38,584 bases of DNA from the NCBI GenBank assembly GCA_034368785.1, contig JAXMLI010000209.1, positions 1-38,584 on the forward strand, written 5' to 3'. This document shows positions 1-38,584 of the stretch, piece by piece. The notes beneath the pieces are model-generated. The model was not told the origin of the DNA, did no database searches, and worked only from the letters and a program-made list of their open reading frames with translations. Positions within the stretch are counted from its first letter, which is position 1; each line of letters starts with the position of its first letter. This DNA is from Smithellaceae bacterium (GTDB taxonomy: Bacteria > Desulfobacterota > Syntrophia > Syntrophales > CAMTWB01). A program made the translations under genes and the position numbers.

Positions 1-21
1 GTCGAAAAATAGACCAACTGC

Positions 22-210
22 GACGGCTATGTAAAAAGTTCCGCAGGCAAGGCGCACAAATCCTGAGGAATGAGGCGTCGGGGGAGGGGGCTTGTTCCGG
101 AAGCCCAAAGGGATCGGAACGTGTCCCCGGAACACGCCGCAAGCCTGCCCCCGCGAAGGCGGGGGAGGGATGAAGCGCAACACAGCATCCGGACTTTTTA
201 CGAAGTCGTC
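22..210. mobile_element. MITE-like non-autonomous repeat, copy E1
   Basis: Imperfect terminal inverted repeats GACGGCTATGTAAAAAGT (22-39) and ACTTTTTACGAAGTCGTC (193-210). Internal GC hairpin CCCCCGC-GAAG-GCGGGGG. The module GGGATGAAGCGCAACACAGCATCCGGACTTTTTACGAA recurs inverted at 18086-18123. No coding capacity. Confidence 0.55.
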
Positions 211-236
211 AGACAATCATATTTTGGGTAACGACA

Positions 237-1334
237 ATGGGAAATGATTTGGACAGCATACTTGGCGTAGCGCATGAGCTGACAAAAGAAGATTTGATTT
301 ATCTGCTTGATCTCGCGGATGAGACTTCCCTTGAAAAGTTATACCGCCACGCCTATCAGATAAAGCTGCGGCATGTGGGTAACAAGGTTTATTTCCGAGG
401 TCTCATCGAGTTTTCCAATATCTGCCGCAAAAACTGTTTCTACTGCGGGATAAGGAGAGACAACGACAAGGTGGAACGGTTCGAAATGACCGCGGAAGAG
501 ATCCTCTCCGCGGCAAAATGGGCATACGAAAGCGGCTATGGTTCAGTTGTCCTGCAAGCAGGCGAGCGAGAGGACAAAAAATACATTTCGTTTGTAGAGA
601 AAATACTTCAGGAAATTAAAAAATTCAGCCACGGAGAGCTGGGCGTCACCCTTTCGCTGGGAGAACAGAGCAGGGATACGCTGGAGAGGTGGTTCGAGGC
701 CGGCGCCCACCGGTACCTGCTCAGAATTGAAACGTCAAACGGGGAACTTTACCGGCGGCTCCATCCCGATGATCATGATTTCGCCAGCAGACTCCAGACC
801 CTTAAACACCTCGCCGAGATCGGTTATCAGGTGGGAACGGGGGTCATGATCGGCCTGCCCGGTCAGACCACGGAAGACCTCGCGGACGATATCCTCTTTT
901 TTAAGGAACAGGACGTGGCCATGATCGGCATGGGTCCCTATGTGATCCATCGGGACACCCCCCTGGGCCAGGAATTTCGGGGAAGTCTCCGAAGCAATGA
1001 TGAGCAGTTGACCCTCGCCCTTAAGATGATTGCCGTAACAAGAATCTACCTCCGAGACGTGAATATCGCCTCCGCCACGGCCCTCCAAGCCCTGAATGAA
1101 ACAGGCCGGGAACTGGGCCTCCAGGCAGGCGCGAACATCATCATGCCCAATATAACGGATGTGAAATACCGGGCGTCATACCAGCTTTACGATGGCAAAC
1201 CCTGCATCAACGAGAATGCCTCCCACTGCATAAACTGTCTGCGGTCCAGAATATCCGCTATCGGCGAGGAGATCGCCTTCGGCCAGTGGGGCGATTCCCC
1301 TCATTTTAAATCAAAGAAAGATAAGGGTACGTAG
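237..1334 (+). CDS. hydE: Radical-SAM enzyme, HydE-like [FeFe]-hydrogenase H-cluster maturase (BioB/HydE clade)
   Basis: 365-aa ORF. CxxxCxxC radical-SAM motif lies in LIEFSNICRKNCFYCGIRRDN. Size and layout are BioB/HydE-like. The local motif resembles HydE more than BioB or ThiH; this was judged by eye. Confidence 0.7.
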   Translation: MGNDLDSILGVAHELTKEDLIYLLDLADETSLEKLYRHAYQIKLRHVGNKVYFRGLIEFSNICRKNCFYCGIRRDNDKVERFEMTAEEILSAAKWAYESGYGSVVLQAGEREDKKYISFVEKILQEIKKFSHGELGVTLSLGEQSRDTLERWFEAGAHRYLLRIETSNGELYRRLHPDDHDFASRLQTLKHLAEIGYQVGTGVMIGLPGQTTEDLADDILFFKEQDVAMIGMGPYVIHRDTPLGQEFRGSLRSNDEQLTLALKMIAVTRIYLRDVNIASATALQALNETGRELGLQAGANIIMPNITDVKYRASYQLYDGKPCINENASHCINCLRSRISAIGEEIAFGQWGDSPHFKSKKDKGT

Positions 1335-1434
1335 CAGCGCAACCGGGCGGGAAAGAGGGTTGGAACAGCTGGTGTAGTGTTATATATCGGGCCGGGGGAG
1401 CTTTGCGAGGGTGAAGAGGGTTTCAAAGCGGAAA

Positions 1435-1504
1435 AGGGTGGTTCTCCGAGAGCAAAGGAGGAGTCAGCTGTAAATCTCCCGGAAAACCACCCTGTTGTTG
1501 TTTG
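1435..1504. terminator. Putative bidirectional terminator between convergent genes
   Basis: 9-bp stem AGGGTGGTT (1435-1443) pairs with AACCACCCT (1485-1493). It is followed by GTTGTTGTTTG on the + strand and by CTTTTCC on the - strand. The loop is large (41 nt), so this is tentative. Confidence 0.35.
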
Positions 1505-1510
1505 ACTAGC

Positions 1511-2068
1511 TTAGCTCTTCAGGAAACGGCCGCCAAATTTAGCGGGTTTCCCCTCGGGACCGGGCGCGCCGTCAGCCTTGCAGCGGCCACCCCACCGTGA
1601 ACCGGGGCCAGGGCCGCCAAAGCCGGCTCTGATTTTATCCCGCTGTTCCTGCGTGAGGATCTTGTTTATCTCCAGCTTATAAGCGGTCATCTTGTCCTGC
1701 ATCTGATCCCGGAACTCTCTCATCTCCTTCTGGACGGCGGTGATCTTCGCCTGATCGGGAGTCGCCTGCAGCCACAGCTGCTTCAGTTCGTTTCTCTTGC
1801 TGAACATCTTCTCTTTGATGGGCGTTACCTGCTTGAACTGCTCCTCCCGCAGGGACGCAACCTTCGCCGTCTGCTCAGGAGAGAGATTAAGCTTCTCCAG
1901 AGCAGCGGCCCCGTCGGTGCCGCTGCAGCCACCCCCGAATCCCCCGGGGCCCATCATCCCGCCACCGGGTCCGCCTGCCCCCATCATCCCCCGGGCGCCT
2001 GCCGGATTAACCGTGACCAGGACCGCGAAAAACATGAGTCCTAAAGTTAACAACAATACCTTTTTCAT
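1511..2068 (-). CDS. Periplasmic Spy/CpxP/ZraP-family protein (heavy-metal/envelope-stress chaperone-like)
   Basis: Signal peptide MKKVLLLTLGLMFFAVLVTVNPAGA. Gly/Met-rich tails (GMMGAGGPGGGMMGPGG). LTxxQ-type helices (LSPEQTAKV, LTQEQRDKI). SD AAGGAG lies upstream and a sigma-54 promoter precedes the gene. Confidence 0.75.
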   Translation of the reverse strand: MKKVLLLTLGLMFFAVLVTVNPAGARGMMGAGGPGGGMMGPGGFGGGCSGTDGAAALEKLNLSPEQTAKVASLREEQFKQVTPIKEKMFSKRNELKQLWLQATPDQAKITAVQKEMREFRDQMQDKMTAYKLEINKILTQEQRDKIRAGFGGPGPGSRWGGRCKADGAPGPEGKPAKFGGRFLKS

Positions 2069-2103
2069 TTGTAGCTCCTTTCTTGCTTAGTTTGAGCATA
2101 ACA

Positions 2104-2121
2104 TTGCAGGTACTGTGCCAA
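2104..2121 (-). promoter_or_regulatory. Sigma-54 (-24/-12) promoter of the ZraP-like gene
   Basis: The minus strand reads TTGGCACAGTACCTGCAA. That is TGGCAC-N5-cTGCA with exact GG-N10-GC spacing. It sits ~36 nt upstream of the ATG at 2068, with SD AAGGAG in between. Confidence 0.8.
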
Positions 2122-2319
2122 CTAAAACATATTGTCGCAATGCCGTGATATCATTTATATAACGCGACGCCTGCCTGTTGCTTTTGGCTAATTAATATCC
2201 CGACAAGAAAATATATGGATAAATGGTATCCGCTTGTGGTATCCAACTGGTCAATAAGTATCCGGGCAGAGATCCCCGCTGGATTAATTGGCTTATGATC
2301 CATTTCAAGGGGTATTATA

Positions 2320-4131
2320 ATGAGAATAGCCGGAAAAAAGATAAGAGGGATCTGGGTCGGTGTTTCGCCCTGGTTCATCATCGGCGCCGTGCTCATCATT
2401 ATTCCCTTTTTCATATTCGTTACGCTGGACAGTATCAGAAAGCAGGAGGCCGGTACGCGGGAATTGCTGCTGGCCCAGGGAGAGACACTGATCCGCTCCT
2501 TTGAAGCCGGGATGAGAACCGGGGCAGGCATGAACTGGGGCCCTTTTCAGCTTCGGAAACTGCTGATTGAAATGGCCCAGCAGCCCGGCCTGGACCATAT
2601 CATCGTGGTAAACCAGGAGGGCGCCATCCTCGCCGACAGCGACCCCTCCATGATCGGCGAATCATATGGTCTGGATCTGGACCTGGCGGCGGCCTCCCGG
2701 CTGAAATTTCCTGGCTGGCGGGTAGTTAAGGATTCCGATCGGGGAGAGACTTTTGAGGTATTCCGGCGCTTTCCCCCGGCCGATCAATCTTTTGTTGATC
2801 GGGAACCCTCTCCCCGGGCCGCCGGGGCAAAAGATCAGGGTAACGTAAGCAAAGATCTGGTGATCTTTGTGGGCCTGAACATGGGGCCCCTTAACGCGGC
2901 CAGGAAGAAGGAGCTGGAACACACGACAATGATGGCGGCCGTCCTTTTGATCGTGGCCCTGTCGGGTGTTCTCTCCTTGTTTCTGGCTCAGGCCTACCGC
3001 TCCGCCCGGGTTTCGCTCACGGCCGTCAAGGCCCTATCGGAGAGCATCATCGGCCATATGCCAATCGGGCTTTTGGCCTTCGACGAAAGGGGAAATCTGC
3101 TCTCCTTTAATCAGGAGGCCGAAAGGATACTGAAGGTTTCGCTGCGAGAATTTCTGCGCAAAAGACCCTTATCCGCCCTCCCTCCGGCACTGGCCTCCCT
3201 CCTGGAGGAAATGAAGGCGGAATCCGGCCGGATCGCCAGGGAGCTGACCATTGTTGTTACCGGTGGCGGTATTCACCTGGATGTGGTTGCGGCGGCCCTG
3301 AAGGATGAGACGGGCGTTTTCCTGGGCCGGCTGGTTCTCCTGCGGGACACCACGGAGATCAGGCATCTGCGGGATGAGGTCGCCAGGAGTGAACGCCTCG
3401 TCGCTTTGGGCAACCTGGCGGCCGGGGTGGCGCATGAGATCAGGAACCCCTTGAGTTCCATCAAGGGATTCGCCACCTTTTTCCGGGAGCGGCTCCGGGA
3501 CAATCCGGAAGATTATCAAACCGCGGGGATCATGATCGCGGAGGTTGATCGCTTGAATCGGGTTATCACCCAACTCCTCGACCTCGCCCAGCCGGCAAGC
3601 CCGGAAAAAGAGACCGTGGATCTTATTTCGACCATTAATCATGTCCTTCAGATGATCGCCGCGCGGGCCGAAACAAGCGGAGTAACGATAATGACCCACC
3701 ATCCCACGGGCCCTTTGGAAGTGCTGGGCGACACAGATCAGATTAAACAGGTCCTGTTTAATCTCTTTCTCAATGCCCTCGATGCGATGGAGGAGGGGGG
3801 CACCCTGACGGTCACCCTGAATGAACTAGCCGCGGGAGGCGGAAGGATCGTCATTGAAGACACGGGAGCGGGTATCAAGGCCGAGGATCTGACCCGCATC
3901 TTCGACCCTTACTTTACCACCAAACCGGCGGGAACCGGCCTTGGCCTGGCGATAGTGCATAAGATCATCGAGGCCCATCGAGGAGAAATACACGTGGATA
4001 GCGAAGAGGGGAAAGGGACCAGGGTAACCCTGGATATCCCCGGAATTCGCGCGGGAACTGTCCCGGATTTACGGACGAAGCGAAGCGAAGTCGTAGAAGC
4101 GGGACTGTCCCCTTCAACGGACTTTTTATGA
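2320..4131 (+). CDS. Membrane sensor histidine kinase (ZraS/AtoS-like)
   Basis: Two TM segments. H-box HEIRNPLSSIKG. N box FNLFLNALDAM. G boxes EDTGAGI and GTGLGLAIV. The last ~29 codons lie inside a repeat element (see 4042-4138). Confidence 0.9.
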   Translation: MRIAGKKIRGIWVGVSPWFIIGAVLIIIPFFIFVTLDSIRKQEAGTRELLLAQGETLIRSFEAGMRTGAGMNWGPFQLRKLLIEMAQQPGLDHIIVVNQEGAILADSDPSMIGESYGLDLDLAAASRLKFPGWRVVKDSDRGETFEVFRRFPPADQSFVDREPSPRAAGAKDQGNVSKDLVIFVGLNMGPLNAARKKELEHTTMMAAVLLIVALSGVLSLFLAQAYRSARVSLTAVKALSESIIGHMPIGLLAFDERGNLLSFNQEAERILKVSLREFLRKRPLSALPPALASLLEEMKAESGRIARELTIVVTGGGIHLDVVAAALKDETGVFLGRLVLLRDTTEIRHLRDEVARSERLVALGNLAAGVAHEIRNPLSSIKGFATFFRERLRDNPEDYQTAGIMIAEVDRLNRVITQLLDLAQPASPEKETVDLISTINHVLQMIAARAETSGVTIMTHHPTGPLEVLGDTDQIKQVLFNLFLNALDAMEEGGTLTVTLNELAAGGGRIVIEDTGAGIKAEDLTRIFDPYFTTKPAGTGLGLAIVHKIIEAHRGEIHVDSEEGKGTRVTLDIPGIRAGTVPDLRTKRSEVVEAGLSPSTDFL

Positions 4132-4138
4132 GGTCGTC
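4042..4138. repeat. Partial MITE/REP-family element forming the 3' tail of the kinase gene
   Basis: Ends with the TIR-like ACTTTTTATGAGGTCGTC (4121-4138). Contains GGGAC-T-GTCCC mini-hairpins. The regulator's ATG (4139) abuts the element end. Confidence 0.4.
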
Positions 4139-5509
4139 ATGATTAAGAAGAATACCGTCCTGGTAGTGGACGATGACCATGCCCATCGCACCATGCTCAT
4201 GACCCTTCTTACCGACTGGGGATACGGGGTGGAAACGGCCGATGACGGTAGAGCGGCCGTGGAATTGGTCGGCGATCGTCCCTATGACGCGATTCTGATG
4301 GACATCCGGATGCTGCGGGTCTCTGGTCTGCAGGCCCTCGAGGAGATCAAGTCCTTCAATCCCGCCATTCCGGTAATTATCATGACCGCCTATGCGTCCG
4401 TGGATACCGCCGTGGCCGCCCTTAAAACCGGCGCCTACGACTATCTGACCAAACCGCTCGATTTTGATAAATTGAGGCTTACCCTGACGCGGTCCATGGA
4501 GCACTCCCGTCTGCAGGAGGAAAACCGCCAACTCAAGGCCAGTCTCGCGGGCCGTTTCTCGAGAGAAAATATTATCGGTCAGTCGCCTGCCATGACGAAG
4601 CTCTTCGCGGTTCTGGCCCAGGTGGCGCCGGCGGAGGCCACGGTCCTGATCTCCGGTGAATCGGGGACCGGGAAGGAACTGATCGCCGGGGCCCTGCACT
4701 TCAACTCGTTGCGACGGGACGGACCCTTCATCAAGATCAATTGCGCCGCTCTCGTGGAGACCCTCCTGGAGGCGGAACTCTTCGGTCATGAAAAGGGCGC
4801 CTTTACCGGCGCGGACCGACGGCGGGAGGGCAAGTTCCGTCAGGCCGCCGGGGGCAGCCTGTTCCTCGACGAGGTTAGCGAGATGTCCCCGGCCATGCAG
4901 GTTAAACTGCTCCGGGTCCTGCAGGAGCGGGAAGTGGTCCGCGTGGGGGGAGAGGAGACCCTGAAGGTGGATGTCCGGGTAATCGCCGCCACCAACAAGG
5001 ATCTCCGTCTGCTGGTCGAGAACGGTCTCTTCCGGGAGGATCTCTATTACCGTCTGAACGTGGTAAACCTCCCCTTGCCCCCGCTGCGGGAGAGAAGAGA
5101 GGATATCCCCCTGTTGGCGCAACATTTCCTGCGCCTCTTCGCCGAGAAGAATCATAAAAATATCAAGGGACTGACCCCGCAGGCCATGGACAGGCTCCTC
5201 CGGTATCATTGGCCCGGAAATGTGCGGGAACTGGCCAATATGATGGAACGGGGGGTGGTTTTATCCCGGGGCGATTATCTGAACGAAGAGGAGATGGCAA
5301 TTTTTCCCCAGGAGGGTCACGGGAAGGGGAAGGAAGGCGAAGGAGGCGATTCTCCTGCGCTGGTGGATCAGCCCCTCGAGGCGGTAGAGAAGGCGACAAT
5401 CCTCAAAACCCTGGAGGCGGCAGAGGGGAACAAGAGCGAGGCGGCCCGCAGGCTGGGGATCACGAGACGGACCCTCCACAAGAAACTCAAAAACTATGGC
5501 CTGATGTAG
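4139..5509 (+). CDS. Sigma-54-dependent response regulator (NtrC/ZraR/AtoC family)
   Basis: Receiver domain (VVDDD...DIRM). AAA+ Walker A GESGTGKE. Sigma-54 contact motif GAFTGA. C-terminal Fis-type HTH ([17 protein letters not shown]). Confidence 0.92.
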
Positions 5510-5544
5510 TTGGCTGTTTGATCGTTCCCGCTATTTGCTTCGCC

Positions 5545-5574
5545 GGTCAGGCGGGACGCCTGACCTATTTTGTT
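5545..5574 (+). terminator. Rho-independent terminator after the regulator gene
   Basis: Perfect 9-bp stem GGTCAGGCG-gga-CGCCTGACC followed by TATTTTGTT. Confidence 0.75.
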
Positions 5575-5610
5575 ACTTCAGCCTACCGCCGAAACAACCT
5601 GAGCAGTTGT

Positions 5611-5749
5611 AACTGATGAAAATTGAACACATAGGCGATAGAGGCACTGGCAGGTCATTCCTTAAGGCGAAATCACTCTGACCCCTGAACCGTGACCCCT
5701 GCCCCAGATACCCCGAGTAGCTAACGCCGATGAAGATTCTGGCCTGCAT
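5611..5749 (+). repeat. Duplicate of the etfB leader plus the first ~7 etfB-like codons
   Basis: 5611-5676 aligns with 8684-8750, with long identical runs (CGATAGAGGCACTGGCA, GTCATTCC, AGGCGAAAT). ATGAAGATTCTGGCCTGCAT (5730) matches the etfB start ATGAAGATTCTGGTCTGTAT (8791). It overlaps the 3' end of the MFS gene on the opposite strand. Confidence 0.6.
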
Positions 5750-7028
5750 TCTCTCCCCCCATTTCTTCCACACGCCTCGCGTCCGCATCATAGAAAAAGG
5801 AGCCGATAAAGAAGAGAATTCCGGCCAGCACGGCAAAGAGGGGCAGGAAAACCATTGCCTTTTCCAGCCCATAAGCATCAGATAAGGCGCCAATAACCGG
5901 CGGTCCCAGCGCACTGCCCAGTAAATGCTGGATAATGATGCATAAGCTCAGCGATACGGCCCGGAGACCGGGATGGACAACATCCTGGGTTACGGCAACG
6001 GCAGCAGGCACAAAGGCAACCGCCGCAATCCCCGCAGCCAGCAGAATCACATATTGCATGTCTCCCTGATAAAACTGGAAGGCCACAAAAAGGATAAGGG
6101 CGGTCAAAAAGGAAGAAATTGAAGGGAAAAGAAGCCTGGCGTTTCTCTGTCTTTTCAGCCATCTGTCCGTTAAATACCCGCCTAACGGGGCGCCAATGAT
6201 CGCCAGCAGCATGACTGCGCCTCCTTTTGTCGCCGCCCTGCTCATGGATATTTCTCCCACTCTCTGGAAATAGCTGGGAAGCCAGGTCAAGAGGGCCGTG
6301 GTAACAAAGGTATTGGCGGCAAAGGCGAGGTTATTGAATATCAGCGTTTTATTCCCTAATAAATGCCTGGCGATCTCCTGCCACTGCATCTTGACTTGTG
6401 TCTCTTCCTCTGCAGCGGCTATTCTTGTAAGGGCAATGGTCTTATAATCCCGGACATAGAAGAACAACACGGCCACAATAAGTCCGGGCAGGGCCACGAG
6501 GCCAAAGGCATACCGCCAGCCCAAATGTTCCGCAATGATCCCGCCAATAACAATGCCCAGCGCGCTTCCCAAGGGGATGGAGGCATTCCAGATCCCCAGA
6601 ATCCTGGCCCTTTTCTCTTTGGGATACAGCGCCGATATCATGGCGGTTCCGCCGGGAGCATAGCCCGCTTCACCAAGGCCGATGGCCGTTCTGGCGACGA
6701 AGAGCTGTCCGAAATTTTTGGTGAAGGCACAAGCCACGGTGGCCACGCTCCACAAGACGGCCATTAACCCGATACTTTTAATTCTGCTCCACCTGTCGAT
6801 CAGCACGGATACCGGCAGGGTAAAGATCAGAATCGACCAGTACACGGCGGAAACGAGCAGTCCGCATTGCGTGTCTGTGATTCCCCAATCCTGCTTGAGG
6901 AAAGGGAAAAGTGAGACGATGACCAGGCGATCGAGGTAGTCGAACAAATAGAGCAGAAACAGCAGGGTAAAGACGTAGTGAGGGGAGGATGTCCAGGTGC
7001 GGGTTTTCGGAACGGAGGAATTATTCAT
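5721..7028 (-). CDS. MFS transporter
   Basis: Polytopic hydrophobic ORF with an MFS loop motif (FDYLDRLV). The start is placed at ATG 7028, which overlaps the upstream gene's end (TATGAATAA). The ORF track extends it to 7064. Confidence 0.85.
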   Translation of the reverse strand: MNNSSVPKTRTWTSSPHYVFTLLFLLYLFDYLDRLVIVSLFPFLKQDWGITDTQCGLLVSAVYWSILIFTLPVSVLIDRWSRIKSIGLMAVLWSVATVACAFTKNFGQLFVARTAIGLGEAGYAPGGTAMISALYPKEKRARILGIWNASIPLGSALGIVIGGIIAEHLGWRYAFGLVALPGLIVAVLFFYVRDYKTIALTRIAAAEEETQVKMQWQEIARHLLGNKTLIFNNLAFAANTFVTTALLTWLPSYFQRVGEISMSRAATKGGAVMLLAIIGAPLGGYLTDRWLKRQRNARLLFPSISSFLTALILFVAFQFYQGDMQYVILLAAGIAAVAFVPAAVAVTQDVVHPGLRAVSLSLCIIIQHLLGSALGPPVIGALSDAYGLEKAMVFLPLFAVLAGILFFIGSFFYDADARRVEEMGGENAGQNLHRR

Positions 7029-8103
7029 AGCGTCCATATTTTTTTGTCGCCTCAAACATGGCAATGCAGTTTTCCGGATTTACGCCTGGATGAAGGGAGT
7101 TGGAATCGCAGAGGATGTATCCGCCCCCTGCCGCCGCATCGTAAATGGCTTGTTTAACCGCCGCATCGACCTGCTCCGGAGTGCCCGCGGGGAGCAGCTC
7201 CTTGCAGTCGATATTGCCCAACAGGCAGATTCTATTCCCATAGGCCTCCTTGACCTTTTTCAAATCCATGCCGGCCTGGGGTTCCAGCGGATTTAGACCG
7301 TCATATCCTGAATCAATCAGAATATCCATGATTGACCAGAGATTGCCGTCGCTGTGTCGCACAACCTTCAGGCCGAGTTCGTGGGCGCGGTCTACCAGTT
7401 TTCTGTTGTAAGGATTGACAAACTCCCGGAAATGTTTCGGGGAGATCAGGAGGTTTTGTGTTGCGGCGATATCATCTTCCACGACCAGAACATCAAGGCC
7501 GGCCGAGGCCAGCATCTCAAGCTGCTTCAGATTATATTCCGTAACCATGGCAGCGATAAGATGAATAAATTCGGGATTCTGATAAAGCTGTAACATGTAA
7601 TTTTCCATCCCCGTCAATCTCCAGCTGCGCACAAAGGCCCCGCGCATCAGCCAGAATAGGGCAATATCTCCCTTAAACCGGTCTCTGGCGAGGTCGAGCA
7701 AGAGCAGGTGCCCGCGGTTTGGTTCAGGAATCGGAAAGTTATCAAGGTCAGGGGAATCCTTTAAGGGATGGCCGACGGGGACGGGGAGACCGTTGGGATT
7801 CCGCCTGTATATGACGCCCCAGTCGTCCTTAACGTCCTTCTCGTTGATTTCAATTTCGTGGCCGATCTCGAAAGAGGTGAACCCGTCCACGCCAAATACT
7901 TCATGAATGAGAAAAAGGGTGTCCAGCAGCTTCATTTTCCCGGAATCGTTCAGCTCATGAAACTGCTTTGCTTCCGGCAGACCATCGGTAATGTGCTTCC
8001 CGATACCAATGATCGGCGCCTCATTAATCCCATGAATATACAGAGGAACCCGGTCGGGTTGCCCAAGACTCAGGGCGGTGATAATCCGCTCTTTTCCTTT
8101 CAT
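7021..8103 (-). CDS. Uroporphyrinogen-decarboxylase (URO-D) family protein, MtaA/CmuA-like methyltransferase type
   Basis: 360 aa. Motifs PDRVPLY, VVRHSDGN, LNPLEP and GGGYIL are typical of the URO-D/MtaA fold. Substrate cannot be inferred. Confidence 0.7.
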   Translation of the reverse strand: MKGKERIITALSLGQPDRVPLYIHGINEAPIIGIGKHITDGLPEAKQFHELNDSGKMKLLDTLFLIHEVFGVDGFTSFEIGHEIEINEKDVKDDWGVIYRRNPNGLPVPVGHPLKDSPDLDNFPIPEPNRGHLLLLDLARDRFKGDIALFWLMRGAFVRSWRLTGMENYMLQLYQNPEFIHLIAAMVTEYNLKQLEMLASAGLDVLVVEDDIAATQNLLISPKHFREFVNPYNRKLVDRAHELGLKVVRHSDGNLWSIMDILIDSGYDGLNPLEPQAGMDLKKVKEAYGNRICLLGNIDCKELLPAGTPEQVDAAVKQAIYDAAAGGGYILCDSNSLHPGVNPENCIAMFEATKKYGRYE

Positions 8104-8388
8104 AGCACAGCCGCTCCCTTTAAAAATCCCTCGCCGGACAATGATTAAGAATACGCATCTGGATCAGCAACTTATAACGCAACCCCGGGGTATCCCGGGA
8201 ATCGTTCGCGGTCTTCATCGTCCCTGTAGTTTTCTTTTCGCTCGTTCCTGCGGGCCTTTATGTGATAGAGGGTATCGGGGAATTCTATTCTTGACGGTTG
8301 TGTCATGGCTAGTGATGATTAGGGATAAAAGGAGATTTTGTCAAGTGTGTAGATCTGACCCCCGAGGTTCTTCTGCAGGTTCAAGGTT

Positions 8389-8662
8389 GATGACCTCGTA
8401 AAAAGCGACCCACGCCGCCCGGCGGCCCCACATCGGCAAGTAACTTGCTTTGAGTTTTGGAGGGCCACGCTCCGTCGTGGCCGAACGGCTTTGAATATTG
8501 CACTACCTGCCACGGACGCGACGGAGCGCGTCCCTCCAAAAAAAATGTACTTACATAATTTCAAGTACTTATGGTTAAGTTCCTTAGAAGTCCGAAAACC
8601 TTCTTTTCGTCATTCCGGACTGGATCCGGAATGACGCCCTTGTGAGTTTTTACGAAGTCGTC
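8389..8662. mobile_element. Composite MITE-like element, copy E3, with 6-bp target-site duplication
   Basis: TIRs are GATGACCTCGTAAAAAGC (8389-8406) and AGTTTTTACGAAGTCGTC (8645-8662). It is flanked by AAGGTT at 8383-8388 and 8663-8668. It carries the ~175-nt structured module (8400-8575) and the hairpin CGTCATTCCGGA-ctgga-TCCGGAATGACG. Confidence 0.7.
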
Positions 8663-8670
8663 AAGGTTAA

Positions 8671-8787
8671 GGGGTTCACGGTTAAACTGATGCAGATTGA
8701 ACTGGCCGACGATAGAGGCACTGGCATGTCATTCCCTCAGGCGAAATAACCGTTAACCATGAACCGTGAACCTTGAACCGTGAACCC
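8671..8787. repeat. REP-like leader upstream of etfB
   Basis: GGGTTCACGGTT (8672-8683) is the perfect reverse complement of AACCGTGAACCC (8776-8787). GAACCGTGAACC is tandemly duplicated at 8761 and 8775. The 16-mer GGGTTCACGGTTAAAC recurs at 34228. Confidence 0.6.
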
Positions 8788-8790
8788 GTT

Positions 8791-9579
8791 ATGAAGATTC
8801 TGGTCTGTATCAAACAAATTCTCGATCCTGATTCGCCTCTGACCCTGGAGAAGTCAGGGAGTGAGGTTATTCCGGCGGGAAAAACCCCCTACCGAATGAA
8901 CCATTTTGACGAGTACACCCTGGAGGAGGCCTTCCTGATCCGGGATGCCTTCCCCGGCGTGACGGTGGATGCGATCTCCGTGGGACCGGCGCGGGTGCAG
9001 ACTACCCTCAGAAAGGCCCTCGAACTGGGCGCCGATCAGGGAATTCACCTGCGGACGGCCGGTGATCAGCTCATGCCGGTGGAAACGGCAGCTCACCTCG
9101 CCGGGTATGTTCGCGACCAGGGGTATGACCTGATCCTCACCGGGGCGATGGCGGAGGATGATATGGCGGCACAGGTGGGCCCCACGCTGGCGGAACTGCT
9201 GGACTGGGCGGCCGTCTCCTTTGTCATCGCGGAAAAACTCTCGCCGGACCTGAAGAGCATCTATGTGGAACAGGAGTCAGAGGGCGGCCTCCGAGAGGCC
9301 TTTTCCGTCGATCTGCCTGCCGTTCTTTCCCTCCAGCCGGGCATCAACCGCCCCCGTTATCCCCGGCTGTCCCAGGTTCTTAAGGCTAGGAACCAGCACC
9401 TGACCGTTGTTGCCGTCAAAGAGGCCGTGGACAGGGCGGTGCAAGAAGCATCCCGGCGATTCCTTGAACCACCGAGATCGGCTGCCGGTGTCATTCTTAC
9501 GGGGACTCCCCGGGAAAAAGCGGCCCGACTTTGGGAAATCATCACGAGCAAGGCCCTGGAGAAGCGGCATGAAGGATAA
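8791..9579 (+). CDS. etfB: Electron transfer flavoprotein beta subunit
   Basis: The N-terminus MKILVCIKQILDPDSPL is canonical for EtfB/FixA. ~262 aa from ATG 8791. The ORF track begins at an upstream TTG (8773). Confidence 0.9.
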   Translation: MKILVCIKQILDPDSPLTLEKSGSEVIPAGKTPYRMNHFDEYTLEEAFLIRDAFPGVTVDAISVGPARVQTTLRKALELGADQGIHLRTAGDQLMPVETAAHLAGYVRDQGYDLILTGAMAEDDMAAQVGPTLAELLDWAAVSFVIAEKLSPDLKSIYVEQESEGGLREAFSVDLPAVLSLQPGINRPRYPRLSQVLKARNQHLTVVAVKEAVDRAVQEASRRFLEPPRSAAGVILTGTPREKAARLWEIITSKALEKRHEG

Positions 9580-10540
9580 AATGATCCAGGTCCTGATTGA
9601 GCAATCCTCAGGAACGATTAGCCGGGCCTCCTACGACGCTGTCCATTGCGCCCGGGGAATCTCCGCCGGTGATTCCGAGCGGGTGGGCCTTATTGTGGCC
9701 AGCGACGATCCCGCGCCCCTGGCCCGCAAACTGGCTGCGGAGACGGGTCTCGATGTAACTGCACTCCAATCTGCCCATCTGGCCTCCAGTGAAGCTCTCA
9801 AGCAGGCCTTGACAACGCTGCTGCTGGAAAGGCCATCCAAGTATTTGTGCCTCCCCCACAGCGCTGCCGGCTGCGACCTGGCCCCTGGTCTGGCCCTGCG
9901 GCTTGGTGCCGCCTGTATTACCGGTGTCGAGTCGGTACGGCGCGAGGGGGAGGAGGTTTTTTTCCTTCGACCAGTATTCAAGGGAAAATTTTACGAGGAA
10001 GTTCAAACATCCCCCCAAACCACGGTTCTCACGGTCCTTCCGGGGATGGTTAAAGATGTCCGATTCCCCGCAAGCCCGGGGGAGGTGACGGTAGTTGCCG
10101 CCGCCGCAGGCGGGCCGGGCAGGATTCGTGCGCTGGGTCGGGTGGCCGCCCGGGAAGACGACTACGACCTCTCGTTGGCCGAGGTAATCGTGGCCGCCGG
10201 CCGGGGAATCGGCGCGCTGGAAAACCTTCCGCTGGTAGAGGCCCTGGCTGCATTGTTCTCCCGTTCCGCCCTCGGCGCCTCCCGGGCCCTGTGCGATCTC
10301 GGTTGGCTGGATCACAAGCACCAGGTGGGAATCACCGGTAAAACGGTGGCGCCTAAAATGTACCTCGCCTGCGGTATTTCAGGAACAGCCCAGCATCTGG
10401 CCGGGATGAGGGGATCGCCCTGCATCGTGGCGATCAACCGGGACCCGGGCGCGCCTATTTTCCGGGTGGCCCATTATGGCATCGTGGAGGATCTCACCAC
10501 CTTTATCCCGCTTATGTTGGAATTGACCGAAGGGGAGTAA
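9569..10540 (+). CDS. etfA: Electron transfer flavoprotein alpha subunit
   Basis: C-terminal FAD-binding region ([50 protein letters not shown]). ATG 9569 overlaps the etfB stop, giving ~323 aa. The ORF-track start at 9407 lies inside etfB. Confidence 0.9.
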
Positions 10541-10581
10541 TGGGGAGGTTCAAAACCCACCGAAAAGGAGGATATTGGATT

Positions 10582-11760
10582 ATGAACAAACAGTCGCCCT
10601 GGCAAACAATCTTGTTTTTTCTCCTGTTGATTTTTACCGTCGTAGTCTTATCCGTCGCTTCCAATGATCTCTGGGGCGGCAAATCCGAGCAACTGCCGCC
10701 ACAACAAGAATTGATCATCAACGAGGGAATGACCATCGCCCAGTTTGGTCAGGTTAATGATTTATCCGAGCCGCTCCTGAAAGAAATATTCGACCTCAAG
10801 GTTCCGGCCGAGCTGGACAAAAAGCTCGGCGCGTATGGCACAACCGACCAGGTCACCGCCCTGGTCAGAAAAAAAATGGCCCTGGCCGCCGAACATGCCA
10901 CGAAGAACTGGGTAAAGATTGTTGTCAAGTTCGGGCTTTGGTTTGTTTTCCTTGCCGGCGTTTTTATGTTCTTTAAAAAACACCCGGTTTCTGCACGACT
11001 CAGGAAGTTGCTGCTTTTTGCCTCCCTCCTGATCTTTGGCGTGATTATGGGGTCCGATCCCAGCCCGATGGGAACGGTAAAGGATGCGATTCACCTCTTT
11101 GGCGCCACCGGGGCGATTTTTCCGCCGCGCATGATCGCCTTGACGGTTTTTTTGCTCCTGGTGTTCCTGGCCAACAAATATATTTGCGCCTGGGGCTGTC
11201 AGGTGGGAACCCTCCAGGATCTTATCTTTCGTCTCAACCAGTCCGAGCAGGGGAAGGCCCTGATCGCCAGACAAATGAAAGTCCCTTTTGTCGTGAGCAA
11301 TTCTGTGCGGATCGCCTTTCTGGCGCTCTTCACCATCTTCGCCTTTTTGTGGGGGATGGATATTATCGAGCCCATCGACCCCTTCAAAATATACAAGCCG
11401 GTCTCACTGGGACTCCTGGGAGGGCTGTCCCTCGGGGCAATCCTTCTGGCCGGCCTGTTCGTTTACCGGCCCTGGTGTCATTTTTTATGCCCCTTCGGGT
11501 TAACGGGTTGGCTCGTGGAGAAAATAAGCCGCATCAAGGTAAGTGTTGACTATACAACTTGTATCGCCTGTCAAAAGTGCGCCACGGCCTGCCCTTCCCC
11601 GGTCATGGGCGCCATTTTAAGACGGGACAAAAAAACAATACCCGATTGCTTTGCCTGCTATGCCTGTCGTGAAATATGCCCGACCGGTTCCATCAGTTTT
11701 TCCGCCCGGAAAAGAACCTTGCCGCCGGCCGGTCATTTCGACCGACGCAAGAAGTCCTGA
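10582..11760 (+). CDS. Membrane polyferredoxin, NapH/NosR/YccM-like (2 Cx3C motifs plus 2x[4Fe-4S] ferredoxin motifs)
   Basis: Multiple TM helices. CAWGCQVG and CHFLCPFG (Cx3CP type). CIACQKCATACP and CFACYACREICP. SD AAGGAGG lies upstream of ATG 10582. Confidence 0.8.
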   Translation: MNKQSPWQTILFFLLLIFTVVVLSVASNDLWGGKSEQLPPQQELIINEGMTIAQFGQVNDLSEPLLKEIFDLKVPAELDKKLGAYGTTDQVTALVRKKMALAAEHATKNWVKIVVKFGLWFVFLAGVFMFFKKHPVSARLRKLLLFASLLIFGVIMGSDPSPMGTVKDAIHLFGATGAIFPPRMIALTVFLLLVFLANKYICAWGCQVGTLQDLIFRLNQSEQGKALIARQMKVPFVVSNSVRIAFLALFTIFAFLWGMDIIEPIDPFKIYKPVSLGLLGGLSLGAILLAGLFVYRPWCHFLCPFGLTGWLVEKISRIKVSVDYTTCIACQKCATACPSPVMGAILRRDKKTIPDCFACYACREICPTGSISFSARKRTLPPAGHFDRRKKS

Positions 11761-11793
11761 GGGCCTTTTATCGAACCTGTCTTCTGAGGATTC

Positions 11794-13041
11794 ATGCGAT
11801 CTCCCATGTCTCTTGTCGTCAGAATGGGCCTCCTGGCCCTTCTGACGATCTTTTCCCTGGCCATTCTCTATACGACCTTTCAGAATTCCCTGAATGCCCG
11901 TCGTCTGGCGGAGCAGGCGCTAGAGAGCAAGGCGCTGGCGCTGTCGGCGGCGGCGGAAAACGCCTTGACGGCGCGGGGCCGGGATACGGCCGGGGAGCTG
12001 CGGGCCATCCTCTCCGATCGGGTGGTGGCCTATGCCCTCATTGCCGGCCGTGACGGAGGAATCATCTATCATAGCAATGAACGGCTGGCAGGGACGAAAC
12101 TGGCCGCCGGGGAATGGATCGCCGGCGATATCAGTCCGGGGCTGGGGAGGCGGATCATCCTGGGAACCGGGGCGCCGGCTTATGCGTTTCATGCGCTTTG
12201 CCATTTGCCGACGGGGGAAGAGAAGATACTGCGCCTCGTACTCCACACGCAGGCGGAGGATCTGATCATTTCCCAAGCCGACCGTCAATGGTGGATCGTC
12301 GGTGGGATATTGCTGCTCCTCTGGACCTTGGGCATCCTCCTGGAAAGAATCTTTATCCGGCAGGTCCGCTTGGAGGAGACCCTGGAGCGGGAGAAGCAAC
12401 TGGGTCTCATCGGGCAGATGAGCGCGGTCCTGGCGCATGAGATCCGAAACGCCCTGGGAAGCGTCAAGGGGTATGTCCAGTATCTGGACGAAAAAACCCC
12501 CCCGTCCGATTCCCGGAAAGGCATTTTCCGCCTCGTTCTCCAGGGAACCGATCGGATCGAATCCCTGGTCGGCGATCTGCTGCGGTTTTCGAAAAAAGAG
12601 GAATACGGGCGGGAGTCCGTGCCGCTGAAACCCCTGCTCCTGGAGGCCCTGTCGTCTGTAACCGATGCCTGGCCGGGGGGGGTGGAATGGGGTGAAACCG
12701 GGGGCGCGGTTCGGGCAGACCGGGAGAAATTGCTTGGCATCCTGGTCAACGGCCTCCGCAACGCCCTCGAAGCCATGGGGCCGGATCAGGGACGCCTCCG
12801 GATAGCGGTGGAGCCAAAGGGCCGTTGGGCGCTCATCCATATTGAAGATGACGGTCCGGGCATTTCACCGGAGGCGGCCGCGGAGGCCTTCACCCCTTTT
12901 TACACCACCAAGGCCACCGGGACGGGTCTCGGCCTGGCCTATGCGGAAAAGCTGACCGAGGGCATGGGCGGCAAAATCTCCCTCGGAAACCGCCCCGGAA
13001 AAAAAGGCGCGGTCTTAACAATCCAACTGCCGAAAGGGTAA
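11794..13041 (+). CDS. Sensor histidine kinase
   Basis: Two TM segments. H-box HEIRNALGSVKG. N box NGLRNALEAM. G boxes EDDGPGI and GTGLGLAYA. Confidence 0.9.
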   Translation: MRSPMSLVVRMGLLALLTIFSLAILYTTFQNSLNARRLAEQALESKALALSAAAENALTARGRDTAGELRAILSDRVVAYALIAGRDGGIIYHSNERLAGTKLAAGEWIAGDISPGLGRRIILGTGAPAYAFHALCHLPTGEEKILRLVLHTQAEDLIISQADRQWWIVGGILLLLWTLGILLERIFIRQVRLEETLEREKQLGLIGQMSAVLAHEIRNALGSVKGYVQYLDEKTPPSDSRKGIFRLVLQGTDRIESLVGDLLRFSKKEEYGRESVPLKPLLLEALSSVTDAWPGGVEWGETGGAVRADREKLLGILVNGLRNALEAMGPDQGRLRIAVEPKGRWALIHIEDDGPGISPEAAAEAFTPFYTTKATGTGLGLAYAEKLTEGMGGKISLGNRPGKKGAVLTIQLPKG

Positions 13042-13045
13042 GGTC

Positions 13046-14374
13046 ATGGGAAAAGCGGTTTTAATTGTGGATGACGATCGTCTGATGCGTTCCTTCCTGG
13101 CCTCCATCCTCGGGGACGAGGGCCATGACCTGGAGGCGGCGGCGAACGGCAGGGAGGGCTTGTCCAGGCTGCGCCAGCGGGATTTCGATCTGATCGTCAC
13201 CGACCTGAAGATGCCCGATATGGATGGACTGGAGCTGATCAGGCTGGGCAGGGAAATCCGGCCGGACAGCCGCTGGATTGTCATCACCGCTTACGGTTCC
13301 ATCAACAATGCCGTGGAGGCGATGAAATTGGGGGCCTCCGACTATTTGACGAAACCCTTTCGCGATCCCGATGAATTCCGTCATGTGGTCCGCCGGGTCC
13401 TCCGGGAGGCGGAAAAGGACCGGAAGATACAGATCATCTCGGAAGAGCTAGACAAAAACCAGCCGCCGCTTTCGATGATCTTCCTCGGCGAGGGCATGGC
13501 GGCGGTTCGTCAACTGACCCTCGAAGTTGCCCCGACCACGGCTACCGTGCTGATTACGGGACCCAGCGGCACGGGCAAGGAACTGATCGCCCGGGTGATC
13601 CATCAACACAGCCCGCGCAGGGATAAGCCTTTTGTCGCCGTTAACTGTGCCGCCCTGGCAGAAACCATCCTGGAAAGCGAGCTTTTCGGTCATGAAAAGG
13701 GCGCTTTCACGGGTGCGGCGGCCCTGCGCAAGGGACGATTCGAACTGGCGGACGGGGGCAGCCTTTTTCTCGACGAAATCGGCGATCTCCCCCCCGCGGT
13801 GCAGGTTAAATTGCTCCGGGTGCTGCAGGAAAGGCAGTTCGAGCGCGTGGGAGGCGTTCGCACGATTTCCGTGGATGTCCGCGTTATTACCGCCACGAAT
13901 CGCAACCTGCGGGAAGAAATGGCCGCCGGGAGATTTCGCGAGGATCTCTTCTACCGGCTCAACGTCTTTCCAATCGCCTTACCCAGGCTTAGGGAACGCC
14001 GGGAGGCGATCCTGCCCCTAGCCCGGTATTTTATGGACCGCTTCGCCGAGAACCTTGGCAAGGGCCTTCCCGTGCTTACGGAGGCGGCGGAGCAGGCCTT
14101 GCTTGGATATGAATGGCCGGGCAATATCCGTGAGTTGCAGAATGTCATGGAGCGGGGGATGATTCTCGCTCAGGGGGAACTGGATGTCCGCCAGCTTAAT
14201 GTGGACAGGTCGGACCATGCGATAGCGTCCCCGGAAGGGCTGCTAAAAATTCAGGAAGCGGAAACGATTCGCCGGATTCTGGCCCTGGTGCAGGGCAATC
14301 GTCGGGAGGCGGCCAGGCGTCTGGGCATTTCGCTCCGAACCCTGCAGTACCGCATACGTGAGCTGAAGCTGTGA
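13046..14374 (+). CDS. Sigma-54-dependent response regulator (NtrC family)
   Basis: Receiver domain (IVDDD...DLKMPDMDG). Walker A GPSGTGKE. GAFTGA motif. C-terminal HTH (AARRLGISLRTLQYRIRELKL). Confidence 0.92.
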   Translation: MGKAVLIVDDDRLMRSFLASILGDEGHDLEAAANGREGLSRLRQRDFDLIVTDLKMPDMDGLELIRLGREIRPDSRWIVITAYGSINNAVEAMKLGASDYLTKPFRDPDEFRHVVRRVLREAEKDRKIQIISEELDKNQPPLSMIFLGEGMAAVRQLTLEVAPTTATVLITGPSGTGKELIARVIHQHSPRRDKPFVAVNCAALAETILESELFGHEKGAFTGAAALRKGRFELADGGSLFLDEIGDLPPAVQVKLLRVLQERQFERVGGVRTISVDVRVITATNRNLREEMAAGRFREDLFYRLNVFPIALPRLRERREAILPLARYFMDRFAENLGKGLPVLTEAAEQALLGYEWPGNIRELQNVMERGMILAQGELDVRQLNVDRSDHAIASPEGLLKIQEAETIRRILALVQGNRREAARRLGISLRTLQYRIRELKL

Positions 14375-14625
14375 TTCAAACACCTGGCAGGTCACGAGGG
14401 CCAGGTCTTGCAGCAACACATTCTAAAAACTGGATCACCTTTCCTGGTTAGTGGCTAACGATGCGTTAACGCAAGACCTGACCACCCCCCCCGCACATCC
14501 CCGCAGACCGCAGGAAGAAATGATTTGACAGGAAATCTTTCTGCGTGATACTAATATTAAAATAGTAGCACGTAGATGCGGTCGGCCAACTACTTCCGAA
14601 ACCTGAAACGACAGGAGGTGATCAC

Positions 14626-16215
14626 ATGTCAGGACGATTTAAAAAGATCTGTTTCCTGCTTATGCTGGTTTTGCTCTTCTTCCCCGGTTTTCCGGTACAG
14701 GGGGCCGGGCCGGTTTCGGAGGTGCGCATTGCCGATAGCGCCGGGGATTGGGGGTATCCCAACCCCTTCCGCCATTACCCCCGTGGGCCTGGTTATGTCC
14801 GTATGAGCTGGGTTTTCGACACCTTAATCTGGAAGGATCAAAAGGGTCATGTTCCGGCGCTTGCGGAATCATGGCGCTACGATCCGGGCAACAGGACATT
14901 TACCTTCAAACTCAATCCCAAGGCCAGATGGCATGATGGCAAACCGGTGACGGCGGCGGACGTGGTCTTTACCATTGGCTATTACCGCAAACATCCTTAC
15001 CGCGCGGTCAACGTGGGACTGGTGGAGAGCGCCGTGGCCCAGGAGCGACATACCCTGGCGATCCGTCTGGCCAGGCCCTACAGCCCCTTTTTAGACGATA
15101 TCGGCGGCACCATGCCCATATTGCCCAAGCACATCTGGGAACTGGTGGATAAACCGGGAGAGTACAGCGAGCCGCAGGCTTTTATTGGCAGCGGTCCCTA
15201 TATGTTTCGTGATTTCAACAAGACCCAGGGAACGTACCTCTATGAGGCCTTTCCGGACTATTATCAGGGGCGGCCTAAGGCGGACAGGCTCATCTACCTC
15301 CGTTCAAGCCAACCACTGGTTTCCTTGACCACGGGGCAGGCGGATCTCGCCAGCATTCACCCGGATATGGTCCCCGCCCTGGAGAAGAAGGGTTTTGTGA
15401 TCATCCGGGATGAGCGGGGTTGGAATAAAAAATTGATGATTAACCACCGGAAGCCCCCTTTGAACGATAAACGCTTCCGGCAGGCCTTGGCCTACGCCAT
15501 CAATCAACGGGAGATATTAGAGAAGGGACATCGAGATGTGGGCCGGCCGGCGTCTTATGGACTGCTCTCCCTGGACCACGAGATGTATAATCCGCACACC
15601 CCCGCCTATCCCCATAATCCCGACAAAGCCAGGCAGTTGATGGAGGCATTGGGGTTCAAGCGCGGCGCCGATGGCTATTATCAGCACGGCAGCCAGGTCC
15701 TTTCGCTGGTTCTCCTGTCTTCCTCAATCACCGTTGCCGGCGAAACAGGGCCGGACCGGGACGGAGAGATTATCAAGAAACAACTGGAAGGGGTGGGCAT
15801 CCGGGTGGATTTGTTGAACCTGGAACAAGCCACCACGGACAGCCGCGTGCGGAACTGGGATTTTGATCTGGCCGTTTCCGGTCATGGCGGCCTCTACGGC
15901 GACCCCGTTGTACTGAACGAGATGATTTCGCCCGCCTACGGCGGCGCCTCGGTCAACAGCGCCCGCTACGATGCCAATCCTGAATTGAACCGCCTGCTGG
16001 AGGCGCAAATCACGGAGATGGATCCCGTAAAGAGAAAAGAAAAAGTCTATGAAATTCAAAGAATATACGCCGAGGAACTTCCGGCCATTTCCCTTTACTA
16101 TCCCGAGGCTGTGGCGGCTTACAATCCCCGCAAGGGGATTAACTGGTTCTACACCAAGGGCGGCATCAGTAAGGGGATTCCTATTTCCCAAAATAAGCTG
16201 GCGTTAATCAGGTGA
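14626..16215 (+). CDS. ABC transporter substrate-binding protein, family 5 (peptide/nickel/opine type)
   Basis: Signal peptide. 529 aa. Family-5 SBP look (W..D..G..VTA.DV.F, GSGPY.F). SD AGGAGG precedes the ATG. Confidence 0.85.
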   Translation: MSGRFKKICFLLMLVLLFFPGFPVQGAGPVSEVRIADSAGDWGYPNPFRHYPRGPGYVRMSWVFDTLIWKDQKGHVPALAESWRYDPGNRTFTFKLNPKARWHDGKPVTAADVVFTIGYYRKHPYRAVNVGLVESAVAQERHTLAIRLARPYSPFLDDIGGTMPILPKHIWELVDKPGEYSEPQAFIGSGPYMFRDFNKTQGTYLYEAFPDYYQGRPKADRLIYLRSSQPLVSLTTGQADLASIHPDMVPALEKKGFVIIRDERGWNKKLMINHRKPPLNDKRFRQALAYAINQREILEKGHRDVGRPASYGLLSLDHEMYNPHTPAYPHNPDKARQLMEALGFKRGADGYYQHGSQVLSLVLLSSSITVAGETGPDRDGEIIKKQLEGVGIRVDLLNLEQATTDSRVRNWDFDLAVSGHGGLYGDPVVLNEMISPAYGGASVNSARYDANPELNRLLEAQITEMDPVKRKEKVYEIQRIYAEELPAISLYYPEAVAAYNPRKGINWFYTKGGISKGIPISQNKLALIR

Positions 16216-16227
16216 CGGAGGGCGCCA

Positions 16228-17256
16228 TTGACAGATCAGACCAAAGGGCAATCAACCGGCCGACTTTCCCCTTTCCGTAGCATCGCCGGGAAGGTTCAGG
16301 GGGCCAAATACCGCGGGAAGGCCGGTTCTTACCTGCTTGCCATCCTCGTCCTGATAACCCTGAGTTACTTTCTGCCGCGGCTGTTGCCGGGGGATTTCGT
16401 CACCTCCATGTATTCCGGCGCTCCGGTGACCCTGACCGCGCTTCAGGAAGCGGAACTAAAGGCCTTCTACGCCAAGCAGGAAGGGTTTGGCAGATATGTG
16501 GCCAACCTGCTTTCCCTCAACTGGGGCTACTCCTATGCCTTTCTGGCGCCCGTCTCCCGGCTGGTTTTTGACGCCTTGCCCTGGACGTTGCTCTTGATTG
16601 GCAGCGCCCATCTGCTGGCCAGCATTTTCGGTTTCATTGCCGGGGTAGAAGCGGCCTGGCGGGGGGGCGTTTTTGAGAAGGTCGGGGTTTGGTTCATGAC
16701 CCTGCTGGAAGGGATCCCCGAGATGTGCCTGGGGGTCCTGCTCTTGCTGTTCTTTGCCCTGCATCTGGGCTGGTTTCCCGCCGCCGGTGCGGAAACCGCC
16801 TATGGGCGGCTAACGTCTTTCGAAGCCGTCCTGGACGTTATTCACCACCTGATACTGCCCCTCGCCACGCTGATTGTGGCTTATTTACCGGGAAACTTCC
16901 TGCTGGCCCGGGGGAGCATGATTATGACCATGGGACTTCCCTTCGTCACGACGGCCCGGGCCAAGGGGCTTACGCCGCGGCGTGTACGCTATGCCCATGG
17001 GGCCCGTAATGCCCTGTTGCCGCTGGCGACGCGTTTTGGACTGCGGATTGGCTTCCTGCTTACCGGGGCGCTGGTGGTAGAGACCGTTTTTTCCTATCCC
17101 GGCCTGGGTACGCTGCTCTTCAAGTCCATCGCCATGCGGGACCTGCCGCTGATCCAGGGGATCGTTTTGTTTTCCTCGGCGCTGATCCTGGCGGTTAACC
17201 TGGCGCTGGAGTTCCTTTACGGCTGGCTCGATCCGCGGGTGAGACATGCATCGTAA
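16228..17256 (+). CDS. ABC transporter permease (DppB/OppB/NikB-like)
   Basis: Six-TM profile. The EAA-type loop region ARAKGLTPRRVRYAHGARNALLP is diagnostic of the binding-protein-dependent permease family. The TTG start is uncertain. Confidence 0.85.
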   Translation: MTDQTKGQSTGRLSPFRSIAGKVQGAKYRGKAGSYLLAILVLITLSYFLPRLLPGDFVTSMYSGAPVTLTALQEAELKAFYAKQEGFGRYVANLLSLNWGYSYAFLAPVSRLVFDALPWTLLLIGSAHLLASIFGFIAGVEAAWRGGVFEKVGVWFMTLLEGIPEMCLGVLLLLFFALHLGWFPAAGAETAYGRLTSFEAVLDVIHHLILPLATLIVAYLPGNFLLARGSMIMTMGLPFVTTARAKGLTPRRVRYAHGARNALLPLATRFGLRIGFLLTGALVVETVFSYPGLGTLLFKSIAMRDLPLIQGIVLFSSALILAVNLALEFLYGWLDPRVRHAS

Positions 17257-18082
17257 TCATTATCAGGAGCTGTCGAAAGATCGGTGGTTTATCGTCGGGA
17301 GCGGGCTGGCGTTTTTGCTGGCCCTGGTTTTCCTGGCCGGGCCAAGCCTGATTCCTTACGATCCCCATGATATGTCCTATCGACCGCTCAGCCCGCCTTC
17401 CGGGATGCACTGGCTCGGGGTCAACGACGGCGGCATGGATATTTTAGCGGAGCTGATTGAAGGGGGACGCCATACCGTTGCCTTCGGCTTGCAGGCCGGC
17501 GCGGCGGGGCTGTTTCTCGGGGTGCTTGCCGGTCTGGCCGCGGCCTGGCGGGGCGGTTGGCCGGACCTTATCATCATGCGGCTGGCCGAGATCATGATGT
17601 CCATTCCCCCGGTGATGGTCCTGATTCTCGCCGCCGCCTTTTTCCGTCCCTCTCCCTCGGAACTGGCGCTGACATTGGCGTGCCTTTCCTGGCCCACCAC
17701 GGCCAAGGTCATAAGGTCCCAGGCCTTGGTGGTCAGGCAAAGCCTGCACGTGGAGGCGGCCAGGCGCATGGGAGGGACGAACTGGTATATCTTGGCGCGG
17801 CACCTGTTGCCGGAACTCTTTCCCCTCTACCTCATGGGTTTTGTGAATAAACTCCGCATGGCCATGTTCATGGAGGCGTCGCTGGCCTTCCTGGGGCTCT
17901 TTGACCCGAGCCGGAAAACCCTGGGCATGATGATCCGCTATGCGCTGAAATACTACTATCTCGACACCTGGTGGCACTGGATCCTTCCGCCCATCATCTG
18001 TCTGACGTTGATCATGGCAGCCGTTACCTTTCTGGCGATCAGCCTGGAGAAACTATTTCATCCCCGCTTAAAGGAACTATGA
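17246..18082 (+). CDS. ABC transporter permease (DppC/OppC/NikC-like)
   Basis: TM profile plus loop AARRMGGTNWYILARHLLPELFP. Overlaps the previous permease by 11 nt. Confidence 0.85.
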   Translation: MHRNHYQELSKDRWFIVGSGLAFLLALVFLAGPSLIPYDPHDMSYRPLSPPSGMHWLGVNDGGMDILAELIEGGRHTVAFGLQAGAAGLFLGVLAGLAAAWRGGWPDLIIMRLAEIMMSIPPVMVLILAAAFFRPSPSELALTLACLSWPTTAKVIRSQALVVRQSLHVEAARRMGGTNWYILARHLLPELFPLYLMGFVNKLRMAMFMEASLAFLGLFDPSRKTLGMMIRYALKYYYLDTWWHWILPPIICLTLIMAAVTFLAISLEKLFHPRLKEL

Positions 18083-18083
18083 C

Positions 18084-18279
18084 GATTTCGTAAAAGTCCG
18101 GATGCTGCGTTGCGCTGCATCCCTCGTCACTGCGGCGCGTTGTAGGGGCAGGTTTCAAACCTGCCCCTACGATCCGCTGGAGGATTGGCGCCCCTGGCCG
18201 CAGCCTGCCCCGGCGAAGGCCGGGGGCCTTTTTACGAAGCCGTCCCGAAACAGGCGTTTTTATGACTTTTTACGAGTTG
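18084..18279. mobile_element. MITE/REP-family insertion (copy E4) between the permease and ATPase genes
   Basis: The 196-bp segment is bounded by a perfect 12-bp direct repeat AGGAACTATGAC (18072-18083 and 18280-18291). TIR-like ends are GACGATTTCGTAAAAGTC and GACTTTTTACGAGTTGA. It contains a 14-bp perfect palindromic hairpin GTAGGGGCAGGTTT-c-AAACCTGCCCCTAC (18142-18170) and a CCCCGGC-GAAG-GCCGGGG hairpin. Confidence 0.7.
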
Positions 18280-18286
18280 AGGAACT

Positions 18287-20911
18287 ATGACCATGATGGA
18301 TATTGATAATTTCACCGTCGTCTATCGGGACGGGGAACACTCGTTGCTGGCCTTGGACAATGTCAGCATGCGGCTGGAGGGCGGTTTGGTAACCGCCCTG
18401 GTAGGAGAATCGGGATCCGGGAAAACCACCTTGGCAAAGGCCCTGATGGGACTGCTGCCGAAAAATGCCCGTACCCGGGGACGTATCCGGTTGGGCGAGC
18501 GGGAATTCACCGGGTGGGAGGAAGCCAACTACGGCGATACCCGCTGGGTGCGGGTGGCCATGGTCTTTCAGAACAGGTTGGAGAATCTAAACCCCCTGTA
18601 CCGAATTGTTGACCAGGTGGCGGAACCCTTGATTCACCGCCGCGGCATGAAAGCCGCCGCCGCCGCGATTCTGGCCGAAAAGGCGCTTCTGGAAATGGGA
18701 CTTTCCAGGGCGATCGTCAGGCGGTATCCCCATGAAGTGAGCGGCGGTCAGTTGCAACGGGCCCTGATTGCCATGGCCCTGATTCTTGATCCGGAAGTGC
18801 TCATCCTCGATGAGCCTACCTCGGCCTTGGACGCCGCCTACAGGGGATTCATCAGCGCCATGATTCGGAACCTGCGAGACCGTGGCAAGGCGATTCTGCT
18901 CATCTCCCACGATCTGGACCTGGTGGCCAAAACCGCCGATCAGGTGGCCGTGCTCTACCTGGGCCAGGTGATGGAAGTTTTACCCGCCGGGGAGCTGCTG
19001 CAGCAACCTCTTCATCCTTACAGTCTGGCCCTGGGCCGCTCTTTCCCGGGCATGGAGGTGCTGCGGGATCTTGGCGGCATCCGGGGCGACGGCTTTTACC
19101 GTCTGACGCACAGCCACCAACTGCCCGGAGCCGCAGCGCCCCATGTCCACGTGGTTTCTGTGGACGACGTGAAGGAAAATATCCACGCCCCTGACACGGG
19201 CTGCATTTTTCGGCCCCGTTGCACCCAATCGCGGGACGAATGCCGCCAAGCTCCAGTGCCCCTGTTAACAGCAGGAAACCGCCAGATCAGATGTTTGCGG
19301 GGCGGCATTGCGACGTTGCTGAGTCTGGAGGAAGTCGGCAAGACCTATGGCGCGGTGACGGCCCTGGCGCCGACTAATTTGAACGTGCGGGCCGGGGAGG
19401 TTTTGTGTCTGGTAGGCGAAACCGGCTCGGGGAAAACCACCCTGGCCATGATTGCGGCGGGGGCGCTTGCTCCTGACCAGGGGATACGGGTATTCGCCGG
19501 GCGGGACATGGATGGCTGGATGAAAGAGGACTATGGTTCCCTGGCGGCAAAGATCGGGGTGATTTACCAGAACCCCGTGGAATCGGTTAGTCACCGCTTT
19601 AACGCCTTTGATATCGTGGCCGAGCCGCTGCGCATACAGCAGGGGCTTCGTATCAAATCCGGGACGGGTGCGGTTCCCCGGGGGGCAGGGGATGATCTGC
19701 AGCGGCAGGTTCAGTCGGTCCTTAGGGATGTTCATCTGCCCACGAGCCCGGAATTTCTGCAGCGCTACCCTCATGAACTCAATATGGGGGCCATCCAGCG
19801 ATTATGCCTGGCGCGGGCGCTTGTTCACGATCCGCTCTTGATCGTGGCCGACGAGCCCACCAGTTCCCTGGACCCAAGCGTCCAGGCCAAGGTGCTGAGG
19901 ACGCTGATGAACCTCCAGATCGAAAAGGGACTGACCTTGATTTTTGTGACGCATGACATCGGACTCGCCCGCAAGATCAGCGACCGCATCGGCGTGATGT
20001 TAGCTGGCCGCCTGGTGGAAATCGGTCCGGCGGCCCTGGTGATTGGCCGGCCCGGTCATCCCTATACGCGGGGATTGATCGAGAGCGCCCGCGGCAGCGC
20101 GCAAGCGCACCTGGCGGGAGGGTCGGATTGGTCGGCATCCGCCGGCTGCCCCTTTGTGGAACGTTGCGACCGGTCCCGAAATTCCTGTGGCCGCCAAACA
20201 CCGCCACCGGTGAATTTGAATAGCGGCGCCCACCTGGCTTGGTGCTTCTACCCCTTGCTTCCGAGACCCCCGGTGGGCAAAAATCATGTTGGCGCCCCTG
20301 CCATGGGGCTGAGGGAAATTCGCAAAATGCGTGAGAGGATGGAAATGACTAAGAGAGAAAATTTCACGGAGGAGTTGATCCTGCGGCCCGTGGGTTATGT
20401 CCGAAACGAGCTTAAGACTCCCCTTGGGGGACCGGATGAGGCCGAGTTGGAAGGGGAATTACGAAGGGAGAAAATCCGACAGCGGGAGCGGCAAATCAAA
20501 ACCCTGGTCTCTGAGGTGATCATCGAACCCGGGCTGGAAGGAATACTGGAGGGCATCGAAGATTATTCCCATCTGCTGGTTATTTACTGGCCTCATCTCC
20601 TCCCGGCGGGGCATCGCGAGCTACGCCAGGTACACCCGCTGGGTTGCCGGGATCTACCCAAAAGGGGAATATTCGCCACCCGCAGCCCGGCCCGCCCCAA
20701 TCCGCTGCTCATTTCCACGGTTGCCCTGCTGGAACGAAAGAGGAACGTTCTGAGGGTTCAGGGACTGGAGGCCCTGGACGGAAGCCCGGTGCTGGACATC
20801 AAACCCTACGTGGAAATATGCCGCCCGGTGGAAAATCCCCGGTTTCCCCAATGGCTGCGGCGGATCAACCGGGATATGGAAGAGCCGCCGGTGTCGGAAG
20901 GCGAAGGATAG
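18287..20911 (+). CDS. Fused ABC ATPase: NBD1 (DppD-like) - NBD2 (DppF-like) - C-terminal TsaA/TrmO-like (UPF0066) domain
   Basis: 874 aa with no internal stop. NBD1 has GESGSGKTT, VSGGQLQR and ILILDEPTSALD. NBD2 has GETGSGKTT and LIVADEPTSSLD but a degenerate signature (NMGAIQR). The C-terminal ~180 aa (LRPVGYVRNE, LLVIYWPH, RGIFATRSPARPNP, LDGSPVLDIKPY) is a typical TsaA/YaeB fold. Confidence 0.85.
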   Translation: MTMMDIDNFTVVYRDGEHSLLALDNVSMRLEGGLVTALVGESGSGKTTLAKALMGLLPKNARTRGRIRLGEREFTGWEEANYGDTRWVRVAMVFQNRLENLNPLYRIVDQVAEPLIHRRGMKAAAAAILAEKALLEMGLSRAIVRRYPHEVSGGQLQRALIAMALILDPEVLILDEPTSALDAAYRGFISAMIRNLRDRGKAILLISHDLDLVAKTADQVAVLYLGQVMEVLPAGELLQQPLHPYSLALGRSFPGMEVLRDLGGIRGDGFYRLTHSHQLPGAAAPHVHVVSVDDVKENIHAPDTGCIFRPRCTQSRDECRQAPVPLLTAGNRQIRCLRGGIATLLSLEEVGKTYGAVTALAPTNLNVRAGEVLCLVGETGSGKTTLAMIAAGALAPDQGIRVFAGRDMDGWMKEDYGSLAAKIGVIYQNPVESVSHRFNAFDIVAEPLRIQQGLRIKSGTGAVPRGAGDDLQRQVQSVLRDVHLPTSPEFLQRYPHELNMGAIQRLCLARALVHDPLLIVADEPTSSLDPSVQAKVLRTLMNLQIEKGLTLIFVTHDIGLARKISDRIGVMLAGRLVEIGPAALVIGRPGHPYTRGLIESARGSAQAHLAGGSDWSASAGCPFVERCDRSRNSCGRQTPPPVNLNSGAHLAWCFYPLLPRPPVGKNHVGAPAMGLREIRKMRERMEMTKRENFTEELILRPVGYVRNELKTPLGGPDEAELEGELRREKIRQRERQIKTLVSEVIIEPGLEGILEGIEDYSHLLVIYWPHLLPAGHRELRQVHPLGCRDLPKRGIFATRSPARPNPLLISTVALLERKRNVLRVQGLEALDGSPVLDIKPYVEICRPVENPRFPQWLRRINRDMEEPPVSEGEG

Positions 20912-21036
20912 CGGCCGTTCCGCATCCGGAAGCTGAAGCTGTGATTCAGGCGCCTGATAAGCCGTTTTTTTGTGCTGCAAAGCCATCGTCGCCGGCGTAA
21001 AAACCGCACAGGCATCACGCTGTCGCGCCTCAAGCA

Positions 21037-21102
21037 ATGATGGATATTCTGTTACCTTTCCAATTTGTTACATCATTGTTTTCCCGTTGGCGCGGTTCGT
21101 GA
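21037..21102 (+). CDS. Candidate small ORF (21 aa, MMDILLPFQFVTSLFSRWRGS), copy 1
   Basis: It has a paralogue at 22502-22567 with the same ATG and TGA positions. Of 12 nt differences, 8 fall at codon position 3. Most replacements are conservative. No obvious SD. Below the ORF-track size cutoff. Confidence 0.4.
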   Translation: MMDILLPFQFVTSLFSRWRGS

Positions 21103-21155
21103 TGAGTTCCTGTCAGGTTTGCACCGCCCGCAGACCGGCGCCGGCCTGCGGAGGG

Positions 21156-21689
21156 TTAGAGTCCCTTCTTTTCGAACCAGCGGAAGAGGGCGATAAATGT
21201 CGCGACCAAGATGACGATGACGATCCAGTGATTGACACCAAGAACGGTGGGAAGAGTGACCTTTCCGAAATCCCCCCAGGTCAGGACCGTTTCCTGCATC
21301 AGGGGATACGCCTCGGCGTAGAGCCCCGCCCCGAGGAGCATCCCCAGCAGACCGAAGGCGCTGTCGTAGCGTCCCTCCCCCAAGGCCCCCATGGCCGTGG
21401 CGGGGCAGTACCCCACGATGCCCCAGCCGATCCCGAAGATCAGGCCGCCCAGCACGTTGCCCCCCAGGATCAACGGTTTGACGGAAAGCTTGATCAGCCC
21501 CAGATCGAGCAGAAAATAGATGCCTACCATGGCCACCAGGATCGTGGAGAGCATGAATTTGACGATGGTCATATCCCGGAGGCGCAGGGCGGCCAGTTGC
21601 CGGTCGTACCGGATCACCTGTGCCTTCTGCATGAAAAATCCAAAGAGGATTCCCGTGACGGCGCCGGTTAGCAGTTCATTCATGGGCAT
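21156..21689 (-). CDS. YeeE/YedE-family (sulfur/selenium transport-related) membrane protein, second half-protein
   Basis: 177 aa, 4-5 TM. The conserved GYCPAT motif and overall Sulf_transp look are present. The start overlaps the end of the upstream partner by 14 nt. Confidence 0.8.
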   Translation of the reverse strand: MPMNELLTGAVTGILFGFFMQKAQVIRYDRQLAALRLRDMTIVKFMLSTILVAMVGIYFLLDLGLIKLSVKPLILGGNVLGGLIFGIGWGIVGYCPATAMGALGEGRYDSAFGLLGMLLGAGLYAEAYPLMQETVLTWGDFGKVTLPTVLGVNHWIVIVILVATFIALFRWFEKKGL

Positions 21690-22203
21690 TCCCTCCTCCG
21701 TACAGGATCTTGGCCGTGACGATGCCGGCCAGAAAAAAGCAGATCAAGGATACATAACCACTGACGGCTACCTGAGCAAGACCGCTCAGACCATGACCGC
21801 TCGGTCACCCATCGGCGAGACGCGCCCCGAACATCAGGACTGTCCCGCCCAAAAAGGCCGCCGTCCAACGCCGGACGCGCGACGCCCCGAAGCGACCCTC
21901 CCACATCGGAGGCACGGCGACTGCCCGCTTTTCCTTCGAGAGCCAGGCTGAAGCCAGGGAGCCGAAGAGTACCCCGACGACGAACAGAAACTGCCAGTCA
22001 ACCTTTACCTTCTCTTTGAGGAAATACGCCATGCTGGCCACTTTGTCCGGCGCGACGGCCTGTTCGATAAAACCCGCCGCGCGGACGAAGGTGGTCGATG
22101 CGCCGAAGTATTTCCCCGTGATGAAAACGGAAAGAACCAGCAGAAGGCCGGCCAACGCACCGGCGGTGTAGGGAGACCATGTTTTGTTCCGAAGGACATC
22201 CAT
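21676..22203 (-). CDS. YeeE/YedE-family membrane protein, first half-protein, with in-frame UGA (candidate selenocysteine) at 21805-21807
   Basis: The ORF-track entry 21805..22203 ends ...FGARLADG at a TGA. The same frame continues PSGHGLSGLAQVAVSGYVSLICFFLAGIVTAKILYGGGNAHE*. Together these rebuild the family motif G-[C]-(T/P)-S-G-H-G-(L/I)-S-G with the TGA at the Cys position. Total length is 175 codons. Confidence 0.65.
21764..21800 (-). promoter_or_regulatory. Candidate bacterial SECIS hairpin
   Basis: The mRNA reads GCGG-ucauggu-CUGAGC-GGUCUU-GCUCAG-guag-CCGU. The 6-bp apical stem starts 16 nt after the UGA. The apical loop begins GGUC, as in the E. coli fdhF SECIS. Confidence 0.5.
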
Positions 22204-22373
22204 AATTTTTCACCTCCTTGGTTAACGAGTCGAAAAATGACCAGCCAGAATCCTAAGGCTGCCCCTGCCACCCGAACGGTTCCAAACAGAACGATATCCC
22301 TTTGTTTTGTCGACAATATGGAATACTGCGTGGAATGTCAATGGATAATTTGGCGAGATCCGGCTCCCCTATG

Positions 22374-22424
22374 GGGTCAGGCTTGCTTTGTTGTCCGATT
22401 AAAGCAACTCAGCAAGCCTGACCC
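22374..22424. repeat. REP-like long hairpin
   Basis: Perfect 14-bp stem GGGTCAGGCTTGCT / AGCAAGCCTGACCC with a 23-nt loop. A related hairpin GGCCAGGTCTTGC...GCAAGACCTGACC lies at 14399-14483. Confidence 0.6.
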
Positions 22425-22501
22425 TATTCTTATCCCGTGGTGCAAAATCTTCGTCACCAACGCAAAATCTGCACCGATTTCCTGCGGTCGCGCCTCAGGC
22501 A

Positions 22502-22567
22502 ATGATAGAGCTTCTATTACCATTACAATTGGTTACGATTTTGTTTTCCCGTTGGCACGGTTCGTGA
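22502..22567 (+). CDS. Candidate small ORF (21 aa, MIELLLPLQLVTILFSRWHGS), copy 2
   Basis: Paralogue of 21037-21102. It lies 52 nt upstream of the secreted-protein gene at 22619 on the same strand. No obvious SD. Confidence 0.4.
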   Translation: MIELLLPLQLVTILFSRWHGS

Positions 22568-22618
22568 GGAGTTCCTTGACAGGAAGTTAAAAATTCAAAA
22601 CTAACAAGGAGAAAAGGT

Positions 22619-22921
22619 ATGAAAACGAAACGGACAATGGTAACGGTAGTGGCAGTGGCAGCAATCTTGGCAATGACATTGACAGGCGAGGCGATCGCGC
22701 GAGGCGGCAACGGAAAGGGCGGTGGCGGCTCTCTCTCGGCTCCGGCGGGCAGCGCCACCACCCGCCCGGCAGATTCGCAGCGTCGCGACGGCACCTTTCT
22801 GACCACTGGCACGACGGCCAGCGGCGCCGCCACCCGCCCGGACCGCGGCAATGGGTTAAGGGATGGCAGCCGGCTTGGCCTCCCCGCGGCAGCGCCAGCG
22901 GCCCCGGTTACCGCACAGTAA
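22619..22921 (+). CDS. Small secreted Gly/Ala/Thr-rich protein (unknown function)
   Basis: SD AAGGAG. Signal peptide MKTKRTMVTVVAVAAILAMTLTGEAIA. The mature part is low-complexity and carries an LRDGS motif shared with the next gene. Confidence 0.6.
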   Translation: MKTKRTMVTVVAVAAILAMTLTGEAIARGGNGKGGGGSLSAPAGSATTRPADSQRRDGTFLTTGTTASGAATRPDRGNGLRDGSRLGLPAAAPAAPVTAQ

Positions 22922-23026
22922 GCGAAAATGGGAGTTCCTGCGGGGGCCTGAACGCCCCCGCTCCCAGCAGGCCGTCAGGCAGGCAACAACGATCACGGAA
23001 GCGAGTTCAGCGGCATAGGGATGAAA

Positions 23027-23044
23027 TTGGCGCAGTTACGGCAT
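23027..23044 (+). promoter_or_regulatory. Probable sigma-54 promoter
   Basis: TTGGCGCAGTTACGGCAT shows TGGCGC-N5-cgGCA with exact GG-N10-GC spacing. It lies ~35 nt upstream of the ATG at 23078. Confidence 0.55.
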
Positions 23045-23077
23045 CCTTGACGCGCAAGCAATGAAAGGAACTACAGC

Positions 23078-23410
23078 ATGAAGAAAATAATATTTGCCGC
23101 CGCCTTGGCGGGGATGATAATTGCCCTGTCGGCAATCCCGGCAGTAATCCAGGCAAGACAAGGGCAGGGCGCCATGACGGGGCAGGCCCTTCAGACGCAG
23201 ACGAAAAGTGGGGACCAGACTCAAGTGAAAAGCGGGCAGCGGACCCAGGAGAGAAAGCATCTCCGCGATGGTTCCGGCGCAAACGGAGGGGGCGTGAAAT
23301 CAGGCGTCACAGAAAAGAGGGACAAGGCCTATGGACCAAACGATGGCTCAGGCAAGGCGGGGGTGCGTCCTCAGGATGGCACAGGTTACGGTGCGCCCGC
23401 CAATCGTTGA
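23078..23410 (+). CDS. Small secreted Gly/Gln-rich protein with DGSG/DGTG repeats (unknown function)
   Basis: Signal peptide MKKIIFAAALAGMIIALSAIPAVIQA. Motifs LRDGSG, PNDGSG and PQDGTGYG. Confidence 0.6.
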   Translation: MKKIIFAAALAGMIIALSAIPAVIQARQGQGAMTGQALQTQTKSGDQTQVKSGQRTQERKHLRDGSGANGGGVKSGVTEKRDKAYGPNDGSGKAGVRPQDGTGYGAPANR

Positions 23411-23423
23411 AGCGCGGCCACAC

Positions 23424-23954
23424 ATGATGAGCCGGGCAATCTTTTTCGCCCTGCTCATCCTGTGGGTTATTTTGACGGGATTCGCCCGGCCAGCAGGGGC
23501 GCAGGATACGGGCCTCCCGGAAAGCGGCATCCGCTACCCGGGAGGATTCGATCTGAATACCGTCGGGGAAATTCAGGGCAGGGCCTTTGGTTTCGTCTTT
23601 CCCGAAAGCGGACCGGTGCGCTTTCAGGTGGCTTTCCTGAAAGAGACCTACATTGTTCTCACCTCTCCCGCGGCATTCTGGCATGACCTGAAAGGGGAAT
23701 TGAAGGAAGGAGGGGAGGTGCGCGTCCTGGGGTCCAAAACCCTCGGGGCCGATGGTCGCCTCTATCTGATTGCGCAGGAAGTCAGGATTCCGGAGAGGGA
23801 TATAATCGTCAATTTCCGTACGGAAAAGGGCTCTCCCCTCTGGTTGCAGTCGGGTGTGCGTTCCGGGAAAAGTCCGGGCAGCTCCGGCTCTTTCCCGCGC
23901 GGTGGTTCCGGAATCGGAAAAGGCGTCGGCGGCGCCGGCAAGGGAAGAAGATAG
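23424..23954 (+). CDS. Secreted protein of unknown function with a Gly-rich basic tail
   Basis: ATG 23424 gives signal peptide MMSRAIFFALLILWVILTGFARPAGA. This is followed by a ~110-aa globular part and the tail GSSGSFPRGGSGIGKGVGGAGKGRR. The start lies 14 nt after the previous stop. The ORF-track start at 23331 lies inside the previous gene. Confidence 0.6.
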   Translation: MMSRAIFFALLILWVILTGFARPAGAQDTGLPESGIRYPGGFDLNTVGEIQGRAFGFVFPESGPVRFQVAFLKETYIVLTSPAAFWHDLKGELKEGGEVRVLGSKTLGADGRLYLIAQEVRIPERDIIVNFRTEKGSPLWLQSGVRSGKSPGSSGSFPRGGSGIGKGVGGAGKGRR

Positions 23955-23969
23955 CCTACAGGAGAATAT

Positions 23970-24788
23970 ATGAAGTCACGGCAAGGGAAGATGATCTGGC
24001 TGATGGTGTTGTTTATCTCTCTGATCGGGAGCGAGGCCTCCGCCGACTGGGAAACGGGGATCAAATCGGGGTTTGACAGCAACGTCAATCGTTCCGTCTC
24101 CGAGGCCAGAAGCGATGCCTATTTGAAGGGGTATGCGCTTTATACGCGGGCGCCGGAGGAAAAGGATTCCCTGAACTGGACCCTGGCGTTGCTGCTGGAA
24201 GGGGTCGGCTATGTTCGGACCAGTGATCTGAACTACGGCTCTCTCACCCTGGAACCGGGGATAGATTTGTATCGCGGACCTCTATGGACCATAAGCGTTT
24301 CACCCCTGCTGCAGTTAAAAGGAATGAGCGATTCCGATCAGGCTGCCGTTGCTTTCGGCGGCAAAGTCGGTCTCAGGCAGCAATGGCAATCGGACCTTTA
24401 TACCGGGCAATACTATATTTACCGGGACAGTCGCGCCCGAGAGGATGTCTATTCCTTTAAAGAGCAGGCCCTGGGTGTCTATGGCGGCGTTGCCTGGGCC
24501 AAGTCCCTACTGCTGGAACTTGTCTATGAATTGTCCGCCGGCGATTCATTCACCAGCGTAGGCAGCATGACGACCATTCCCGCCGGCCGGGGACGTCGTT
24601 ACTCCACTACTTTTCGTTCCGATGTGGTCAGTGAGACGGTCAGCGGGCATACCTTCGGCGTTAATCTCTCGGTCGGTCTCACCTCGTCCCTCTCTTTGCT
24701 GCTGGAGTACTATCTGAAGTATCAGCAGGCAGATTCGGGAAGCTACAGCGCCCACGAGGGCGCCCTGGGACTGGGATATCGCTTCTGA
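23970..24788 (+). CDS. Outer-membrane beta-barrel protein (unknown family)
   Basis: SD AGGAG. Signal peptide ending SEASA. Alternating amphipathic strands. The C-terminal ...LGLGYRF, with a terminal Phe, is typical of OMPs. Confidence 0.65.
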   Translation: MKSRQGKMIWLMVLFISLIGSEASADWETGIKSGFDSNVNRSVSEARSDAYLKGYALYTRAPEEKDSLNWTLALLLEGVGYVRTSDLNYGSLTLEPGIDLYRGPLWTISVSPLLQLKGMSDSDQAAVAFGGKVGLRQQWQSDLYTGQYYIYRDSRAREDVYSFKEQALGVYGGVAWAKSLLLELVYELSAGDSFTSVGSMTTIPAGRGRRYSTTFRSDVVSETVSGHTFGVNLSVGLTSSLSLLLEYYLKYQQADSGSYSAHEGALGLGYRF

Positions 24789-25540
24789 GGGGTCAGTGGG
24801 TCAAAGGTCGGGACGGGCCTCTGGCGCATGTCCGAGGCCAGACAAAAAATGCCTGGGCGGTGATGCTCGATGGCGCCTGTGTCCTCAGCTGTTGTCAGAG
24901 TAACTTGCATTATGCCCGTTTCGTTCGCGGGCGGAATACTCTTCAATGTAACGTTCTCCGCTCACGGAACAGCGGGTTCCCGGGATCGGCGATGATGTTA
25001 ATAGCAGAAGCTGCTTATATCTGCGGGGCCGCGTCGAAATGCAGAAAGAGCCTCGGATACATTGGTCTCACCCCCCTAAGTTATTTCACAATAAGGCCAT
25101 GCCGATATATCCCTGAAGAACAACAGCTACAAGCCCGCACCATAACCATTCGAGCGAGTTCATTGAATACGGTTCGAAAGGTGCGAAGGATTGGCAGTTG
25201 ATTGTTGGGTCGTCTAAAATGCGTCTTTCTTCCTGTACTACACAACCAGCCGATACCAGGAAAAACTGCTGATTTCTTTTGGCAATGATCACCTTTATCG
25301 AGATCCGATTACTCCTAGGATGAAGACATCCAATCATGATGCCCTCGTAATAAGTCCTCATTTCCGCGCAGGCGGTAATCCAGGAAGTAGGTAACTTCCT
25401 ATTGTGTGCTACAAAACCGGACAGTCCATTTGCTTCTAAAGCTGTGATAAAATAAACTTGACAAAAAGGACTCCTTCCCTGTAGATCTCTGAGGGCGACG
25501 AAAAGAATGCGCTTACGCGTAAATTTGAGGAGGTAAAGAA

Positions 25541-26356
25541 ATGGGATTATCGCGAAGAGATCTGATGAAAAAGGCAGGCTTGGTGGCAGCGGCGGGCGGA
25601 TTTGCCGGGTTATCGCTTTCCCTGGCCAATAACGCCATCGGTTCGATGCAGGGACAGCAGAACCAAATACCCAATCTCCCCTGGCCCTACAAAAAACTCG
25701 ACCCCATAGCCGTTGCCGAAGATGGCTACACGGGATACTACAAGGGGGCGTGTTCCTATGGGGTGTTCGAATCGATCATCGGTCCGCTGCGGAAAGAGAT
25801 CGGATTCCCCTATACGATGATGCCCTCGGAACTCGTGGTTGTGGGACAGGGAGGAACGGCTGACACGGCATCTCTGTGCGGGGCGCTGAGCGGGGCGGCC
25901 GCTGCCATTTTTTTGGTGACCGGCGGCATGGATCGGAAACTGAGGGAGGTGGCCTACGCCATCATCCAGGATGTATTCCTTCAGTATGAGCAGACTGCGC
26001 TCCCGGATTACAGACCGAAGAACCCCAAATTTGAGATCGTCAAATCCGTCTCCGGCTCCAATCTCTGTCACATTTCGGTTTCCAAGTGGTGCAAGGAATC
26101 GAATTTCAAGTCTTTTTCCAAGGAACGGTCGGACCGCTGCGGCTGGATCACCGCCTCGGTGGCCAAGCACACTGCGGAGGCTCTCAATAAACACGCCGAC
26201 GGGAAATTCAAGGCGGCATATCCCCTTTCCGCTACCGCCCAGTCGTGCAGGAGCTGCCATGACAAAGGCAGCAAGTTAGAAAACACCAGAGGGATAACCG
26301 ATTGCGGCGGCTGCCACTTCACCCCGAAGAGCAAAAAAGATCACCCAAAAATTTAA
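25541..26356 (+). CDS. Tat-exported C_GCAxxG_C_C-family redox protein with two C-terminal CxxCH haem motifs (split-Soret cytochrome c-like)
   Basis: Twin-arginine signal (LSRRDLMKKAG). GACSYG...SLCGALSGAA motif. CRSCH and CGGCH lie near the C-terminus. SD GAGGAGG. Confidence 0.7.
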   Translation: MGLSRRDLMKKAGLVAAAGGFAGLSLSLANNAIGSMQGQQNQIPNLPWPYKKLDPIAVAEDGYTGYYKGACSYGVFESIIGPLRKEIGFPYTMMPSELVVVGQGGTADTASLCGALSGAAAAIFLVTGGMDRKLREVAYAIIQDVFLQYEQTALPDYRPKNPKFEIVKSVSGSNLCHISVSKWCKESNFKSFSKERSDRCGWITASVAKHTAEALNKHADGKFKAAYPLSATAQSCRSCHDKGSKLENTRGITDCGGCHFTPKSKKDHPKI

Positions 26357-26375
26357 GGTGTCAAGAAAGAGAGAA

Positions 26376-26427
26376 GAGGCCCCCTTCGCCCCCTTCGATT
26401 TCGGGGTGCGGGGGGCCTCTTTTTTTA
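26376..26427 (+). terminator. Rho-independent terminator
   Basis: GAGGCCCCC (26376-26384) pairs with GGGGGCCTC (26411-26419). An inner GCCCC/GGGGT stem is present. The hairpin is followed by TTTTTTT. Confidence 0.7.
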
Positions 26428-27099
26428 TCTGCCGGCTTATCGCGACGTCTCCTCCCCTTGTGCTTGCAGCGGTATTATACCGGATCAACTGCCCAGGGAA
26501 ATTCGCAGCAGTTTTTTTAAATTGAACCCATCGAGGAGATAGAAACACCGAGGGGGGACCGGTTGCTGTTTTCCCGACCGGGCCCTAGATCGTTTTGCCG
26601 GGCTCATTTGGGCCACGAAAAAGAGAAGGGAAGGCTGGAAAACAGCTTCGATAATTGAATATCCTTTTGAAAATGAAAAAACCCATTGCCCCTTGACAAC
26701 CAGCCAGGTGCGGCTTCAGAGAATAGAACTTTCAGACCCCGAGAGACCGAACCATCCTCCCACACACCAGCCACCCAACCCCCGGATATATCGCACTAGT
26801 CTGACGCCATGGCCGTAATTACAATGGCCTTGTCGGTGAAGGCATAGTCGAGCAATAGCTCATCCGGTTTCAGTTTTAGGTAGGTAATGTTGAAATCCGA
26901 GATTCCCTTCTTAGTTATTCCTGTCAGCTTCAGTACGCCTGGTAATCATCAGGGTTTTTCTCTCATTAATTCTAATGCTTTGTAGGTGTTACCAATAGCC
27001 GGCGTATTCATTTTTTCTTCGATCATTCCTACGCAGTACGGATTGAAATTTGCCACACAAACGCATCGGCCAAAAATCTCGCTCCCTGTAAGGAACTGC

Positions 27100-28152
27100 C
27101 TATCCCCTTGTTATTATTTTTTCCAGATTAGTTGCCCGGACGCCGATCAATCTTACGCGCTGGTTTAATTCAACCCGCTTCAGACAGGCGAAAGCCGCTT
27201 TTCGGATATCCTCTTCTGCATTGGCGGCATTCTCCAGGGAACAGGCCCGGGTGATGGTCTGGAAATCGCTGAAACGAATCTTCAGCGTGACGGTCCTGGC
27301 GCGGTAGCCTTTATTGGTGAGATCTGAAACAACCTCTTTCGTGAGTTCCGCGATGGTTCTGGCGATGATCTGCCAGTTTTTCACATCTTCCTGAAATGTC
27401 GTCTCCCGGCTGAATGATTTCGGCTCCCGGTGCGTCACCAGGGGACATTCGTCCAGGCCTCTCGCCGCCTCATAAAGGTAATGTCCATAGGAAGGGCCGA
27501 AACGGGTGAGGAGAATCTCCAGGGGCAAGGCCGCCAACTGTCCGATGGTCTCAATATTCATCGCCTTGAGATGTCCTTCCGTCTTTGGTCCGATCCCGTA
27601 TAACTTTCTGATGGGCAGGGGCCATAAGCTGCCCTCGATGTCCTCTTCCGTAATAACGACAAGACCATCGGGCTTCTTAAGATCTGAAGCAATCTTTGCC
27701 AGCAGCTTATTCGGGGCGATGCCGATGGAGCAGGTCAATCCGGTTTTTTCAAGAATGCCGGTCTTGATCTTATCCACAAGGACATCATTGGCATCCGGCT
27801 CAGCGGATAAATCCAGGTATGCCTCATCGATGCCCACATCCTCCAGGAGCGAGGTGATCTCCCTCAGCACCGTTTTGAACTGGCGGGAGACCGCTTCGTA
27901 GGCCTCATAATCAACGGGCAGGAATACCGCCTGAGGACAAAGTTTATGGGCCGTCCTCAAAGGCAGGGCCGAGTGGATGCCGTATTTTCTGGCCTCGTAA
28001 TTGGCCGTAGAGACAACGCCTCTTTTTGACGGATCTCCCCCGCCGCCAATGACCACGGGCCTTCCTTTCAGCGCCGGATTCCTTTTTTCTTCCACGGCGG
28101 CAAAAAAGGCATCCATGTCGATATGCAATATTCTCCTCATGGGGGAGAGCAT
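27100..28152 (-). CDS. dinB: DNA polymerase IV (Y-family translesion polymerase)
   Basis: ILHIDMDAFFAAVE, VVSTANYEARKYGI and the little-finger region are typical of DinB. The alternative start at 28140 (MRRILHID) is the more likely one. Confidence 0.92.
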   Translation of the reverse strand: MLSPMRRILHIDMDAFFAAVEEKRNPALKGRPVVIGGGGDPSKRGVVSTANYEARKYGIHSALPLRTAHKLCPQAVFLPVDYEAYEAVSRQFKTVLREITSLLEDVGIDEAYLDLSAEPDANDVLVDKIKTGILEKTGLTCSIGIAPNKLLAKIASDLKKPDGLVVITEEDIEGSLWPLPIRKLYGIGPKTEGHLKAMNIETIGQLAALPLEILLTRFGPSYGHYLYEAARGLDECPLVTHREPKSFSRETTFQEDVKNWQIIARTIAELTKEVVSDLTNKGYRARTVTLKIRFSDFQTITRACSLENAANAEEDIRKAAFACLKRVELNQRVRLIGVRATNLEKIITRG

Positions 28153-28220
28153 AAAGATAAATCGGGATTATTACAAGGGGGCGGCGCTCAGAAAGTGAGG
28201 GAGGGACAATCTTGGGGTAC

Positions 28221-28410
28221 CATTCTAAGTAACTCGACCATAAGTACTTGAAATTGTGCAAGTACATTTTTTTGGAGGGACGCGCTCCGTCGCGTCCGTG
28301 GCAGGTAGTGCAATATTCAAAGCCGTTCGGCCACGACGGAGCGTGGCCCTCCAAAATTCAAAGGCAAGTTACTCGTCGATGTGGGGCCGCAGGCGGTGTG
28401 GGTCGCTTTT
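28221..28410. repeat. Second, inverted copy of the ~175-nt structured repeat module (truncated MITE)
   Basis: About 90% identical to the reverse complement of 8400-8575, with a central ~100 nt identical. The left hairpin and TIR are missing. The degenerate right TIR supplies the last codons and the stop of yaiI. Confidence 0.7.
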
Positions 28411-28871
28411 CAGGTCCTTTCCTCCTTCAACCGGCGGATCAGGAAACGATCGAGCTGGTCGGCAAAGGCCTGGCAGTCCTTCTTGTCGAAGGCCGACGGT
28501 CCGCCAGTCATCAGGCCGCCGTCCCGCAATTCGCTCAGGAGATCCCGCAGGGCCAGGCGGTCCTTGACGTTCTCCTCCGTGTAGAGCTTGCCCCGGGGGT
28601 TCAGGGCGAAGGCGCCCTTGGAGACGACCCGGTCCGCCAGCGGGATGTCGGCCGTAATCACCAAATCGCCCGGTTCTGTTAACCCCACGATGCGGTCATC
28701 GGCGATGTCCGGCCCCTCGGGGACGAGAAGGCTCGAAATCAGAGGCGAAGGCCCCTTGCGGAGGGGCTTGTTGGCCACGAAGACGACGGGCAGGCCCAGG
28801 CGCAGGGCGGCCCGGACCAGAATCTCCTTCGCCGCCCCGGGAAATCCATCCGCATCAACGTATATCTTCAT
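28410..28871 (-). CDS. yaiI: YaiI/YqxD-family protein (UPF0178/DUF188)
   Basis: MKIYVDADGFPGAAKEIL...VVFVANKPL...VTADIPLADR matches the UPF0178 family pattern. Confidence 0.8.
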   Translation of the reverse strand: MKIYVDADGFPGAAKEILVRAALRLGLPVVFVANKPLRKGPSPLISSLLVPEGPDIADDRIVGLTEPGDLVITADIPLADRVVSKGAFALNPRGKLYTEENVKDRLALRDLLSELRDGGLMTGGPSAFDKKDCQAFADQLDRFLIRRLKEERT

Positions 28872-29074
28872 GAAGGTGCTTTCCGCGGAAAAACAAAGAC
28901 GCCCTTCAGTCGCCCAAAATCTCTTTCACCCGGCCGCCGCCCTCCGGGCGCACCTGGATGCCGTGGATGGGGAAGGATATTGCCGGATGAGCCAGAGGGT
29001 AAAAACAGTTGACTTAGTCCAGCGCCTTAGTTTATGGGGTGAGAAAAAGCACGAATTAACTAGAGGAACGTCCT

Positions 29075-29302
29075 ATGGCGGATATTGTCAATGTCCATGA
29101 AGCAAAGACCCATTTGTCACGCCTGCTGGAAGAGGTAAAGCAGGGCCGGGAAATCATTCTGGCCAAATCAGGAACGCCCGTCGCCCGACTGGTACCCTAC
29201 GAGGCCATAAAGGCGCGCATCCCGGGGATGGCGGAAGGGGCATTTGACGAATCATTTTTTGATCCCCTGCCGGAAGAGGAACTGGCGGCCTGGGGGCAGT
29301 GA
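29075..29302 (+). CDS. Type II antitoxin, Phd/YefM family
   Basis: 75 aa. VNVHEAKTHLSRLLEEVKQGREIILAKSGTPVARLVP is the canonical Phd/YefM N-terminus. It lies 6 nt upstream of a PIN toxin gene. Confidence 0.85.
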   Translation: MADIVNVHEAKTHLSRLLEEVKQGREIILAKSGTPVARLVPYEAIKARIPGMAEGAFDESFFDPLPEEELAAWGQ

Positions 29303-29308
29303 CGAAAG

Positions 29309-29701
29309 ATGGCAAGCCGCTTTCTCCTGGATACGCATGTGCTTCTTTGGTGGCTGTTCGATGACCCCAGGCTCTCCGAGGGGGCCCGCAAAATTATTGG
29401 CGATCCCGAGTCGGTCATCCTGGTCAGCAGCGCCTCGGTCTGGGAGATCTCCACCAAGTACCGCCTGGGTAAACTGCCCCAGGCGGCAGATGTGGTTAAA
29501 AATCTTCCCGTATTGCTCAGTCGTTCCCGGATGACGGTTCTGGAAATCTCCCAGGAACAAGCCCTGGCAGCAGGATCTCTCGCCGGCCTGCATCGTGATC
29601 CCTTTGATCGAATGCTCATTGCCCAGGCGCAAGGGGAAGATATTCCGATCATCACCACAGATTCGGCATTCCAACAATATCCCGTCAAAATCTGTTGGTA
29701 A
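29309..29701 (+). CDS. vapC: Type II toxin, PIN-domain VapC family
   Basis: 130 aa. Contains FLLDTHVLLW, SSASVWEIS and DPFDRMLIAQA, the acidic PIN residues. Confidence 0.85.
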   Translation: MASRFLLDTHVLLWWLFDDPRLSEGARKIIGDPESVILVSSASVWEISTKYRLGKLPQAADVVKNLPVLLSRSRMTVLEISQEQALAAGSLAGLHRDPFDRMLIAQAQGEDIPIITTDSAFQQYPVKICW

Positions 29702-29981
29702 TTGGCGAGAGGGGGAACAGGCTTGGGGAATGCCGGGGACGTACCGCTTATTTTCTAAATGGCGCGTCAAAAGCGAGCCTTCCCACCCCTCCGTAATCCT
29801 CGCCCCTCTGTCATTTCTCTCGTGCGGGATGACGATTTTTTCTGAAATCGCTATCCTCATCACACCACGCGCATGGTCTGGTGGTTAAATCTTGCCGATT
29901 AAACTACCAGGGCGCCACCATGATAAATCGTGGTTCAGATGATACGCAAAGGCGATGCCGTTCAAGAAAGCATTTTTCCCC

Positions 29982-30027
29982 TTGACAATGACCGCTCGCA
30001 TGTTAAGATAGTAATCAATTACTATCT
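29982..30027 (+). promoter_or_regulatory. Sigma-70-type promoter with overlapping palindromic (TetR-type) operator
   Basis: TTGACA (29982-29987), a 16-nt spacer, then TAAGAT (30004-30009). A perfect inverted repeat AGATAGTAAT-ca-ATTACTATCT (30006-30027) overlaps the -10, about 20 nt before the tetR ATG. Confidence 0.7.
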
Positions 30028-30046
30028 TTTATCTCCGGGGTGTCTT

Positions 30047-30655
30047 ATGCACATTAACTCGAAACATCTGCCTGCGGATGAGCGACGAGCGGTCATTGTC
30101 GCTGCCGTGCTGGACCTCGCCGCCGAGCAGAACCCGAGCGAGATCACCACGGCGGCAATCGCCAAACGGATGAATCTGACCCAGGGCGCCCTGTTTCGAC
30201 ATTTTCCCAGCAAGGACGCCATTTGGCAGGCGGTTATGGAATGGGTGGCGGACCAACTGCTTACCAGGGTAGAAGAGGCGGCAAGAGATGCAGCAACGCC
30301 TTTGGCGGGACTTGAGGCCATGTTCCTGGCGCACACTGCTTTTGTCGTTGCCCATCCCGGGGTCCCCCGTATGATGTTCGGCGAGCTGCAACGGGCGGAA
30401 GATACTGCGGCCAAGGCGATGGCGCGCACCTTGATAGGACGTTACGGTGAGCGCCTGGTCAGCCTGATTGACCGGGGGAAGATGCAAGGCGAACTGGCTG
30501 CCGAAATTGATTCCGCCGCGGCGGCGGCTCTCTTCATCGGGATGATCCAGGGATTGGTTATGCAATCCCTGCTTGCCGGGGAACCCAATCGCATGCACGA
30601 TGAGGCGCCGCGTGTCTTTGCTATCTACCTGCGTGGTGTCGGGAGGGTCAAATGA
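30047..30655 (+). CDS. TetR/AcrR-family transcriptional repressor
   Basis: HTH region ITTAAIAKRMNLTQGALFRHFPSKDAIW. ~200 aa from ATG 30047. The ORF track starts upstream at 29930. Confidence 0.88.
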   Translation: MHINSKHLPADERRAVIVAAVLDLAAEQNPSEITTAAIAKRMNLTQGALFRHFPSKDAIWQAVMEWVADQLLTRVEEAARDAATPLAGLEAMFLAHTAFVVAHPGVPRMMFGELQRAEDTAAKAMARTLIGRYGERLVSLIDRGKMQGELAAEIDSAAAAALFIGMIQGLVMQSLLAGEPNRMHDEAPRVFAIYLRGVGRVK

Positions 30656-31845
30656 GGCGCTTTTTTCGCAATACCCGGATCATCGCGCTGGTCGCGGCAA
30701 TGGCGCCGCTCCTGGCGGTTTTCCTCTATGTGGCCGTTCGCTCCGGGCCATTCGCCCCCGTTTCTGTGACGGTGACCAGGGTCGAAAGTCAACCTGTTTC
30801 GGTGTCTTTGTTCGGTATCGGCCGCGTTGAGGCGCGTTACTCCTACCGCATCGGTCCGACGGCAGCCGGCCGCGTCAAGCAGGTTTATGCGCAGGTGGGA
30901 GATAGGGTCGGCGCCGGCCAGCTGCTGGCGGAGATGGATCCCGTGGATCTGGATGAACGGGTCGCGGCGCAGGAAGCGGCGATCAAACGTGCGGAAGCCC
31001 AGGTGTTGTCGGCGAAGGCTCAAGTGCAGGATTCATCGGTTCGCGCCGCCTTCGCCGAGTCACAGGTGCGCCGCTACACCCAACTCTTGCAGATACGCTC
31101 CGTCAGCGAGGAGACCCTTGCCGGCAAGCGACAGGAAAGCCAGGTCGCACAAGCCGGTCTCGCCGCCATGAACGCCAACCTGGACGCTGCAGAGCAGGAA
31201 CTTGCGAGGCTGCGGGCCGACCGCGGGGCGATTGTCCAGCAGCGCGCCAATCTACTTCTCCGCGCGCCGGTAAAGGGTCTGGTGGTCGCCCGCGATGCTG
31301 AACCCGGAACCGCAGTCGCAGGAGGGCAGAAGGTGTTGGAGGTTGTCGATCCCGTAAGCATCTGGATCAATGTACGTTTCGACCAGTCGCGCGCCTCGGG
31401 TTTGCGCGCCGGGTTGCCCGCTATCATCCTGCTGCGCTCGCAAACACAGGAAAGAATCACAGGCCGGGTGGCGCGCGTGGAACCCCTGGCGGATGCCGTG
31501 ACGGAGGAAGTCCTGGCCAAGGTCATTTTTGATCAACTGCCGGCTTTGTTGCCTCCGATTGGTGAATTGGCCGAGGTTACGCTGTCGCTGCCCGAGTTGG
31601 CGGCGGCGCCCGTGATACCAAATGCCAGTCTCAAGCGTTTGGCCGGGAAAAGCGGGGTGTGGCTGGTCGAAAAGGAGAAGCTTAAGTTCGCGCCTGTTCG
31701 CGTGGGGGCCTCCGATCTCGACGGCAGAGTCCAGATTCTGGAGGGACTCAAGGCGGGCGACCGGGTGGTGGTTTACAGCCAGCGCGAACTCCAGGAGCGC
31801 AGCCGCATCAAGATCGTCGATCGTTTGACGGAGGTTGCGCCGTGA
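30652..31845 (+). CDS. Periplasmic adaptor (membrane fusion protein), HlyD/DevB/MacA type
   Basis: N-terminal TM anchor, lipoyl/hairpin coiled-coil (AAQEAAIKRAEAQV...) and beta-barrel segments. ATGA overlap with tetR. Confidence 0.88.
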   Translation: MRRFFRNTRIIALVAAMAPLLAVFLYVAVRSGPFAPVSVTVTRVESQPVSVSLFGIGRVEARYSYRIGPTAAGRVKQVYAQVGDRVGAGQLLAEMDPVDLDERVAAQEAAIKRAEAQVLSAKAQVQDSSVRAAFAESQVRRYTQLLQIRSVSEETLAGKRQESQVAQAGLAAMNANLDAAEQELARLRADRGAIVQQRANLLLRAPVKGLVVARDAEPGTAVAGGQKVLEVVDPVSIWINVRFDQSRASGLRAGLPAIILLRSQTQERITGRVARVEPLADAVTEEVLAKVIFDQLPALLPPIGELAEVTLSLPELAAAPVIPNASLKRLAGKSGVWLVEKEKLKFAPVRVGASDLDGRVQILEGLKAGDRVVVYSQRELQERSRIKIVDRLTEVAP

Positions 31846-33026
31846 TCAGTCTGGCTGGCCGGGACATCCTCCATGCCTGGGGCAAGTTTGTTTTGACCGG
31901 CGTCGGGTTGGGGTTGCTGATTGGCGTGACCTTGATCATGGCCGGGGTTTACCGCGGCATGGTGGACGATGCCAAGGTGCTGCTCAACAACAGCGGTGCG
32001 GACCTCTGGGTGGTGCAGAAGGACACCTTGGGCCCCTATGCCGAGCCGTCAAGCATTTACGATGACACTTACCGCAGCATCCTCGGCATGCCCGGGGTAG
32101 CCCGTGCCGCCAATATAACCTACCTCACCATGCAGGTGCGCCAGGGCGATCGCGACGTCCGCGCCATGGTGGTCGGCATCGTACCGGATGGCCCGGGTGA
32201 ACCGGGTTATCTGGTCGCGGGGCGTCGGATCACCCGCAGCCACTATGAGGCGGTGGCCGATGTCGCCACGGGATTCAAACTCGAAGACCGTATTCAGATC
32301 CGTCGCAACGACTACCGAGTGGTTGGGCTGACCAGGCGCATGGTGTCCTCAGGCGGCGATCCCATGGTCTTTATTCCCCTCAAGGACGCGCAAGGGGCGC
32401 AATTTCTGAAAGACAATGACGCCATCCTCGACCAGCGCCGCCGCACCGCGGCTAGTCCGGCCTTAAACAGCCCCGGCGTCCTCGATGCCGTTATCAACTC
32501 TCAGAGCGTCAACCCCTATGTCAATGCCGTACTCGTACAGATCAAGCCCGGTGAAACCCCCGAGGATGTGGCAGAACACATCCGGCGCTGGAAACGCCTG
32601 CAGGTTTACACGCGGGCGCAGATGGAGGATATCCTGGTGGCCAAGCTGATCGCCACTTCGGCCAAACAGATCGGCATGTTCCTGGTGATTCTCGCCATCG
32701 TCAGCGCGGCGATCGTCGCTTTCATCATCTATACCCTGACCCTGGGCAAGATTCGTGAAATCGCCGTCCTGAAACTGATCGGGACGCGCAATCGCACTAT
32801 CGCCGGCATGATTATGCAGCAGGCATTGGCCCTGGGTCTCATCGGTTTCGTGGTGGGCAAGATCGCTGCCACCTTCTGGGCGCCCATGTTTCCCAAATAT
32901 GTCCTGCTCGAACCGGGGGATGCTGCACGAGGATTCATCGCCGTAATGGTCATCTGCGTCCTGGCCAGCTTGCTGGCCATTCAGGCCGCCCTCAAGGTGG
33001 ACCCCGCGGAGGCGATCGGTGGCTGA
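31842..33026 (+). CDS. ABC exporter permease, FtsX/DevC/MacB type
   Basis: N-terminal TM, a large periplasmic domain, then three C-terminal TM helices of FtsX-like topology. Overlaps the adaptor gene by 4 nt. Confidence 0.85.
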   Translation: MISLAGRDILHAWGKFVLTGVGLGLLIGVTLIMAGVYRGMVDDAKVLLNNSGADLWVVQKDTLGPYAEPSSIYDDTYRSILGMPGVARAANITYLTMQVRQGDRDVRAMVVGIVPDGPGEPGYLVAGRRITRSHYEAVADVATGFKLEDRIQIRRNDYRVVGLTRRMVSSGGDPMVFIPLKDAQGAQFLKDNDAILDQRRRTAASPALNSPGVLDAVINSQSVNPYVNAVLVQIKPGETPEDVAEHIRRWKRLQVYTRAQMEDILVAKLIATSAKQIGMFLVILAIVSAAIVAFIIYTLTLGKIREIAVLKLIGTRNRTIAGMIMQQALALGLIGFVVGKIAATFWAPMFPKYVLLEPGDAARGFIAVMVICVLASLLAIQAALKVDPAEAIGG

Positions 33027-33027
33027 G

Positions 33028-33738
33028 ATGCAAGGCAAGGGTATCCTCATCGAGGGTCTGCGCAAGCGCTACGGCACGGGCGAGACCGCAGTTGACGCGC
33101 TCAAGGAAGTGAACATGCACGTTGCCGCGGGCGAGGTGGTGGGTCTCATTGGTCCCTCGGGGTCGGGCAAGAGTACCCTGCTCAAATGTCTCGGCGCGAT
33201 AATCGAACCTACCGCCGGACGGATGACCCTGGGCAGCGACCTGATTTACGAGGACAAGTGGCAGATCAAGGATTTGCGCGCCCTCCGGCGCGACAAGATC
33301 GGTTTTGTCTTCCAGGCGCCATATCTGATTCCCTTTCTCGATGTGACCGACAATGTTGCACTGTTGCCCATGTTGGCCGGATTGTCCAATGCCGAATCGC
33401 GCCGCCACGCCCTGGAGATGCTCCAGGCGTTGGATGTGGCTCATCGCGCCCGGGCCATGCCGTCGCAGCTTTCCGGGGGCGAGCAGCAGCGCGTTTCGAT
33501 TGCCCGCGCCCTGGTGAACAGGCCGCCGGTGGTGCTTGCCGACGAACCGACGGCGCCTCTGGATAGTGAACGGGCCCTCGCCGTGATCCGCATCCTCAAC
33601 AGGATGGCGCAGCAGTACGAAACGGCCATTATCGTCGTGACCCATGATGAAAAGATCATCCCGACCTTCAAGCGGATCTACAACATCCGCGATGGCCACA
33701 CCCTGGAAGAGACCGGGGAGGGACGGGCGTTTGAGTAG
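33028..33738 (+). CDS. ABC exporter ATP-binding protein (DevA/MacB-NBD/LolD-like)
   Basis: GPSGSGKST, LSGGEQQRVSIARAL and VLADEPTAPLD. ATG 33028 lies 1 nt after the permease stop. The track's GTG at 33019 is also possible. Confidence 0.9.
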   Translation: MQGKGILIEGLRKRYGTGETAVDALKEVNMHVAAGEVVGLIGPSGSGKSTLLKCLGAIIEPTAGRMTLGSDLIYEDKWQIKDLRALRRDKIGFVFQAPYLIPFLDVTDNVALLPMLAGLSNAESRRHALEMLQALDVAHRARAMPSQLSGGEQQRVSIARALVNRPPVVLADEPTAPLDSERALAVIRILNRMAQQYETAIIVVTHDEKIIPTFKRIYNIRDGHTLEETGEGRAFE

Positions 33739-33804
33739 GGGCACGGCCTGCCGTGCCCTGCAGCCTCAATAACCTGAGCAGTTACAAGCAAAGGAGCGAA
33801 GATC

Positions 33805-34206
33805 ATGAATCGAACCTGGACCATGAAATGGCTGGCGATTGCCGCAATCGTGTTTGGTCTCGCGACCGTCTTGAGCGGCGGTCGGGCCTTGTTCGGCAGT
33901 ATGGAATCCCGTGCCGCTCTGGGCAATACGGTTTCCTTTGTACTCTGGTTCAATTTTCTTGCCGGCTTTATTTACACCCTGGCCGGGGCGGGCCTGCTGC
34001 TTCGCCGGCGCTGGGCCGTCTATGCCTCGCTGTTTGTCGCGGTTTCCACGGTCTTCGTTTTTGCGGCCTTTGGCGTTCACATTATGGGCGGCGGGGCATT
34101 CGAGATGCGAACCATGGGCGCCATGATGATTAGATCGATATTCTGGATTGCCGTGGCGATTGTCTCGCTGCGTGCGCTGGAAAGGCCTCCGGTTTCGGGG
34201 CCGTAG
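33805..34206 (+). CDS. Small integral membrane protein (4 predicted TM), unknown function
   Basis: 133 aa and strongly hydrophobic. It sits between the ATPase and the outer-membrane factor genes. Confidence 0.55.
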   Translation: MNRTWTMKWLAIAAIVFGLATVLSGGRALFGSMESRAALGNTVSFVLWFNFLAGFIYTLAGAGLLLRRRWAVYASLFVAVSTVFVFAAFGVHIMGGGAFEMRTMGAMMIRSIFWIAVAIVSLRALERPPVSGP

Positions 34207-34227
34207 GTTTATTTGACATAACTACTC

Positions 34228-34280
34228 GGGTTCACGGTTAAACAGTGAACAGTGAACAGTGAACCAGATAACCTGTTATC
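34228..34280. repeat. REP-like module plus 3x AGTGAAC tandem and a short palindrome
   Basis: GGGTTCACGGTTAAAC is the same 16-mer as at 8672. Three perfect AGTGAAC units occupy 34244-34264. GATAAC-ct-GTTATC (34267-34280) lies 16 nt before the ATG. Confidence 0.6.
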
Positions 34281-34295
34281 ACCAGGGAAAGACCA

Positions 34296-35780
34296 ATGAA
34301 GATTGTAGCCCTTATACCTGTCTGGCTGATCCTGTGCATGGGGATGCTGGCCGGCTGCGTTGCCGGTCCCGATTTCAAGCGGCCCGCCGCACCTGAGGTG
34401 GCCGGTTACAGCGTCGCGCCTCTGCCCGCGCAAACCGTATCCTCTGCCGGAGCGCTGGGCCAGGCGCAACGTTTTATGCCGGGGGCCAAGACCCCAACCT
34501 CCTGGTGGCGGCAGTTCGAGTCGCCGAAACTCGATGCCCTGATCGAACAGGCATTACAAGCCAGTCCCTCCCTGGAAGCGGCCAACGCCACCTTGCGACA
34601 GGCCCGGCAAACCTATGAGGCGCGAGCCGGCGCTACCCTCCATCCTCAAATGAATGCCAGACTGGGGGCGCAACGCCTGGGAACAAACACTGCCGCGAGC
34701 GGCCAGTCCGGTGGCGAGAGGGTGTTCGACCTCTACAACGCCTCGGTGGACGTAAGCTACAACCTCGATCTCTCCGGCGGCAACCGCCGGACCCTCGAAG
34801 CCCTGGCCGCACAGGCCGACTATCAAGGCTTTCAGCGCGAGGGCGCCCGCTTAACCGTTGCGGCTAATGTGGCTACGGCGGCCATGGCCCAGGCGCAGCT
34901 TATTTCACGAATCGAGGCCACCGAGGCCATCCTTGCGGCGCAAAGCGAACAACTGGATATCACCCGCGCACGTCTGAACCTCGGTGCGGCCTCGGGCCAT
35001 GATTTCTTTACGTGGCAAACACAAGTGGAACAAACACGCGCGCTGATACCGCCATTGCATAGTTCCCTGGCGCAGATAACCCATCTGCTGGCCGTCCTGG
35101 CCGGGCAGCCGCCAGGGGCCGGGACGATGCCTCAATTTGCCCTTGCCGATTTTAATCTGGCCACGGATTTACCGGTAAGCGTACCGTCAGAGCTGGTTCG
35201 ACAGCGCCCGGACATTCGCGCTTCCGAGGCCCTGCTTCACGCGGCCAGCGCCCAGTACGGCCTGTCCGTTTCCAAACTATATCCTCAGATTTCCCTCAGC
35301 GCCAATCTTGGTTCACAAGCGATCACCCTGGCCAGTCTGTTCGGCCCCGGATCATTGGTGTGGGGGTTGGCGGGGCAATTGGCGCAGCCCCTGTTCCAAG
35401 GGGGGCTTCGCGCCGAGTCGCGGGCCGCCGAGGCGGGTTTCGATGCGGCCGCGGCCAATTATCGCCAAACCGTGCTGCAGGCGCTGCGCAATGTGGCCGA
35501 CGTACTCTCGGCCCTCGACTACGACGCCCGGACGCTGGCGGCCCAAGCCGCCGCCCACGCGTCCGCGTTGGAGTCGCTCCGGTTGGTGGAGCAGCAGTAT
35601 GGTCTGGGAGCGGTCAGTTATCTGGCGCTTCTCACGGCGCGGCAACAGGCAGAGCAGACTCGGCTCAGCCTGATCACGGCGCAGACTCAACGTCTGTCCG
35701 ACACGGTTGCCCTGTACCAGGCCATGGGGGGCGGGTGGTTACATGATGAAGGCACGGCGGCCACAGGCGAGCCCCTGTAA
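34296..35780 (+). CDS. Outer-membrane efflux lipoprotein, NodT/OprM (TolC-family) factor
   Basis: Lipobox LAGC. Two OEP repeats. Typical C-terminal LYQAMGGGW motif. Confidence 0.9.
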   Translation: MKIVALIPVWLILCMGMLAGCVAGPDFKRPAAPEVAGYSVAPLPAQTVSSAGALGQAQRFMPGAKTPTSWWRQFESPKLDALIEQALQASPSLEAANATLRQARQTYEARAGATLHPQMNARLGAQRLGTNTAASGQSGGERVFDLYNASVDVSYNLDLSGGNRRTLEALAAQADYQGFQREGARLTVAANVATAAMAQAQLISRIEATEAILAAQSEQLDITRARLNLGAASGHDFFTWQTQVEQTRALIPPLHSSLAQITHLLAVLAGQPPGAGTMPQFALADFNLATDLPVSVPSELVRQRPDIRASEALLHAASAQYGLSVSKLYPQISLSANLGSQAITLASLFGPGSLVWGLAGQLAQPLFQGGLRAESRAAEAGFDAAAANYRQTVLQALRNVADVLSALDYDARTLAAQAAAHASALESLRLVEQQYGLGAVSYLALLTARQQAEQTRLSLITAQTQRLSDTVALYQAMGGGWLHDEGTAATGEPL

Positions 35781-35984
35781 GCGGGGTTATCTTGTCCTCT
35801 GTTCCCGGCACTGCCCGGGAACGCGCAAACGATTCTGATTGACAGTCTCAAGCATTATTCGTACTTTGCAATCAATGTTACCGGTCGCCGAATACGATAT
35901 TTGCAGTTGGCAATCACTTGTCATGGTCGGTGAGAAAGCTTAACTCGTTTCGAAGAATGGTGAATGCAGGAAGGGAGGTTTGCC

Positions 35985-36191
35985 ATGCCTACCGCAATGG
36001 AGCAGCGATTGGACAGGCTTGTCCATGAAATAAACGAAATCAAAAAAGAGATGATTCTGCAGAAGGTGCCGTACGCTGTCAGAGCCGTCAGGAAAATCAA
36101 CGCCTGGAAGTCTCTGGGAGAGAAGATTTCCGTCAGGTGGGATCATGTTTCCGCCGTTGATGAAATCAGGCAGCAGCGGGATGGGGTATGA
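35985..36191 (+). CDS. Small antitoxin-like protein (unassigned family)
   Basis: SD GGGAGG lies 6 nt before ATG 35985. The protein is 68 aa and helical/charged (MEQRLDRLVHEINEIKKEM...). Its stop overlaps (ATGA) the start of a PIN-like stub. Confidence 0.45.
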   Translation: MPTAMEQRLDRLVHEINEIKKEMILQKVPYAVRAVRKINAWKSLGEKISVRWDHVSAVDEIRQQRDGV

Positions 36192-36232
36192 TGAAAAAGC
36201 TGGCCATCGACAGTTCCGTGACGAAATGGTGA
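36188..36232 (+). pseudogene. Truncated PIN-domain toxin remnant (14 codons)
   Basis: MMKKLAIDSSVTKW* resembles a VapC N-terminus (xxxIDSSVxxKW), then stops. It is coupled to the upstream small ORF by an ATGA overlap. Confidence 0.4.
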
Positions 36233-36290
36233 AAAAATTCCAAACGCCATAAATAAGGAAATAAAATATTTAGCTAGAGGTGCATTTCAA

Positions 36291-37826
36291 ATGAAACAGA
36301 ACGATGTTCTGCGTCTATCGCTGCCTCCAGACCTTTCCTATCTTCATTTAGCCCAGATGGTCATTCGAGAGACGGCACGGAAAATCGGTTTCACCGGCGA
36401 CGATCTCTATCAAATCGACCTGGCTTCAGAAGAGGCGATTTCCAATGTCATGGTACACGCATTTGCAGACCATGAACGGGAAAACTTTGAACTCATCTGT
36501 GAGCGGGCGCCTCTGGGCATGAAGATCACCATTAAAGAAAAGGGTCTGCCCTTTGATCCCGGGCAAATTCCGGATTATTGCCCGTCAGAGGACATCGATA
36601 AGATGTCGGCCTCCGGCATGGGGATATTCCTCATGAAGAAATTCATGAATGAGGTATATTTCCGTAACCTCGGCATGGAGGGCAAAGAAACACACCTGGT
36701 CAAGTATTTGCCGGCAAGGAGTATCGATTCATACCTGTCTGCAAAGGAACTCGCGGAAGCAGAAACCAAAGAAGTATCAGACTTGGGAATACCATTCCCC
36801 TCGCTGCCCAACCGGGAAAGGATCGCCTACAAGGTCCGGAGGATGGAACCCGCCGAAGCAGTGGAGATTGCCCGGTGCGCCTATAAATCGCATGGCTATA
36901 CGTTTTTCGACGATCACATCTATTATCCGGAGCGGATTATCGAACTCAACAAGACGGACGAAATGATTTCCGCTGTCGCCGTGACGGAAGATGATATTTT
37001 CATGGGACACGCCGCCCTTCTTTATCCCTCGCTTTCGACGCGGATCGCCGAATACACATTTGTCTTCGTGAATCAGGAGTACCGCGGTCATGGATGCATG
37101 GAGCGGATCGCCGACTTTTTGTTCCACTGTCCCAAGAAAAAATCCCTCGATGGCGTTTATGTCTATTCCGTGACCAACCACGACTTTACCCAGCGGGGAA
37201 TAGCCCGGTTCGGCATTCGCGATTGCGGTCTCCTGCTTGCTTCCAGCCCCGAAACTTGGGTCTTCAAGGGGATCGAATCGGATCAGGTCCAACGGATCAC
37301 GGTCGCCCTGAGCTTCAAGTACCTCACCCCTCCCCCGACCCTGACCCTGTATCCCCCGGCCCGGCATCAGCCCATCATTGCCCGTCTGTATCAAAACATC
37401 GGCGCGCCGAACCACCGCTTTCTTACCCCGGACGAGGATTTTCAACAACACCTTCCCGCGGAGGCGAAGATCCTGACCGATGTCCTCATGACGGAAAATT
37501 GCGCGGAAATTCATGTGGTAAGCTACGGCGGCAACGTTCGCCATGAAGTCCGGAAAACCCTGCGAGACCTGTGTCTGAAAAATGTGGCCGCCATTCAGCT
37601 CTTTTTGAATCTGAAAGATCCCGTCACTTTTTCCATGACGGCGGAATTTGAAAAGATCGGCTTCTTCTTTGCCGGTATCCTGCCTCTGGCCCTGGTCGGG
37701 GACGCGTTGATTCTCCAATATCTGAACAATGTCCGCATTGATTATGACAAGATCGTTCTATTTACGGACGAAGCCCGTCAAATCAGAGACTATGTCCGGG
37801 AAATGGACCCCAATCGAGATTTTTAA
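36291..37826 (+). CDS. Fusion protein: RsbW/SpoIIAB-like HATPase_c_2 kinase domain plus a GNAT acetyltransferase region
   Basis: The N-terminal ~145 aa carry EEAISNVMVHAF (N box) and ASGMGIFLMKKFM (G box). The middle part is GNAT-like (FVFVNQEYRGHGCMERIADFLF). The C-terminal ~170 aa may be a second, degenerate GNAT-like fold. Confidence 0.7.
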   Translation: MKQNDVLRLSLPPDLSYLHLAQMVIRETARKIGFTGDDLYQIDLASEEAISNVMVHAFADHERENFELICERAPLGMKITIKEKGLPFDPGQIPDYCPSEDIDKMSASGMGIFLMKKFMNEVYFRNLGMEGKETHLVKYLPARSIDSYLSAKELAEAETKEVSDLGIPFPSLPNRERIAYKVRRMEPAEAVEIARCAYKSHGYTFFDDHIYYPERIIELNKTDEMISAVAVTEDDIFMGHAALLYPSLSTRIAEYTFVFVNQEYRGHGCMERIADFLFHCPKKKSLDGVYVYSVTNHDFTQRGIARFGIRDCGLLLASSPETWVFKGIESDQVQRITVALSFKYLTPPPTLTLYPPARHQPIIARLYQNIGAPNHRFLTPDEDFQQHLPAEAKILTDVLMTENCAEIHVVSYGGNVRHEVRKTLRDLCLKNVAAIQLFLNLKDPVTFSMTAEFEKIGFFFAGILPLALVGDALILQYLNNVRIDYDKIVLFTDEARQIRDYVREMDPNRDF

Positions 37827-37863
37827 AGGAGATTCCCGATGATTTTCGCTGGGAGGTGCAACC

Positions 37864-38385
37864 GTGAAAAATGGATCAGAGCCGTTTTACATCGAACTCC
37901 TGTCCTGGAGGAATCTGCGATCCGCCCTGAATCTCCTGAATCGTGTCTTCCCGCGGGAAGCCCAGGCAGGTGAACGACCGGTTGTCTTCTTTACGGCCAG
38001 CCTTTGTTCTGTGGGACGATTCCTGCTGAAATGGAAAGGATACCCCTTTGTCCGCTACTGGGTCGCCAGAGACAACGAAACCGGCGCGGTGATCGGAACG
38101 GTCGGTTTGTATACCAAAGCGGACGACGACGAGGCTTACTGGGGGGGCTGGATGTGTGTGGATCCCGAAGCACGCGGAAAATCTCTCGGGATGATGCTCG
38201 CCTACCGGGCCTTGGTGGAGGCAATCAAAATGGGCGACCGGAAATACGTCCGGCTTTATACTTCCACGGACCCCAATGAGGCGGCGGCCCAGATCATGTA
38301 CGACCAGATGGGGCTGCAGGTTTACAGGGTCGAGGACGAGTCCGGCACGGGCTACAAAAGGCTCTATCGTCAGATCGAACTGTAA
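37864..38385 (+). CDS. GNAT-family N-acetyltransferase
   Basis: 173 aa. GTVGLY...WMCVDPEARGKSLGMMLAYRAL is the acetyl-CoA motif A region. GTG start with SD GGGAGG. Confidence 0.8.
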   Translation: MKNGSEPFYIELLSWRNLRSALNLLNRVFPREAQAGERPVVFFTASLCSVGRFLLKWKGYPFVRYWVARDNETGAVIGTVGLYTKADDDEAYWGGWMCVDPEARGKSLGMMLAYRALVEAIKMGDRKYVRLYTSTDPNEAAAQIMYDQMGLQVYRVEDESGTGYKRLYRQIEL

Positions 38386-38402
38386 CCCGCCCGATGAAGA
38401 TT

Positions 38403-38534
38403 GACGACTTCGTAAAAAGTACCCAAGGCGTCATTCCCGCGTAGGCGGGAATCCAGAAGTAATTGAATACACTAGATTCCCGCCTACGCGGGAATGACAG
38501 AATGTGGGGTTTTCAGACTTTTTACCGCTTCATC
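38403..38534. mobile_element. MITE-like element, copy E5, with 6-bp target-site duplication
   Basis: TIRs are GACGACTTCGTAAAAAGT (38403-38420) and GACTTTTTACCGCTTCATC (38516-38534). It is flanked by AAGATT at 38397-38402 and 38535-38540. An internal perfect 23-nt inverted repeat GTCATTCCCGCGTAGGCGGGAAT lies at 38430-38452 and 38476-38498. Confidence 0.65.
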
Positions 38535-38584
38535 AAGATTGATCCAACCGAAATCTCGGGGGAAGGATTTGCAAATTGACTGAT

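Follow-up and report, generated by a model that had tools for sequence, protein, structure and literature searches.

Does the gene at the center of this locus end where its annotation ends, at an in-frame TGA, or is that TGA read as an amino acid and, if so, as which one? The window (the whole 38.6-kb stretch of DNA that was analyzed) carries two overlapping genes of the YeeE/YedE transporter family (PF04143), each coding for half a transporter, and the first of them is annotated as a protein of 132 aa. The explanation that we favor, and consider very probably correct, is that 22203-21156 (−) encodes the two halves of a split YeeE/YedE transporter, and that the first gene is a selenoprotein gene in which the UGA is read as selenocysteine (Sec) at residue 133. 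The features discussed below are the following:

21676..22203, minus strand: predicted Sec-containing YeeE/YedE half-protein, complete gene (frame, PF04143 match, collinear Cys homologs, downstream pN/pS)
21805..21807, minus strand: in-frame UGA, predicted Sec codon (residue 133), at the invariant Cys column of G-C-P-S-G-H-G-L-S-G (63 TGA versus 17 TGC/TGT; aligns to C293 of Spirochaeta thermophila YeeE, StYeeE, 6LEO)
21771..21790, minus strand: SECIS-like hairpin UCUGAGCG-GUCU-UGCUCAGG, core CUGAGC/GCUCAG (folding energy, pairing and covariation, synonymous recodings)
21156..21689, minus strand: partner YeeE/YedE half-protein gene, Cys95 in GYCP (PF04143, StYeeE alignment, kept in relatives)
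21691..21699, minus strand: Shine-Dalgarno-like GGAGGAGGG of the partner gene (read from the sequence)
21123..21156, no strand assigned: GC-rich palindrome, inverted repeat I2 (inverted-repeat search)
22313..22341, minus strand: sigma-70-like promoter match TTGACA-17-TATTGT, 10/12 (consensus match only)

A sequence-only reading of the window had proposed that the annotated ORF stops at a TGA after ...FGARLADG, that the same frame then continues for 42 more sense codons, and that it ends overlapping the start of the partner gene. All three points are borne out. The annotated ORF occupies 22203..21808 (−), codes for 132 aa and is followed by TGA 21807-21805; exactly 42 in-frame sense codons follow (PSGHGLSGLAQVAVSGYVSLICFFLAGIVTAKILYGGGNAHE), up to TGA 21678-21676; and the partner ATGs at 21689-21687 and 21683-21681 lie within the overlap. 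Read through, the frame gives a product of 175 aa, made up of 132 codons, the UGA (Sec133) and 42 codons. The PF04143 match crosses the TGA, covering residues 4-161 (profile positions 172-309) with a score of 78 bits against a cut-off of 27 (E = 1.2e-21). The sigma-70-like promoter match lies ≈110 nt upstream of the start of the gene.

Automatic gene callers treat the TGA as a true stop, and many database homologs (dozens of entries) are likewise 132-aa products that stop at ...ARLADG. The gene would then code for a functional protein of 132 aa or be a pseudogene, with the 42 codons as untranslated spacer, a view with which the lack of any observed Sec machinery in the window also agrees. However, the 35 codons downstream of the UGA are more constrained than the part upstream of it (pN/pS of 0.22, versus 0.36 over 60 upstream codons), with no frameshift, and the variation past the UGA is mostly at third codon positions: this region is under purifying selection. 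Furthermore, a 132-aa product would end before the final transmembrane helix and would lack the first-cysteine loop, which is essential, and the start of the partner gene overlaps the read-through stop, not the UGA. A true stop is thus very unlikely.

At the codon of the Sec column, 63 of 80 species-representative genomes, mostly from Syntrophales, Smithella and Syntrophorhabdus, have TGA, and the other 17 have TGC or TGT. The Sec form is therefore the majority state among the species representatives of the Syntrophales/Syntrophorhabdus half-size clade, and one of the genomes with TGA is that of the cultured Syntrophorhabdus aromaticivorans UI. The TGA had been proposed to replace a conserved Cys, with homologs remaining collinear beyond it. 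This is what the alignment shows: 175-aa homologs, with identities of up to 91% to the window protein, have Cys at residue 133, and the Cys homologs align without gaps to the C-terminal end. These natural Cys forms share 82-91% protein identity with the Sec protein, and G132-C-P-S-G-H-G-L-S-G141 is invariant in the Cys-containing homologs. In the TGA forms, the frame runs on for 38-42 codons past the TGA, apart from those forms that are cut off at a contig edge. The opposite outcome, in which homologs would end at this position with nothing conserved downstream, was named at the outset as one that would speak against Sec; instead, the Cys forms read through the position and the TGA forms keep the frame open.

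Since a single base (A versus C or T) separates TGA from the Cys codons, and Cys forms exist at 82-91% protein identity, we considered the possibility that sequencing or assembly had turned a TGC/TGT into TGA, or that the TGA was a polymorphism at the strain level. However, TGA recurs at this codon in 63 species-level genomes that many studies assembled independently. The same TGA is present in a separate, independent Logan assembly (L001, SRR26726069), which has only one mismatch to the window in 10,037 nt over 18250-28286. The assembly error raised as a caveat by the sequence-only reading is thereby contradicted, and we regard an error or polymorphism as exceedingly improbable.

An open frame beyond the TGA would likewise result if UGA were generally a sense codon in this organism, coding for Trp or Gly in an alternative code that needs no SECIS-dependent mechanism, a reading with nothing specific in its favor. 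TGA ends 7 of the 17 other well-supported genes in the window, as well as the read-through ORF itself, and is therefore not a general sense codon here. In addition, the aligned residue in homologs is always Cys and never Trp or Gly, and a conserved hairpin accompanies the UGA. General sense decoding has next to no probability, and is effectively refuted by the TGA stops in the window.

The hairpin was the second element of the original proposal, which described CUGAGC-GGUCUU-GCUCAG starting 16 nt after the UGA. It is found at 21789-21772, with its first base the 16th nucleotide past the UGA. The GGUC in its loop region presumably resembles the loop of the E. coli fdhF SECIS, from which the window hairpin differs by having no bulged U. 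It folds into 8 bp, including a flanking U.G and a closing G.U pair, around a GUCU loop with an energy of −9.9 kcal/mol. The apical loop, with G-U as its first bases, begins 22 nt past the UGA. Published criteria for bacterial SECIS (bSECIS) elements call for a loop of 3-9 nt, a stem of 4-16 bp, a G in the first two loop positions, a spacing of 16-37 nt and an energy of −7.5 kcal/mol or lower (PMC13188914); the window hairpin falls within every one of these limits. It is likewise a hairpin in the coding region just downstream of the UGA, as in the bacterial SECIS consensus of the Zhang & Gladyshev model.

The hairpin is conserved and covarying in 57 distinct homologous sequences, in agreement with the interpretation as a SECIS element. 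In the TGA forms, the Leu139 and Gln144 codons covary (CUG/CAG in 50, UUG/CAA in 13, and mismatches in none of the 63), with the UUG/CAA state confined to about three sequence groups. Ser140 is AGC in 63/63, Ala143 is GCU in 45/45 and the loop residue Gly141 is GGU in 59/63, unlike the Gly and His codons near the stem, which vary freely. The six core pairs are intact in all 41 type-A sequences, with C-G in 29 and U-A in 12, a change that is synonymous on both sides. The stem is paired to 100% in type A and 97.9% in type B, compared to 24-47% in slid controls. The hairpin is retained in close Cys forms and absent from distant ones.

The stem is largely dictated by the conserved amino acids, so that the independent evidence for it comes down to a handful of synonymous sites plus one or two pairs that covary. 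When the window sequence was compared with synonymous recodings, 5.8% of these folded as well, an advantage that is only marginal for the window hairpin by itself; over the 63 TGA forms, the median was 1%. Taken as a whole, the 45 nt past the UGA folded no better than synonymous recodings (48%). We also considered extending the SECIS by a lower helix (alignment columns 11-15 against 43-47), which is 79% paired with almost no covariation, and do not claim it. Rfam searches returned no SECIS or other RNA family, either in the whole window at gathering thresholds or in 21650-21900 at E-values up to 10; this counts for little, because bacterial SECIS elements are too diverse.

Genes for Sec decoding (selA, selB, selC and selD) were found neither in the 38.6-kb window nor in the fetched flanks. 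A Pfam scan of 30 window ORFs gave no SelA, SelB, SelD, YedF or TusA, and ARAGORN found no tRNA-Sec in the window and 60 loci, just tRNA-Thr by some loci. Among related organisms, Syntrophus aciditrophicus has 19 selenoproteins (PMC1794560), and selA/B/C/D are present in a Smithella composite genome (PMC5389517). Elsewhere in the window, a second selenoprotein candidate at 25541-26356 (a C_GCAxxG_C_C gene) was rejected as an ordinary Cys form with a TAT-type signal, its upstream frame being full of stops.

The same lineages raise the question of whether the UGA might be recoded, at least in part, as Cys by a tRNA(Cys) of the selC* type whose anticodon is UCA, acting via a second SelB (SelB*). 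Genes for selC* tRNA(Cys) occur in delta-proteobacteria (Syntrophobacterales, Desulfobacterales) and in the Smithella composite genome, some with an opal anticodon and an adjacent selB*, and selC* has been shown experimentally to suppress UGA as Cys in an E. coli reporter (PMC5389517). Either residue would fit the site, since 17 of the 80 relatives encode Cys directly. On the other hand, the opal-anticodon selC* was in that study always accompanied by cysS*, itself reported from a subgroup of Desulfobacterales, and the complete Sec apparatus was present in the same genomes (PMC5389517); moreover, no selC*, selB* or cysS* was found in the window or flanks. If Cys were intended, a plain UGC would be cheaper than a recoded UGA, and the fact that 63 species have kept both the UGA and the hairpin points to an advantage particular to Sec. 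We consider recoding as Cys improbable and Sec the preferred reading of the UGA.

Counted from the ATG at 21689, the partner gene codes for 177 aa; the conserved start, MNELL at 21683, gives 175 aa. The gene matches PF04143 with 63 bits (profile positions 16-149). It was found at 81 of 82 loci, always as a Cys form, and its start overlaps the read-through stop in 45 of 47 loci. Its Shine-Dalgarno sequence, GGAGGAGGG, is encoded within the conserved YGGGN tail of the read-through region. Downstream, the GC-rich palindrome begins with the final base of the stop codon of the partner (21158-21156) and sits between convergent genes, where it is probably a terminator, judging from this placement. 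Clustering of ORFs by synteny over the 82 loci identified the partner as the only conserved neighbor. The next most common real neighbors, named from reading their sequences, were present at about 10 loci and included quinone-oxidoreductase-like, pyridine-nucleotide-disulfide oxidoreductase-like and metallo-beta-lactamase-fold proteins, and the gene neighborhood gives no firm clue to function.

The Sec half and the partner align to the C- and N-terminal halves, respectively, of StYeeE (6LEO). The Sec column aligns to C293 (profile alignment, E = 1.3e-9), and the partner aligns to residues 3-176 (E = 1.2e-9), with C95 at the position of C91 and Ile26 in place of the third Cys, C22. Both Cys loops conserved in the PF04143 family (G-G-C-x-x-G, located centrally in the membrane; the C91 and C293 equivalents) are thus represented in the pair, by partner C95 and residue 133, while C22 is not conserved. 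C293, which corresponds to C302 in E. coli YeeE, was shown to be essential by mutagenesis and contacts thiosulfate in the crystal (PMC7449682), so that the original statement that the aligned Cys is functionally essential in YeeE-type uptake holds. C293 has been described as the “first cysteine”, on the periplasmic side, and C91 as the “second cysteine”; both are indispensable and form part of the lining of the path taken by thiosulfate (PMC7449682; PMC11073785). The TGA almost certainly encodes Sec at the residue of first substrate contact. An AlphaFold2 model of the isolated Sec half, made from a 35-sequence alignment, was of low confidence (pLDDT 57.6, pTM 0.33), and the placement of residue 133 in the fold consequently derives solely from the sequence alignment to 6LEO.

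These observations suggest the following sequence of events. The hairpin, 22 nt past UGA 21807-21805, would be recognized by SelB loaded with Sec-tRNA(Sec), leading to insertion of Sec at residue 133 and to a product of 175 aa instead of 132 aa. The read-through ribosome would then halt at TGA 21678-21676, within the start region of the partner, ATGAATGA, with the partner Shine-Dalgarno sequence just before it. Because the read-through stop lies inside the partner start region, the two halves are probably made together. They would join as a heterodimer into the hourglass-shaped YeeE fold, in which Sec133 would stand in for the first cysteine, C293, capturing the anion on the periplasmic side, and partner Cys95 for the second cysteine, C91; the third cysteine, C22, would be missing. 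The substrate is most likely thiosulfate or a related sulfur/selenium oxyanion or polysulfide species. However, the matches to the NCBIfam TsuA models (NF041049, NF052577) score far below the cut-offs (43 and 51 bits versus 400; 30 and 39 versus 645), and no TusA/YeeD-like (SirA-like) gene was found among the scanned window ORFs or recurring beside the relatives, so that thiosulfate in particular is an extrapolation.

Selenium probably helps by making a contact with the sulfur of the substrate that is stronger or more nucleophilic than that of a thiol. A bolder proposal, which we put forward with considerable doubt and think unlikely, is that in Syntrophales-type split YeeE/YedE proteins Sec is the usual state of the first cysteine and alters the mechanism: the selenolate would bond covalently and transiently to the substrate (Se-S or Se-Se), or form a selenenylsulfide with partner Cys95, in place of the passive hydrogen-bond relay (S-H...S) that has been proposed for YeeE. 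The pair would then import thiosulfate, polysulfide or selenium species in a catalytic or redox-gated manner, and might even be the dedicated route of selenium uptake that is still missing for these selenoprotein-rich syntrophs.

If Sec is indeed inserted, the gene is mis-annotated as a 132-aa fragment, both here and in dozens of database entries, in place of a 175-aa protein with Sec at 133. The half-size family is not picked out by any NCBIfam model, so the truncation will go on spreading in annotations. The protein would be among the few cases in which Sec is located in the substrate path of a membrane transporter rather than in a soluble redox enzyme, and, by alignment, its Sec would coincide exactly with the thiosulfate-contacting residue of the YeeE crystal structure. 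The natural Cys forms, at 82-91% identity, offer a clean Sec-versus-Cys comparison of what selenium contributes to the transport step.

Judged by sequence profile, both halves belong to the same fold family as StYeeE and E. coli YeeE (TsuA; PDB 6LEO, 6LEP, 8J4C, 8K1R). While YeeE is a single polypeptide of ≈330 aa with Cys at all three positions, the pair described here consists of two genes of ≈175 aa each. YeeE works with a cytoplasmic partner, YeeD/TsuB, and C22, which lies at the YeeD interface, is here Ile. YedE/FdhT, from the same superfamily, is more distant: its model NF033796 gave 27 and 32 bits, one score per half, versus a cut-off of 350, and TIGR04112 gave 26 bits for the partner versus a cut-off of 200. 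YedE has been tied to selenium use by comparative genomics (PMC5322559, PMC9312934); it is, however, a full-length Cys protein encoded beside yedF or selD, neighbors that are absent here.

Sec-containing YeeE/YedE proteins have been catalogued as a predicted selenoprotein family with the motif GUxSG (Peng 2016, PMC5029168, Table S3; Zhang 2022, PMC9312934; Zhang 2026, PMC13188914), counted in five organisms in 2016 (PMC5029168). The 2016 table is the earliest explicit listing that we found; Zhang & Gladyshev 2008, which is cited by the reviews, yielded no YeeE/YedE entry in either its main text or its supplements. The catalogued proteins (for example, WP_012471001.1) share the Pfam family, the single Sec and the GUxSG motif, into which D-G-U-P-S-G-H-G of the window fits, the likeness being one of motif and Pfam accession. 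They were predicted by the same logic as that used here, from a TGA on a conserved Cys and a bacterial SECIS. With the family on record as a predicted selenoprotein from 2016 at the latest, no new category is opened, and the window gene is a well-supported new example rather than a new kind.

A further parallel is SaoP, the ABC-transporter permease selenoprotein with Sec at the substrate-gating position (Haft & Gwadz 2023). It is also a membrane transport protein of anaerobes that is usually truncated in databases, with Sec in place of Cys at a residue lining the substrate path and a minority of Cys forms, as predicted for the window protein. The folds are unrelated, with a MetI-like ABC permease on one side and the YeeE hourglass on the other, and while SaoP sits in the nine-gene SAO locus, the genes described here form a stand-alone two-gene cassette.

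The YeeE/YedE half-protein gene with an in-frame TGA at residue 133 (the Sec gene) lies directly before a second half-protein gene (the partner). The sequence-only reading had described an ORF that stops at the TGA after ...FGARLADG, a frame that then stays open for 42 codons, and an overlap with the start of the partner, all of which was correct on direct reading of the sequence:

ATG 22203 to TGA 21807-21805, minus strand: Sec gene ORF, 132 codons, C-terminal ...FGARLADG
From the TGA to a second TGA at 21678-21676, minus strand: Sec gene frame, 42 further open codons, PSGHGLSGLAQVAVSGYVSLICFFLAGIVTAKILYGGGNAHE
21789-21772, minus strand: hairpin, its first base the 16th nt downstream of the UGA
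ATG 21689 or conserved MNELL start 21683, to 21156, minus strand: partner ORF, same strand as the Sec gene

The partner starts before the read-through frame has ended (ATGAATGA), with GGAGGAGGG at 21699-21691 upstream of this start. This overlap is kept in 45 of 47 loci, and the partner, always in a non-Sec form, is the only conserved neighbour of the Sec gene (81 of 82 loci). When Cys was set at residue 133, residues 4-161 of the read-through protein matched positions 172-309 of the 310 in Pfam PF04143 (Sulf_transp) with 78 bits, uninterrupted across the TGA, and the partner matched positions 16-149. The profile is thus split between the two products, and the pair represents a YeeE/YedE protein divided into two half-size genes, with the C-terminal-like half encoded first. 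The NCBIfam TsuA/YeeE and YedE/FdhT models gave only weak matches, far under their cut-offs. By sequence comparison, the pair is placed within the superfamily and outside every named, functionally defined subfamily.

Homologues in the protein databases fall into two classes: proteins of 172-176 residues, up to 91% identical, with Cys at residue 133, and a large class of 132-135 residues that end exactly at ...ARLADG. In the alignment of full-length forms, G132-C133-P-S-G-H-G-L-S-G141 is invariant, and the 42 residues that follow the TGA align with these homologues without a gap, as expected from the earlier proposal that the TGA occupies the conserved Cys position of the family. We surveyed the codon in the DNA of the 80 best species-representative genomes. 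Most of these are MAGs that carry the names Smithella, Syntrophus, Syntrophaceae, Syntrophales or Syntrophorhabdus, and the set also includes the cultured Syntrophorhabdus aromaticivorans UI. The residue-133 column contains TGA in 63 genomes and TGC or TGT in 17. In all TGA forms except those cut off by the end of a contig, the frame remains open for 38-42 codons past the TGA. Variation around the TGA is mostly at third codon positions, and the pairwise pN/pS was 0.22 over the 35 codons after it, compared to 0.36 over the 60 codons before. The same TGA is also present in an independent Logan assembly of this sequence (L001, SRR26726069), which has one mismatch in 10,037 nt; this and the recurrence in 63 genomes dispose of the concern that the TGA might be an assembly error. 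A true stop or a pseudogene likewise could not produce the conserved TGA column, the open downstream frame and the pN/pS pattern. Nor is TGA a general sense codon, since it ends 7 of the 17 other genes in the window.

The hairpin had been placed and read correctly in the sequence-only reading. Counting one flanking U.G pair and a closing G.U pair, it has 8 bp, a GUCU loop and an energy of -9.9 kcal/mol; its 76-nt context folds at -28.5 kcal/mol (z-score -2.2 relative to shuffles). The 63 TGA forms contain two variants: type A, which encodes L-S-G-L-A-Q as CUGAGC-GGUCUK-GCUCAG, and type B, which has one bulge and encodes L-S-G-S-L-Q as CUGAGCG-GUU-CGCUYCAG. The stem is thus kept although the peptide differs. 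Synonymous sites in the hairpin are frozen or covarying: the Leu139 and Gln144 codons occur as CUG with CAG (n = 50) or UUG with CAA (n = 13) and never mixed, Ser140 is AGC in 63/63, Ala143 is GCU in 45/45, and Gly141 in the loop is GGU in 59/63. Just upstream of the stem, Gly136, His137 and Gly138 use all synonymous codons freely. The pair under the core, between the third base of Gly138 and the first base of codon 145, occurs in four Watson-Crick forms (U-A 17, G-C 10, C-G 9, A-U 9). The six core pairs are 100% paired in 41 type-A and 97.9% paired in 16 type-B sequences, compared to 24-47% when the partners were slid by 1-3 columns as a control. The pair counts did not support a proposed lower helix.

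When synonymous recodings were generated from the window's own codon usage, a median of 1% matched the stability of the core hairpin in Sec forms (5.8% for the window itself). Cys forms close to the Sec forms retain the hairpin; in distant Cys forms it is lost, and 24-93% of recodings fold equally well in seven of eight, the exception being locus L065 (2%). The distant loci without a hairpin are L039, L041, L060, L074, L075, L077, L081 and L043/45/48. The Cys-codon loci L002, L003, L004, L017, L050 and L080 lie nested within closely related Sec forms and retain the full SECIS-like hairpin, which suggests that they are recent Sec-to-Cys conversions.

The bacterial SECIS consensus specifies a loop of 3-9 nt on a stem of 4-16 bp, a G among the first two loop nucleotides (as a rule with G or U after it), a distance of 16-37 nt from the UGA and an energy of -7.5 kcal/mol or lower (PMC13188914); the hairpin agrees with all four published criteria. 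Rfam contained no family matching it. The Sec/Cys column, the open downstream frame and the conserved SECIS-like hairpin together support the earlier selenocysteine interpretation, with the UGA at 21807-21805 as a real feature and a predicted Sec codon.

Neither the window nor any of the fetched flanks encodes tRNA-Sec, SelA, SelB or SelD. That the lineage uses Sec heavily is known from relatives, not from this organism: Syntrophus aciditrophicus has 19 selenoproteins (PMC1794560), and a Smithella composite genome contains selA/B/C/D (PMC5389517). Species of selC* tRNA(Cys) that have an opal anticodon and their own SelB* have been described (PMC5389517), and there is a small chance that a system of this type decodes the UGA partly as Cys.

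With Sec as the predicted residue, its column falls on C293 of S. thermophila YeeE (6LEO) in the alignment of the family profile (E = 1.3e-9). Residues 3-176 of the same chain are matched by the partner (E = 1.2e-9), whose Cys95 falls on C91 and Ile26 on C22. In YeeE, C293, C91 and C22 form a line across the protein where it is thinnest; C293, the "first cysteine", faces outward and touches bound thiosulfate in the crystal, and replacement of C293 or C91 is not tolerated (PMC7449682; PMC11073785). Most likely, SelB would direct the insertion of Sec at residue 133, yielding a 175-residue half-transporter, and read-through translation would stop within the initiation region of the partner, aiding matched amounts of both halves. 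The halves would then assemble into a YeeE-like hourglass, in which a selenol or selenolate, replacing the thiol, would be first to contact the incoming anion (containing sulfur or selenium) and would pass it to Cys95 of the partner. We infer the substrate by homology alone. A YeeD/TusA gene was not found near the pair, and an AlphaFold2 model of the isolated half (pLDDT 57.6) was too poor to use.

The pair is flanked by a 140-nt direct repeat (20972-21111 and 22437-22576; 78-84% identity, the last 34 nt almost identical), which among 85 fetched loci is present only in the twin contig L001. Possible origins are duplication of a promoter or regulatory region, or a scar left where the cassette inserted. 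An inverted repeat (22371-22427; two 23-nt arms with 87% complementarity around an 11-nt spacer) lies ≈170-220 nt before the start of the Sec gene, just beyond a sigma-70-like TTGACA-17-TATTGT match (22341-22313, minus); it may serve as an operator or terminate a neighbouring transcript. In one Smithella-like group (L008, L015, L018, L082-L085), a tRNA-Thr(CGU) gene lies ≈2.4 kb upstream of the cassette, which adjoins an AbiEi/AbiEii toxin-antitoxin pair; this hints at a variable or mobile neighbourhood.

Elsewhere in the window, an Opp/Nik-type ABC importer operon (14626-20911, +) comprises an SBP_bac_5 binding protein, two permeases and a single 874-residue ORF in which two ABC ATPase domains are followed by a C-terminal TrmO_N (tRNA methyltransferase O-like) domain, an unusual fusion. 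Two small ORFs of 100 and 110 residues (22619-22921 and 23078-23410, +), the first of them secreted and Gly-rich and just downstream of the second 140-nt repeat copy, have signal-peptide-like N-termini and Gly/Thr/Ala-rich tails, and did not match Pfam. Next come a 207-residue ORF without a match and a weak OMP beta-barrel ORF (23970-24788). The C_GCAxxG_C_C family protein at 25541-26356 (+) has a twin-arginine-type signal; Sec forms of this family are also catalogued, and this one was rejected as a second selenoprotein, since it is an ordinary Cys form that lacks an in-frame TGA.

In practical terms, the chief point is the mis-annotation of the Sec gene as a 132-residue fragment, both here and in many database entries. 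The earlier question about a catalogued Sec form of this family has a positive answer: the "YeeE/YedE family" is listed as one of the bacterial selenoprotein families already known or predicted, in five organisms (Peng et al. 2016, Table S3), and again in PMC9312934 and PMC13188914. The G-U-P-S-G of the window fits the listed motif, GUxSG (PMC13188914), the reference protein being compared by motif only. The Sec gene is thus a well-supported further member of a listed, computationally predicted selenoprotein family. To that catalogue we add that the Sec form predominates in the half-size clade of Syntrophales/Syntrophorhabdus, that the SECIS is backed by evidence at the nucleotide level, that Sec133 maps to the first cysteine along the YeeE path, and that the overlap with the partner start is conserved. 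An earlier case of Sec in a transport pathway is the ABC permease SaoP.
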